Source: Takakia lepidozioides (taxonomy: Eukaryota > Plantae > Bryophyta). From it: a DNA stretch of 64,000 nucleotides. The stretch covers positions 39,680,001-39,744,000 of the forward strand of contig CM060734.1 in the NCBI GenBank assembly GCA_030704615.1, read 5' to 3'. Below, in pieces: positions 1-64,000 of this stretch. Within the stretch, counting starts at the first letter, position 1; each line of letters opens with the position of its first letter. The position numbers were made by a program, and so were the translations under genes. Below the pieces are notes generated by a model, which was given only the letters and a program-made list of their open reading frames with translations, was not told the DNA's origin and searched no databases.

Positions 1-463
1 CTCATGGATATGACTGATGTGAACGACGGAGACTTCTCTGCTGTTGTTCTGAGCTGTAGGAGAGTAAATCGACGCCTGCAGGCAGGCACTCACTTTGTAA
101 TATCAAGTGCAGAACTTATTTTCTGAGGGCGGGCTATGCAGGCTCAAATGCAGCTCTAACAAGTGGTACTCAAGAGTATAATTTCTGAGTTTTGGGCGCA
201 ATATGGCCAGTGCCCCTACCTGTGCACAGACCCTCGAGCTAAATTGGACCCTCCAGCAGTTATCAGGATAGCTGTCGATTGACGTTTTGTAGATTGCACA
301 TGACTGGAACCGCCTTCCCAAGAGACTGATTGATTCCAGGAAGTGCTTATAAAAGAGAATGTCCTTGGAAATCTGTGAACACCTCCACATTCATTATGGT
401 CGTTGAATAGTATTCTAGAACCCTTGTCGCAAGAAAACTCCACCGGGCAAGTTACTGAGGTTA

Positions 464-1555
464 TGTGGGGGAGGGAATTTGCAGATCACCATCCCGTGCA
501 TCAGAACTTATGGCCTCCTCCCGATGATCCATGCAAAACCAGCTTTGACGTCATCTTCTTCCATGGCCTTCAGTTTTCTGACTGTGACGAGATGGCGTGG
601 AAGAGTACATGGGCACAACGGAACAATCCTGCCGTTTGCTGGCCTCACGCAGTGGCTGCCCCAAGACCTGGGTGGGAGTGTCCGTGTGCTGTCGGTGTCA
701 TATGATGGAGGGGGCAACACTGATCATCTTTCAGACATTGGAAAGAATCTGCTACAGAGTCTTGTCACAAGGTCAGTTTCACTCTCCACCAACAGTCTAG
801 AGGGTAGTTTTGGCACCGACGACTTCTCTTACCTTATACCACATGTGGATGCAGCCGAAGTTTGTACTATGCATAAGTCTGAAACCTTTCAAATTGTTCG
901 AGACTCTAGAATATCCAAGGTAGAACTTCTTGAAAGTGTGAATGGCAACACTGCAAGGACTTGACTTTGCGAAACTGTAGTCATAGGCAGTGGGCACATG
1001 TCCTCTGTCTGCACAATCTGTGGCCAAGCAGTCAATTCATCCACAATTAAAGAGGCTGTCGGAATGTTGCATGCAGTGAGACATGGTTCAAGTCGGGCGA
1101 CCAGCACCCTTTGGCGCTACTCGGTCACAGCTTTGGTGGGCTTATTATAAAGAGCTTGGTGGTGGAAGCTTCGCGGCTCTCACATAGCATAACTTAGCAG
1201 CAAATGAGTTGGAGAGAAGAGCCGCGCCATTGTGCAAATCCTTTCTGAAGAATTTGAAAGGTGTGGCCTTCTATGCAGTCCCACATGCTGGTTCAAACCT
1301 GGCTTTGTATGCCAGTAAGTACAACCAGCTCTGGAGGAATGCGCCACAAACAGCAGGATTCATGGAGTCATTGAAATCTACTTTTCCCCGGTGGATTTGC
1401 CAGAAGAGGCCACAACCAGCAGGAATCATGAAGGCCATGCGATCCACCTTTCAATGGTGGATGGTAAACTTGTCTACAGATTTTGAAAATGCAGTCCAGG
1501 GTAACTCCCTCAGTGTGTATGCCTTTGCAGAGAGCAAGCCGGTAAACAATGTGGT
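464..1555 (+). pseudogene. Alpha/beta-hydrolase (SERAC1-like; type found at the N-terminus of bryophyte hydrolase-NB-ARC-LRR proteins), disrupted
   Basis: Motifs DVIFFHGLQ, WP..WLPQDL, VRVLSVSYD, nucleophile elbow GHSFGGLIIK (1123-1152) and FYAVPHAGS. Frameshift near 645 and stop/frameshift near 1195. Likely GT donors at 772 and ~1554. No NB-ARC exon recognisable downstream. Confidence 0.75.
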
Positions 1556-4500
1556 GAACTTTTGCACAGTTTGTCAATTTCAAAGGGCCATCGTTTTACA
1601 TGAATAACTTACCTGCCCGTTGGAATCTTGCCCGTTGTTGATGCATACTTAACAATGTTAAGTGTCATTTGTTAACAAATGTTTATTCCCGTCTTCATTG
1701 ATTCGCCCTTAACAAATGTTAAGAGAACCGTAAAGTCTACAAGATATGCTCAAGCTAGCTTGACATAAGCTCCAAATTCAAGCTCACGCTAGGTTAAGTT
1801 GAGAATACATCTTTAAACATACCAATTATATGAGATTCAGAAGGTTATATTCATACGGTAATTCTAATGTGATTAAAAGCTAATACAATGCCACAAGATA
1901 TATGTTAGTGTTTCTTGAGATGGTTGTTTGAGAGACATGATGGCTACATCATCAGATGTTTTGGCATTTAGATTATGCCTGTGTAAAAGAAATGGATGTA
2001 TGCAAGTGTAATTTTGTAAATGTTAATGTGCTTTATTAATCTCTCTAATTGTTAATGTGTTAGCTTTGTCTAAATGTTATTTTTTCCAACTCTCGCTTAA
2101 CATTATCCAAGGTAGAGTGTATGCTACAATCCTAGTCAATGACTTCCACGTGATTGCAGCTTCCACGTGATTACTGATGACGTTCCTAAAATTCAGAACA
2201 TACGAAACATACGGAAAGCCAACTGAAAAGTCAAAGTAAATTGTTACACTTAATACAAGATAGGGTAATACGAGATAAGGGTAATAAGTATGATAGGATG
2301 ATCCGAGACTAGGATCTTGTTTATCTTCATCTGAAACCCATGACCACACATAACCCGTGGTGAACTGATGAAAGATCAGCACATGTGATATTAAAGGATG
2401 TCTTGTCACATGTGACCGCATGGTTGAGTGTCGAAAAGCAATGAACGGTTGTATGGTCCGCACGTCCGCACCTATCCTTTGCACGGTTTTCTAAGGGTCC
2501 TACTACGTTGGTTGATGAATCATAAACTGAACTCTCACCTACCACACAGCGTCCGGGAAATAATTTCAGTTGAAGCAGCCAGTAGCCGCTCATTCCCAGC
2601 AGCAATCGGCTAAGTGGGTTGGGCAGTCGGTTGCTGCCCCTTAGTGGTAACTATACCCGGTCAATTTCCGAGATAATTTCTTTACAACCGGTAATATTCC
2701 TAATGATTTATTTTGTGTTCAGCTATAAATCCGGCCCTTATAAATATCAACCGGTTGACAACACAAGTGTCAAATGCACAACAATAAGTAAATAATAATA
2801 ATAATAAATAATCACAACCAGTTTTAAGCAATTCAAACAAGTGAAGAACATTGTATCCTTATAGAAGTTGGACCTGTCAATGCCTTCAAACCACATTGAG
2901 GCCAAGAATTGAACCCGCGTGGACGGGTGAGCTGTGATAGCAGGCAGCGAGTGCAAGCAGGCGTGGGGCTGGGGCTACGAGAGCAACGTCCAAACTTAGT
3001 AGGGTTTGTCCGCGGGCCCGCCCTCTTTGAGTTCAATATTTTTTCACCTAAACGCCCTTCCTTGGATGTAACCCGGCCTGGCACGTTGGATTTCTGCCAT
3101 GTGGTGGACTTCGACGGCCATTTCCATTTTTTGTAATATAAGAAGGGCCGGAATCCGTCCAGGCCTTGCCAACTAAGGCAGATTTCCTGTCTGTAATGAA
3201 ATGGAAAGGCAAATATCCTTCCTAAAAGTAGGGCACCCGGTTGATTTCCACTTCGGCCAATTTTTCCCTCGGATCCATTTCCTGAGGTTTCATATTTCAT
3301 TCGGAAATTCTGGAATTCAGTCGGCTAGCATGTAACTGGCTGCCGGTTCTCCCCGGACGTTGCTACCACACGGGAGGAATGATGAAAGTGATGTGACCTC
3401 TCTTGGAATGTAGTCGTATGCCGGTATTACTTGGTGGGAGACACACGAGACTAGTGAGGGGTTGCGAGCTCAACTTGTTCAATCTGTTGACCAGCTTGTA
3501 AGATTTCAATCGTGTAACAAGTATGTAGACCTGCAGGCCCAGCCTGATTGTTTTCCGCCTCCAAATGCTTCTAAGTTTTGAACTGTACTGTTTCTTGGAT
3601 TGAAGGCAGTGCTCGTGTGCTTGGATCTTACGAGCGACTGTGAAGGGGGTGATTTGATGCACACATGCCGTACGTATGTATTGGCCTTAACACTGATCGG
3701 GAGTGTAGCGCCTATACAGCTGCCTTCACTACCCAGACCGTCTTCCTGCCACTGGTTTTGACAACCGCTGTTCTTGGTTTGGCCTCAGCTTGTGCTGGAA
3801 TCCATCCTCTTAAGGTGTGGTGAACTGACAGCCTTTCAGTTGCAGCTCCCCTTAATGCCTTGATTGCCTGGTTCGTCAACCTTCTTGGTATGGGATAAAT
3901 TTCCCTGAGCTCGAAGGACTGTCAGTCTAAACAATGCCGTTTCCAGGTTTGATTTCCGTTTCTCTTTGTCGAATATCATCTCAAGTAGCAGATCTATACA
4001 TGGTTTTGTGAACATGTGATGAAATCTCGCAGGCTTGCGTCCAAGGAAATCCATGTCGATCGGTGGTTACCGGAACAACCTGGTGAGCTCAATGGCCGCT
4101 GAACACTTGCAAAGAAAAGGTTGTCCCGAGCTGGTGCAGTTCGAAGAGGACAGTTGGGTATACATGCTAACCGTAAATTGCAACACTCGTGGCAAGCAGG
4201 ACAAGTTCCATGTGCCAAACTATGGGCAGCTGTAAGCATGGAAACAGCGATTCGAACTCCTTTCGAACTTACTATAGAGAGCTTACTAAAAGTGACGTCT
4301 CAGCAGACAGTCCCGCAGTGGTCCTCAATATTAGAAAGCATTTGTACCCTATTGATCGGATCCAGACTGTAGTTAATCCAAAACTTTGGAAAATTGGTAG
4401 TTATGAAAATTCTCAAACAAACTTCCAGAACTTTGCCTCTATGGCTACCAAAAAATAGGGCCCACCCCTGAAAAGGAGCAGTAGCCGCAAGGCAAAGTGG

Positions 4501-6026
4501 CTAGTAGTTACGCGGTCTTCGACCGGAGTCTTCTTCTTCTTCTGGCTACCAAAATCACAGGAATGTCCCTTTGTTGATGTTGTCCGAGTGGGATACGTCC
4601 GAGGAAAGTGACAAGAGGACGAGGAGTTGGGTCACTTCCCGGCCTCTCCAACAAACCATTGAATCAATCCAAATTTGAATTATACACTAAATATTCAACA
4701 GTATCAGCATCCGTTGATAGTGCATATAAATTGATAAATGATAGATGCATTCGACATTGGAATGAATTCAAAGATGTGCTCCAATGCATTTGTTGATGAA
4801 TTTTGTAGTATGCACAAATCAGTAAACCTCAATTTTGAACGTGTTTCTCTTGTCCCTTGTTCTTCCTTTGTGCGTACTTTATGTCTCCAGTCCTTCATTA
4901 TCTCATGAATTGATGCGCATCAACAAATCAATTCTGTTCAGAACTCTACCCATTACAAAAGGAAAGAAACATTCGTTGTTGTGTAAACAATGTGGGTCTT
5001 CAAGTGCCTTCCATTTGGAAGGTGGACTCCTTCTAACAGACGTACCGGGGCAACAATACGCAGTTGCCCAACCCTCCCCAAGGACTCTCCTCCAAGGACT
5101 CCACAGTCCCCATATACCCACCCGTTTAATATCTCAGTTATCCCCCTTTGGCCTCAAGTTAGTACTCCCTACACAAAAGTTGGTACTTTCAAGCTCAACT
5201 CCCTACACAGAAGTTAGTACTTTCAACCTCTAACGCACCTTCAACTGTTCCAGAATGTGAAATGAAATAACTCAAAATAGCAACTCTTAAGGGCGTCTCT
5301 GTTGTGATGAGGCACACAAGTGGAGGGGAATCATGCAAGCAGTATTATTTTGCGCAGTCACCCTATTTATCAAACCTACTGGACCATTAAGAGGTATTGC
5401 TCTCTTTGTATGCAATGTTTCTCTCTTGACTTACGTGGGGAACTATCAAAACAACAAACAAATCAATCACACAACAGACAAACAAACAAACACAAACAAA
5501 TCAATCATACATTTCCAAAATACAAAATGAGATGAAATCAACTGGTTAATCAATCCTCCTCACCATTGGATTTGGTCGATTAACAAGCTTCACAACTCAA
5601 AGCAACTAAGAGCAAAAAGTCAAGGGATTGTTGTTTTCATTCAAGATTGTTCATATGCAGAGCAATTGCAAATGCCGGGGCTGTAAGCAAAATTAATCAT
5701 TAGACCTATTAGAGAGCAAAAGATAACTACAACCAAGTTGGACCACTTCAGTTTGTCTATGGGCTTTGTTAATGCACAACAAAGGCAATCAAACCTCTGC
5801 TTTACACAGTTGGAAGATATGACAATTGTTCAGATTCACTTCATGAGAAGTGGCAGCCACCAACTGCCCCTCTCCCCCACAACCCTTTAATTCTTCTTTC
5901 CATCCACAAGGCAATACTGTACACTCAGACCACACCTACCAATTCACATGTACAAAGCTATTTATCAACCATATCTTACAGATCCTACAGTCCAAGTTCT
6001 CTTACAACATGGATCTCTGTAGTTCA

Positions 6027-14386
<8,360 letters not shown>

Positions 14387-15800
14387 TGAATGTTACGTGG
14401 AGGAGACCAAGATCCCACCAGATTTCCCTGAAAATACGAAATTTACCTTCTAAGATACAACAGGGAAGGTCATGAAGAGCACCAAATGGCTGAGCATTCG
14501 TGCCTGCTGTGCAGAGTGTGGGTGTGAAGGGGTGGAAGCGAAGCACACTAAACCCCATTGCCTCCTCCACCCCATGCTTGCTCTTCACTCCTCCCACAAG
14601 CGTGCGGACTCTCGCCCATGGATGGATGAACTCTGTCAGTCCGACCTAACACCTCAGGCTTGAGTATTCATCCGAATAATTAAAAATTATTTTTATTTTT
14701 ATTTTTATTAATTCAACAATTCTACTAGTTGCTTATTCACGTCCAAGATTTACCTTTAATGCAGTTGAATTAAGCAAATTATTGAGAAGAAAAATCTTTG
14801 TTTAGAATGCAGCTTGTCTAGCTTGCTTAGGGCCACTTTAGTATGCCACATTAATGCACGCTTGTGATATCTCTAGCAAGATTGGACACCGGTTTCCGGC
14901 ATGTCAAATCTTCCCCACCCCCTTTTGCAGATTGGAAAGGGTGAGGGGTTACACTACTATGACGGGGTGACACAGAAGGAAGTATTATTCCACTCTATGT
15001 GTAACTCCCACTTGAACACCTTGTCTCCAAGTTTGATTAACTCCAAATTTGGCTATGTACAAAATGTACTACAATGAGTTACACAAAACACATTGTGACA
15101 CAAACCAGAGGAGCGGGGTTACCCAAACCACAAGAGTCATGGTGACAAAAATTTGGGTGACAATACCACCTACATTTTCCCTTAAGCGCCCATTCGACCC
15201 GTTTTCGGCCGTTGGTTTTGGTTTTTCCCCTCTGTTTTTCTCGGATTTGAACCGATTAACCTGATTTTTGGAGGGTAGGATGCCAGCCACATGGCAGTCA
15301 GGATTCCAACGCGCGATTAGGTTTTTTTGGTTAGGGTTGCAATTTTTGGCTGCGCAGGAGGTGGGGTCTGCTTCTGCAGCGATTTTGGCTTGCTCCCGCG
15401 TTTTCAGCGTCGTCTCTCTCCTTCCCGCGCTTTGCCTTGTGCTGTGATCTCGTCTGTTGTGGCGTTCGCGCGTGTTCCATACTTTGTTGCAGGTTGCCGT
15501 TGCAGATGCCTTGACAGGTTGCCGTTGGTGGTCTGCTCCGATTGCATCTTCCATTATCTCTTTCTCTTTCAGTTGAAGAAACTTGGAAATTGTGGCAACG
15601 CTATAGAGACTGAGCCATAGCTGTGAGAGAGGATGGGCCGGCTTTGCATTGATACTCAGGGTGCGCATTCAAGGCAATGTTCATTGTTTGATACCTGAGC
15701 TAGACTATGCGCAGTTAGGGCATCGTGTAGCTCATCTTTGTGTTTATCCTTGTGTGCATATGCAAATTGGTGGATGAAGGTTGAAGCTACATAGTATAAG

Positions 15801-16182
15801 ATGGGTTCGGGTGTGTTGCCTCCCCCTACACCTGCGCATTTGAAGACTCAAGCTGCATCGATTGCCAAGTGGGCACGCTCACTGGGCGCATCAACCGAGC
15901 AAGTCGAGCGGATTGTCGGGTGCCTGAATGAGGACTACCTCTTGTGTTTGAAGAGACATGCTCGTGTGCGTTGGCCTGGATTTCCACAGCCCTCCAACTT
16001 TCGTTACTTGTTTAGGCGCCATTGTGCAGAGATTTTGGGTTGGGTAGATCGCAAGGAGGAATGAGACCCCCTTGGGTTCAGCGCAGAGGTCAACGACATT
16101 TTGAGGCTCGAGGTTTGGCCTGACTTCCAGACGTCTTCTGCCAGCCACGATGAGGCTCAAACAACTGGCCAGGGAGAGAGGT
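15801..16182 (+). CDS. Upstream ORF or first exon inside the piggyBac, unknown function
   Basis: ATG at 15801. The frame reads on past a single TGA (16062) as DPLGFSAEVNDILRLEVWPDF... to a GT donor-like site AG|GTAATC at ~16180. Confidence 0.4.
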
Positions 16183-18261
16183 AATCGTATTGAACCCTCT
16201 TTTGATTTCATGAGTGAGGAGATGGGCAATTCGACCTACTCCTTGCGCAACTCTCAAAATCCACTATGTGATCCTGCTGGTCACTCCCAAACTATGGAGG
16301 ACATAGGGATTTTGGGATCCACAGTGAAGGTGGCAGTGGCTGAGCTGCACCTTCAGGATGTGGCATCGTCTAGCAATGCCCACGAATTTGGATATGGCAC
16401 TGTGGTAGACAAGACATGGGACATCCTGAATGGTACAAAAAATTATACTGTCTTTTTTTTTGGTGTCATTGGTGTTCATGTGGTATCGTCACAGTCCTGT
16501 GTTGTGTGTAATCTTGATGATTCAATGTTGTGCATTATCCCTGAGCTCTTGGGGTTGGATTCTGAAGTTGAATTGCCTGAGGGGAAAGTAGATGATAGTG
16601 AATCAGATTCTGATTGTGACTATAATCCAGAAGATGATGACCTTGTTGACATCGACAATCCTGACTTGATGGACTACTGTGTTGACACGGGGAATCCAAC
16701 GCGTGAGGTGGGATTATATGATTTGCTACCCAATTGGGAGCAGTGGGGTCCTGCTGAGTTGTTTGGTGATGACATGTAGAACTCCTCTGCTACTGAATTG
16801 CCAGACATTACATGGTTAGGTGGGGATTCGGGTCCTCGTTTGCCTTTTGGAGATTCAGCAAATCCAGTTGATTTTTTCAATTTGTTTTGGCCACTGTCGG
16901 TCATGCGCCGAATTTGCAGCATGACCAACATGTATGCCAGGACAGAAAACCAGAATGGAAACCTGAAAGGAGGTAGATGGTGGTACCCTATCACCATCCG
17001 TGAATTGAAGGCTTGGCTTGCTGTTCACATGCTCATGGGAATCAAAAAATTGCCTAGTACTAGATTGTATTGGAAAGCCAACAATGCCTTCTTCAATTGC
17101 CCTTCCATCATGCGCATTATGTCCCACAACCGATGGGAGGCAATTCTGAGGTGCCTCCACCTTGTTGACAACAAGGATGTATGCATTATTGACACTGACC
17201 CTGCTTTTGATAAGTTAGCTAAAACCAGGTGGTTGCTACATGCACTAAATGGTTTGTATGCCACCTACATGAGCCCCAAGCAGAATTTGACTGTGGATGA
17301 GCAAATGGTGAAGTACAAGGGCAAATATGCCCGAATCCAGCAATACCTAAGCAAGAAGCCTGTGCAGTGGGGTCTGAAGGTGTGGTGTTTGTGTGGTGCA
17401 TGTTCCAAATATGTTCAGAAGTTAGAGGTTTACCTTGGGAAGGATGATGGGAATGATATGACCCATGGCAGTGGATATGGCGTGGTGACAAGGTTACTAG
17501 AAGGATTTGAGGGTAAGGGCCATATTGTAACGATGGATAATTTTTTCAGTAGCCCTATCATGTTCTATGATTTGGCAGCAAAACAGATCTATGCTACTGG
17601 CACGGTAAAAACCTCCCGAGTGGGTTTTCCTACGTGCCTTGATTTGGGGAAGAAGGGTGAGAGAGGTAGGCTGGAATATCGTGTTCACATAAGTGGCAAA
17701 GTAGCCGCTATTGCCTGGATGGATGCCAAGTTGGTGACCATGATTTCCACTGTCATTTCCCCTGTCGGTCCTGATTGCTTCATACAAAGATAGCACAAAG
17801 GGGCAAGACGTGATGTGCCTACCTCCCCTATTGTGGTTCATTACCAGCAGCATATGCGGGGAGTGGATGTTCAGGATCAGCTACGGGGTTACTACTCTGT
17901 TCAGACCAGGGACCATAAATGGTGGCACCGCTTGTACTTTCATGGAGTTGACACTTCTTTGGTGAATGCTTACATATTGTACCTGGGTTTTATGAGGGGA
18001 AAGGGCCACATTCCTCTTAGCCACATGCTTTTCAATTTGGAGGTTGCAAAGGGACTAATTGTGGGGTGGGTTCCTCCCAGGAGAACAGTAATGCCAGAGG
18101 CAGATGTGCCCAACCCGGGGTCTGTGCATTTCTCCCTCAAGACTAGTAGGAGGAGGAAGTGTGTTCAGTGTGGTATGCGTCAAAGATATTTTTGTCACGC
18201 GTGTGGAGATGTGTATATGTGCCTTGGAGGATGCTTTGTCAAGAGCCATAGCCTTCTCTGA
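16150..18261 (+). pseudogene. piggyBac (PGBD, DDE_Tnp_1_7-type) transposase with two in-frame TAG stops
   Basis: ORFs 16150-16779, 16798-17793 and 17815-18261 share one frame. Acidic N-terminal stretch, PVDFFNLFWP, MSHNRWEAILRCLH, catalytic D residues in TVDEQMV, TMDNFF and GVDVQDQ, KWWHRL, and C-terminal Cys-rich domain CVQC..YFCHAC..MCLGGCF..H. Exact start and splicing uncertain. Confidence 0.9.
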
Positions 18262-18693
18262 TTATAGATACTTCTATGTTCAGTAATTGATATGGTTGAT
18301 TTCTTATTGCACTGATGTGGAGACCTTTGATGCCAAAGAGGGGGTATCCTCCTTACGACACTTTTTCTATATAGTGGTGTTCTGTCTTTTTCTAAGCAGT
18401 GGTGTGTTTGGGGGTTGGTTTGTTGTTGGTAGCCATGAAACGTTTGTACTGAGGATCCAGCCGTAGAGAGTCGCTTGACAGTCCAAGGAGAGGTATAATT
18501 TTGTGGTTGTGCAGTATTGGGGTTCACTGAGTCCTGATCTGAATGATTTGTTTGCTACTCCAGCTTTTTGCCTTAGTGTTCATGTAGCTCCGAGGTCTTT
18601 GCTGCAACAATTTTGTGTTTCAATTAGGACTGAGTCCATTTTCTTTGTGTCTAGTATAATTATGTGGTAGTCCCCTAGTCAAGCGGGGGTGCG

Positions 18694-18744
18694 CACAAGG
18701 GTGGAGACTCCTTCCCTCCCTGGGGAGGAGTCTCCCCCCTTGTG
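18694..18744 (+). ncRNA. 23-bp hairpin in the piggyBac 3' region
   Basis: CACAAGGGTGGAGACTCCTTCCC-TCCCT-GGGGAGGAGTCTCCCCCCTTGTG: one mismatch and one G-U pair. Confidence 0.6.
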
Positions 18745-18748
18745 TTCA

Positions 18749-18801
18749 TGTGTGAGTTGCCAATTGGGGCAAGTTAGTGGGTTCAACTCCCACTCACACA
18801 A
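18749..18801 (+). ncRNA. Anticodon-less tRNA-like element 1
   Basis: Acceptor-like stem TGTGTGA/TCACACA, D-like arm TTGCC-AATTGG-GGCAA, T-arm GTGGG-TTCAACT-CCCAC (B-box-like GGTTCAACTCC). Confidence 0.6.
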
Positions 18802-18882
18802 TTCGGCGTGTAAATGTGGGTTCATCTCTAGTTTTTCTGAGTCTGATTTGATGCTAGTGTTGGCCACATGTCGGTCTTTCTT

Positions 18883-18934
18883 TGTGTGAGCTGCCAGTTG
18901 GGCAGGCCACTGGGTTCAATTCCCACTCACACAT
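18883..18934 (+). ncRNA. Anticodon-less tRNA-like element 2
   Basis: TGTGTGAG/CTCACACA stem, CTGCC-AGTTG-GGCAG arm, TGGG-TTCAATT-CCCA T-arm, followed by TTTT (18934-18937). Confidence 0.6.
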
Positions 18935-20250
18935 TTTGACCCCCCTTACTTTGACCAGGTGTAAATCAGAAAATATGAATCCATTTTTTGCATTCTATGG
19001 CTCATCAGAATGCCAATGTGCTGGACAACACCTGTAAGCAGGATGAGATCCTGCAGATTTCATCCCGTCAGTGAAAATTGCAAATTCCTCCAATTTCCCT
19101 TATTGTTTTGGGAGGGGCCCAAAAAATGGGCCCCACACTCAACGGTGGCGTTTCTCGGATTTTCGCCTGATTAGCCTGCAAATTTACCGGTGTCTGGAAG
19201 GGGTAGGTATGAGCATAATGTCCGGTCAATTTTCCCAAAAACTGTTTTTTCGCTGAGATATTCTCATTTTTCTGTGCTGGGGTCCACTTTTTTCAAAAAG
19301 TCAACATTGGGCACTGGGCGCTTAAGGGTTAAAGTACCAAGATAAATTCAGGAAACAATGTCCATGAAAATGTGATGGATTCAAGTCTTATAAAACGTTC
19401 AACGTTTTTTTTAATAATGGTCACGTTTATTTCATGGTCCTTATTTTATTTCGATTGGAAAATGTTTTATGCGAAATTTTTCCGTCTTGCAATCATAATT
19501 TTTTGGGTATAGTAACGATGCTTTTACTCAGCTATCAATACAAATTTGTTGAGATTTTACTTGATTTGAATTTTGATATAAATTACATGTATTTTCAGAA
19601 AACAATTCCCAATGTGGTCTCAACAACTTATGTACCTATGCATCATAGATAAGATGTGTTATATTAAATGTCATGAACATGTAAGTCTGTCAAGTATCCT
19701 TATATCTACTTCAGCAATTCGATGAACGAGATACTAGAAATGCAACTACGGATGGGCAATGATCGTTTGTCATTTATGAGCCATGAGTACTAATATAACC
19801 ACGTCTTACAAGATTAATTTCTTTTTTTTGGCAATTAGGGCAGCTTAAAATAAACGTCAATGATAGGGCAGTTGACGCAGATGACCGTGGCACTCAGGAC
19901 CCCATTTCTGTTCTATACACTAAAATTAGTCTCTGACTTTCTGTGGTCATTAGAATTTTAATAGTGAATCTGAAGTAAGTGAGGGTGGGGGGAATTTGAC
20001 GGTGCCCGTCAGAGGAGTTGATGTTGCCTGAATCTAGCATGAAGAAAGTATAGTTAGATCACACTCTGCATCAAGTTCTAGGCTTACAATATTCCTATTG
20101 TTTTCCGTTAAGAAGTGCCAAAAAGCAAAATACTGTACTTTAATATAAGCTGCCACCAAACCATCTTTTATGGTATGTTCTTAATTCCAAGTTTCTTTTT
20201 TACTTAAAACAACACTTGTGCCTCGTCCCATTATCAAAGAATAGTCTTGT

Positions 20251-20793
20251 TTGTTCCTCCTTCAGAAGCCCAAGGAATAATGGTGTCATTTTCATTCTAT
20301 AGCTATTTTTCCAATACATACACACTCTATCTCAAACCACCTGGCAGGAAATCGTACTCTTTGTACCGACATACTGAGAGAAACAACGTACTTCGTTGAA
20401 TCTGGGAGCTGGAATCACTGACATATTCATTCTTTTTTACTCGATGGAGCATATCATCATAGTTTTGCTCTTTGATCCCACTATGAGAGCCTTGTAGGCG
20501 ACATCTTGTATCAGGAGTCAAAGTGTTGTCTACCTTGCAATAGGTTTGTTCCTCCTTCAGAAGCTCAAGGAATAATGGCGTCATTTTCATCCTATAGCAA
20601 TTTCTACAATATATACACTCTTTCTCAAATCACTTGGCATGAGAATTGTACTTTTTGTACATGCATACTGAGAGAAACAATGTACTGCGTTGAATCTAGG
20701 AGGAATCATCAACATATTGAATTGTTTTGGACTTGATCAAGCATATCATCATAGTTTTGCTCTTGATTCCGCCAAAGGAGGCTCCTAGGCGAC
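20251..20793. repeat. Diverged tandem duplication, ~296-bp period
   Basis: TTGTTCCTCCTTCAGAAGC.CAAGGAATAATGG.GTCATTTTCA at 20251 and 20547. GCATATCATCATAGTTTTGCTC at ~20449 and ~20741. Confidence 0.85.
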
Positions 20794-22149
20794 ATAATCT
20801 AAAGATGCTTAGTGGCCGCTGCCCGAATGCTTGGGGAACAAGCCTATAAGTCCATTGATTTTATGCGTTACTGACTTGTTTTATTCAACCAAGGCGCCCA
20901 ACGGTAGGCTGTGAATACCAGTTGTCAATTGTCACAAAAGAGTTGTTCTGGCAGAGCCGTCGATCAATCCACACAAAGTGTTTTTTGTTGTTCAATCAAT
21001 GAATTGCTCTCAAATTTTGGCGCGGGCAAACTTGGATTGCACCAACTTGCGCCACTTTCGGATCAACAATTTTCTTGAGCATGCATGAGAGTGCGCAAAG
21101 TGCTCTCATTGTGTCGCACCTTGAGTGTTTGACTAGCGATGTCATCAAGCTCCAGGGCGATACGACCAAGATCCAGGGCGATACCAAAGCAATGAACTTG
21201 AGGCTCGATTCTTCGGAGAACAAAGTGGTTTCAATGAGCAAGTTCAATCCCTTTTGCGGACACATTTCTAATTAGGGTAAATTCAATTTCGATTCATTCT
21301 TTTCTGTTTCTTGTAACTAGCTAATTTCTGGATTGTTTCTCGATTGGCTAGAGACTCATTCATGTTGTAGTGGATTTTTACTCTAATGTGATTCTAATCA
21401 TCGTGTCCTGGTTTCTATGGAGGTTGCTGCCAAATTTCGATTGTACAATTATGAGGAGAAATTCTTGCATCTACGTGTTTTCGAAAAATTTAATTTCATC
21501 CACAAAACTATAACCATAACCAACTCTGTTGTTGTTGTTGTTGATACTGAAATATAATCTATTATCTTATGTGATTGCTACTAGCCTCCATGAATTACTC
21601 AACTAGATAATTATAGACCTATGGCAATCATTGTAGTCTTCGGATTCTTCTGATCAAAGGTTTTTTTGTTGGACAAAAGTTGTCGTGGTTGACAATTGTT
21701 TGCATAGTTACAATGAGCTTTGGGTTCCAGTTTTACCAATTATAGCATTTATTACAAAGATGAGTAATGATCTTATGACACCGCAGGCGTGAATGTTGCT
21801 ACTATAGATACGAATGGAAGCTCAATGATAGATAGTCCAAACGTGAATGTTCCATTATTAAGTTCTACAACCAATACTGTTGATCAAAATCGTTCGAAGC
21901 GAAGAGATGCGGTAGCAAACTAGATGCACATGATGTGGATGACGTTATCAATAAACAATTTCGGTTTAGCCCAAACCATCAGGTTGTCATTTTTCATGTA
22001 TAAACCAAAAAGTGCAGAAAAAGATGGCAACAAATATTGGTAGTTGTGTCATTTGATTAAGTCTGTCTCCACAAATCAAGTTGTAAAGAATTCAAACAAC
22101 ATTTGGCCATCTTTTAAGTATTGCTCAACTATTTTCTCAACTATTGGGT

Positions 22150-22370
22150 ATTAGATGGAGTTGAATAGCATAGTGTAAAGAAGCGGTAGATTAGCCGAAG
22201 TAAATATGGGTCTAATGCTTTGAGAATTTCATTAGGTATGTTGCAATCTGGGCCCGACACTTTGAAATTGGAAAGGGGTTTGAGACTTGAATGATCGATT
22301 TCCGAGGTAAAGTGCATGCTTCAGTCAATTTCTAGAGGACTTCTTCTTTCGAGTTTGAATCTGTCTAATT
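22150..22370 (-). mobile_element. Short decayed LINE reverse-transcriptase fragment
   Basis: Minus strand reads FKLERR...SLKPLSNFKVSGPDCNIPNEILKALDPYLLRLIYRFFTLCY, resembling the K.PGPD.IPN..LK motif at the start of non-LTR RT domains. Confidence 0.4.
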
Positions 22371-23208
22371 TCAACAAGAAAGAAGATGATTATATCAATA
22401 ACTTGGGTCCTACGTTAATGAGAACCTGGCAAAAACCTTAGAAAGTATGGATAGCAACATTTGTTTTAAATTGCTCTTAATCGCTCCTTTGAAAGGAATA
22501 AAAAAATCGTTGGTTAATTTGTATATAGCTCATAGATAATAAAATTTCAATACCCTTATCTATTTCCATATAGATAACCGAGCAAGATAACCTTTCAATG
22601 CTAAGTAACTGCACTACTTAGCACTTAGCACTGGTTGATCGATGTCTCGATCTACAACAAAGTTATTTTCTCTTGTTTTAATCTTTAATTCATTTCAAGG
22701 ACCTCTGTCCACATTTGTCCAAAGAACTAAAAAATATATATTTTTACAAATAATTCAATGTTGGAATAGTAGCCGTCAATATCCAAAACAAATATTCCAA
22801 AAATATCTTTAAAAAGTCTTCAACGGGAAAAACAAATGCATGGAATTCATGCAAGCCCTGCCCTATAGTAATTATGAATAGGTAGTAAAAATCTGGAAGA
22901 TCACATAGTGTCTATTAATAAATATCACGGTAACAGGATTTGAGCCCTGAATCACCCAAGCGGCACACAGGTAATATTCAATTGACTTTCATTCATGGCA
23001 TGCACAAGAGGTTGAACTTCATACTTGAAAGGCCAAACAAAACTCGTTGTGACCATGAAATTGTTGATCCATGGGATGTCGTTCATTAGAGATATGGACA
23101 GAATATTCTAGTGACACTTGTCTCGATCTAACTCGGAGCTTATTCGCAAGTATCAGTGCTAAGCATCAAAACCCTTTGCGTAGTGAGTCAAATTAAAAAA
23201 AAACTTGT

Positions 23209-24096
23209 CTAGACTTTTGCACCTAAACTAAGACCGCCAACAAAACCCTTAACACTCTCGCATTCCTTAGTCCCAGTTTGTAAGTCATATGTCCATGTGC
23301 GTTGCTTCATGTCATACATCACAACTTCTGGATTGGATATGTCAGTCCAAATGAATATGAGATTGTCATGGCTCACCACCTCGAAATAGTAGTACCTGCG
23401 ATTGTTATGGCCGCCTGTTGAGAAGTCCATTCTTGTAATCTCCACCCACTCTGCAGTCTTTGTAGAATCTTTGAACTCCCATATTATTACCAGAAGTCGT
23501 CCATGTTCATGTTCAACACGACCCTCAACTAGAATCAGGCGCCCTTCACTCTCTACAAGCCTTGGACTAGCAATACCACCTCCACCAAAGTTGGGCATGT
23601 GTATAGCAACTTTATTAGTCCACATGTCGGCACCCATGTCATAAGCCATCAAAGTGTAGCCGCCAATATAAAACAGAGCAAAGAGAGTAGGGCCACATAT
23701 CACACTTGATACACACCACAAGCACCCTTCACATGCCGGCATCTTTCCAGTCTCGGTCCAACACTCGCAAACTGAGTCATACATGTGTGTTCTCCAATGT
23801 AAATCAGTGCCGTCCTTCCGACACTCGTATGATATCACAAAGATCTTGTAGGTGTTGCTGCGTCTATCCACAATCAATGTGGATACTATTGAGTTGGCGA
23901 GAGGCAGGGCAGGCAATTGTCTGGAACTGTTCAAGAGAGGATTGAACACAATCCATGGTAACTCAGCATCGCCCTTGTCCGTTGTGCAAAGAAATAAGCC
24001 TCCATCTGCAGCACCAACAGTGTATACGGTGTGAATTTGTGTCTCTTCGACACTACTATCAGCATCTGAATTTAGAGGTTTTCTTCTGTCTGATGG
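23209..24096 (-). CDS. F-box-associated / kelch-like beta-propeller region; no F-box motif seen
   Basis: VGAADGGLFLC, WIVFNPL....RQLP.LP, YKIFV, MYDS..ECW, LMAYD....W, PRLVESEGRLILV, IWE...W.E..RM and VMYDM..RTW are typical of plant F-box/kelch C-termini. The frame stays open to a CAG acceptor-like site at ~24097. Confidence 0.7.
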   Translation of the reverse strand, partial: PSDRRKPLNSDADSSVEETQIHTVYTVGAADGGLFLCTTDKGDAELPWIVFNPLLNSSRQLPALPLANSIVSTLIVDRRSNTYKIFVISYECRKDGTDLHWRTHMYDSVCECWTETGKMPACEGCLWCVSSVICGPTLFALFYIGGYTLMAYDMGADMWTNKVAIHMPNFGGGGIASPRLVESEGRLILVEGRVEHEHGRLLVIIWEFKDSTKTAEWVEITRMDFSTGGHNNRRYYYFEVVSHDNLIFIWTDISNPEVVMYDMKQRTWTYDLQTGTKECESVKGFVGGLSLGAKV

Positions 24097-24949
24097 CTGG
24101 GATACTTAGCGTTATGCGTTCTTAACAAATGTTACATTTTGCTTGTATTTGCATATCTTTCCAGATATGTTTGCATGGTCGAAAAGCTGAACATGGGCAG
24201 GTAGTTCAAATGGCCAGCCCAGAGAAAAATTATAATTTGCATTATTTACATGCTCGGACTTGATGGCCTAATGAGCCTCGACGTCGGACGTCCACACGTT
24301 ACGGTATTACTGTTCTTTGCAAGCAGTGTTGCAGATCGCTGTGCACAGTGTGCGACAAACCCTGGGCCAGCTACCCAGATCCAATCCTTTGCCATTATAA
24401 TCAGATTGACACAACCGACAAGGTGGTTTTCTTGCAGAAATTATATCTCAAAGTTGTTGGATTGAATGTTCAGAGTAACGGGCATGTGGAACTTGTACAA
24501 AATTTCAACATCCCCGATCGGAACTGCAGATCTGAACAAAGCTATGGCTGCAAATCCGCATACTTGTGGTGGGACGAAGAGATCGATAGACTCTGAAGAA
24601 TTCTACGTTCGTAATGCTTTCATGTTGCTTCGATCATGCACCCACCAGAGTCCATAGTATGCTAGATGACCTCTGCACACAGCTAGATCGAGCCAATTGT
24701 TTGACCAACCACTAAAGAAGTTAAAACCAGTTCATGGGTACCTGAATCTGTACTACGCGAGCTAATCTTCAGTTTGTCGTGATCAAGATATTACAAGTTC
24801 TCAGCCTAACTAGTACCTTATCTCCAGCTCACATCTCCCTAACATTGCACTACAAAGAAAGTTCCAGAGCAGCCCTGGCCTCAACTTCCCCTCAACTTTC
24901 CACAACCGGTATTAGAACTTCCTCAGGGACCTCCGGGAGGGCTGGATAG

Positions 24950-25330
24950 TTAATGGCTAGCAGAAGCATAGGCGACAAACTGAAAATCGCCTGTGCCCGC
25001 GAGGGTGAAGAAGAGGTAAGCGTCATCGATGTCGACTGATACCGAAAGCCCAGTACTGGAGGACCCAGGAAGGACTTGGTTCACCACGAAGGACACGTAC
25101 TCGCCAGTCCCCAGGGTCACAGTGCAAGCTTGATTGTTATTTGTGTACGGGATGGAAAAAACCTCCCCAGTTTGCAGCGTCTTGGAAGGTTGGCCGGTGC
25201 AGCCCACAGTGGCATCCACCCCGGAGTAGTCAAAGAAGTCCACTTTAGGACTTGGCCGTTGAGCGTCGGCTGCCGACACTAGCACCGCTGCTACCATGCC
25301 CAACAGTCTAAATCTTCCCATTCCCTCCAT
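24950..25330 (-). CDS. Small secreted protein, 126 aa, unknown family
   Basis: Intronless GC-rich ORF with signal peptide (GRFRLLGMVAAVLVSAADA|Q), two Cys and an alternating beta-strand pattern. Confidence 0.65.
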   Translation of the reverse strand: MEGMGRFRLLGMVAAVLVSAADAQRPSPKVDFFDYSGVDATVGCTGQPSKTLQTGEVFSIPYTNNNQACTVTLGTGEYVSFVVNQVLPGSSSTGLSVSVDIDDAYLFFTLAGTGDFQFVAYASASH

Positions 25331-28300
25331 TGAGGTGACTCTGTGTGTATGTGTGTAGAAAGCGTTCCAGGTAGGATAGTGGACTTCAGAGATTATGCGT
25401 GACTAAACATCTAAAGAATCTGGTGGCCTAGTAGTAGAGCTCGAATATAAATTTCTAACAAATCTAGTGACCAGGAAACTGAGACTTATAAAACAGCCTA
25501 GAAATTGCAGGTATTTACAGAGAGCTGTTCAGGAGATTCTCAAGAGAGATCGAGGGGGAGAGAGAGAGAGACAGCTTGGAGCAGTACAGTTATATAACGG
25601 ATGAAACCACGCAAAGATTGTATCAGGAACACAAGTAAGGGGGTTTCTGATGACGCATACGATAGTCTTGCTCGATTTGTGAAGAGAAGACGGCAGTTGC
25701 ACGTGCACTCCACACCATAGCGGGCAGTCGAAAAGACATCTCCGAACGTTATCCACGCCATCTTCTTTCTCTTCCCTTTTTCAAATTTGAAATGTACCCG
25801 TTTGACCGGCCAGGATCGATTAGTTCTGGTGGGCGCACAACTCTGAGGCGTTTGTTTTGTTTGTATGTGTTTTTAAGAAGAATCCGAAACTGCAGTACAA
25901 TTTCTCTTCCTGAACTCTAACACCCCCTCGCTGGATCGACGAAACCAGGCCAGGCCATGGCCAAACTGGGACAGAATGGGGTTTGGCCGGATTGGGAACC
26001 TGTGGGCAAATGGCTCCCTAATTCCTCCTGCATCTCTGGCGGATATACTCGGCACAGCTCGGGTCATTCTGGGTTATGACATGGTCCCGCCTCAATGCCT
26101 CCAACCAATGCAGGGTGGCCCAGGTATACCGACACACAGCTACTGCTCACTAGGTCAACGGTTGATGGTACGTTGATCTGGAAGAGCCTAGTCTAAGCTT
26201 GAATTGTAATCCCTAGAATAGCAAAGAAAGTGAAGCGCTGAATGCAGAAACAGTGGAAATTGGCTCCACATGCTGTAAAGAGCGCTATTATTCGTGGCTT
26301 GCGACTGTAAGTTGCATCTGGGTTGCATATCACACCAAGAACAGTCACATCTATTTGGGAAGATCTGATACTAGAAAGCAGAAGTGGGATTCCATGAGGA
26401 GACAAAGCAACCCCAAGGTGCAAACAGCCCAAAGACAGACGTGACCGAACCAAATCTTCACGAATCATTCTTAGAAGACATCCTTTAAGCTCAACCGGCA
26501 ACATGTGAGTCTGGACTCTGGACAGACATATCTTCGTATCAAAGTCGTAGAAGTTGAAGATCTAAAGTACTCTGGTAACGAAAGAGCTTCATTCCGGCAA
26601 TTCGTCAGTCAGAAAGTCCCTCGACGATGCGGTGTGTGGAGGTGTGACACGCAAACCGACGGGGGCATCTCGATGAGTCAAGTTGAGAGTTTGGTGCGTT
26701 GGTGGGGCCGGACTTCATATCTGACCGCCCCATCTTTCTGATAAGCTTTGACAGAAGCTCATTCAGAGTGATAGAGAGAAAATGAGACGTTTATAGGGGA
26801 TTAAGCTGTGCAGACAACAGAAGATGCAGAATGAGTGTGGGAGAAACTTACTCTTCCCTTCAGTGCATAAGAAGGGTGCCAGCCAAAAGATGGGTCACCT
26901 TGGATGTTTTTCACAGGAACTTGTGTCTACCCATTTGTTCAGTTGTGCAGATCATTCTTACTATGCTTTGGTGTTCTTGGGCTGTAAGGAAGAGACTGAC
27001 AAGGCCGCACGCACACACAGCTGTGGGATGCAAGTCAACACTCCCTGCCATAAAAATTCAGCATGTAGCACAATGTGGAGAATACATTGATGCCACTGTT
27101 TGCATCTGTAGTGACTCTTGATCCTGCTATGGACTTTAGCACCTGGAACTTTTGAGGATTTCCAGCCAGATATCAGATTCCAAAGCTTGAACATTTAATC
27201 CTGTTGAGTACGATAATTAGAGCCATCAAAATACACTCATATCCACCACCAGCCAAACCCTCTTGTTGTCATGTCAACTTACCCACATGCTGATGAATAT
27301 AGCCATACTTTACATGCATGGCTGCCATCCATAATTTATTTTCTGCACACTACAAAGACTGTCAATACGGTCCCGCAGTTCTGATTTGGACTTCTCCAGC
27401 CCTTCCCAGCAGTTCCTTCGGGTTAGTCAATGCGGAAAGGATTAAGGGTTTTGTCCTTGTCATGCATAATGACACCAATTCTCTGACATGGTTTTGGTGG
27501 TTGTCTTGGGGGTTTGGTGTGAAGGCCTGGAGATCGTAGGGAACACTTGGCTGTTGAAAGTGAGAGGACCACTGGTAAACAAACTCTTCTCCCAATCCTA
27601 AGCACTGAGCTTTCCCCTAAGTTCTTTGGTGTGAAGGCCTGGAGAAGACAAAGGCACGTGAGGTTTTCGAAATGTTGTACACTGCATAAAGCTCTCACAG
27701 TAACACAGGAAAACTATGTCGGTTGGACTTACTTAGCCAGATAAGACAATGCATCCACATCAAGGTTGGACAAGCAAACAATTGCCAAACAGCAGTACTG
27801 ACCTTTAGTAGTCGTTCAAAGAACCCAAAGGAAAAATCTCCTCCACTCCAGAGCGATCAAGTTGCACCTTTGCGGCAGAAAAAGGTAACTCAGAAGATTG
27901 TGTGCATACAATGGTGCAACTCTCCCTCTTGCATGAGAGAATCAGATGTGTAGTATGTCAATTTCCACCATCTAATACAAGATTCAAAGTCAGCATATTG
28001 TAACGTTCAGATCACCTTCTAAATGACCACAATACTTCCACCTCCCCCAATAGCATACGTATATGGTGCAGCTTGACATGTGTACAAAGTCTTCAGGATA
28101 ATATGAGCAAAGAACAATCTTGAAGGTCCGCAGACAAAATCAAGTGTCTGAAAAATGACAACACGGCAGAGCATGGTCACCAACCTATGAGAGAATTGGA
28201 AGACTAGTTATGCCAACATGCCCTCCTACCACTGGCACATCAACGACCTTTGGATCCACACAAACCACCTTCGCCTGCACAACACTCAAAAGAGAGAAGT

Positions 28301-28569
28301 GCATTCAATAGGGCCTGAAAGATGAAGTAGATTCTTGACAAGAAAGTCTGCAACGGCCGCTCATGTCCGGCCAGTGTGAACACAGAGGGCCCATGGATGG
28401 AACATGGAAGAGAATCAGAATCATCCGTGTGGATTCGACAGTCCTCAACGGACATCCACTCTTCACAACAAGGAGGTTTCGTCCAAAGCTGGAAGACTTG
28501 CATCCTGTTTAAGAAAAAGAGCTTGGACTCATTGATTTTTTGTGGGAAGCAAAGCTTGAAGCAGTATCA

Positions 28570-31500
28570 ATGGCAGCATCTCTGCAGCGGCCATGGAGTT
28601 GGCGTTTGGGTACTACTTGGGCAGCTGCAAGGCCTTCTGTGCGTCAAAGGCAGGTGTATACAAGAGCGGAGCTTCATGTGGGACCTCCAGTCATTCGTAC
28701 TATTGAGATTCAATCCCGCAAGGCAATAACTCCCCCGTTCTGTCCCCAGGTACCCTCCTCTGAGAGTATGTCCTTGGCACTTTTGTCTTCGTGCAGTGTT
28801 TGAAGAGCATAAAATATCTTCGGGGAAATGAGAGTAGGTAGCAGCGATCAACACAGTTGGGTATCATTTGATGGGCACAAATGTTGCACGGTACACATTG
28901 ATGGAGGAGAGGTGGAAAAGGCAAGCTGCTAGAGAACTTCACTGACTGAACAGATGACGATGAGGAAATCAAGTGTTAGATTGTTGGGTGGTTGTAGGTT
29001 GCCGAGGCGGCGAGATTCCTACTTCCAGACTTCATGAATGTTGATACTACGGTGGCCATCAACATCAACCGTGTTCTCAAGGCTTATGCAAATGCTCGAG
29101 TTGGGTCACATGTGCGCACTTAAGCCTTTTTGAAAATTTAGCCAACCGTATCTGCTCCTATTTCCAGCTTGAAAACCCTTCTTTTAATAATCTTTGGCTT
29201 GTCAAGGCAGCTTGAACATGAGTAGCTTACTATCCAACAATCTGGGTTATTGCAGTGGTGGCTATATTTAGGTACCTTGAATTTTCAGAGAGTTTTTGTT
29301 GAAAGGTCTATTTTAATATTTGGTAGGGACACTCAGGATTTCTGGGGGAACACTGTCTTTGTCACAGCTTTCCCTGACCCTCATAATTTTCTCATTTCTT
29401 TTTGTCTTTGCGATCTTATGCCAGAGTAAGCAGTCAACAGCCAAGAAACATATGCGATGATGAGTTCCTGGGTATGATGGTGGGGCAGCATTTTGGAGGT
29501 TCCACTGGGTATGGTCACAATGATGCAGGAGGGCGGGAGGCCCTGGACTCAGCTTTTGCTGAAATTGTGGGTGCTGAGGCAGCTGTTGTGCGCTCTCAAG
29601 TATGTGCCCCATCTCCCTACAACCCTGGTTGGGTTTTGTTCAACAGAAATCTCCGTGCTGATTTGGAATTTTCATGGACGAGAATTGGGGCTTGGTTGTC
29701 AATGTCCCCATGTAGGATGTCCAGCTGGCACAAAAATTCTTGCAGCCCCAGAAACTTTGGAAACTGTTTTTATCCTCGTTGTCCATTTTTTTAATCAATC
29801 TGGTACAAAATTCTCTAGAATGTACTCATAAGACGTTGTTTGCCGTAGCCTTGTGGCCATTGACCCAGCGCCCAGTTAGGAACAGAACCTAACTTTATCA
29901 GGGGCTGACGCCGGTAGTAAGACTTACTTGGAATAAACAATTGATCCGGGTTTCCAGATATCCTCTAGAAATCCCTAGAAATTCTTTAGAGACTGGTAGG
30001 AAGATTTGGAAATGGGGGGAGGTGTTTGAAGGCAGAGCCCGAGGTTTGAGATGGTGAGACGAATATGCTGTGGTTATCTTTTGATCAGATCCAGAGGAAC
30101 ATGGTGTCCTTGGGTTGGGTGTGTGACCAATAGAAAACAATCCAATAATCTGTCTGTTACATGAACAGTTCGGTTGATTTTCTCTACTGGTTTTCTTCCA
30201 CAGAATCTCAATGTTCTTTCCAGTTGAAGTACTATGAATGTGTTGGGCTGCAGTTCTTTTCTGGCACCCACGCAATTGCCTGTGCTCTTTACGCTGCTCT
30301 GCGGCCAGGTGGTGAGGTATGCTACTCTTAGCTTATGAGTTCGAAGTCCCAGAAAGTGAAGTTTTGTCATCAAGTCGTCTGTGGAGGGGCAAATGTTTGC
30401 TGCCAACATGCTATTCGCATATTGGATTCGGAGAGTAAATCACTGGCACAATGTCCCGTGACACACTTACAAGTTGGAGGGCAGATGTTTAGGGATCTGC
30501 ATATGGCATTCAAGATGGACTTAGGCTGACAAAAGGGGAGGGCAACTTTGACTAGTGGGCAATCAGCTGCTGGCCGTGGCAGGTGCACCCTACGATACAC
30601 TGGAGGAAGTGATTGGACTGCGCGGTTCCTCTAATCATGGATCTCTTAAAGAGTTTGGCATATCGTATCGGGAACTTCCAGTAAGAGGTTCATGCTCTTC
30701 TCAGTCACTTCACATGTTTGAAGCCATTAGATTCTGAGAATCAACATGTGTTACACTTTTGCTTCTGGTCTCTTGTTTGTAAGCAAGGACATCTTGGTCT
30801 TGTCGAGCATGAGTCCTTAGTATAGAACTAACTTCTTCAACCCAGGACTTGGGCTCCTTTGTTTGAACATTGTTTAAATAACTTTGCTGGACTGACAAGC
30901 TCTAATGTGGAAGCCTGTAATGTAGCTCCTGGAGGATGGTGGGCTTGATTGGGAGGGACTCAAGGCGGCTGTGAGGCCAGAAACACAATGTGCACTCATT
31001 CAGCGCTCCTGTGGTTACTCATGGCGAAAGACCTTGACTGTTGCAGAGATTGAGCGAGTCATAGCCATAATCAAGGCAAGCATGCCCGAACACATTTGTA
31101 TCTAAGCTGACAATCAATTAACCCACTAGGAAAGGAACACTGATGGTCAATTCTGTGTTCTGGGTCAAAGCACCTGCTGGACTATCTTGTGTCAGATCCC
31201 CACAGAAATGCCAGATTAGTGTGAAGGCAAAAAGTCAGGCTGCTGTTTATGCTATATTTTCTCTAGCACCAGAAAGCATTTGAACTCATGTGTCTTCATA
31301 CTCTTGCAGTTGACCATTCCTGGAAGGGTGTGTGCTTTCAGCTTATTTGCTAGTAGGGGCAAAACTAAGACAAGTTTGTTGTTGTGTCTTTCAATGCCAA
31401 AGAAACCTAAATCTACAAGTTCATTTTAAGGAAGACTCTGTTCAATGCCCTCTGTATATAATTGGCAGGCTCAAACTCCAAAGTGCGTGGTGGTGGTGGA

Positions 31501-33986
31501 CAATTGCTATGGCGAGTTTGTTGAGACTGTGGAGCCTACAGCCGTGGTTTGTTTGTCTTCCTCTGCTTTACTTTCAGATAGGCCGGACTTCTGTCACAGG
31601 TCAAGGCATCACTCTCTAGCTGATACAAGGAATTCTAAGGGCTAGTTCTTATGATACATAAGTTGAAAGACCTATACCAGGACACTGCACTGGCGTGCTG
31701 CCTTCACCATTTGAGATTGAAGTCATCCAACACTGACCAAGGGCATTATGTGATTTTGCTACAAAGAGCATGCTCATAAGTACCTATCCCTGTGTCTTGC
31801 AACTGTGGGAGAGGGGAGCGCCTTGTCGACTTTGCTTCAATACTTCATAGTTAACACGTCTAGGAAGCTTGAACAGTAGTGTCTGTGATCTCCAAGGGAT
31901 ACCCATAACTGTGTTTCTGACACGAGAGTCTTCATCATGTTAGGAATTAGGCAGTTTACCTACTTCTGGCCTGTGTTAGGGAGCAGATCTAATGGCAGGA
32001 AGCCTGATCAAGAATCCAGGAGGCACTATTGCACCATGTGGCGGATATGTAGCTGGGAAGGCAGAGTGGGTAGAAGCTGCAGCGGCACGGCTCTGTGCAC
32101 CTGGTATAGGCATGGAGGCTGGTGCCACCTCTGGCGATATCATGCGCCTGTTGTTCCAGGGGTTGTTCTTAGCACCCCAAATGGTGGGCGAGTCTATCAA
32201 GGTGGGGCTTTTCCTCCATAATTTATTTCAGAGGTTTGCTATGAGCTGAATTATATCTCACAGTTTGAAGGTGAGTAATGCACCACTCTGTGGGAAGGAG
32301 ACGTTTGTCTAAATTTGAGGAAGGGGCACAAGTGAGATGCTACAGCACTCGGGGAGTCTGCTAGTTGTGGTTATTTCTGGCACAGTGATTATTCTGACTC
32401 TTTTTGAGTAACTGCATTGCTGGATCACTATTCTAATATTTGTGTTGAACACATCCGAGTCTGTGGCAGGGGGGTCTGCTTGTGGCAGAAGTAATGGCTG
32501 CTGCAGGCTACAAAGTGCAGCCGCCTCCCCGTGTGCCTCGCTATGATATAATCCAGGTTTGTCTCAGCAACTTGTTTATCTGTCTTCATGTTCTAAGGAG
32601 CAAGTTGTCCCAAGCTCTCTGGTAGAATCTGCTACTCTTATCACTAAGGTGCCTTCCCAGTGGGCCCTCTACTTCCATTGGCGAGACTTGATGATCTAAG
32701 TAGCGTTACGGTTTTATCATAAGCATGGGACAAGGGTTGGATGGGTGAAAGCCTCCTCAATCCCCTTTTGCTTGCATCTTGTCCTGGTCGTGAAGAGGTG
32801 GAACTATTGATCTCTTATGAGCAAGCTGGGGCCAGTTGATGGAGTTGCTTTCCCCTTCCCCCCTTTGGGGTCTTTCACACAAACTTTCAAAGACAAACAT
32901 ACAAACTCCTTTTGTTTTGTAGGAGTAACAAAGATAAGGAATGTGTGCTCATCTGGTAAAATGTCATGATCAGAAAGAGATTGGAATGATGCACAGGCAG
33001 TGCAGCTTGGCAGTCGAGAGCGTCTTTTGGCATTCTGCAGAGCAGTTCAGAAGCATTGCCCTGTTGGGGCCTACATTCAACCCGTGGCGGGTGCAACTGC
33101 TGGCTATGATTCTGAGGTATGCCCTACCTGTCCAGTGATTTGTCTCATCCTTTTGGTGGTTATTTTCTTTCTTCATTGCCTTTCATTTTGTTATAAGCAT
33201 TGTTTTTTACTTGATGCAGGTGGCACGTTTTGGAAAGTGCAGTTCGTTATTAGATCAAACTTGGTAAGGCGGAATTTTGCTTGTTTATTAGAGGAGGAGT
33301 TACTCACGTGGTGCTCTTAAAGATCTGACAAATGATGTATGGATTTTCCAGGTAGTGTTTGCAGATGGAACATTTGTGGATGGCAGCACCAGCGAACTGT
33401 CATGTGATGGTCCTTTAAGGGAACCATTTGTAGTATTTTGCCAGGTGTGCCTTCTCCTACAATCCTCCATTAGCAGAGCTGTTAGTTGGTGCAGCTGCAG
33501 TGTTGTATGCAACACTCGAACCCCTTGCAAGCCTTGTGATACAAGAGCTAAATTCTCCTAAAATATAGACCCGAGAGCTTGAGGGAGGCTTTCACTCGCA
33601 TGAGGCGCTTAATAAATGTAACCCAAGGAGTCACGGAAGCTCAGGCAGTCCAATTTTAGTATGGGATATTGGACAAGGAGCTGAGGAGAAGGTGTGGGAT
33701 GCAACTCTCCTACAAGCGGCCCAACCCACCCTAGCAAATGTGTTTTTGCTGGCGGAGCGGATAGAGCTCAACATGGTGGAAGAACGAGTGGTCATGGTGG
33801 GAATTGCTAAGGAGACACCACGGGGTAGTGGTGCTCCTAGTCAATCAAAGTTCGGATGGCATGTGCATGCTCAATCAGCCAGCTAGCAATTCTAAGGGTT
33901 GATTTCCATTTGTGTAGGGGGGCAGCCATTGGACGCATTGGGCGCTTGCCCTTGAAGGAGTGTTGGAGGCTCTACAGCAACTATGA
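28570..33986 (+). CDS. YnbB / aluminium-resistance family PLP-dependent enzyme (cystathionine beta-lyase / methionine gamma-lyase-like), with transit-peptide-like N-terminus, 12 exons
   Basis: Exons: MAASLQR..PFCPQ; VAEAA..RVLKAYANARVGSH; HFGGSTGYGHNDAGGREALD..AVVRSQ; FFSGTHAIACAL; LLAVAGAPYDTLEEVIG; LIQRSCGYSWR; VDNCYGEFVE; GADLMAGSLIKNPGG (PLP lysine); GGLLVAEV..RYDIIQ; AVQLG..; VVFADGTFVDGSTSELSCDGPLREP; GGSHWTHWALALEGVLEALQQL* (stop 33984-33986). Confidence 0.9.
29817..29976 (-). mobile_element. Truncated RTEX-like LINE copy E, antisense in an intron of the YnbB-like gene
   Basis: Reverse complement of the shared 3' terminus (AGAATGTACTCATAAGACGTTGTTTGCCGTAGCCTTGTGGCC). TSD AAATTCTCTAG / AAATTCTTTAG. 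Confidence 0.8.
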
Positions 33987-34675
33987 AAATAGGTTCCTTA
34001 AAAAGGCATCATGTGTGTTAAAAAAGACTTTCAGAGATGGACCGATGATTGATTGAGATGATAGAAGATGTAAGATCGGTGGGAATATAAGGAAACTGAT
34101 GCTTGAGACTATTTCTTAATGGCATGCTGCCGGTCAAAGGCTGGTATTTGCTCAAGTTCAAACAAGACATCTGCAGCAAGAAATGGCAAGGAAGTTCTCT
34201 TCCCAAGGCACGAAAGCCAGGGTGGAATGGTAAATCAATGGTGACGGTGTCCGTCACCATCCATTATGCATTCCATTGTGTATGTGCATATATGGAAAGG
34301 CCTTTCTGTGGTAATTCATAGATCAGCCGCTCTTTCTCATACACGTTAGTTAATGGGAATGAACAAGGTGTCATTAGGTAAAAAAAAATAGTGATAAAGG
34401 TGGTGATGTGCGGTGTGCCGCGGTAGTGGGCACGACGGAGTGCTCACGTAGGAGACTCAGCACTTTCTTGGGGCGCTCTTCAATCTCTCCTGCAGGGAGA
34501 GGCGAGGAGAGAGGGATTGTGTGAGGGAGCAAGCTGAGGTCCATGGGTGTAATTCATGGCGTTGGAAGTTGCTGGATCCTAGGCCGCAGTAGAAGCTGTG
34601 CACCGAGTGAGAGAGAGAGACGGGGAAACGCAGATCAGGTTGTTGGCAGGAAGCCATGTTGTTCCTACCCCCATC

Positions 34676-35923
34676 ATGAGTGAGGAGGGGTTCTTGGAGT
34701 TGATAGGGGAGGAGAGTAGAGTGGAAGGAAGACCGCCCAGAAGGAGGAGGAGCAGTATGAGGAGACAGTCGCAGTCTTTTAGCAAGAGTGGGAATGTGAC
34801 TGTTCGGGTTGTATGTTTGGCCGGTGGGGTAGTGTTTGGCTTTGGGGTCCTGCTGTACACGTCAGTGATCATGAGCCCAGCATTGTGGCATGTTATAGTC
34901 AAGGATGCAATGTGTGACCCGATGATGAAGGCCAGTAGTGTGGCTCACTACCACATGCCCACATATGTCAACGGCACGCGGGTCCTGTTTCCTGATGGTG
35001 CTCTTGCATGCCCGTGCCCGACACTGATGTCCTGCTGCATTGTGCGCCTTGTGGGGGACTCGGATTCTACTACAGATCCTTCTAATGGAGTGAAGGCCGC
35101 AATTGATGCTTCCAATTCAAGCGCCCCCAGTGTCCGATCGCATTCGAGCGACAACGAATCTCAAAAGATTACAGTATTGTTGGGTGTCCTTACCATGGCC
35201 TCCAAAATAGAGAGGCGAAACCTTCTTAGATTAGCGTACGGGGTGCAATCATCACAGGATGCACAAGTAACTTTGCGTTTTGTGTTAGGGAAGCCCAAAA
35301 CTGGGCAAGAGAGCACGCTGGTGGGGATGGAGAGCTTGCAGTACGGGGACATTATAGTATTGGATTGCGAGGAAAATTTGAATGAAGGGAAAACGTTCAA
35401 TTACTTTTCTACAGTAGCTGCCATGGGCATCCACTATGACTACGTGATGAAGGTTGATGACGACTCCTATGTGCGCATCGAAAACCTCGGTACATCCTTG
35501 AGAGAGCAACCGAGAAACGATGTCTATTATGGCTACATTCTGCCCTGTGAAAATACGGACCCATACGCGTGGTATATGGCGGGCATGGGCTACCTCATCT
35601 CGTGGGATCTGGTTCAGTGGATCCACGACTCACCCATACCCAGAAACAACACGAAAGGTACTGAAGACAAATTATTAGGAGATTGGTTGAACGCAGGGGG
35701 GAAGGCGAAGACACGCGTTAACAGGAAGCCTCAATTTTACGATCATCCGGAGTTTGGGGGCGCCTGTTCTCATGACTTGACTCCTGATACAATCCTCGTT
35801 CACCAAGTTAAAACCGCCCAGAGATGGGATCATGTTCTCTCTTATTTTGAGCATGACCGACTCTCTTCGAGCCCTGCAGTAGTCAATGTGGCAGCTGCCA
35901 GAGAGGCAGCTTTGCTTCCTTAA
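34676..35923 (+). CDS. GT31 family beta-1,3-galactosyltransferase-like type II membrane protein, intronless
   Basis: N-terminal TM segment; ERRNLLRLAYG, RFVLG, YGDIIVLDCEENLNEGKT..YF, DYVMKVDDDSY (DxD), YMAGMGYLISWDLV, EDK..G.WL, HQVK. Confidence 0.9.
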   Translation: MSEEGFLELIGEESRVEGRPPRRRRSSMRRQSQSFSKSGNVTVRVVCLAGGVVFGFGVLLYTSVIMSPALWHVIVKDAMCDPMMKASSVAHYHMPTYVNGTRVLFPDGALACPCPTLMSCCIVRLVGDSDSTTDPSNGVKAAIDASNSSAPSVRSHSSDNESQKITVLLGVLTMASKIERRNLLRLAYGVQSSQDAQVTLRFVLGKPKTGQESTLVGMESLQYGDIIVLDCEENLNEGKTFNYFSTVAAMGIHYDYVMKVDDDSYVRIENLGTSLREQPRNDVYYGYILPCENTDPYAWYMAGMGYLISWDLVQWIHDSPIPRNNTKGTEDKLLGDWLNAGGKAKTRVNRKPQFYDHPEFGGACSHDLTPDTILVHQVKTAQRWDHVLSYFEHDRLSSSPAVVNVAAAREAALLP

Positions 35924-37764
35924 CTTAGCCTTCAAAAGCCTGCACAGGATCTATTGTCCAGGTTCCTCTTACCTTTCAACATTTTACAAAGCCTCATTAT
36001 ATGTAGGTTTCGAATTCCTCTTTGACTCAGTGGCAAGTACCCAAGGGAATCCTCTTAAGCGGCTTCCAATCTCAGGCATTTATCATTTGGAATCAAGGTC
36101 GTTACAGTGTACATCCTCATCAACCCAGGTCCAAGATGTGGTAGTTGGCAAATGGGGCAGGGTATATTAAGCACGGAAGCACAAGGTTGAGTGATGCTAT
36201 ATCACCTTCCCGCACATGCTCTCCCAGTGTCAAGTGGGGTGGAGGTTTCAGTGAATTTAGAGCTGCCTGGGATGATGTTGGAAAATCTTTGGTTTTGAAA
36301 ATGTTGCTTAGGATACATTGTGGATTGGTGAACAGGTAGTTTGCGGTGAAGGGGCTTATTGTTCTTCACAATAACCTTCTGTACTTGCTCATGCTAGAAT
36401 GTCCGAGTCAATTTACCATACTTCTCAATTTGCTAGAGGCAGGGCAGTTGGATCAAGAAGTCTTGTGATCAACAACTACAGAGTGGGTATATGGTATGGG
36501 GATTTTTGTGGCAATAGATTATCATATGCAGAGTGACTGCAAGAAGTAATGATCTATGTGGAGACATTCACAATCTGATATTGGAAAAGATTCTTTAGAA
36601 GAGAGGTGGCCAGGCGCCTGTATGTGGATCAACTGAGAATAAGTTTGTCCCTATTGCCTCCCTGTGTGATTCTGCTTCCCTTCTGCCTTTTGTTTCCTAC
36701 TCTTCGGTTTCGCCATCTGTGTCATAACCTGCTATTACCTGCTATGACTTCCCTCGATTTCTGAAAGGCTCTTAGGAAGGAGTTTGACGCGCTTAAGTTA
36801 CACTTTCAAGAACCAACAAGAACACAAGTCCAGAGCTGAAGGGTTACAAGCACCATCACACTGGAATAATGATCTTATATGAAGGTCGACCTGTACAAAT
36901 CCAACCCTTGCAAAGGAAGAGCACAGTAAGTCTGTCCATGCCCCAAATACAGAGGGTAACAAAAATATCTTTAATGGGTAATTTGACAATTCTTGTGGGT
37001 AATCAATCTGTACAAATTGTTTGATGTGGGGACTTAATGTAAGCTATACTTTCCTGGCAATTAAAAAACCTAACCGCTTCGATAAGAATTATAAACATCA
37101 AGCCCTGGCCATTCAGTTGCCACAAAAAAATGCACTGCACCAACAAGAGCATAATTCCACAGCAGGAGGACTCCCTGGGCTTCTCAGTGGGGCATGCAGG
37201 GGCATTGCCCAACATGATTCTCCAAACAAAGGGTTCCACTTTCCCTTCTCTGCACAGCCTGCAAATTCTTGTGAACTCGAGGCGTATCAATCTGTACAAA
37301 TCGTTTGATGTACGGTGCTAATGTTACCTATACTTTCCTGGCATTAAAGAGCCAACAAGAAAACAAGTCCGCAGTGTTGGAAACTAGACCTGTCCTCTAC
37401 CTCCTAGAGATATTGACAGATAGCTTCTAGCACAAGCAGCAGTACAAAAACTAAGACTAAACCAACCAAAGAGTTAGTACTAACAAGAAGTGTCAATCCT
37501 AACAAGAATGCTCCTTACTGCAAAAGAAAGAACTTACAAAAGTAGATGCTGGACTTCTCCTCCTCTCTCTGCAATCTACTAGGATAGCACATCCAAAATG
37601 CTAGAAGAAGTACTAGGCATTGCCTCGCCTTTCCCTTAAATCCTACATGAGTTCTCTAGAAACTTCTAGTGGCTGGAACCTTCTGGTAGAACTATCCCTA
37701 GCCGTCAAGAAACCCTAACAGAACCCTAGCTAACTAAATCTGAGCTGACTTCTAACACTCCCAC

Positions 37765-39529
37765 TCAGCGAGGATTGAGGCTTAACCCAATCAGTTCCAT
37801 GCATCTAGAATGCTTTTCTTTGGATAGAGCCTTTGTGAGTGCATCAGCTGCCATGTCCTCAGTCCTACAGTAAACCAACACAATCTCCAAACCAATCATT
37901 TCTCTAATGAAATGATGTTTGATATCTATGTGCTTGGTCCGGGCATGATGAACAGGATTCTTGCTCAGCTCAATGCTGCTCCTGTTATCAGCATGCACTT
38001 TCGTTGGCTGTTCTTGACTGAAGCCAAGTTCACCAAGAAGCCTTCGAATCCAAATGGCTTCTTTAGCTGCATGAGTCAGAGCCATATACTCTGACTCAGT
38101 CGAGGATAGAGTAGTGGTCTGCTGTCTTTTGCTGCTCCAACTCACAGCACCTCCACTCATTACAAAGCAGTAGGCAGATATGGATCTCCTCTCATTTGTG
38201 TCTCCTGCCCAATCTGCATCACTGTATCCTTCTAGTGATGCTCCAGTGTCCTACTTGTTGTAAGTTAGACATGTATCCGCAGTCCCTTTCAAATATCTAA
38301 TCACCCTCTTGAGTGCTTTCCAATGTTGAGGTCCTGGGTTGTGCATGAACTTACTAGGCATTCCCACTGCATAGGCAATGTCTGGCCTGGTGCCAATCAT
38401 TGCATACATCATAGATCCCATGGCTTGCTGATATGGAACCTTAGCCATTTCCTCAATCTCACTTGGAGATTTTGGCTCCATTTCCTTACTCAGCTTGCAG
38501 CCGGTTTCCAATGGTGTTGGTGCTGGTTTGCAGTCCTGCATACCAAACTTCACAACAACATTCCTGACATACCTCTCTTGGCTCAACTTTATAGTTCTCG
38601 CCTTCGTGTCCCTCAGAATCTGAATTCCAAGTAGATAGTTCACGGCTCCAAGATCAACCATCTCAAAGGTTTCACTCAAATCATGCTTCTGCCTGCGCAT
38701 GGTATCCTTGTTGTCGCTGATCAGTAGCAAGTCATCCACATAGAGTGCTATTATCATGACACCTGATGTCATGTAGTAAATGCTCTGATCAGCTGTTCTC
38801 CTTACAAAACCTTGGCCTGTCAAGTAGCTATTGATCTTCTCATACCATGTCCTCGATGCCTGTTTGAGTCCATATAACGATTTCTTGAGCCGACACACCT
38901 TATCACCTTCTTGGAAACCTTCTGGTTGTTTCATGTAGATCTCCTCCTGGAGATCCCCATTCAAGAATGCAGTCTTCACATCCATGTGTTCTATCTCCCA
39001 GTCATGCTTCGCTGCCAATGCCAGCAAACATCGGATGGAGGTGAACTTTGCCACTGGGGCAAAAGTTTCATTGTAGTCAATCCTTGCAGTCCGTGTGAAG
39101 CCTCTGGCCACAAGTCTGGCCTTGTACTTCACTATCTCATTGTTGGGTCCTCTTTTCACTTTGAAAACCCACTTGCAATCTACCGCCTTTCTACCACCAG
39201 GCAGTGTTACCAGCTCCCAAGTCTGGTTTTTTTTCAGGGATTTCATCTCCTCTAGTACAGCTCCCTCCCACTCATTGGCATCATCCCTTGCCAAAGCGTC
39301 ATTGAGGGTGGCTAGCTCCTCTGCATCATCAAGGGCATGGAAACAACTTTCCATCTGCCCTATGTCATCCATAGTCAGACCAGTCAGTCCTTCTGCCACA
39401 TTAACTCCAAACCTTTCTGGGGGTTTGCTGATCCTTCCTGACCTTCTAGGCCCCCCACCCTTGTCAATAGGATCCCGATCTTCAGAATCTTCATCCTCTT
39501 CTGGTTTCTTCGCCACCTTCTCCCTTCGA
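37765..39529 (-). pseudogene. Copia reverse transcriptase + RNase H, one in-frame stop at 38251
   Basis: KWVFK.K..YKARLVARG, HMDVKTAFLNG, SLYGLKQA, LYVDDLL, TRPDI, GYSDADWAGD, RTKHIDIKHHF. Confidence 0.92.
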
Positions 39530-40820
39530 AAGCTGACTAGGGGTAGCTCAAGTATGGACGATGCCCTGATGGCTACTTCCATCAAGAAAGATAGAGCATG
39601 TTTCCGATGCGGCAAATTTGGGCATTTCCAGAAGGACTGCAAGGTGAAGATTGACAAGTCCAAGAAGGACAAGTGGAGACCAAGGAAAGAGAAGTCTGTA
39701 CATGCACATGTCGCTGACATGGGCAACGACAGTGAAGTTCACCTGTTTATGGCAGATGCAGCTTACAGTCGTGATGAAGACTACCTGCTGACTACTGAAG
39801 GAGAACACTGTGGAGATGAGTGGTATTTGGACTCTGGAGCTACTAACCACATGTGTGGGAGGAAGGAGTTGTTTCACAACTTGAACCCATTCAGCCTAAG
39901 AACGTAAAGATGGGCAACAAGACGTTTTCTGTAAGTATGATGATGGGAAAAATCCCTGTCAACTTTATCAGAAAAGAGAGTAAGGTTACCCGTTGTACCC
40001 TTCAGAAAGTCCTATATGTGCCAGACTTGGCAAAGAATTTGATCTCTGTTAGTACCTTGGATGAGCTTGGGTATGATGTCATTTTCAGAAACAATGCTTG
40101 CAGCATCCAGAAGGGCAACGAGGAACTCTGCTATGGAGTGAAGGAGCAGAGACTCTACAAGCTTTTGAGTACATCTGGAACTCGGGAGGAGGCCAATGTT
40201 GGGGACACAATGGACACTGCACCATTGTGGCATAGAAGGTTGGGTCACTTGGGGACACAAGCGATCAAGGATCTTCAAAAGTTGGCGTTGGGACTGAATG
40301 TGGACTGGTCACATGAACTACAGTTCTGTGAAGGATGTGCTAAAGGGAAATAGCACAAGTCATCAATGCCCAAGGAATCTGCCACAAGAGCCAAGGAGAG
40401 GCTGGAGTTGATACACACAGATGTGTGTAGCCCCATGAAGACAACATCGCCGGGAGGATCTAGGTACTTTGTCACCTTCACTGATGACATGAGTAGAAAG
40501 ACTTTCTTATTTCCCTTGAGAGAGAAAGGTCAAGTGCTACAGGTCTTTAAGCAATTTGTGCATGAAGTAGAAAACCAGCTGGACCTCAGGTTCTGAGGAG
40601 CGATGGCGGGGGGGAATTCCTAAATCAGGAATTCAAAAACTATCTTGCTGAGAAAGGCATAAAGAGCCAAGTAACAGCGAGGGACAGTCCAGCCCATAAT
40701 GGAGTGGCAGAGAGATTAAACAGAACATTGGTTGAGAAGGCTAGATGTATGTTACAGACCTCAAGCCTTGGACCAGAGTTTTGGGGAGAGGCAATCAGCA
40801 CTGCCACCTATCTGAAAAAT
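39530..40820 (+). pseudogene. Inverted copia segment: gag zinc knuckle, protease, GAG-pre-integrase, integrase core
   Basis: CFRCGKFGHFQKDC, WYLDSGATNHM, LWHRRLGH, CEGCAKGK, LIHTDVC, NGVAERLNRTL. It is on the opposite strand to RT and carries frameshifts and stops. Confidence 0.9.
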
Positions 40821-42256
40821 GACATCATACCCAAGCTCATCCAAGGTACTAACAGAGATCAGATTCTTTGCCAAGTCTGGCACATATAGGACTTTCTGAA
40901 GGGTACAACGGGTAACCTTACTCTCTTTTCTAATAAAGTTGACAGGGATTTCTCCTATCATCGTACTTACAAAAAACGTCTTGTTGCCCATCTTTACGCT
41001 CCTAGGCCGAATGGGTTTCAAGTTGTGAAACAACTCCTTCCTTCCACACATGTGGTTAGTAGCTCCAGAGTCCAAATACCACTCATCTCCACAGTGTTCT
41101 CCTTCAGTAGTCAGCAGGTAGTCTTCATCACGACTGTAAGCTGCATCTGCCATAAACAGGTGAACTTCACCGTCGTTGCCCATGTCAGCGACATGTGCAT
41201 GTACAGACTTCCCTTTCCTTGGTCTCCACTTGTCCTTCTTGGACTTGTCAATCTTCATCCTCTTCTGGTTTCTTCGCCACCTTCTCCCTTCGAGTGTAAA
41301 CCTTTACTACTGGTTGTTCCCCTTTTTTTTCTCCCACATCAGGGATTATCACAGGTACGGACAGGTCCTTGGGCTTTGTCTCCTTCCCAAAACTATCCTC
41401 ATCAAACAGGACATCTCTACTCCTGATTGACCTCTTGGTTCTAGGATTGTAGACCTTGTACCCCTTGCATCCCAGATCATACCCAATGAAGATACATCTT
41501 TCTGACTTGGCATCCAACTTGCTCCTTTGCTCGTCAGGTATCAATGCATAAGCAGCATAACCAAAAACTCTTAGATGCTTCAGGTTTGGCTTCTTCCCAC
41601 TCCACGCCTCCTCTGGAGTCATGTCTTTCAATCCTCTGGAGTCATGTCTTTCAAAGCTCGCGTGGGACTCAAATTTTTCAGATAGGTGGCGGAAGCGTGG
41701 TGGGCCCATAACCTGTTGGAAACTAGACCTGTCCTCTACCTCCTAGAGATATTGACAGATAGCTTCTAGCACAAGCAGCAGTACAAAAACTGACAGCCTA
41801 AACCAACCAAAGAGTTAGTACTAACAAGAAGTGTCAGTCCTAACAAGAATGCTCCTTACTGCAAAAGAAAGAACTTACAAAAGTAGATGCTGGACTTCTT
41901 CTCCTCCTCTCTCTGCAATCTACTAGGATAGCACATCCAAAATGCTAGAAGAAGTACTGGGCATTGCCTCGCCTTTCCCTTAAATCCTACATGAGTTCTC
42001 TAGAAACTTCTGGTGGCTGGAACCTTCTGGTAGAACTATCCCTAGCCGTCAAAAAACCCTAACAGAACCCTAGCTAACTAAATCTGAGCTGACTTCTCAC
42101 ACGCAGAAGGACTCCCCTCGGTCCGGCATACCCAACATGATTCTCCAAACTACAGGGTTCCACTTTCCCCTCTGTGAGTAGCATGGCAGAACCAGCGGTA
42201 GTAAGAAAGGCCCACCTAACTTTATGTAGGATCTTGCCATCAGAGGATTGATTCAA

Positions 42257-45200
42257 TCAGGATCCATTACAAAGCAAGCCGTAGACCATGAGAGTAATGC
42301 CGAACTGAGGGCTAGTCCGCATGACACGCACAAGGCTTCCCTTGAAGAGAGCTTGAGGTCCTTCTCTTTGCAAAAGAAGCTGTAGACATTGCCACCAGTC
42401 TTGGCACAGTTCTTCTCCAGGAGCTGGTTCTTTCTGTTACACCCCACATAATTTTGGATCATGTTAAGGAATTGGATGAGAAGGTCTCATAATCCGCATA
42501 CAATTGCAACTACAGCAGTGGACGATCTCAGCTTCACTATGTATCAGCACAATTTGTGCTACAACTGGCACCTGTTATGAAACCTTATAATCAAAGGAAC
42601 TAGCAATGTATTGCACTGTTAGTGCTTGACACCATTGTAGCCCCCATATGGCAGCCCCGGTTGCTTAATCAGTCAGAACCTGTCTATTACTGTGATATTT
42701 AGAAACAGAACAACCATACTAAGAGAATTTCATGCGAGCAACAGGGGAGTCAAATGCCTGCCTACAGCTAGTTCAACAAAAGCCAACCCTTTTCAAAACA
42801 GCAACAATTGAATAAAGCAAACAAACTCTCAGAAGTTATCTGAAAGGGAATTCCTAGACAAACCAGGCATTGTACCTGTAAACGAGTTTTGATGATGTCC
42901 ATGGGTGTGACGAGGACTGTGGCAGGGATGGCTGCTACACATCCTGCCATGAAGCTTTGGTCTGGATAGAGCTGCCGTAGCAGCGCATAACATGCAAAGA
43001 AGATGGCAGAACTTGGGACATCACGAGCCATGGTGATGCCAGCCCCACTATACAGGCCCTGTACTCCAAGCTCTTTGATGACATCCCAGGTGTTTTTTGG
43101 TGCTCCTTCTTTGGACTGTGTCTGCAGCCGTACTTTCACGATCTCCATCGGGTTGGTGAAGACAACCTATGCACACACCAGAAATACGGTCAGAACTGAA
43201 ACCAGACTAGATTGATCACAAACAAAGAACTGTTTGTTTTAAACTAGCTGGACATACCACCAGAAGTAATAGTAAAGTCTTTTCTTGTGACTTTGTTGTG
43301 CTGCACAGCCTGACAAAAAGAGTGGCACTGGTTGTGGATGTTAGGTATATACTGCCAAAAATAACTCCCTGATATAGCAGAGAAATTCAGGTTTAAGGTA
43401 ACCAAATGATACACCATATTGAAGGCAACAGTAAACTCTATTAAAGAAGAAACAAAACACTTAAAGAGAACAGTGGAACAACTGCCAAAAAGGCTACACA
43501 CACATGAGGCACTAAGCTTCATTTGGATGGATAGAGCTTTCCTCCACTCATTCCACCTATTGTGATCCTAGTCTTTGAAAACTACACTACAATCCTAGAA
43601 AGATGCAGTAAACTGCGGCCTAGTTGGCAGGTGAAAGATATACACACCTGCGAGAAACCCCCACCTCCACCTGCAATAAACTCAAGGGCCCAGATTCGTG
43701 CTCCGGGCATCATTGTCTCTAGCATCTCCATCAACAGCTCATTCACTGTCAGTTTCATTGCCTGAAGCATCCAACACCAAACAAATGTACTCATTTTAGT
43801 CAACTACAGACGGTAACCAAGAGTGAGAACAGGTGATTGTCTCCTAAATACCTTTGAGGGCAGTAAGTTGCAAGCATTCCATACGTGGAAAACACTTCAA
43901 GCAGCTTCAACTCATATCTTCAAAGAAAAAGAGAAACAATAGAATGAACCGAATGAAACACAAGGAAGGGACTTTGCACGCAGGAAGAAAGACATGAAGT
44001 GAGAGAGACACAACACAATTATACATCTAGGGAAAACCTAGAAGCTTCAGCGACAAGAAACAAAAAAACAGACAATGGTGTTCATAAGACTTGCTTGCGG
44101 GAGCCTTGTGGCCAATGATTCTCATGCCGAGTTTGGAAAAGAGCGAGAAGAGAGAGAAAAAAAAAGAGAGATGCACCTTCTCTGGAGCTATGCCAAGGAG
44201 TTGTGGGAGCAGACCACTGTAGAGAGATGCAGGCCCCTCATTAGCTAGCAGCTGCTGGAGACAGTCAAGCTCATCCTTGTACATCGGTTTCTCTCCTTTC
44301 TTCTGCAACCCATCACACAAAACTGGATGAAACTTCTGCATGCATAGATATATCAATGTGGAGCCTAGCAAACTCTGAACTCACATCTGACAGGTAACCA
44401 AAGATAAATTGACATCCAAGTGACAACCCATCACTACTGCACAGGCAAAGAAAGGACCCACTGATAAGTATGTTGCAATACCAAAATCCAGTGCCATAAC
44501 ATTGCAATTGACTCTGCTAGTAGATTTTCCCACAGCTGACACCATCCTCTTGAGAAGATTTTTTTTTTTCCTCAGATTTTCAGGGTGGGTAGTTTGCAGA
44601 TCCAGCATCGACACATGGAAGTCTAGTTTCTTCAGATTGAGTTGGGTTAAAAGCATACATGCAGCTGTGATTGCACTTGTGATTGAGAAAGGGCACAGAG
44701 AGAGAGAGGAGAGACTGACTTGCCCCACAGTGGGCTTAACTCCCTCCACAAAAAGCAACTGCAGTCAGCACCTGTAAAGTATACTGCCTTGGCCTAATCA
44801 AAACTTTGTTCCCATTTATTCTAAAGTTTGATCGGCCTGCAGGCAATGTCATTGTGCCACAATGAACTCACTTTTACGAGGGGCGAATCCTGTGAATAGA
44901 TCTCAGTGTAAAAACAATGTACCCGATACTTCTGTTGTACACAATAGAGTACACTACTTCGGTTTTCATATTGCAGAACTCTCTTCCATGATTCCATGAC
45001 TACCCACCACTCTGAAGCTACCTTGGACGAAATAGGGATAATTCTCTCTTCATCTAAGGGCCAGAGACACAGTAATCTACTTAGCTCTCAGGTTTCTATC
45101 TATGAACAATTTGAACTGTTTATTTGTCAAGGGGAAAAAGGATAACATGCATGATTTCTTTTCTCTGGTGGTGAGAGATGTTTAAAACAGCTTGGGATTG

Positions 45201-46675
45201 TCAGCACGCTCCTGCTAGACTATGGCATCTGTGTTGTGGCAAAGGACTCCACTTATCAGTAATCACTCCCCCTTTCTCTACCTCCCCCCTCTGCGTCAAC
45301 CCCCCCCCCCCAGCGCCCAGCAACAAGACAAGTAGGCCATCCAAACGCTTACAGAGTTCTGTGCCTGCATGCGAGTTTTAATGGTGTCAAGAGGGTACAC
45401 AATTGTAGCGCCCAGGGCCCCCGCCACCCCCCCTCCGCCGAAATGCTGGATTGCCCTAGCCAACACACTCGCCCCAGTAACCGGTCCCTGTGCATGCAGC
45501 ACCGTCAAGGAGGTTGTAAGAGCTGTTCCCCCTGTCGAAGCTACGACCCTGCTTGCAGCAGAGGCGGCGGACGCAACAGAACCCAAAGCTGCAACGGCAA
45601 CAATATCTGAGGCTGGCGACGCTTTCCTTCCCACCACCGTTTCAGGCACACATTTCTGGATTGTTTGAGTTAGAGGGACCACCCCACTCTCTTCGCCGAA
45701 TGTAGTTGACTGTCGGGGCTGTTTTCTTGAGTCAAAACCGTCTTCAACGACTTGCGACCTGGCAAGTTCGCTTTCTAAACCAATGGTACTCAGGTTCCGA
45801 GATTCCATAAGTGAAGGATACTCCCGCGACTGGGAAATCCCCCATGTGTCCCTTTGAATTTGTAAATCTGCTTGTAGATCTAACTGCACCCTTTCTTCCA
45901 GCTGCACTCCCAAAGAATCTGACACTTGCTCGGGCTCTGCAATTCGTTGAATGACTGGTTCAGCTATGGCTGCCGAAGAAAGGGAGAGGGTGAACAGCCC
46001 AGCTACCGCTGCCGCTGCTACGGTTGCTCTCCTCCTTTCCCAACTTGATACACCTTGCCCTTCACAAATTCTGTTGCTAAGTACTCCTGATGTGAGCGGA
46101 GACTTTTGCAATTCGCTATAAAGCTTTGTCAGTGCCCTTTTGCCAGTCGCACTATGAAATGGCCTAGAGCCCTGCGATGATCTTCTTCTATCCTCCTCCA
46201 AAGTCGGCAGTTTTGAATACGCACCGCCATTGAGTGATCGTCGACTATCTGCTAGACCTGCTGATAATCTAGACCAGTGATTGTAATCACCAATAACCCT
46301 CCCAGGCAGCACCTGCTTCCCACCCCGTTTCTTCAAGTGAAATTTCTCTTCCTTTAGTATGGCAAACATCCATTCTTGACTGAGAGCACCCGTAGAATAT
46401 AGAGCAATTTGTTCCACTGAAGAAGTTCCAGAATGTGATGATGATACGCTGGAGGCGCCACAACCACAGCAAACCCTGCCTTCACCTCCATAGCCCCTGT
46501 GACGCAATCTATTATCCATATCTTTCCTCATAGCCTCTTCCGGCCCTCCTCTATCACTTGATGCAATCTGGCTTTTGCTTCCAGCCATGCCCCACCTCTC
46601 CATGTCTCTCTCATGGCCTGCCAGTCCGAATACTGAGACTGCGTTGTAGGCGCTGGAGAGCATAGCATTTTCCAT
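42257..46675 (-). CDS. Mitochondrial carrier family protein, aspartate/glutamate carrier (aralar/citrin/AGC1)-like, with ~410-aa N-terminal extension, 5 exons
   Basis: Exons 46675-45353, 44302-44177, ~43761-43648, ~43166-42876 and ~42432-42257. Three Px[DE]xxKxR signatures ([33 protein letters not shown]). AGC-like [41 protein letters not shown]. Confidence 0.85.
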
Positions 46676-48072
46676 CGTTCCTCGCTGCTATGCCAGATTG
46701 TGCTAATGAAAAAGAAAGAGAAAGCAACCAACGAGAATTTTAACGTTCCAGGAGGAACCAACAGTAACAGACAAAAGATGAAAGCTCAACGTGAGATGTC
46801 GATGTCAGTATGCCTTCCTTCAGTAAATGGGTCCCGAGCTGCTCCACTGATCTTCCCTTTCTCCGAATAAGAGCAAGTGGGTAAAACCTTGCAGCAGGTG
46901 TCTTCCGCTCAGCATCTTGTTTGAGGCAAGGAGGAATCAAATGAAAATATGACAGTTGATGCGTGTGTACGTAAAAACTGCAAGCAACATCTGTCGATTT
47001 CCTCCAACCTGATCAGCTTTCTGCAACAATTCAATACGAGGTTCCCACGTGGCCAATGATATTTGTGAAGCTATTTGATGACCCGTGGTCCGGTGGGCCC
47101 TCCTCCCATAAAGACCTGGAGTCTTTTTGTGCACTCTAGGATTCACAGCGGAAGCCTAAACTCAGATTTCCAGCAGAGAAACCACAGATCTTGATACATT
47201 CTAGGGAGTATGTGGGAGATCCCTGGGGGGAGCTCCAAGTTTAATGAAGCAATGCATCACCGAGAGTTGGTGGCGACATGAAAGGCCCCCAGATATTTGT
47301 GGCAGAGCACGAGCGGGTACGTTTTTTTGAATTCCGGAACGGAGCGCCAATGTCCTAGAAAACTGCTTTGTCGTCGGAGGGGAAATGTAATGAACAAGTG
47401 TGACCTTTCCCCTCCCACAACCGTTGAGCTATCAGTCAGCATACTCAACACTCCAGTGCAGTGCTCCATGGGTGCATGTTGTGGAAGAGAAGTTGTGATA
47501 AGGTGATGAGATTGTCTGACTGAAAGACCTGTCATCACCTGCAGAGTGAAGTGTGTGCATCACATTGTGTTGTGTGAAACAAAATTGTATAACAATCAAA
47601 GGGGGCCACAATGTGAAGACAGGGAAATTGAACTCACTCTCAAGGAGGTGAAAACTCAATTATTTTGGTTAGAGGAGCAACCATGACACACACCAGAAGA
47701 AAAGGTCACTGACACACAAGCACATTAACAAGAAAGTTGTAGGCTCCATCAAATATGTGTAACATAAACCACGTGAGTTGCACTAATCAAATGCACATAG
47801 AATCTGAGGTCTGAATGTGATTTTGGACCCACATGATTGTGACAGAACTCAAATGTCTTCCAAAAGTTTGGTTGTGCTTCTGCAACTCTACTTGATCTTA
47901 TCAAGAATAGGACTAGCAACTATTGATCGGTTTACTCTCTTTTTGGCTTACATACTGTTATCCGAGGAATGTTTTCGATTGTACACATACTGATACATGG
48001 GTGGAGACTACAAGTATGCCTACAGCTATGCAGGAGTAGACGATAGCAAGCCCACCATTGACCATTTGATCG

Positions 48073-50638
48073 TCATAAGCACTTTGATGAGTGTCTTACT
48101 CCTCCGAAGTACTTGTCACTGAGAGAAACAGCTAATTTGTGGAATGCAACAGCCAATGCCCAGCATATTATGGTCAAGCATGCCCAGCTGACTTGAGCCA
48201 CCAATATGGGCTGCCCTCTCAGCCTTCCTGCCAAAGCTTTCAGGAGAAACTTTAAGCGCCGTTTTTGGAAGTAAGTTGTACTTACAGAAACTGGCAGAAA
48301 CAAATTAGCTTTTGCTGAAATGTGCCCGCCTGTGCCAGAGACTTTTTCCCGGGGGTTCTGCTCCAGAGACCCGCACATGTGCACCACTGAGGTCATTGGT
48401 ATTGTAGGGAGTTCCCTGCTCGGAGAAGATTGGAAACATTTCTCCATAGCCTCCTGACTGAACTGGAAAAAAACCTCTGCCATTGTGGCAGCGATTCTCT
48501 GACGCAATGTGGCTGCCCCACTTGATAAAAAAGCTAGTGCCAGGGCTCGTGTATCTGCTTCCAAAATCACACGGCGGACACCCAGTCCCTCCTTGGCAAG
48601 CAGCAGTCCTACAAGGTTGGCAGTCATTTCTGAGCTCGCGTCTCACTGCACCTTAAGTTACTAACTACAAGTCAAATGGAGGAGCACTATAATCACATTG
48701 AGGATGCAGGCAACAGCCACAGACATGGCATGTGGAATCCAAGCGAAGCATTTGCTTTTGAGATTTCTCCTGGTTTGGTGGGCTTTAGTAAGAAAATGTC
48801 CTAGCAAATTACCTTTCCTTCTAGATAAGAAAGGAGTTGCTCTTGATTGCATGCCGCTGGCATAAAATATGTGAGTGCTAATCATACAGGCCGATGGTGA
48901 GTAAAAACAAACTACAGCTGTGTTTTTGGCTCTTCCTATACGTACTAAAGACAGGCAAATTTAGAACTGGCGAAGGAAACATTCAGGTTATACTACAATT
49001 GCAATCTCAAAAACTGCGGTCAACTCACAACCTGCCTGCCAACACATCTTTCCGGATGTCTGCAACAACCTGCTTGAGAACATCGGTGGACAACAGGGTT
49101 GAGATCCAAGTAATATTGAAAGAGTTCTTCCATCTCAACATGCCAGTCCTGGGGAAGAGTGAAAAAGAGTTAGGGTTAGAATGAACAATGTGAAGATTTT
49201 GTAAATGGACATCAAACTCTGACTGATTCTGGTAAAGCACCCTCCAATCTCTACCAATGGATCCAGAAATACTGCAATCTTCCAGTCCAACTTCAAGAGA
49301 ATGACATTACCAAAAGCATGGCAGTACCTTTTCTTCAAATAGAAGATGTGAAGGACAGAAGTGCTCCTTCCGAATCATGCCCAACGTGGAGTTTCTGAAG
49401 TCAAGATATGGGTCTGACGAACGCTTGATCGACCATGGCTATCCTTCATCGTCCCAATTCCTTCATCAAAAGGCTCTCCATGACTGCCCCCTCTGGAGAT
49501 ACTGGACAGAGGTGAACTGCTCACAACTCTCTGGGCATCCACTCTTTCAGACTCAATCAATAAGTCTTCTTGGATTCTCTGTGACCATGAATCTTCCTGT
49601 GATGATTCCTGTAAGTACTTGGAGTGAAAATCATGATTACTTTTTCTTGTCTCAGGCGGTCGAGATGGACTGGTGAAATTTCGCTCTTTGCTTGAAAGGG
49701 GCAAGCTCAGCTTCATCCACTTTCATGAGGTGCTTTCGACCACCTGCGGAAGTCAATGGCCTCTGCCCCGACTCACGGGGAGATAGTTGCCTAATGATCT
49801 CACCATTGGGAAAACTTCGATAGGGGAGGAACCTGGTCTTTCTAAGACTGGTACTAGAGCCCTCTCTGATGATGCATCATAGGCTGCAGGAGGTACATAA
49901 AAGATGGGTTTCTCTTGAGATTCTCCTGAATGGGGACGTTTCACACCTATTGAAGGACAGCAATTTTGATTTATACTCGAGAACTACTTGCTAAGAAATA
50001 CTCTTCACTGAAACCTTCGAGGATGATTCAGATTAGTGGGAGTAAAGGCATCTACGCCCCTCGATATGGTAAGGATGTACCAATCATTGTAATTCAAACC
50101 TGCGTGCTGTACAACCAACGAAACATGTATCTAGAGATGGGAGACAGAGAAGGGAGATGTAATACTTTTTCCTTAACTCTCCAATGACACATAATAAGGA
50201 TAGAGAGAGGGAGAGAGATGTCATACCAGTGGTTGGTCCCCTTGGTGAATCACCGTGGATTGACCGTGCAAGACTTGGTGAGTCCCTCTCAGATGATGTG
50301 ATCTCCTCATTGCTTGATGACAACAAAGGCAAGAGGTCCCCCACCCGGTTCATATTGAGTCTCTCTAGTGGGAGCCTATCTACCACATTCCGAGATAAAG
50401 GTCTTTCAGTGCGGTTTTCTGACAGAGGCCATTCATGCATCATTCGTGAGGGAGGTCTTTCTATGTGCTGTGCAGCCATTGTCACAGGTCTACTACCACC
50501 CTGTCTTGCTCCAGGATGCTCTGAAGAAATTGATCTTGGGGAAGACTCACCATACGTCTGGTCAGGAAAGCTATGAAGTTCGCTGCTCAACATCTTCTTA
50601 TCAAGGCCAGGGGACGACCGGTTTGAGCCTTCTGCCAA
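48073..50638 (-). pseudogene. Degenerate or unrecognised multi-exon gene: Ser/Pro/Arg-rich N-terminus plus helical C-terminal blocks
   Basis: Protein-like ORFs at 50638-50223, 49944-49753, 49716-49375, 49338-49025 and 48627-48073 on one strand with some GT/AG sites. They cannot be joined without stops or frameshifts, and no family is recognised. Confidence 0.35.
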
Positions 50639-51954
50639 ATAAGCGAATGAACAACTTCAGTCAGATGTAATTCTTCTCTTTGTACAGCAACTTCTCTTCT
50701 CGTCGTAGCTAAGGGCTACAAAGAAAATCCTTTGCTTCTGCCTAAATGCATTTAGTGTCTCTCTCCCTCACACATTCAAATAACCACCATTAAGCTCCAG
50801 ACAGTGAGATATACCCAGTTAGAACCATCAAGAAAGCCACATACTTGCAGAAATACCATCATGCTAAAAATACAGCAGGGAAGGATGTCTACAAAACATT
50901 TTTTCTATCCTGCAAGCCCAATCTAGCTCACAATCAATGGTGTAGCAAAAGTAGATAGACGTTCCTGCATACCATTTTCCCAAGAATGGACAACACTTGG
51001 ACCAATGCTCACCAGCAACAAACTGAAACTTAAGTTGTGATTGGTCCATGATGCACGCACAGCAGCCCATGCATAGCACATCACAGACTTCACCAAAAGA
51101 TCATTTTGAGGAGGAAGTCAGTTAACTCCAGAAAAAAATACCAAAGGTCTGCTGAATACCGCTCAACGCGCCGTTGCTGCTAATATCTACTATATGCCAA
51201 ATTGCAGCTACAAGCACCTCTCTTTTATAGTGACAGAGGTCAGAAAGAAGGAAAGGCAGAGGAAAAATTCTGTGATGTCTCCCTCAGATAGCACGTTCAA
51301 AACATGGTAGAAATCTGAAAAGAAGAAACCAACAACAGAGGGATAAAGTTGGTACCAAAGCCTGCAATGAAACAGTTTGAGAGAGTGGGGAAAAGGTGAA
51401 GGATTTGTACTTGAGCTTTTCTTGCTTGTCATGCAAGAGAGAGGCACATGTACTAATTAGACTTTGCGTGCCAGAGCCTCTGTGGCCATAAACCAAGCAT
51501 GCCAAGTTTGGAGAGGTGTAGAAAGGGGGAGGGGGTCAGGAGAGGAGCAGAAGGAGGCCACTACAATCACGGAAGCCTTGCCCCAGTGGTAAGATTCACC
51601 ATATATGTGAAGCTAGGAGGATACATGGCTTGTAATTACAAAAGTGGTATGTTGATGTAAAATTGAGGTTTTAATCTACACTGTTGGTAGGTGTAGATAC
51701 CCCATTCCTGCCTTTGATTTCAGTTGCCAGGAGTAACTTCAATACCAGTAGATGTACATAAGCCTGGTCCAAAAGGAACAAGTGTTGTACTTTATCGTCA
51801 TCGCTTTCTGGCCTTTCCGATTTGTTAGGAAAGCTCTAGTAGCGTAATTTTCCTGAATACAGACCCAAGGAGGTGCTTTTGGAGGCTATGGCATTCTAGG
51901 GCTTGTGACTTTTCTATCTTTTTAGTGTAGCTTCCTTTTTCTTGAGAGGTGTTA

Positions 51955-52450
51955 CTACGGCAAACAAAGCCTTATGGGTACATTCTTAAGAGGTGTTGGA
52001 TGACCTCAAGGGTCTACCCACTCCCGGCACTAGACTGAAATTTAAACTCAGGGCAGGAAGCTACCTTTGAACAGCAAACAGAAGCAGAGAGGAAAGGGAG
52101 AGTGCAATTGCCCGTTGTGTGGGCAACCTGAAGACAATATTCATTTTCTGATGCACTGTCCGGGGTTCTCTCACCAAAGAGACGCTCTCCTCAAATCTAT
52201 CAAGGGAATTGTGCCTGTACCTCTGTTTACTTTGTCTAGAGGCTGAGCCAAAAGCCCAGGCCCTTCTGAGGCCTAGTTTTTGGGCAAATCACACACAGCA
52301 GATTGATGCTTGTGTGAAGGGATTTCTAAAGGATATCTGGAAAACCCGGATCAATTTTTTGTATCAAGGTAAGTCTTACTACAAACGTCAAACTGGGCGC
52401 GGGGTCAATGGCCACAAGGCTACGGGAAACAACGTCTTATGAGTACATTC
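51955..52450 (+). mobile_element. Two serial RTEX-like LINE insertions (F ~51955-51985, G ~51998-52450) at one target site
   Basis: Target TTCTT(G)AGAGGTGTT / TTCTTAAGAGGTGTT occurs three times (~51939, ~51983, ~52448). G encodes KFKLRAGS..CPLCGQPEDNIHFLMHCPG. Confidence 0.85.
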
Positions 52451-52941
52451 TTAAGAGGTGTTAGCCTGGCAAATCTTCCCTGCCTGGGCTGCACCCAGAC
52501 CGCTTCTCTGGTTGCTGACTCGGTCTGGGAAGCCATTAGTTGAGTTGCTAAGGTTGTGGTTAAAGATTTGGGAGTATAAGCTATGGTCTGGTCACATTGT
52601 GGGTTGCAACTGCAGTAGAATATGAGTTAAAATGAGCTGGGGGCCCAAAATGGGCGTTTCTATATAATTGTACAACTTCAAACATGATCAATGTGTTGAG
52701 CTATACATGCAACAGATCACATATGATTCTGCAAGGTCTACCTCAATCAGAAAACTTTGACATGCTCTGGAGACTAGAATGTGAGATGATCAATAATAGC
52801 AAACCTCTGGATCCAGTGGCTTCCAACTCTTGAGCCGGCCTAAACAGTTGTCTACCTACTCCAAGCTCCACCAAAACTCGCAGATCTAGCCTCAATTATC
52901 AGCTTCTGGTAATGAAGCCAGGTACCGGCGAAGAAGATCGA

Positions 52942-55223
52942 TCAATAACAATGTGCAGGTAAACGGGGTTCCCCAATCACGTGCAATGGGTTCGCCCGAG
53001 GCATGGTGACCCCGAATTTCTCAGTCATGTCCAGGTCTTTGGGATCCTGATTGTTGGGCAGCTTGAAGTTGAAACTGTGGACGAGACGAGCAAGCCCGAT
53101 CTGCACAAAGAGAATCCCCAGAGGCATTCCTGGGCAGATCCTTCTTCCTGCGCCGAATGGCAACAACTGGAAATGGTTACCCTTCATATCAATTTCAGGA
53201 TTTTTAACGAATCTCTCAGGGTCGAACTCCAAAGGCCTTTCCCAACTGGCTGGGTCCCGCTGGATGGCATAGGCGTTGAGGAACATGCGAGTGTTGGCTG
53301 GTATGTCATAGCCTCTCACTGTGCAGGGCTCAATGGACATATGTGGCAGGGACAAAGGTGCTGGGGGATAAAGGCGGAAAACCTCCTTCACAACCGCTTG
53401 CAGGTAGGGTAGGTTCACAATGTCTGTCTCATCGACTGGGCGGTCACAGCCCACCACAGCGTCCAACTCAGCTTGCGCTTTCTTCATCACATCTGGATGA
53501 CGCAGGAGTGCCGCCACAGCCCACTCTACTGTGTTTGATGATGTGTCCGTCCCTGCCAGAAGCATGTCCTGCACATGCAGCCCTCAACACAGTTACAAGT
53601 GGAACAAAAATCTTCCAACCCGGCGAACAAAACTTTGATAAATTCCTGCTGTCCAACTTCTCTCATAGCGTGCACGCCTTTTCAATTTAACCCTCCATGG
53701 AGGAAGCAATATATTCTACTCCCTGCCTCATATCCCCTCTACACCGAAGTGAAGTCAATTCGTTGCTAGTTCTAAGTGGCCCACAACTGAAGTTGAACTC
53801 TTGGCTAAGGCAAGATTACCGCAGTGGAACTACGGTCTAGGGTAGGTGTACAATTATGGTTCAAAGAGTTCAAACCGTCAATCGTCCTTAAAGCTCTACT
53901 TTGCATTACATGAAGGCAGCTGCTTTCTCTTGAAATGTTTCAGATTGTTACCTGGATCACAGACTTGATCGTCTCGTCAGACAGTTGACCCTTTCCATCT
54001 GCGGAGGGCATGGATAAGAGCACATCAACGAAGTCCTTGGAATCCTCGTCGATCTCATCTGCTCCTTTCCGAGCGAGTCCACCCTTCTTGCTTTCTACGA
54101 ATGTTTGAAGAAATTCGTCTATATCTTTCTTCACCTTACGCATATAGGCTACGTAGCCTGATGCATATGTGACCCAGCTTAGCCACGGAATGAAATCGCC
54201 AACGATAAGTGCGGAATTCGCACTGAACAAGGTGAAAACGAGTTCTTTGAAGCGGTGGGCTTGCCCCTGCCCCGCCGTGTCCAACCCAAAGAACCTACAA
54301 CCACAACGACTTCTTACGTTAATAACAGTGCCATCTCTAAGCTGCAGAGACCTTCAGAACCGGAAGTGCAACCAATTCAAGATCTTCTGAAAAACCTTCA
54401 AAGCCAGGGGTTATCCACGGGTAGCTAAACTTGTGCTTAGTGGTTCAGCTCCCAGTAACACTCTAGTCTGCAGTCCTTGTGGAGCTCGAGAATGTGCTAG
54501 GTTAGATAACAAGACCACCTTTAAGTATTTGCAATTGGCAATGCCGCTGAGCATTAGTTTCGCCTAGAGTACTGAATATGTTCCATACCTCTTGTTCAAC
54601 ATCATGCGAGTAATGTTGTTGGTAGCGAGATGTCCCAGCTTGACATTGAGCTCCACTACCTTTCCCTTCTGAATGTCATCCATGATGGAGCTCACCATGT
54701 GATTCACCTCGTCAGTCCTAGGGGGGCGGAAAGCGTCCAGCCGCTTGCTTGTGAAGAGCTCCAGGGTGCAGATCTTTCGCAAATGACGCCAGTATGGACC
54801 ATAGGGAGCCACCACAATGTTTGTATAGTGGTTAGAGAAGATCTCTCCAGATATGGATGGAGGGCGACCTGCGAACGACTTGTCATGGGTTTTGTGGAAT
54901 TCCATTGCTGCTTCAGCAGAGGAGACGACAACGAGGGGATAGGAGCCCAAGTGCATGTACATGATGGGTCCGTAGATTTTAGAAAGCGCCGTCAGGCTAT
55001 GCTGTGGAGAGGTGCCAATCTGGAGAATATTGCCTATGATGGGCCATGGGCGCGGTCCCGGGGGAAGTTTGCTCTTTTTCCCAAAGAGACTCCTGGCCAC
55101 CACGATTGTAAGTATGCTCACAAGCACAGCAGCTATGATCGCCTCACGAGACAGCGACCATGCACCACCTTGAGCCAACTGAGTGATCACAGAGGAATCA
55201 CCCTCCGAATAGTCGGACTCCAT
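52942..55223 (-). CDS. Cytochrome P450, CYP71 clan (A-type), 3 exons
   Basis: Exons 55223-54589, 54294-53952 and 53568-52942. TM anchor, LPPGP, YGPYWRHLRK, AGTDTS, EVFR, PERF and heme motif PFGAGRRICPG. Confidence 0.95.
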
Positions 55224-55343
55224 ATTGAATACTCTGCCCTCTAATCTCCACCAAGAGCTATCTGCCGGTTGTGTTCTCCCACTCTACAAGCTGGTCACAA
55301 GATGATCTCCGACAGCATCTTCTGCGACTGGGCTCCTCTCAGG

Positions 55344-55416
55344 ATCCCTCTCGCTTACGGCACCTACTATTGCTCCTCTCGGTATCCCTCTCGCTTACAG
55401 CACCGACTATTCCTCA
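55344..55416. repeat. ~40-bp tandem repeat upstream of the P450 start
   Basis: ATCCCTCTCGCTTAC(G/A)GCACC(T/G)ACTATT(G/C)CTC twice. Confidence 0.7.
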
Positions 55417-55896
55417 AAGCGCGAGCGCCCAATTCTCAATTGTTTCCCCAGATGTGAAGACTACAGGTAGCACGGAAGCTTTTGAGGTAAAGTCTTTGCT
55501 TTATATCCTAATTCCTCACCGAGCAATTCATATTTTAGTCACTGTGTTCGTACTTTAGTGTCTCGCTCGTTTGACTGGGCGTCAACTTACGTAAGTCAAG
55601 CAGCCCTCGTGTGGTGTTGTCAGCCGCCGGCGTGGGTTACACTGCCCTGGCTAATTTTTAACTTACGGCGTGAATAGTGTATCCATTTATGGTGACACTT
55701 AGGATTTTACCAGTGTTGGCCGGGTATGGCATCTTGACATGCATATCCGGCGGTTATTTGCCGGTTATGCACATGTGCATGATCGGAAAGTGCAGCCCCT
55801 GCAGGAACCTTAGTTGGGCATTTGGCATTTGGCTAAGACAATAGTTGTAAGTTGTAAGCTTAGTGTATTAGAGGGGCAGGGGCGGAGAGATAGATG

Positions 55897-55960
55897 ACAG
55901 GTTTGAACCCGAGACCCACAACCAAGACTCTAGTGGCTTATCTCCAGGCCACAGCCCTTT
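55897..55960 (-). mobile_element. Possible degenerate tRNA-derived SINE head
   Basis: Minus strand has A-box-like TGGCCTGGAGATAAG and B-box-like GGGTTCAAACC about 45 nt apart. Confidence 0.3.
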
Positions 55961-57249
55961 TGTGTATAGTTTTACACACATACACAAAAATGCTAGAAAA
56001 AGTAAAAATAAATATGCCTGTCTACGAGGTAGGAAGTGCTTTGGGCGTTCTCGGGCGGGCAGTCCGGGCAGGGACCAAACAAAAATGTAAAATACACATA
56101 TGCTGTTTTGTTGTTTCGCGCAAGAAAAATGGCATAGTGTTTGCCAAAGTTGAACCAATCAAAATGCTTATGTGAACCTTGAGCCCTACGACCAATCATA
56201 TTTTTGGGGAATTTTATCAAAATAGTTTTGGTCAAGTGGCAAAAAGTAAGCAGTCTTGGGCCAGCAGAACGGTTGACTCACTAATAACAAACTACTCTTT
56301 GTCACATTTGGATTCATAATTCACTTGCATGGATATTGACAAAGTCCATATTAGGCATCCTCCATCCCTGTTATGTGTTATGAACCCACTCTAGAAACTC
56401 TTATAGGCATACTTATGACAGATCGTAAAAAAAATCATAGTAAATCCAAAATATATATTTCTTCTCGCGGTTGATAAGAATGCAAATGCCATCATGCCAC
56501 AATTGGTAGAAATTCTGACAGCAATGCTCAGGGAACTTTTTAGTTTATGAATATCCTGCCAGAAATATATAGACACCAAGTTGTATTGATTATCATTCAA
56601 ACACTATGGCTGCCAGTCGATAGAGTATGCAATTCCGTTGCAATGTGCCAAAGCCATGACCAATGGGCTATGGCTTCCCATGACCAAGATGTCAGGACAC
56701 TCTCCTTTGAACTTCCTTGCATATCGTACTCTTTATATCTCCTTGCTTCAACAAGTCTTCAAATTCCAACTGTCTTTAGAAAAAGGAAAACCCACACATG
56801 AGAAAAGTACTGTGTCCAGCTCTCTTATTCATAGCATTTGCGACACCTACGAGGGTTAAACTGATGTTTTCATTCAATGTACTAACACCCAGGCCATGGA
56901 CCTTTTTCCCCTTTTCAAGAGCTCCCAGGCTTAATGCACACGCATTGCAAACACAAATGCTCCCTCACAAATTCCTGACATCTGTCCTTACATCATTTGT
57001 GTTCATCCCTCCAGCAAGGCTCAGCATAGTAGTGGATAGCATCACACAAGCTGCTGCCTGCTAACAATGCTTTTCGCCACATGTTCTGCTACCCCCACAT
57101 CTCCATGAAGTTTGCAGGAACCAAGCAAGGCCCTCCATACCCTAGGATCTGGTTGGATTGACATTTTGCTACTATAAACTCCTCTGCCTCATCTAATCGC
57201 CCTGCACAGCCAAGAGGGCGGTTTCACCCCTTCCCCCATCATTTGCTCA

Positions 57250-60200
57250 TGTCTCCAAGGCCTCCATCCTGTGCATCGTCGCAGCTCGGCAACCCATGTC
57301 TGCTGCCTGCTCTGCCCTTTTAGTGCATCCTACCCAATCTGCCCCCTTTTTAAAGGATCCCCTTAGCACAACAATGATACCGATATACAATCTCCTCGCT
57401 GTCTCACTACCTCCACCCCGCATCTTCTCTCTACTACGTTCTGACTATATTTATTCTACATGTGTGATCAATGCCAACACCCCTGCCACTACAACAAACC
57501 CCATGCAATCTAGTTGTGGGAGTAATACAGGCTTCACTGTCCCAATCTGGAACACACTGCGACCAACCCAGCTTTGGCGCCATGGCACACACCACACAGG
57601 ATCAGACCAACAGAGGTGGATGTCTCGTCATTGGAAGTGTGGACTCCTAGCTATGGCATCCCACGACACGTGCACCAAATATCACCCCCAACTGGCAGCC
57701 GCTCGCAGCAATGATAGAGACCGGGCCTGCCATCATCCTCAACACAATTCGGACTCTCTCTCTCCATCACCCGAGGTGGTGTGCCAGTCGCACCGCCTGT
57801 ACCAGGTTCTCTGCTCCTCAAATGCTCATCTTTTTCTTGCTTCACCTAATGCTACCCAGGTATGTTCTATCCAGCCCCCCCCCTACTCCTATCGCAACCA
57901 CCTAGAGACCGACTATGATCTTCAATGCATGTTAGCGGATAGCAACATACCCCAGCCTCATTTTCCAACGATAACACTGACCCAATTGCTAATATTTCAG
58001 GAACGCCACTGATAATTTCACTTATATGGCTCGCCACTGGAAGGTCTATTTACCAGGTGCCTGCCCCTCTCCCATCACAAACGTTGCGGACCTGCCACCA
58101 ACAAGTAGATATCTACCAAGAACACTGGTTCGGCGCTGATGCCCTGCTGCCCCGATCACTGGCACCAACGACCATCTGCTGCTGGCAGCCCATTCCCTCT
58201 CACTCTACTGCTGCCCCGCCAACGGGAGCCTTGTACTCTCACCCCTTTTATGTTGTCTCTACTTCTGCCCACCCTCGCATTCCCTTCTGTTCAGCTATCA
58301 GTGCCACTGCTCTTAATAACCAGTAGTCTACAATACCATATTACCAGCCCCCTAATGACACTCTCTTGGGTATGCTTGCAGGCCCCTCACCAACCTCTAC
58401 AACCACCCTCCAGCTCGCGACGTGCTCCCTTCCAATTTGGCTTAAGACTTCATTACCAAGAACAACTCTCCCCCATGCCTCCCAGTGGACCGTCACCATC
58501 TTCCAGGCTAATTTACCATCTACGCTATCAACCTCCCCAACCCTGGCACTCTATGATGCAACCTACACTGAGTATGCCTCGATCGGCACCGCCCAAATAG
58601 CCTACTCTCGATATAGGCTGTTACCAGAATATAGTGTTAGATTCATATTATTTGGATACCTTCTTATTGTTTACCCACCTGGGGTACTCTCAATTTTGGC
58701 TCAAATCCAATACAATACGTACCCTCACACAACTTCCCCACATTCTCTACCCACACTACTTCTTCACACTCCTCCCTCACACTACCTACTTATGTCATCT
58801 CCCTCTCCCAACCGATCAAACTGCTAATACACACACTCCTCGCATATTTCAACAGGCACTCTCACTCTCTTTACGTTTACGGCCCCATAATCCTACACCA
58901 ATTACACTCGTTATCCACCACAGTCAACAATGGCTACCAGCCTCCCCCCTATCACTCACTCATCAGCACAATGATAGCTTACCCCCCCCCCCAGTATACC
59001 ACCACACAAGGCTCACCAACAGACAATCACTTGGCCCCCTACTGCCAAGAATATTATAGCTCCCACACAACTATACTCTGCCTCCTTGTAATGCCAGACG
59101 ATCATAGCCTTCAACACCCGCTTTGCAAGCCCTCACATTACACACCCCTATACCTCCACTTCCTCCCACACACCCCAATTTCACCTACCCCCCCCCCCCC
59201 AGCAACTATACCCCCTTCAATTGACACTCTCCCACCTCCCCATATGGTAATTATCAATTACAAAGGCTTCCTACTATACTGCCGCACCAGCCCACTCTCT
59301 CCATTCCCAACCTACCTCCCCCACATGACACATCCAACAATGGCCTTCACACATCCAACAAAGCCTAACTGTACACTGGTGCAGAATCTGAGATCACATT
59401 TCATAATTAAATACCATCACCGTGACATAAAGTGGTTCACCAAATCTCCTACCCCTAAGATTACATGTAATCCTTCGTGCACACGCAGCCATAGCACGGC
59501 TCTCTCCAAACGATGCCGTTCCGGCAACACACCATACATGCTCCCTACCCGTAACTGATGGTCTCTCGCACATAAAAAGCTATGCAGTGCACCCAGCCAC
59601 CTCTCTCTCGCCACCCCACTGGCCCCACCCCTACAACCAGCCAACACATTGCATAACCCTCACAGCTGACAACGCTTCCCACTACTTAATCCCTCATCAC
59701 TTCTGCCCTCACAAGAGCCAGATCCCGCCAGCTCCTCGATTTAATTTTCTACCCTGTCTTCACCACCCCCGCCACTCTTCATCGCTGGCCAAAATAACTC
59801 CCACACACATGGTGCATTTGCATAGTGTTTGCCCCACAATCGATATGCTACGAGACACCTTCATAATCTCTTCGTTTATCCTTCCGCTGCCAACTTGCGT
59901 TGGGCAATACCCAGCTCTTAAAGCTCCTGATCACTCAAGCCTTTGCTACACTGACAGCGAATTGATACGCATGCTAAATCTGCTGTTCTCCACTGCACCC
60001 CAACTAAGTGCAGTGCGCAACTCGCCTCCCCATCTACCCAGCCCTCTCAAACGTCACTACACTAGACCCAGTACTGCCACCCGCATTAAAATCGACGCTT
60101 ATTGTGGCATCCCCAGTTCCCGAACTCTCAATCTATATAAATCCCGTCACCCTCTCCCCCCCCTTTCACTTGCTTGTTGGACTCTTTACGTTCAAAACTC

Positions 60201-60615
60201 CCCACTCTCCACCCCCCCTTACTCAACAATTCCAGAACTACACACCCGGGTAGATTACATCTTCCCCCTCCTGTCTGCTCAGTTCACTGCTAATATCTAT
60301 CAACACATAGCTACCCCCCAGTCATACTCCCCACCGCCTACTCTTATGTTCTCTTCAGCAGTCGGTGTCCCCTCTCTCATGGGTCGACCCAGACAGCAAT
60401 TCAGTAGGCAACTGGCGCCAGGCAGTCCTCTTGCCAGCCATCCGTCCGCCACTCCAGCAATGGAACCCAAGTTCTTGGACTCGTCGCTCACAGTAAATTC
60501 GCTTGCCCCAATGCCACGCACTCTCAGGCCCACTGTTAGAGGACTGTCTGGGACTTAGACACTTATACGGGATCTGTGGGGTACCCTTAATTTTTACACA
60601 GACTGAGACCAACAG
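57250..60615 (+). mobile_element. Decayed C/A-skewed retroelement-like region, possibly the N-terminal part of a long LINE ORF2 ending at the start of an APE endonuclease
   Basis: Strong C/A-rich, G-poor strand bias and long Pro/His/Thr-rich broken ORFs. TVRGL then, in another frame, PLIFTQTET at 60532-60610 resemble the NVRGL...QET start of APE domains. Confidence 0.35.
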
Positions 60616-60655
60616 GAGCCTTAGGGGTGACAGCAGCGCACTTTAGAGGGGGTTA

Positions 60656-60803
60656 CATAGCCCGTCACAGTCCGACACAGCCCGTCACAGCCAACACAAC
60701 CCGTCACAGTCCGACACAGCCAGACACATCCAGTCACAGCTTGACACAGTCGACACAGCCCAACAAGGTCGCACAGCCAGTCACAGCTTGACACAGCTGT
60801 CAC
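60656..60803. repeat. 10-bp unit minisatellite, ~14 copies
   Basis: CACAGCCCGT / CACAGTCCGA alternating, degenerating to the right. Confidence 0.85.
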
Positions 60804-61352
60804 GACCATAGGGAACGGATAGCAGGACAGGGAACGACTGTGGGGAACAACATCTGCGAATGAAACATGTTAGTACACGGATGACGGTTAGTGAGGGAAA
60901 CGGTTAGAACAACGGGTAGGAAGATAAAGCCAGGAACGAGGACGGGAGAAGGATCACTTCTTGGGGAATTCTGGGAGAAGGGGGAGAGATCACTTGGAGA
61001 GGGGACTTCGGACATCACGGGAGGAAAGGAAGAGAGAGCGCATCTCTGAGCGGAAGGAGGGAGAGCACAGAGTAGGAGGAGGGTGATCTGTTGATGCTTA
61101 ATGAATGCAAGCAGTAGAGTTGTAATGTAGAGCAGATTAGAGACTCCATGGCTTCAGCCTGATACTCGATAGATATTAATCTGATACATACTTCATACTC
61201 ACACTGTGTAGAGAGATCTGAGTGAAGCTGTGGAATAAATGGATGAGTTGATGGAATCCGATAGATTGCTGAAGCAAACTGATACTTAATTACCAACAGT
61301 AAGGTAACTAACTAACATAGTTCACACCCGCGCCACACAACGATTCATAGAC

Positions 61353-62756
61353 ATGAACATCCCACTAGGTACGACTCTTTTCGTTCCTCTCTCTGTTTAC
61401 TCAAAACCCACTACGCAGATATGGTCTGGCATTATCAAAGTTGAGCTTCTCCATCCTGCACGGGACGGTCTGGCCCTCCTTCGCGGGGACAGGCCCTTCG
61501 TGTTGGAGGTAGAGCCAGGTGTCAAAATGCAGGGAAAAGTCGAGAAAGCTTATGATCTCCTCGCCACCTCCGAATGGATGTCCCTCTATTGCAACAACGA
61601 AGTACTACAAGGCACGCTAGGAACGCAGCTGGCCATGCACTTTATCACAGAGACATTTGATCACGGTGACAACTTTGAAATCTTATACGTCGGCAAGTCC
61701 AACCCCGACACCAATTTCACCTTCATCTATCTCGCCACAGAGGATACCAGAACTCGAATTTTGGACAAGGGGATCCGTATCGATAACGTCCTAATCAAAC
61801 CAAAGATCCGGATCAAAAAGCAGGGCAAAACAGGCGCCAAAGGTTCTGAGAAGGAGAAGGAGGCGATTGCAGAAAGAGATGTGCTCACAGTCGTGGTTAA
61901 AAACCTGTGTCAACTTCACCCCCAAGAAACCATTATCAGGGAGCTGCAGATGGGTGCCGACAATATTATCGAAACTTACTTTTGCCAGATGCCCCCCAAC
62001 GAGCGAGTCAAGCACATAGGGATGATGCATGTGACCTGCAAGAACCCTATCATTTATACTAAGTGGTACAACAGCCCACATGTTGCTATGCTTGGTCGCT
62101 TCATCAATTTCTCCCCACACTGAAACAGTTTGAAGGGCCTCACCCCACCGTCACTAGCAATGCAGGAAAGATTGCAAGTTGGTAATATCAATCAAGCCCT
62201 TCTTGATACTGTCAACACGATCCAGCCCCTGCATAAACGTCAACCTGAGAACAAGGACTGGATGGCGGAGATTGACCGGAAGCTCGAGGCACATTCTATA
62301 TCTATCCGTACAGACCTGCACACCGACATCAACGATATGGAGACCCAGCTTGTAGACTCTATCACACACCAACAACTAGAATACCATAAGTACATGTTAT
62401 CGCTACACAAATCCATCACCGAATCCTTGGGCCAAAATCTGGCAAACTTTTACCATCACGCGGGCCTCATTCTCGCAAAGTTGCCCCAACTCCCTGGCTC
62501 CACCTCTACTCATGACAACGGGACCCCACCACCTGTGGAGCCTGGCTCTCTCTCTCATCGCCACCGCCCTGTCATAACGAACTTCTTCCATGCGGCACCC
62601 GAACTCAATGCAATGCTGCACCCACAGGCCAAATCACGGCTCCCCAACGTGGCTGTCAACCTTGAACGCAGTGGAGAATCGTCACCTGCTCCCAACACAC
62701 ACGCCGTTACAGCAGCTTTCGCTCTCTCCGCTGCACACAACGATGCTCATGCGTAA
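61353..62756 (+). pseudogene. Retroelement ORF1/gag-like protein (RRM-like blocks plus coiled coil), one in-frame TGA at 62121
   Basis: ORFs 61353-62123 and 62130-62756 share a frame. RRM-like pattern (TVVVKNL...IIREL.MGADNI...F...HIGMMHVTC...Y.KW...MLGRFINF), then a heptad-like region. The stop overlaps the next ATG (ATGcgTAA), which opens a hydrophobic then C/A-rich decayed ORF running to the window end. Confidence 0.5.
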
Positions 62757-64000
62757 TTCCCTGGGGCAAAGCTGCACCCAACAGGCTTACTCTAGCTTCC
62801 GAGTCGCACTCTATTCTCTTCTATGTGTTGTTTCCTTTCTCGTACTTTTATGTTTCAATGTATCCTGCTCAAAATGTTACTCTACAGCTCTGAATGATTC
62901 CACCACGATAGCACACTCAATACAAACTCTCACTTTCTCTCCTACTTACTCTCAATCGTCACTCTGCACTACTGGTGTCCCCTGTCACCACTCTCCCCTC
63001 TCTCTACAATTTGCAATCACATCCCACGGTCTCAATAAAGCCATCAATCTCAATCACTACTAACCTAGGCCAACCGCGCCCTGCCCTGCCACCCGCCTAG
63101 CCACATGTTCTAGTCACGCCACGTGCCATAACCAGATCGCTGCTGACTCTCCCCCACGCACGTTTATATCTCAGCACCCCCACGTCTTCCTCCTCAACCC
63201 CAGCTATATCTGCACCCGAGACCGTTTGTACCCCACCTCTCCCTGCGTGGACCTACCATACCCCGCCACCTGCTGGCCCCTCCCACCTGCAACCCACACT
63301 GACCCTACCACCCACGGATGCACCGCGCGTGCAACCTTCCCCACCCTTGAAATTAACAACCCCCCCCCCCACATGCTCCCAAATTTAAATCTGTATAAAA
63401 TTCCCCCCACCCGTTACCACCCTCGCCCCTTATATCACTGCACCCACCCTGCCCTGCCACCTCAAGTCTCCTGGCATTATTACCTGGCACCCCCCAGAGC
63501 CCAGTGTTCAAATCCCCATACGCCAACACCACGCTTCGTGTATTGTACGGTCCTCTACACTACCCACCATATTACCCGCTAGACTTCCTAACGGTCCTAC
63601 CGACTATACGGTCCTACTAATACGCCCCAATACAAATAAAATTATAGCCCCCCACACTCATATGCCTGCACCAAATAGAATCATACTTTCCCACACTCAC
63701 ACATCCGTGACACGCAACCTGTATTTCATTCATTCGTGGATGCGTTCATCCACGTCCTCACCCAACGCCGTGCATCCACGCAACGCGCCTACCCTCCTTA
63801 TACTCTCCACACTACCAACAGCCACCCCCACCGAACGTCATCTCAGTCACCCTCGGAAACATCCATTCACTACCTGCCCAATTATACCCATATACAAAAA
63901 TAATAAGCCCATACTCCTACCCATGAACACCATGCAAACTTGGATAAATGTACCTCATCCAACCCAGCTAAATACACATACCCCTCCCCGCTACGGCTCC

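Follow-up and report, generated by a model that had tools for sequence, protein, structure and literature searches.

Anticodon-less tRNA-like units 3' of the transposase in a plant piggyBac lineage: a candidate module for RNase P and RNase Z

Introduction

To our knowledge, very few cases exist of tRNA-like signals that direct processing within a Pol II transcript, namely MALAT1 and NEAT1, the t-elements of organelles, and some viruses. Plant RNAs that encode proteins can also mimic tRNA in their 3' portion, either by viral tRNA-like structures, which form the extreme 3' end and accept an amino acid, or by the motifs of mobile mRNAs, which consist of a whole tRNA or of anticodon/T-arm portions; unlike the piggyBac units described here, neither type is known from a DNA transposon. 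In the mascRNA/menRNA system, formed at the 3' ends of MALAT1 and NEAT1 (MEN-beta), a tRNA-like fold within a Pol II transcript is processed by RNase P and RNase Z, which make the 3' end and free a small tRNA-like RNA (PMC4919922, PMC12941219). In plant mitochondria, the t-elements are partial tRNA-like structures serving as PRORP and RNase Z signals at mRNA ends (PMC4919922). Lastly, the RNAs of plant transposons such as Evade/Copia93 contain, in their 3' portion, a structured element encoded by the transposon itself, the ENE triple helix (PMC12501189).

The units reported here belong to a piggyBac element of Takakia lepidozioides, found in a 64-kb window, i.e. the whole stretch of DNA that was analysed. 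Like mascRNA and menRNA, they display a tRNA-like fold. In three lineages this fold lies 3' of the transposase ORF, and co-transcription with this ORF, which would place it in a Pol II transcript as well, is a candidate feature based on one contig from a run guessed to be RNA. However, mascRNA and menRNA are single modules of vertebrate lncRNAs, preceded by a U-rich/A-rich triple helix and keeping a short anticodon-like stem, whereas the piggyBac units are present in a plant DNA transposon, are arrayed, lack an anticodon arm and follow a G/C hairpin or a G-run, and their cleavage is only predicted. The t-elements are likewise partial tRNA-like structures in plants, but they are organellar, host-encoded and immobile, whereas the piggyBac units are nuclear and transposon-borne, and keep a D-like arm. 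The ENE shares with them the property of being a transposon-encoded structured 3' element, yet differs in fold and logic, as it clamps the poly(A) tail whereas the units would mimic a tRNA. No published description of such a piggyBac tRNA-like module was found in the literature searched.

The piggyBac element and its transposase

The element comprises the following features:

15179..19328, + strand: piggyBac element (14-bp TIR, TTAA and transposase)
15801..16064, + strand: small ORF of 87 aa, 5' of the transposase (ORF only)
16150..18261, + strand: piggyBac transposase (DDE_Tnp_1_7) in one frame (Pfam PF13843)
18969..19328, + strand: 3' subterminal region, common to many sibling contigs

The 14-bp TIR CCCTTAAGCGCCCA at 15179-15192 is found as an inverted copy at 19315-19328. 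The right flank is TTAA (19329-19332), and the left flank, TTTT (15175-15178), is two changes off TTAA; a TTAA target duplication and short TIRs beginning CCC...GGG are the marks of the piggyBac superfamily. Two in-frame stops (16777-16779 and 17791-17793) break the transposase ORF, which was therefore queried as three separate pieces, split at the stops. Pieces 2 and 3 matched Pfam PF13843 (E 8.6e-66 and 2e-06, respectively), in agreement with membership of the superfamily, and a 337-aa piece used as query matched one protein, with 39% identity. The piggyBac copy of the window is decayed. The homology search returned no homologue of the 87-aa upstream ORF. Of note, the stretch 19151-19215 is similar to 15237-15290 of the left end, the two having the same orientation.

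The tRNA-like units

Between the transposase and the 3' subterminal region, and near the left end, the following features were delineated:

15233..15291, - strand (inverted): decayed third unit (model R1, 18.6 bits, E 0.0014 window-wide)
18676..18686, + strand: A-box-like TAGTCAAGCGG (9/11 positions of TRGCNNAGTGG)
18694..18744, + strand: G/C-rich hairpin with 23-nt arms and a 5-nt loop
18749..18800, + strand: tRNA-like unit 1, 52 nt (fold, descriptor, model R1 82.8 bits)
18802..18882, + strand: spacer, unconserved among siblings (fold z -0.79)
18883..18933, + strand: tRNA-like unit 2 (fold, descriptor, model R1 77.3 bits)

Unit 1 is composed of a 7-bp acceptor, a 5-bp D-like arm (loop AATTGG), a 4-nt linker and a 5-bp T-like arm (loop TTCAACT), with all 17 base pairs formed. 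Unit 2, a direct repeat of unit 1, has the same architecture with 16 of 17 pairs. Both are devoid of the anticodon arm of a cloverleaf, with only 3-4 nt between the D and T arms. The MFE fold of each unit places an acceptor-like stem around the D-like and T-like hairpins, with z-scores of -3.05 for unit 1 (no shuffle folding as well) and -2.62 for unit 2 (2/200 shuffles). A sequence-only reading of this stretch had proposed these very positions and this three-way fold, a total of 12 bp for acceptor plus T stems (7+5 and 8+4), a compensatory pair between the units (in the D-stem, T-A in unit 1 and C-G in unit 2), and T-runs, i.e. T5 at 18832-18836 and T4 at 18934-18937, directly after unit 2; all were recovered. 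When relatives are included, the 12 bp are made up as 7+5, 8+4 or 6+6. The T-loops of four units read TTCAACT, TTCAATT, TTCAATT and TTCAAAT, and their D-loops all end in GG, so that the units carry the tRNA hallmarks T54-T55-C56-R57-A58, G18 G19 in the D-loop and the 12-bp acceptor/T stack. Other samples have one more G after 18899, giving unit 2 a D-loop AGTTGG, as in unit 1. The third unit, 55-113 bp from the left end, retains GGTTCAAATCC and the linker, with acceptor pairing down to 4/7.

A strict descriptor (7-bp acceptor, D hairpin, and T hairpin with a TTCRANN loop) matched, within the window, no site other than units 1 and 2, and 3 sites per 20 Mb of Markov-random sequence. Matches to model R1 in the 64 kb all fall inside the piggyBac element, as do the three occurrences of GGTTCRANNCC, the third of which lies inside the decayed left-end unit. 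Chance is excluded as the source of the units and of the hairpin. A unit-like string at 53219-53245, inside a cytochrome P450 exon, was discarded as a chance match.

Searches for known RNA families, which the sequence-only reading had suggested, did not identify the units as tRNAs: ARAGORN found no tRNA gene in the window, where the best match in the Rfam tRNA clan was tRNA-Sec, with 17.8 bits against a gathering score of 47 (E 9.3). This match and those to Plastid-ycf2 and mir-9193 were dismissed, all being far under thresholds. Metagenome pattern and protein scans gave no matches, and the 7 loci detected on viral contigs with a broad T-arm pattern are apparently ordinary tRNA genes.

Sibling copies and distant relatives

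Sibling copies in the same organism were represented by assembled contigs with a likeness of at least 80%. These came from two DNA runs, X4 and X2, and from two further runs, X6 and X7, which are probably RNA, although this label is a guess. Such contigs cover 18722-18803 and 18885-18933 but are absent over 18286-18663 and 18826-18879, the latter bin of the spacer being covered by this copy's own contig only; the units have thus been retained where the flanking 3' sequence diverged. In the DNA run X4, only about 6 sibling contigs overlap the units. The units share A-box-like and B-box-like letters and a T-arm-like hairpin with tRNA-derived SINEs, but differ from them by their restriction to piggyBac copies and a box spacing too short for a tRNA-type promoter; the cassette has no flanking target-site duplication, no LINE-type or A-rich tail, and no independent dispersal in the 64 kb. 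Being located within the element and retained in sibling copies and two relative lineages, it is part of piggyBac, as had been supposed from the sequence, and not an independent SINE.

These two lineages, L011 and L012 (transposase protein identity 49-55%), each carry one unit in sense orientation, ~90-190 nt past the stop, so that position and orientation with respect to the transposase are constant. The L011 unit (2133-2182) forms 16/16 pairs and has the same three-way MFE fold. Compared with unit 1 of the window, 12 of its 16 stem pairs are changed on both sides, and all are still paired, while the loops are constant (T-loop TTCAAYT, D-loop ..TT.GG). The units of L026 and L027 are close copies of that of L011. 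The L012 unit (1408-1459) scores 15.1 bits with model R1 and is degenerate, with 13/17 pairs. Pair counts were taken from a hand-parsed structural alignment, because MAFFT misaligned the acceptor of the distant unit. With 3 descriptor sites per 20 Mb of random sequence, ~0.015 chance matches are expected in the ~100 kb of the relatives' loci. For neither the L011 nor the L012 unit does the fold z-score reach significance.

Since distant relatives show the same pairing with changed stem letters, the module looks like a conserved RNA signal, and covarying stems combined with fixed loops are what one expects to see in a tRNA mimic recognised by RNase P and RNase Z. The module is known from three lineages, every copy being decayed, and the statistics lean mainly on the L011 unit. 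Three C.A mismatches in the L012 unit become G.U pairs if read on the opposite strand, and wobble pairs therefore do not settle the strand. The units were not found in the relatives L001, L002, L010, L013, L014, L015, L016 and L017-L021, nor by the loose motif with which alone L022-L025 were scanned; in L014, the module is missing over the complete 3' end as far as the TIR. Two B-box matches in L010, antisense and within coding sequence, were put down to chance.

The hairpin, the spacer and the transcript

Of the tRNA-mimic reading initially drawn from the window, the covarying stems, the fixed letters of tRNA-type D- and T-loops and the retention across lineages stood, whereas the roles given to the spacer, the hairpin and Pol III did not. 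The A-box-like site and the 23-bp hairpin do exist where they had been placed, and the hairpin arms (18694-18716 and 18722-18744) are 91% complementary (-46.4 kcal/mol, z -8.0). However, a long hairpin conserved as a small-RNA product is at odds with its variable length in siblings, among which the base alone (CACAAGGGG / CCCCTTGTG) is common: in one sibling contig, 48 nt are replaced by ACA (joint 18692>18741), and in others the hairpin is reduced to roughly 10 bp. Loose contig ends before 18735 likewise reflect this variation. At the same position, L011 and L012 have a G-run only. No other match to the hairpin arms, as possible targets, was found within the window. With regard to a mascRNA-type triple helix, there is no A-rich tract in 18600-18748, a region of G/C-rich hairpin, and no U-rich or A-rich triple-helix motif is visible 5' of the units. 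The ~81-nt spacer, which contains the T5 run and a decayed T-arm-like stretch (18815-18829), finds no support as the excised product either, as no sibling contig shares it at 80% likeness, and the relatives possess one unit and no spacer.

In record 20 of X6 (712 nt), 367 unalignable letters connect the coding end of the transposase (18217-18262) with unit 1. This single contig, from a run whose RNA nature is a guess, argues for co-transcription of the transposase and unit 1.

Proposed function and alternative explanations

We propose, with a confidence slightly short of even, that the units represent a conserved, structure-constrained module, in sense orientation in the transposase 3' UTR of one plant piggyBac lineage, and that they act as tRNA mimics for PRORP and RNase Z. 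The determinants of PRORP sit in the tRNA body, PRORP1 no longer cleaves when G18 is mutated, the nuclear RNase P of humans can cleave substrates without an anticodon stem-loop, and non-tRNA substrates are known, such as plant t-elements and the tRNA-like structures of MALAT1 and MEN-beta (PMC4919922). The fold of the units would offer the parts of a tRNA recognised by processing enzymes, i.e. a 12-bp coaxial acceptor/T helix and the T-loop TTCAAYT, and the D-loop ending in GG could form the elbow. Pol II would transcribe the units together with the transposase ORF; nuclear RNase P, which is the protein-only PRORP in land plants, would then cut on their 5' side and RNase Z on their 3' side. 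These cuts would sever the transcript 3' of the ORF, leave the G/C-rich hairpin or the G-run just 5' of the units as the end of the transposase mRNA, and set free small tRNA-like RNAs, possibly to the benefit of the transposon. The fuller scenario, in which arrayed anticodon-less mimics hijack PRORP and RNase Z to yield a poly(A)-independent, hairpin-capped mRNA end along with tRNA-like small RNAs, is more doubtful; it would extend mascRNA-type systems, for the first time, beyond vertebrate lncRNAs and to a DNA transposon. An mRNA without a poly(A) tail would need another stabiliser. A 3'-UTR role leaves the inverted decayed unit at the left end unexplained.

It is unlikely that the units act instead at the DNA level, with their B-boxes (GGTTCAAYTCC) serving as extra TFIIIC sites against silencing, or as subterminal sites for a dimeric binder, e.g. 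the transposase. Every unit fits the B-box consensus GGTTCRANNCC and, the left one being inverted, the units face outwards on either side of the element, which is the usual arrangement of subterminal binding sites. Furthermore, the nested palindromes of a dimeric binder, both half-sites of which shift together as specificity drifts, would mimic covariation, and the counts of G.U versus C.A favour neither strand. Yet covariation affects three separate stems simultaneously, with loops whose letters remain exactly those of tRNA T- and D-loops, and a B-box requires neither acceptor nor D pairing. Known piggyBac transposase sites are located within about 100 bp of the ends, so the 395-580 bp separating the right-hand units from theirs count against this role, as do the loss of pairing in the left copy and the constant orientation to the transposase in three lineages. 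Alternatively, an ancestral piggyBac might on a single occasion have taken up part of a tRNA or of a tRNA-SINE, which was then duplicated inside the element and is now decaying without function. All copies seen sit in dead elements (with stops or deletions), decayed fragments occur at 18815-18829, at 15233-15291 and in L012, and several related lineages are without the module. We nevertheless consider such relics improbable, since, by the time the transposase had dropped to ~50% identity, neutral decay would have disrupted the 16/16 pairing, in which 12 pairs are changed on both sides, as well as the loops. In addition, sibling units stay at least 80% alike when the neighbouring 3' sequence does not, no unit has dispersed independently in the window, and Rfam tRNA models and ARAGORN fail to recognise them.

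Gammaherpesvirus MHV68 makes Pol III tRNA-like/hairpin fusions, and this precedent lends some interest to an independent Pol III gene for a hairpin-plus-tRNA-like small RNA, which would start from the A-box-like site at 18676 or from the TATA-like TATAATTA at 18656 (~30 nt 5' of the hairpin), rely on the B-box of unit 1, and stop at the T5 run (18832). All these signals, and the T4 run, are present in the window copy. Nonetheless, this explanation appears very improbable, and the Pol III transcription considered by the sequence-only reading is disfavoured with it. The A-like and B-like boxes within a unit are ~12 nt apart, whereas tRNA genes have a spacing of at least ~30; a T-run directly follows one of four units, and none those of L011 or L012; and the first T of the A-box-like site is a C in a nearly identical copy from other samples. 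The variable or missing hairpin in siblings and relatives, and the contig joining the coding end to unit 1, also speak against it.

If true, processing by PRORP and RNase Z would matter as a case of a mobile element maintaining tRNA mimics. Plant protein-only RNase P and RNase Z would then have in the units a natural set of minimal, covarying substrates of 50 nt, and vectors for plants or based on piggyBac could gain a compact module for 3'-end formation or RNA release. The units also distinguish a lineage of piggyBac in bryophyte-type plants, a group in which the superfamily has received little study.

Host element and structure of the units

The tRNA-like units lie in a piggyBac element flanked by TTAA on the right (19329-19332) and TTTT on the left. 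Its transposase, which was queried separately as three pieces, carries in-frame stops at 16777-16779 and 17791-17793, so the window copy is dead.

Features of the piggyBac element in the window
15179-19328: piggyBac element with 14-bp terminal inverted repeats, CCCTTAAGCGCCCA
15233-15291, minus strand: third, decayed unit, 55-113 bp from the left end; 18.6 bits (E 0.0014 window-wide) with R1, the covariance model of units 1 and 2
15801-16064, plus strand: small ORF of 87 aa, 5' of the transposase
16150-18261, single frame: transposase, matching Pfam DDE_Tnp_1_7
18694-18744: hairpin
18749-18800: unit 1
18883-18933: unit 2

On re-reading the sequence, the hairpin, both units and the other features described by the sequence-only reading were all found at their positions. 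The hairpin arms, of 23 nt, are 91% complementary, and the fold is far better than that of shuffled sequences (z -8.0). Each 52-nt unit adopts a minimum free energy fold in which an outer stem of 7-8 bp encloses two hairpins (z -3.05 and -2.62). From the 5' end, it reads as an acceptor of 7 bp, one free base, a D-like arm of 5 bp with loop AATTGG or AGTTG, a 4-nt linker, a T-like arm with loop TTCAACT or TTCAATT, and the acceptor 3' strand; 17 of 17 pairs form in unit 1 and 16 of 17 in unit 2. The compensatory D-stem change is confirmed, the T-A of unit 1 being C-G in unit 2, and accounts for two of the three paired-position differences between them. The claim that the units differ mostly in loops and linkers holds as a trend only, in a comparison of two sequences (5/18 unpaired versus 3/34 paired positions; Fisher p 0.11). 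An extra G after 18899 in contigs of the public sequencing runs X4, X2 and X7 makes the unit 2 D-loop end like that of unit 1, at 6 nt; the window copy has either a 1-nt deletion or a G-run collapsed in assembly.

A strict structural descriptor retrieved units 1 and 2 as its sole matches in the 64-kb window and matched three times in 20 Mb of random sequence of the same composition; the two units are not explained by chance. ARAGORN found no tRNA in the window, and the Rfam search gave nothing close to a gathering score, the top tRNA-clan match reaching 17.8 bits versus 47. The units, unrecognised as tRNA by these checks, are therefore tRNA-like in parts and not tRNA genes.

With regard to the remainder of the element, the small ORF has no Pfam match, no homologue of it was found, and it does not resemble the 89-aa ORF at the equivalent place in L001, a locus of a transposase relative. 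Segments 15237-15290 and 19151-19215 are similar in direct, not inverted, orientation, the similarity starting with TTTCTCGGATTT; the latter is a weak relative of the third-unit segment and the region commonest among sibling contigs. The motif GTATAATT(T/A)TGTGGT occurs at 18493-18507 and 18654-18668, the second copy placing a TATA-like TATAATTA about 30 nt 5' of the hairpin.

Sibling copies in public sequencing runs

Public-run contigs were aligned to 17800-19400 at 80% likeness. Each of two DNA runs, X4 (bearing the same organism label) and X2 (a plant metagenome by its label), contains a near-identical copy, with 9-11 differences per ~700-800 nt. Further contigs from these runs match certain blocks only, namely, the transposase end, 18718-18825, 18880-18933 and 18934-19365; at this likeness, 18286-18663 and the spacer bin 18826-18879 are left without any additional contig. 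X6 and X7 hold no copy of at least 99% likeness, cover 9-11 of 30 bins, and are guessed to be RNA runs, their coverage suiting transcriptomes better than genomic DNA; their contigs fall on the same conserved blocks as the DNA-run siblings. This coverage indicates that conservation of the units among siblings equals or exceeds that of the coding end, with the stretch separating the two diverged. In a 712-nt X6 contig (record 20), the coding end (18217-18262) is linked to unit 1 (18735-18803) by 367 letters that cannot be aligned with the window's 472; on this contig, from a run guessed to be RNA, the units appear to be co-transcribed with the transposase ORF.

About six sibling contigs overlap the units, a count that fits a small transposon family and not a SINE. 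An independent SINE insertion was thus rejected, R1 finding no further full unit across the 64 kb besides units 1 and 2, and the cassette belongs to piggyBac, as had been proposed. As for the hairpin, 48 nt are replaced by ACA in one X2 contig, and other siblings (loose contig ends) carry a short version keeping only the base, CACAAGGGG / CCCCTTGTG; judged from these contigs, it is evolutionarily less stable than the units. Because neither the spacer nor the long hairpin is conserved, the suggestion that either is released as an RNA product finds no support.

Units in distant relatives

Protein collections contained no close sibling of the window transposase, the best relatives being ~40-55% identical. 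The DNA around the closest of them was fetched and searched for units.

Units in loci of transposase relatives
L011, 2133-2182, sense to transposase: single unit, ~90 nt past the transposase stop
L012, 1408-1459: degenerate unit, ~190 nt past the stop; R1 15.1 bits

L011, an ENA metagenome contig, encodes P0040, which shares 49-55% identity with window transposase pieces 2 and 3; L012 is a Logan contig with an internally deleted element (P0043, 48% identical). The L011 unit is the sole strict-descriptor match among all fetched loci, against a chance expectation of ~0.015 in the ~100 kb searched, and has the same three-way fold as its minimum free energy structure. Compared with window unit 1, four stem pairs are identical and 12 are changed on both sides with pairing in both: TGTGTGA/TCACACA versus TCCAATT/GATTGGA in the acceptor, TGCC/GGCA versus CCAC/GTGG in the D stem, and GTGGG/CCCAC versus TCAGG/CCTGG in the T stem. 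The T-loop TTCAAYT, the D-loop TT..GG and the 12-bp acceptor-plus-T stack are constant. Structure and conservation of the units are solid for so few sequences. Other samples yielded two close copies of L011: the acceptor of L026 has a single mismatch, and the L027 contig terminates within the unit. The module is absent from other lineages, including L014, whose 3' region is complete to the terminal repeat, and thus marks one sub-lineage rather than piggyBac generally.

Past the unit, L011 (2185-2325) and L026 (1697-1818) carry a small hairpin, TTCATGTT..AACATGAA, then tandem repeats of ~16-25 nt with GATGAATTGTGTTTTT and GGTTCATGAA. Strings of the GGTTCAT type are repeated in L012 too, and at window positions 18579, 18743 and 18817.

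Possible function and alternative explanations

The units conserve a 12-bp acceptor/T helix, the T-loop and the D-loop GG, the anticodon arm being dispensable. These are the features recognised by RNase P and RNase Z, which is why we tentatively favour a processing model. The units would be transcribed together with the transposase ORF and excised by PRORP, the protein-only RNase P of land plants, and RNase Z, leaving the mRNA 3' end at the G/C hairpin or G-run; both cleavage and any benefit are putative, whereas structure, conservation and position are observed. According to review PMC4919922, the tRNA body contains the PRORP determinants, PRORP1 cleavage is lost when G18 is mutated, and human nuclear RNase P also cleaves substrates without an anticodon stem-loop; plant t-elements and the tRNA-like structures of MALAT1 and MEN-beta are among the known non-tRNA substrates. 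ENE triple helices, known in plant transposons (PMC12501189), are RNA stabilisers of a different kind; in full-text literature searches, tRNA-like modules were found described neither for piggyBac nor for other DNA transposons. In each of the three lineages, a G-rich run lies immediately 5' of the first unit (18680-18700; L011 2118-2132; L012 1384-1407) and could form a G-quadruplex or 3'-end cap.

Alternatively, the units might act at the DNA level, as a B-box or protein-binding site, which we consider unlikely. The third unit retains GGTTCAAATCC and 18 of 24 linker and T arm letters, with acceptor pairing lost, and outward-pointing units at both ends suit a DNA-level role better than one in the mRNA. 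The tRNA-consensus loop letters occur only on the strand sense to the transposase, and unit orientation relative to it is constant across three lineages. Two G.U pairs in the L011 unit favour the sense strand; three C.A mismatches in L012 would be G.U pairs on the opposite strand, and its antisense strand folds better. This split signal may be mutational noise, both copies being dead. Descent from a captured tRNA fragment, with the units as its neutral relics, seems equally improbable. An independent Pol III gene is the least credible: the A-like to B-like box spacing within a unit is only ~12 nt, the A-like box at 18676 has C for its first T in the near-identical copy from other samples, relatives lack T-runs after units, and one contig connects ORF and unit.

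Other observations in the window

Unit-like D and T letters within a cytochrome P450 exon at 53100-53400 (minus strand), whose translation carries the heme-binding FGAGRRICPG motif, were dismissed as a chance look-alike. The tRNA-like letters at 55890-55960 (minus strand), GCCACTAGAG..TTGG..GGGTTCAAACC, are unrelated to the piggyBac units and may represent a tRNA-derived SINE head or tRNA pseudogene. Just beyond piggyBac, at 20249-20800, a ~295-bp segment is tandemly duplicated with 73-88% identity (repeat families D1, D2, D3, D6 and D8).
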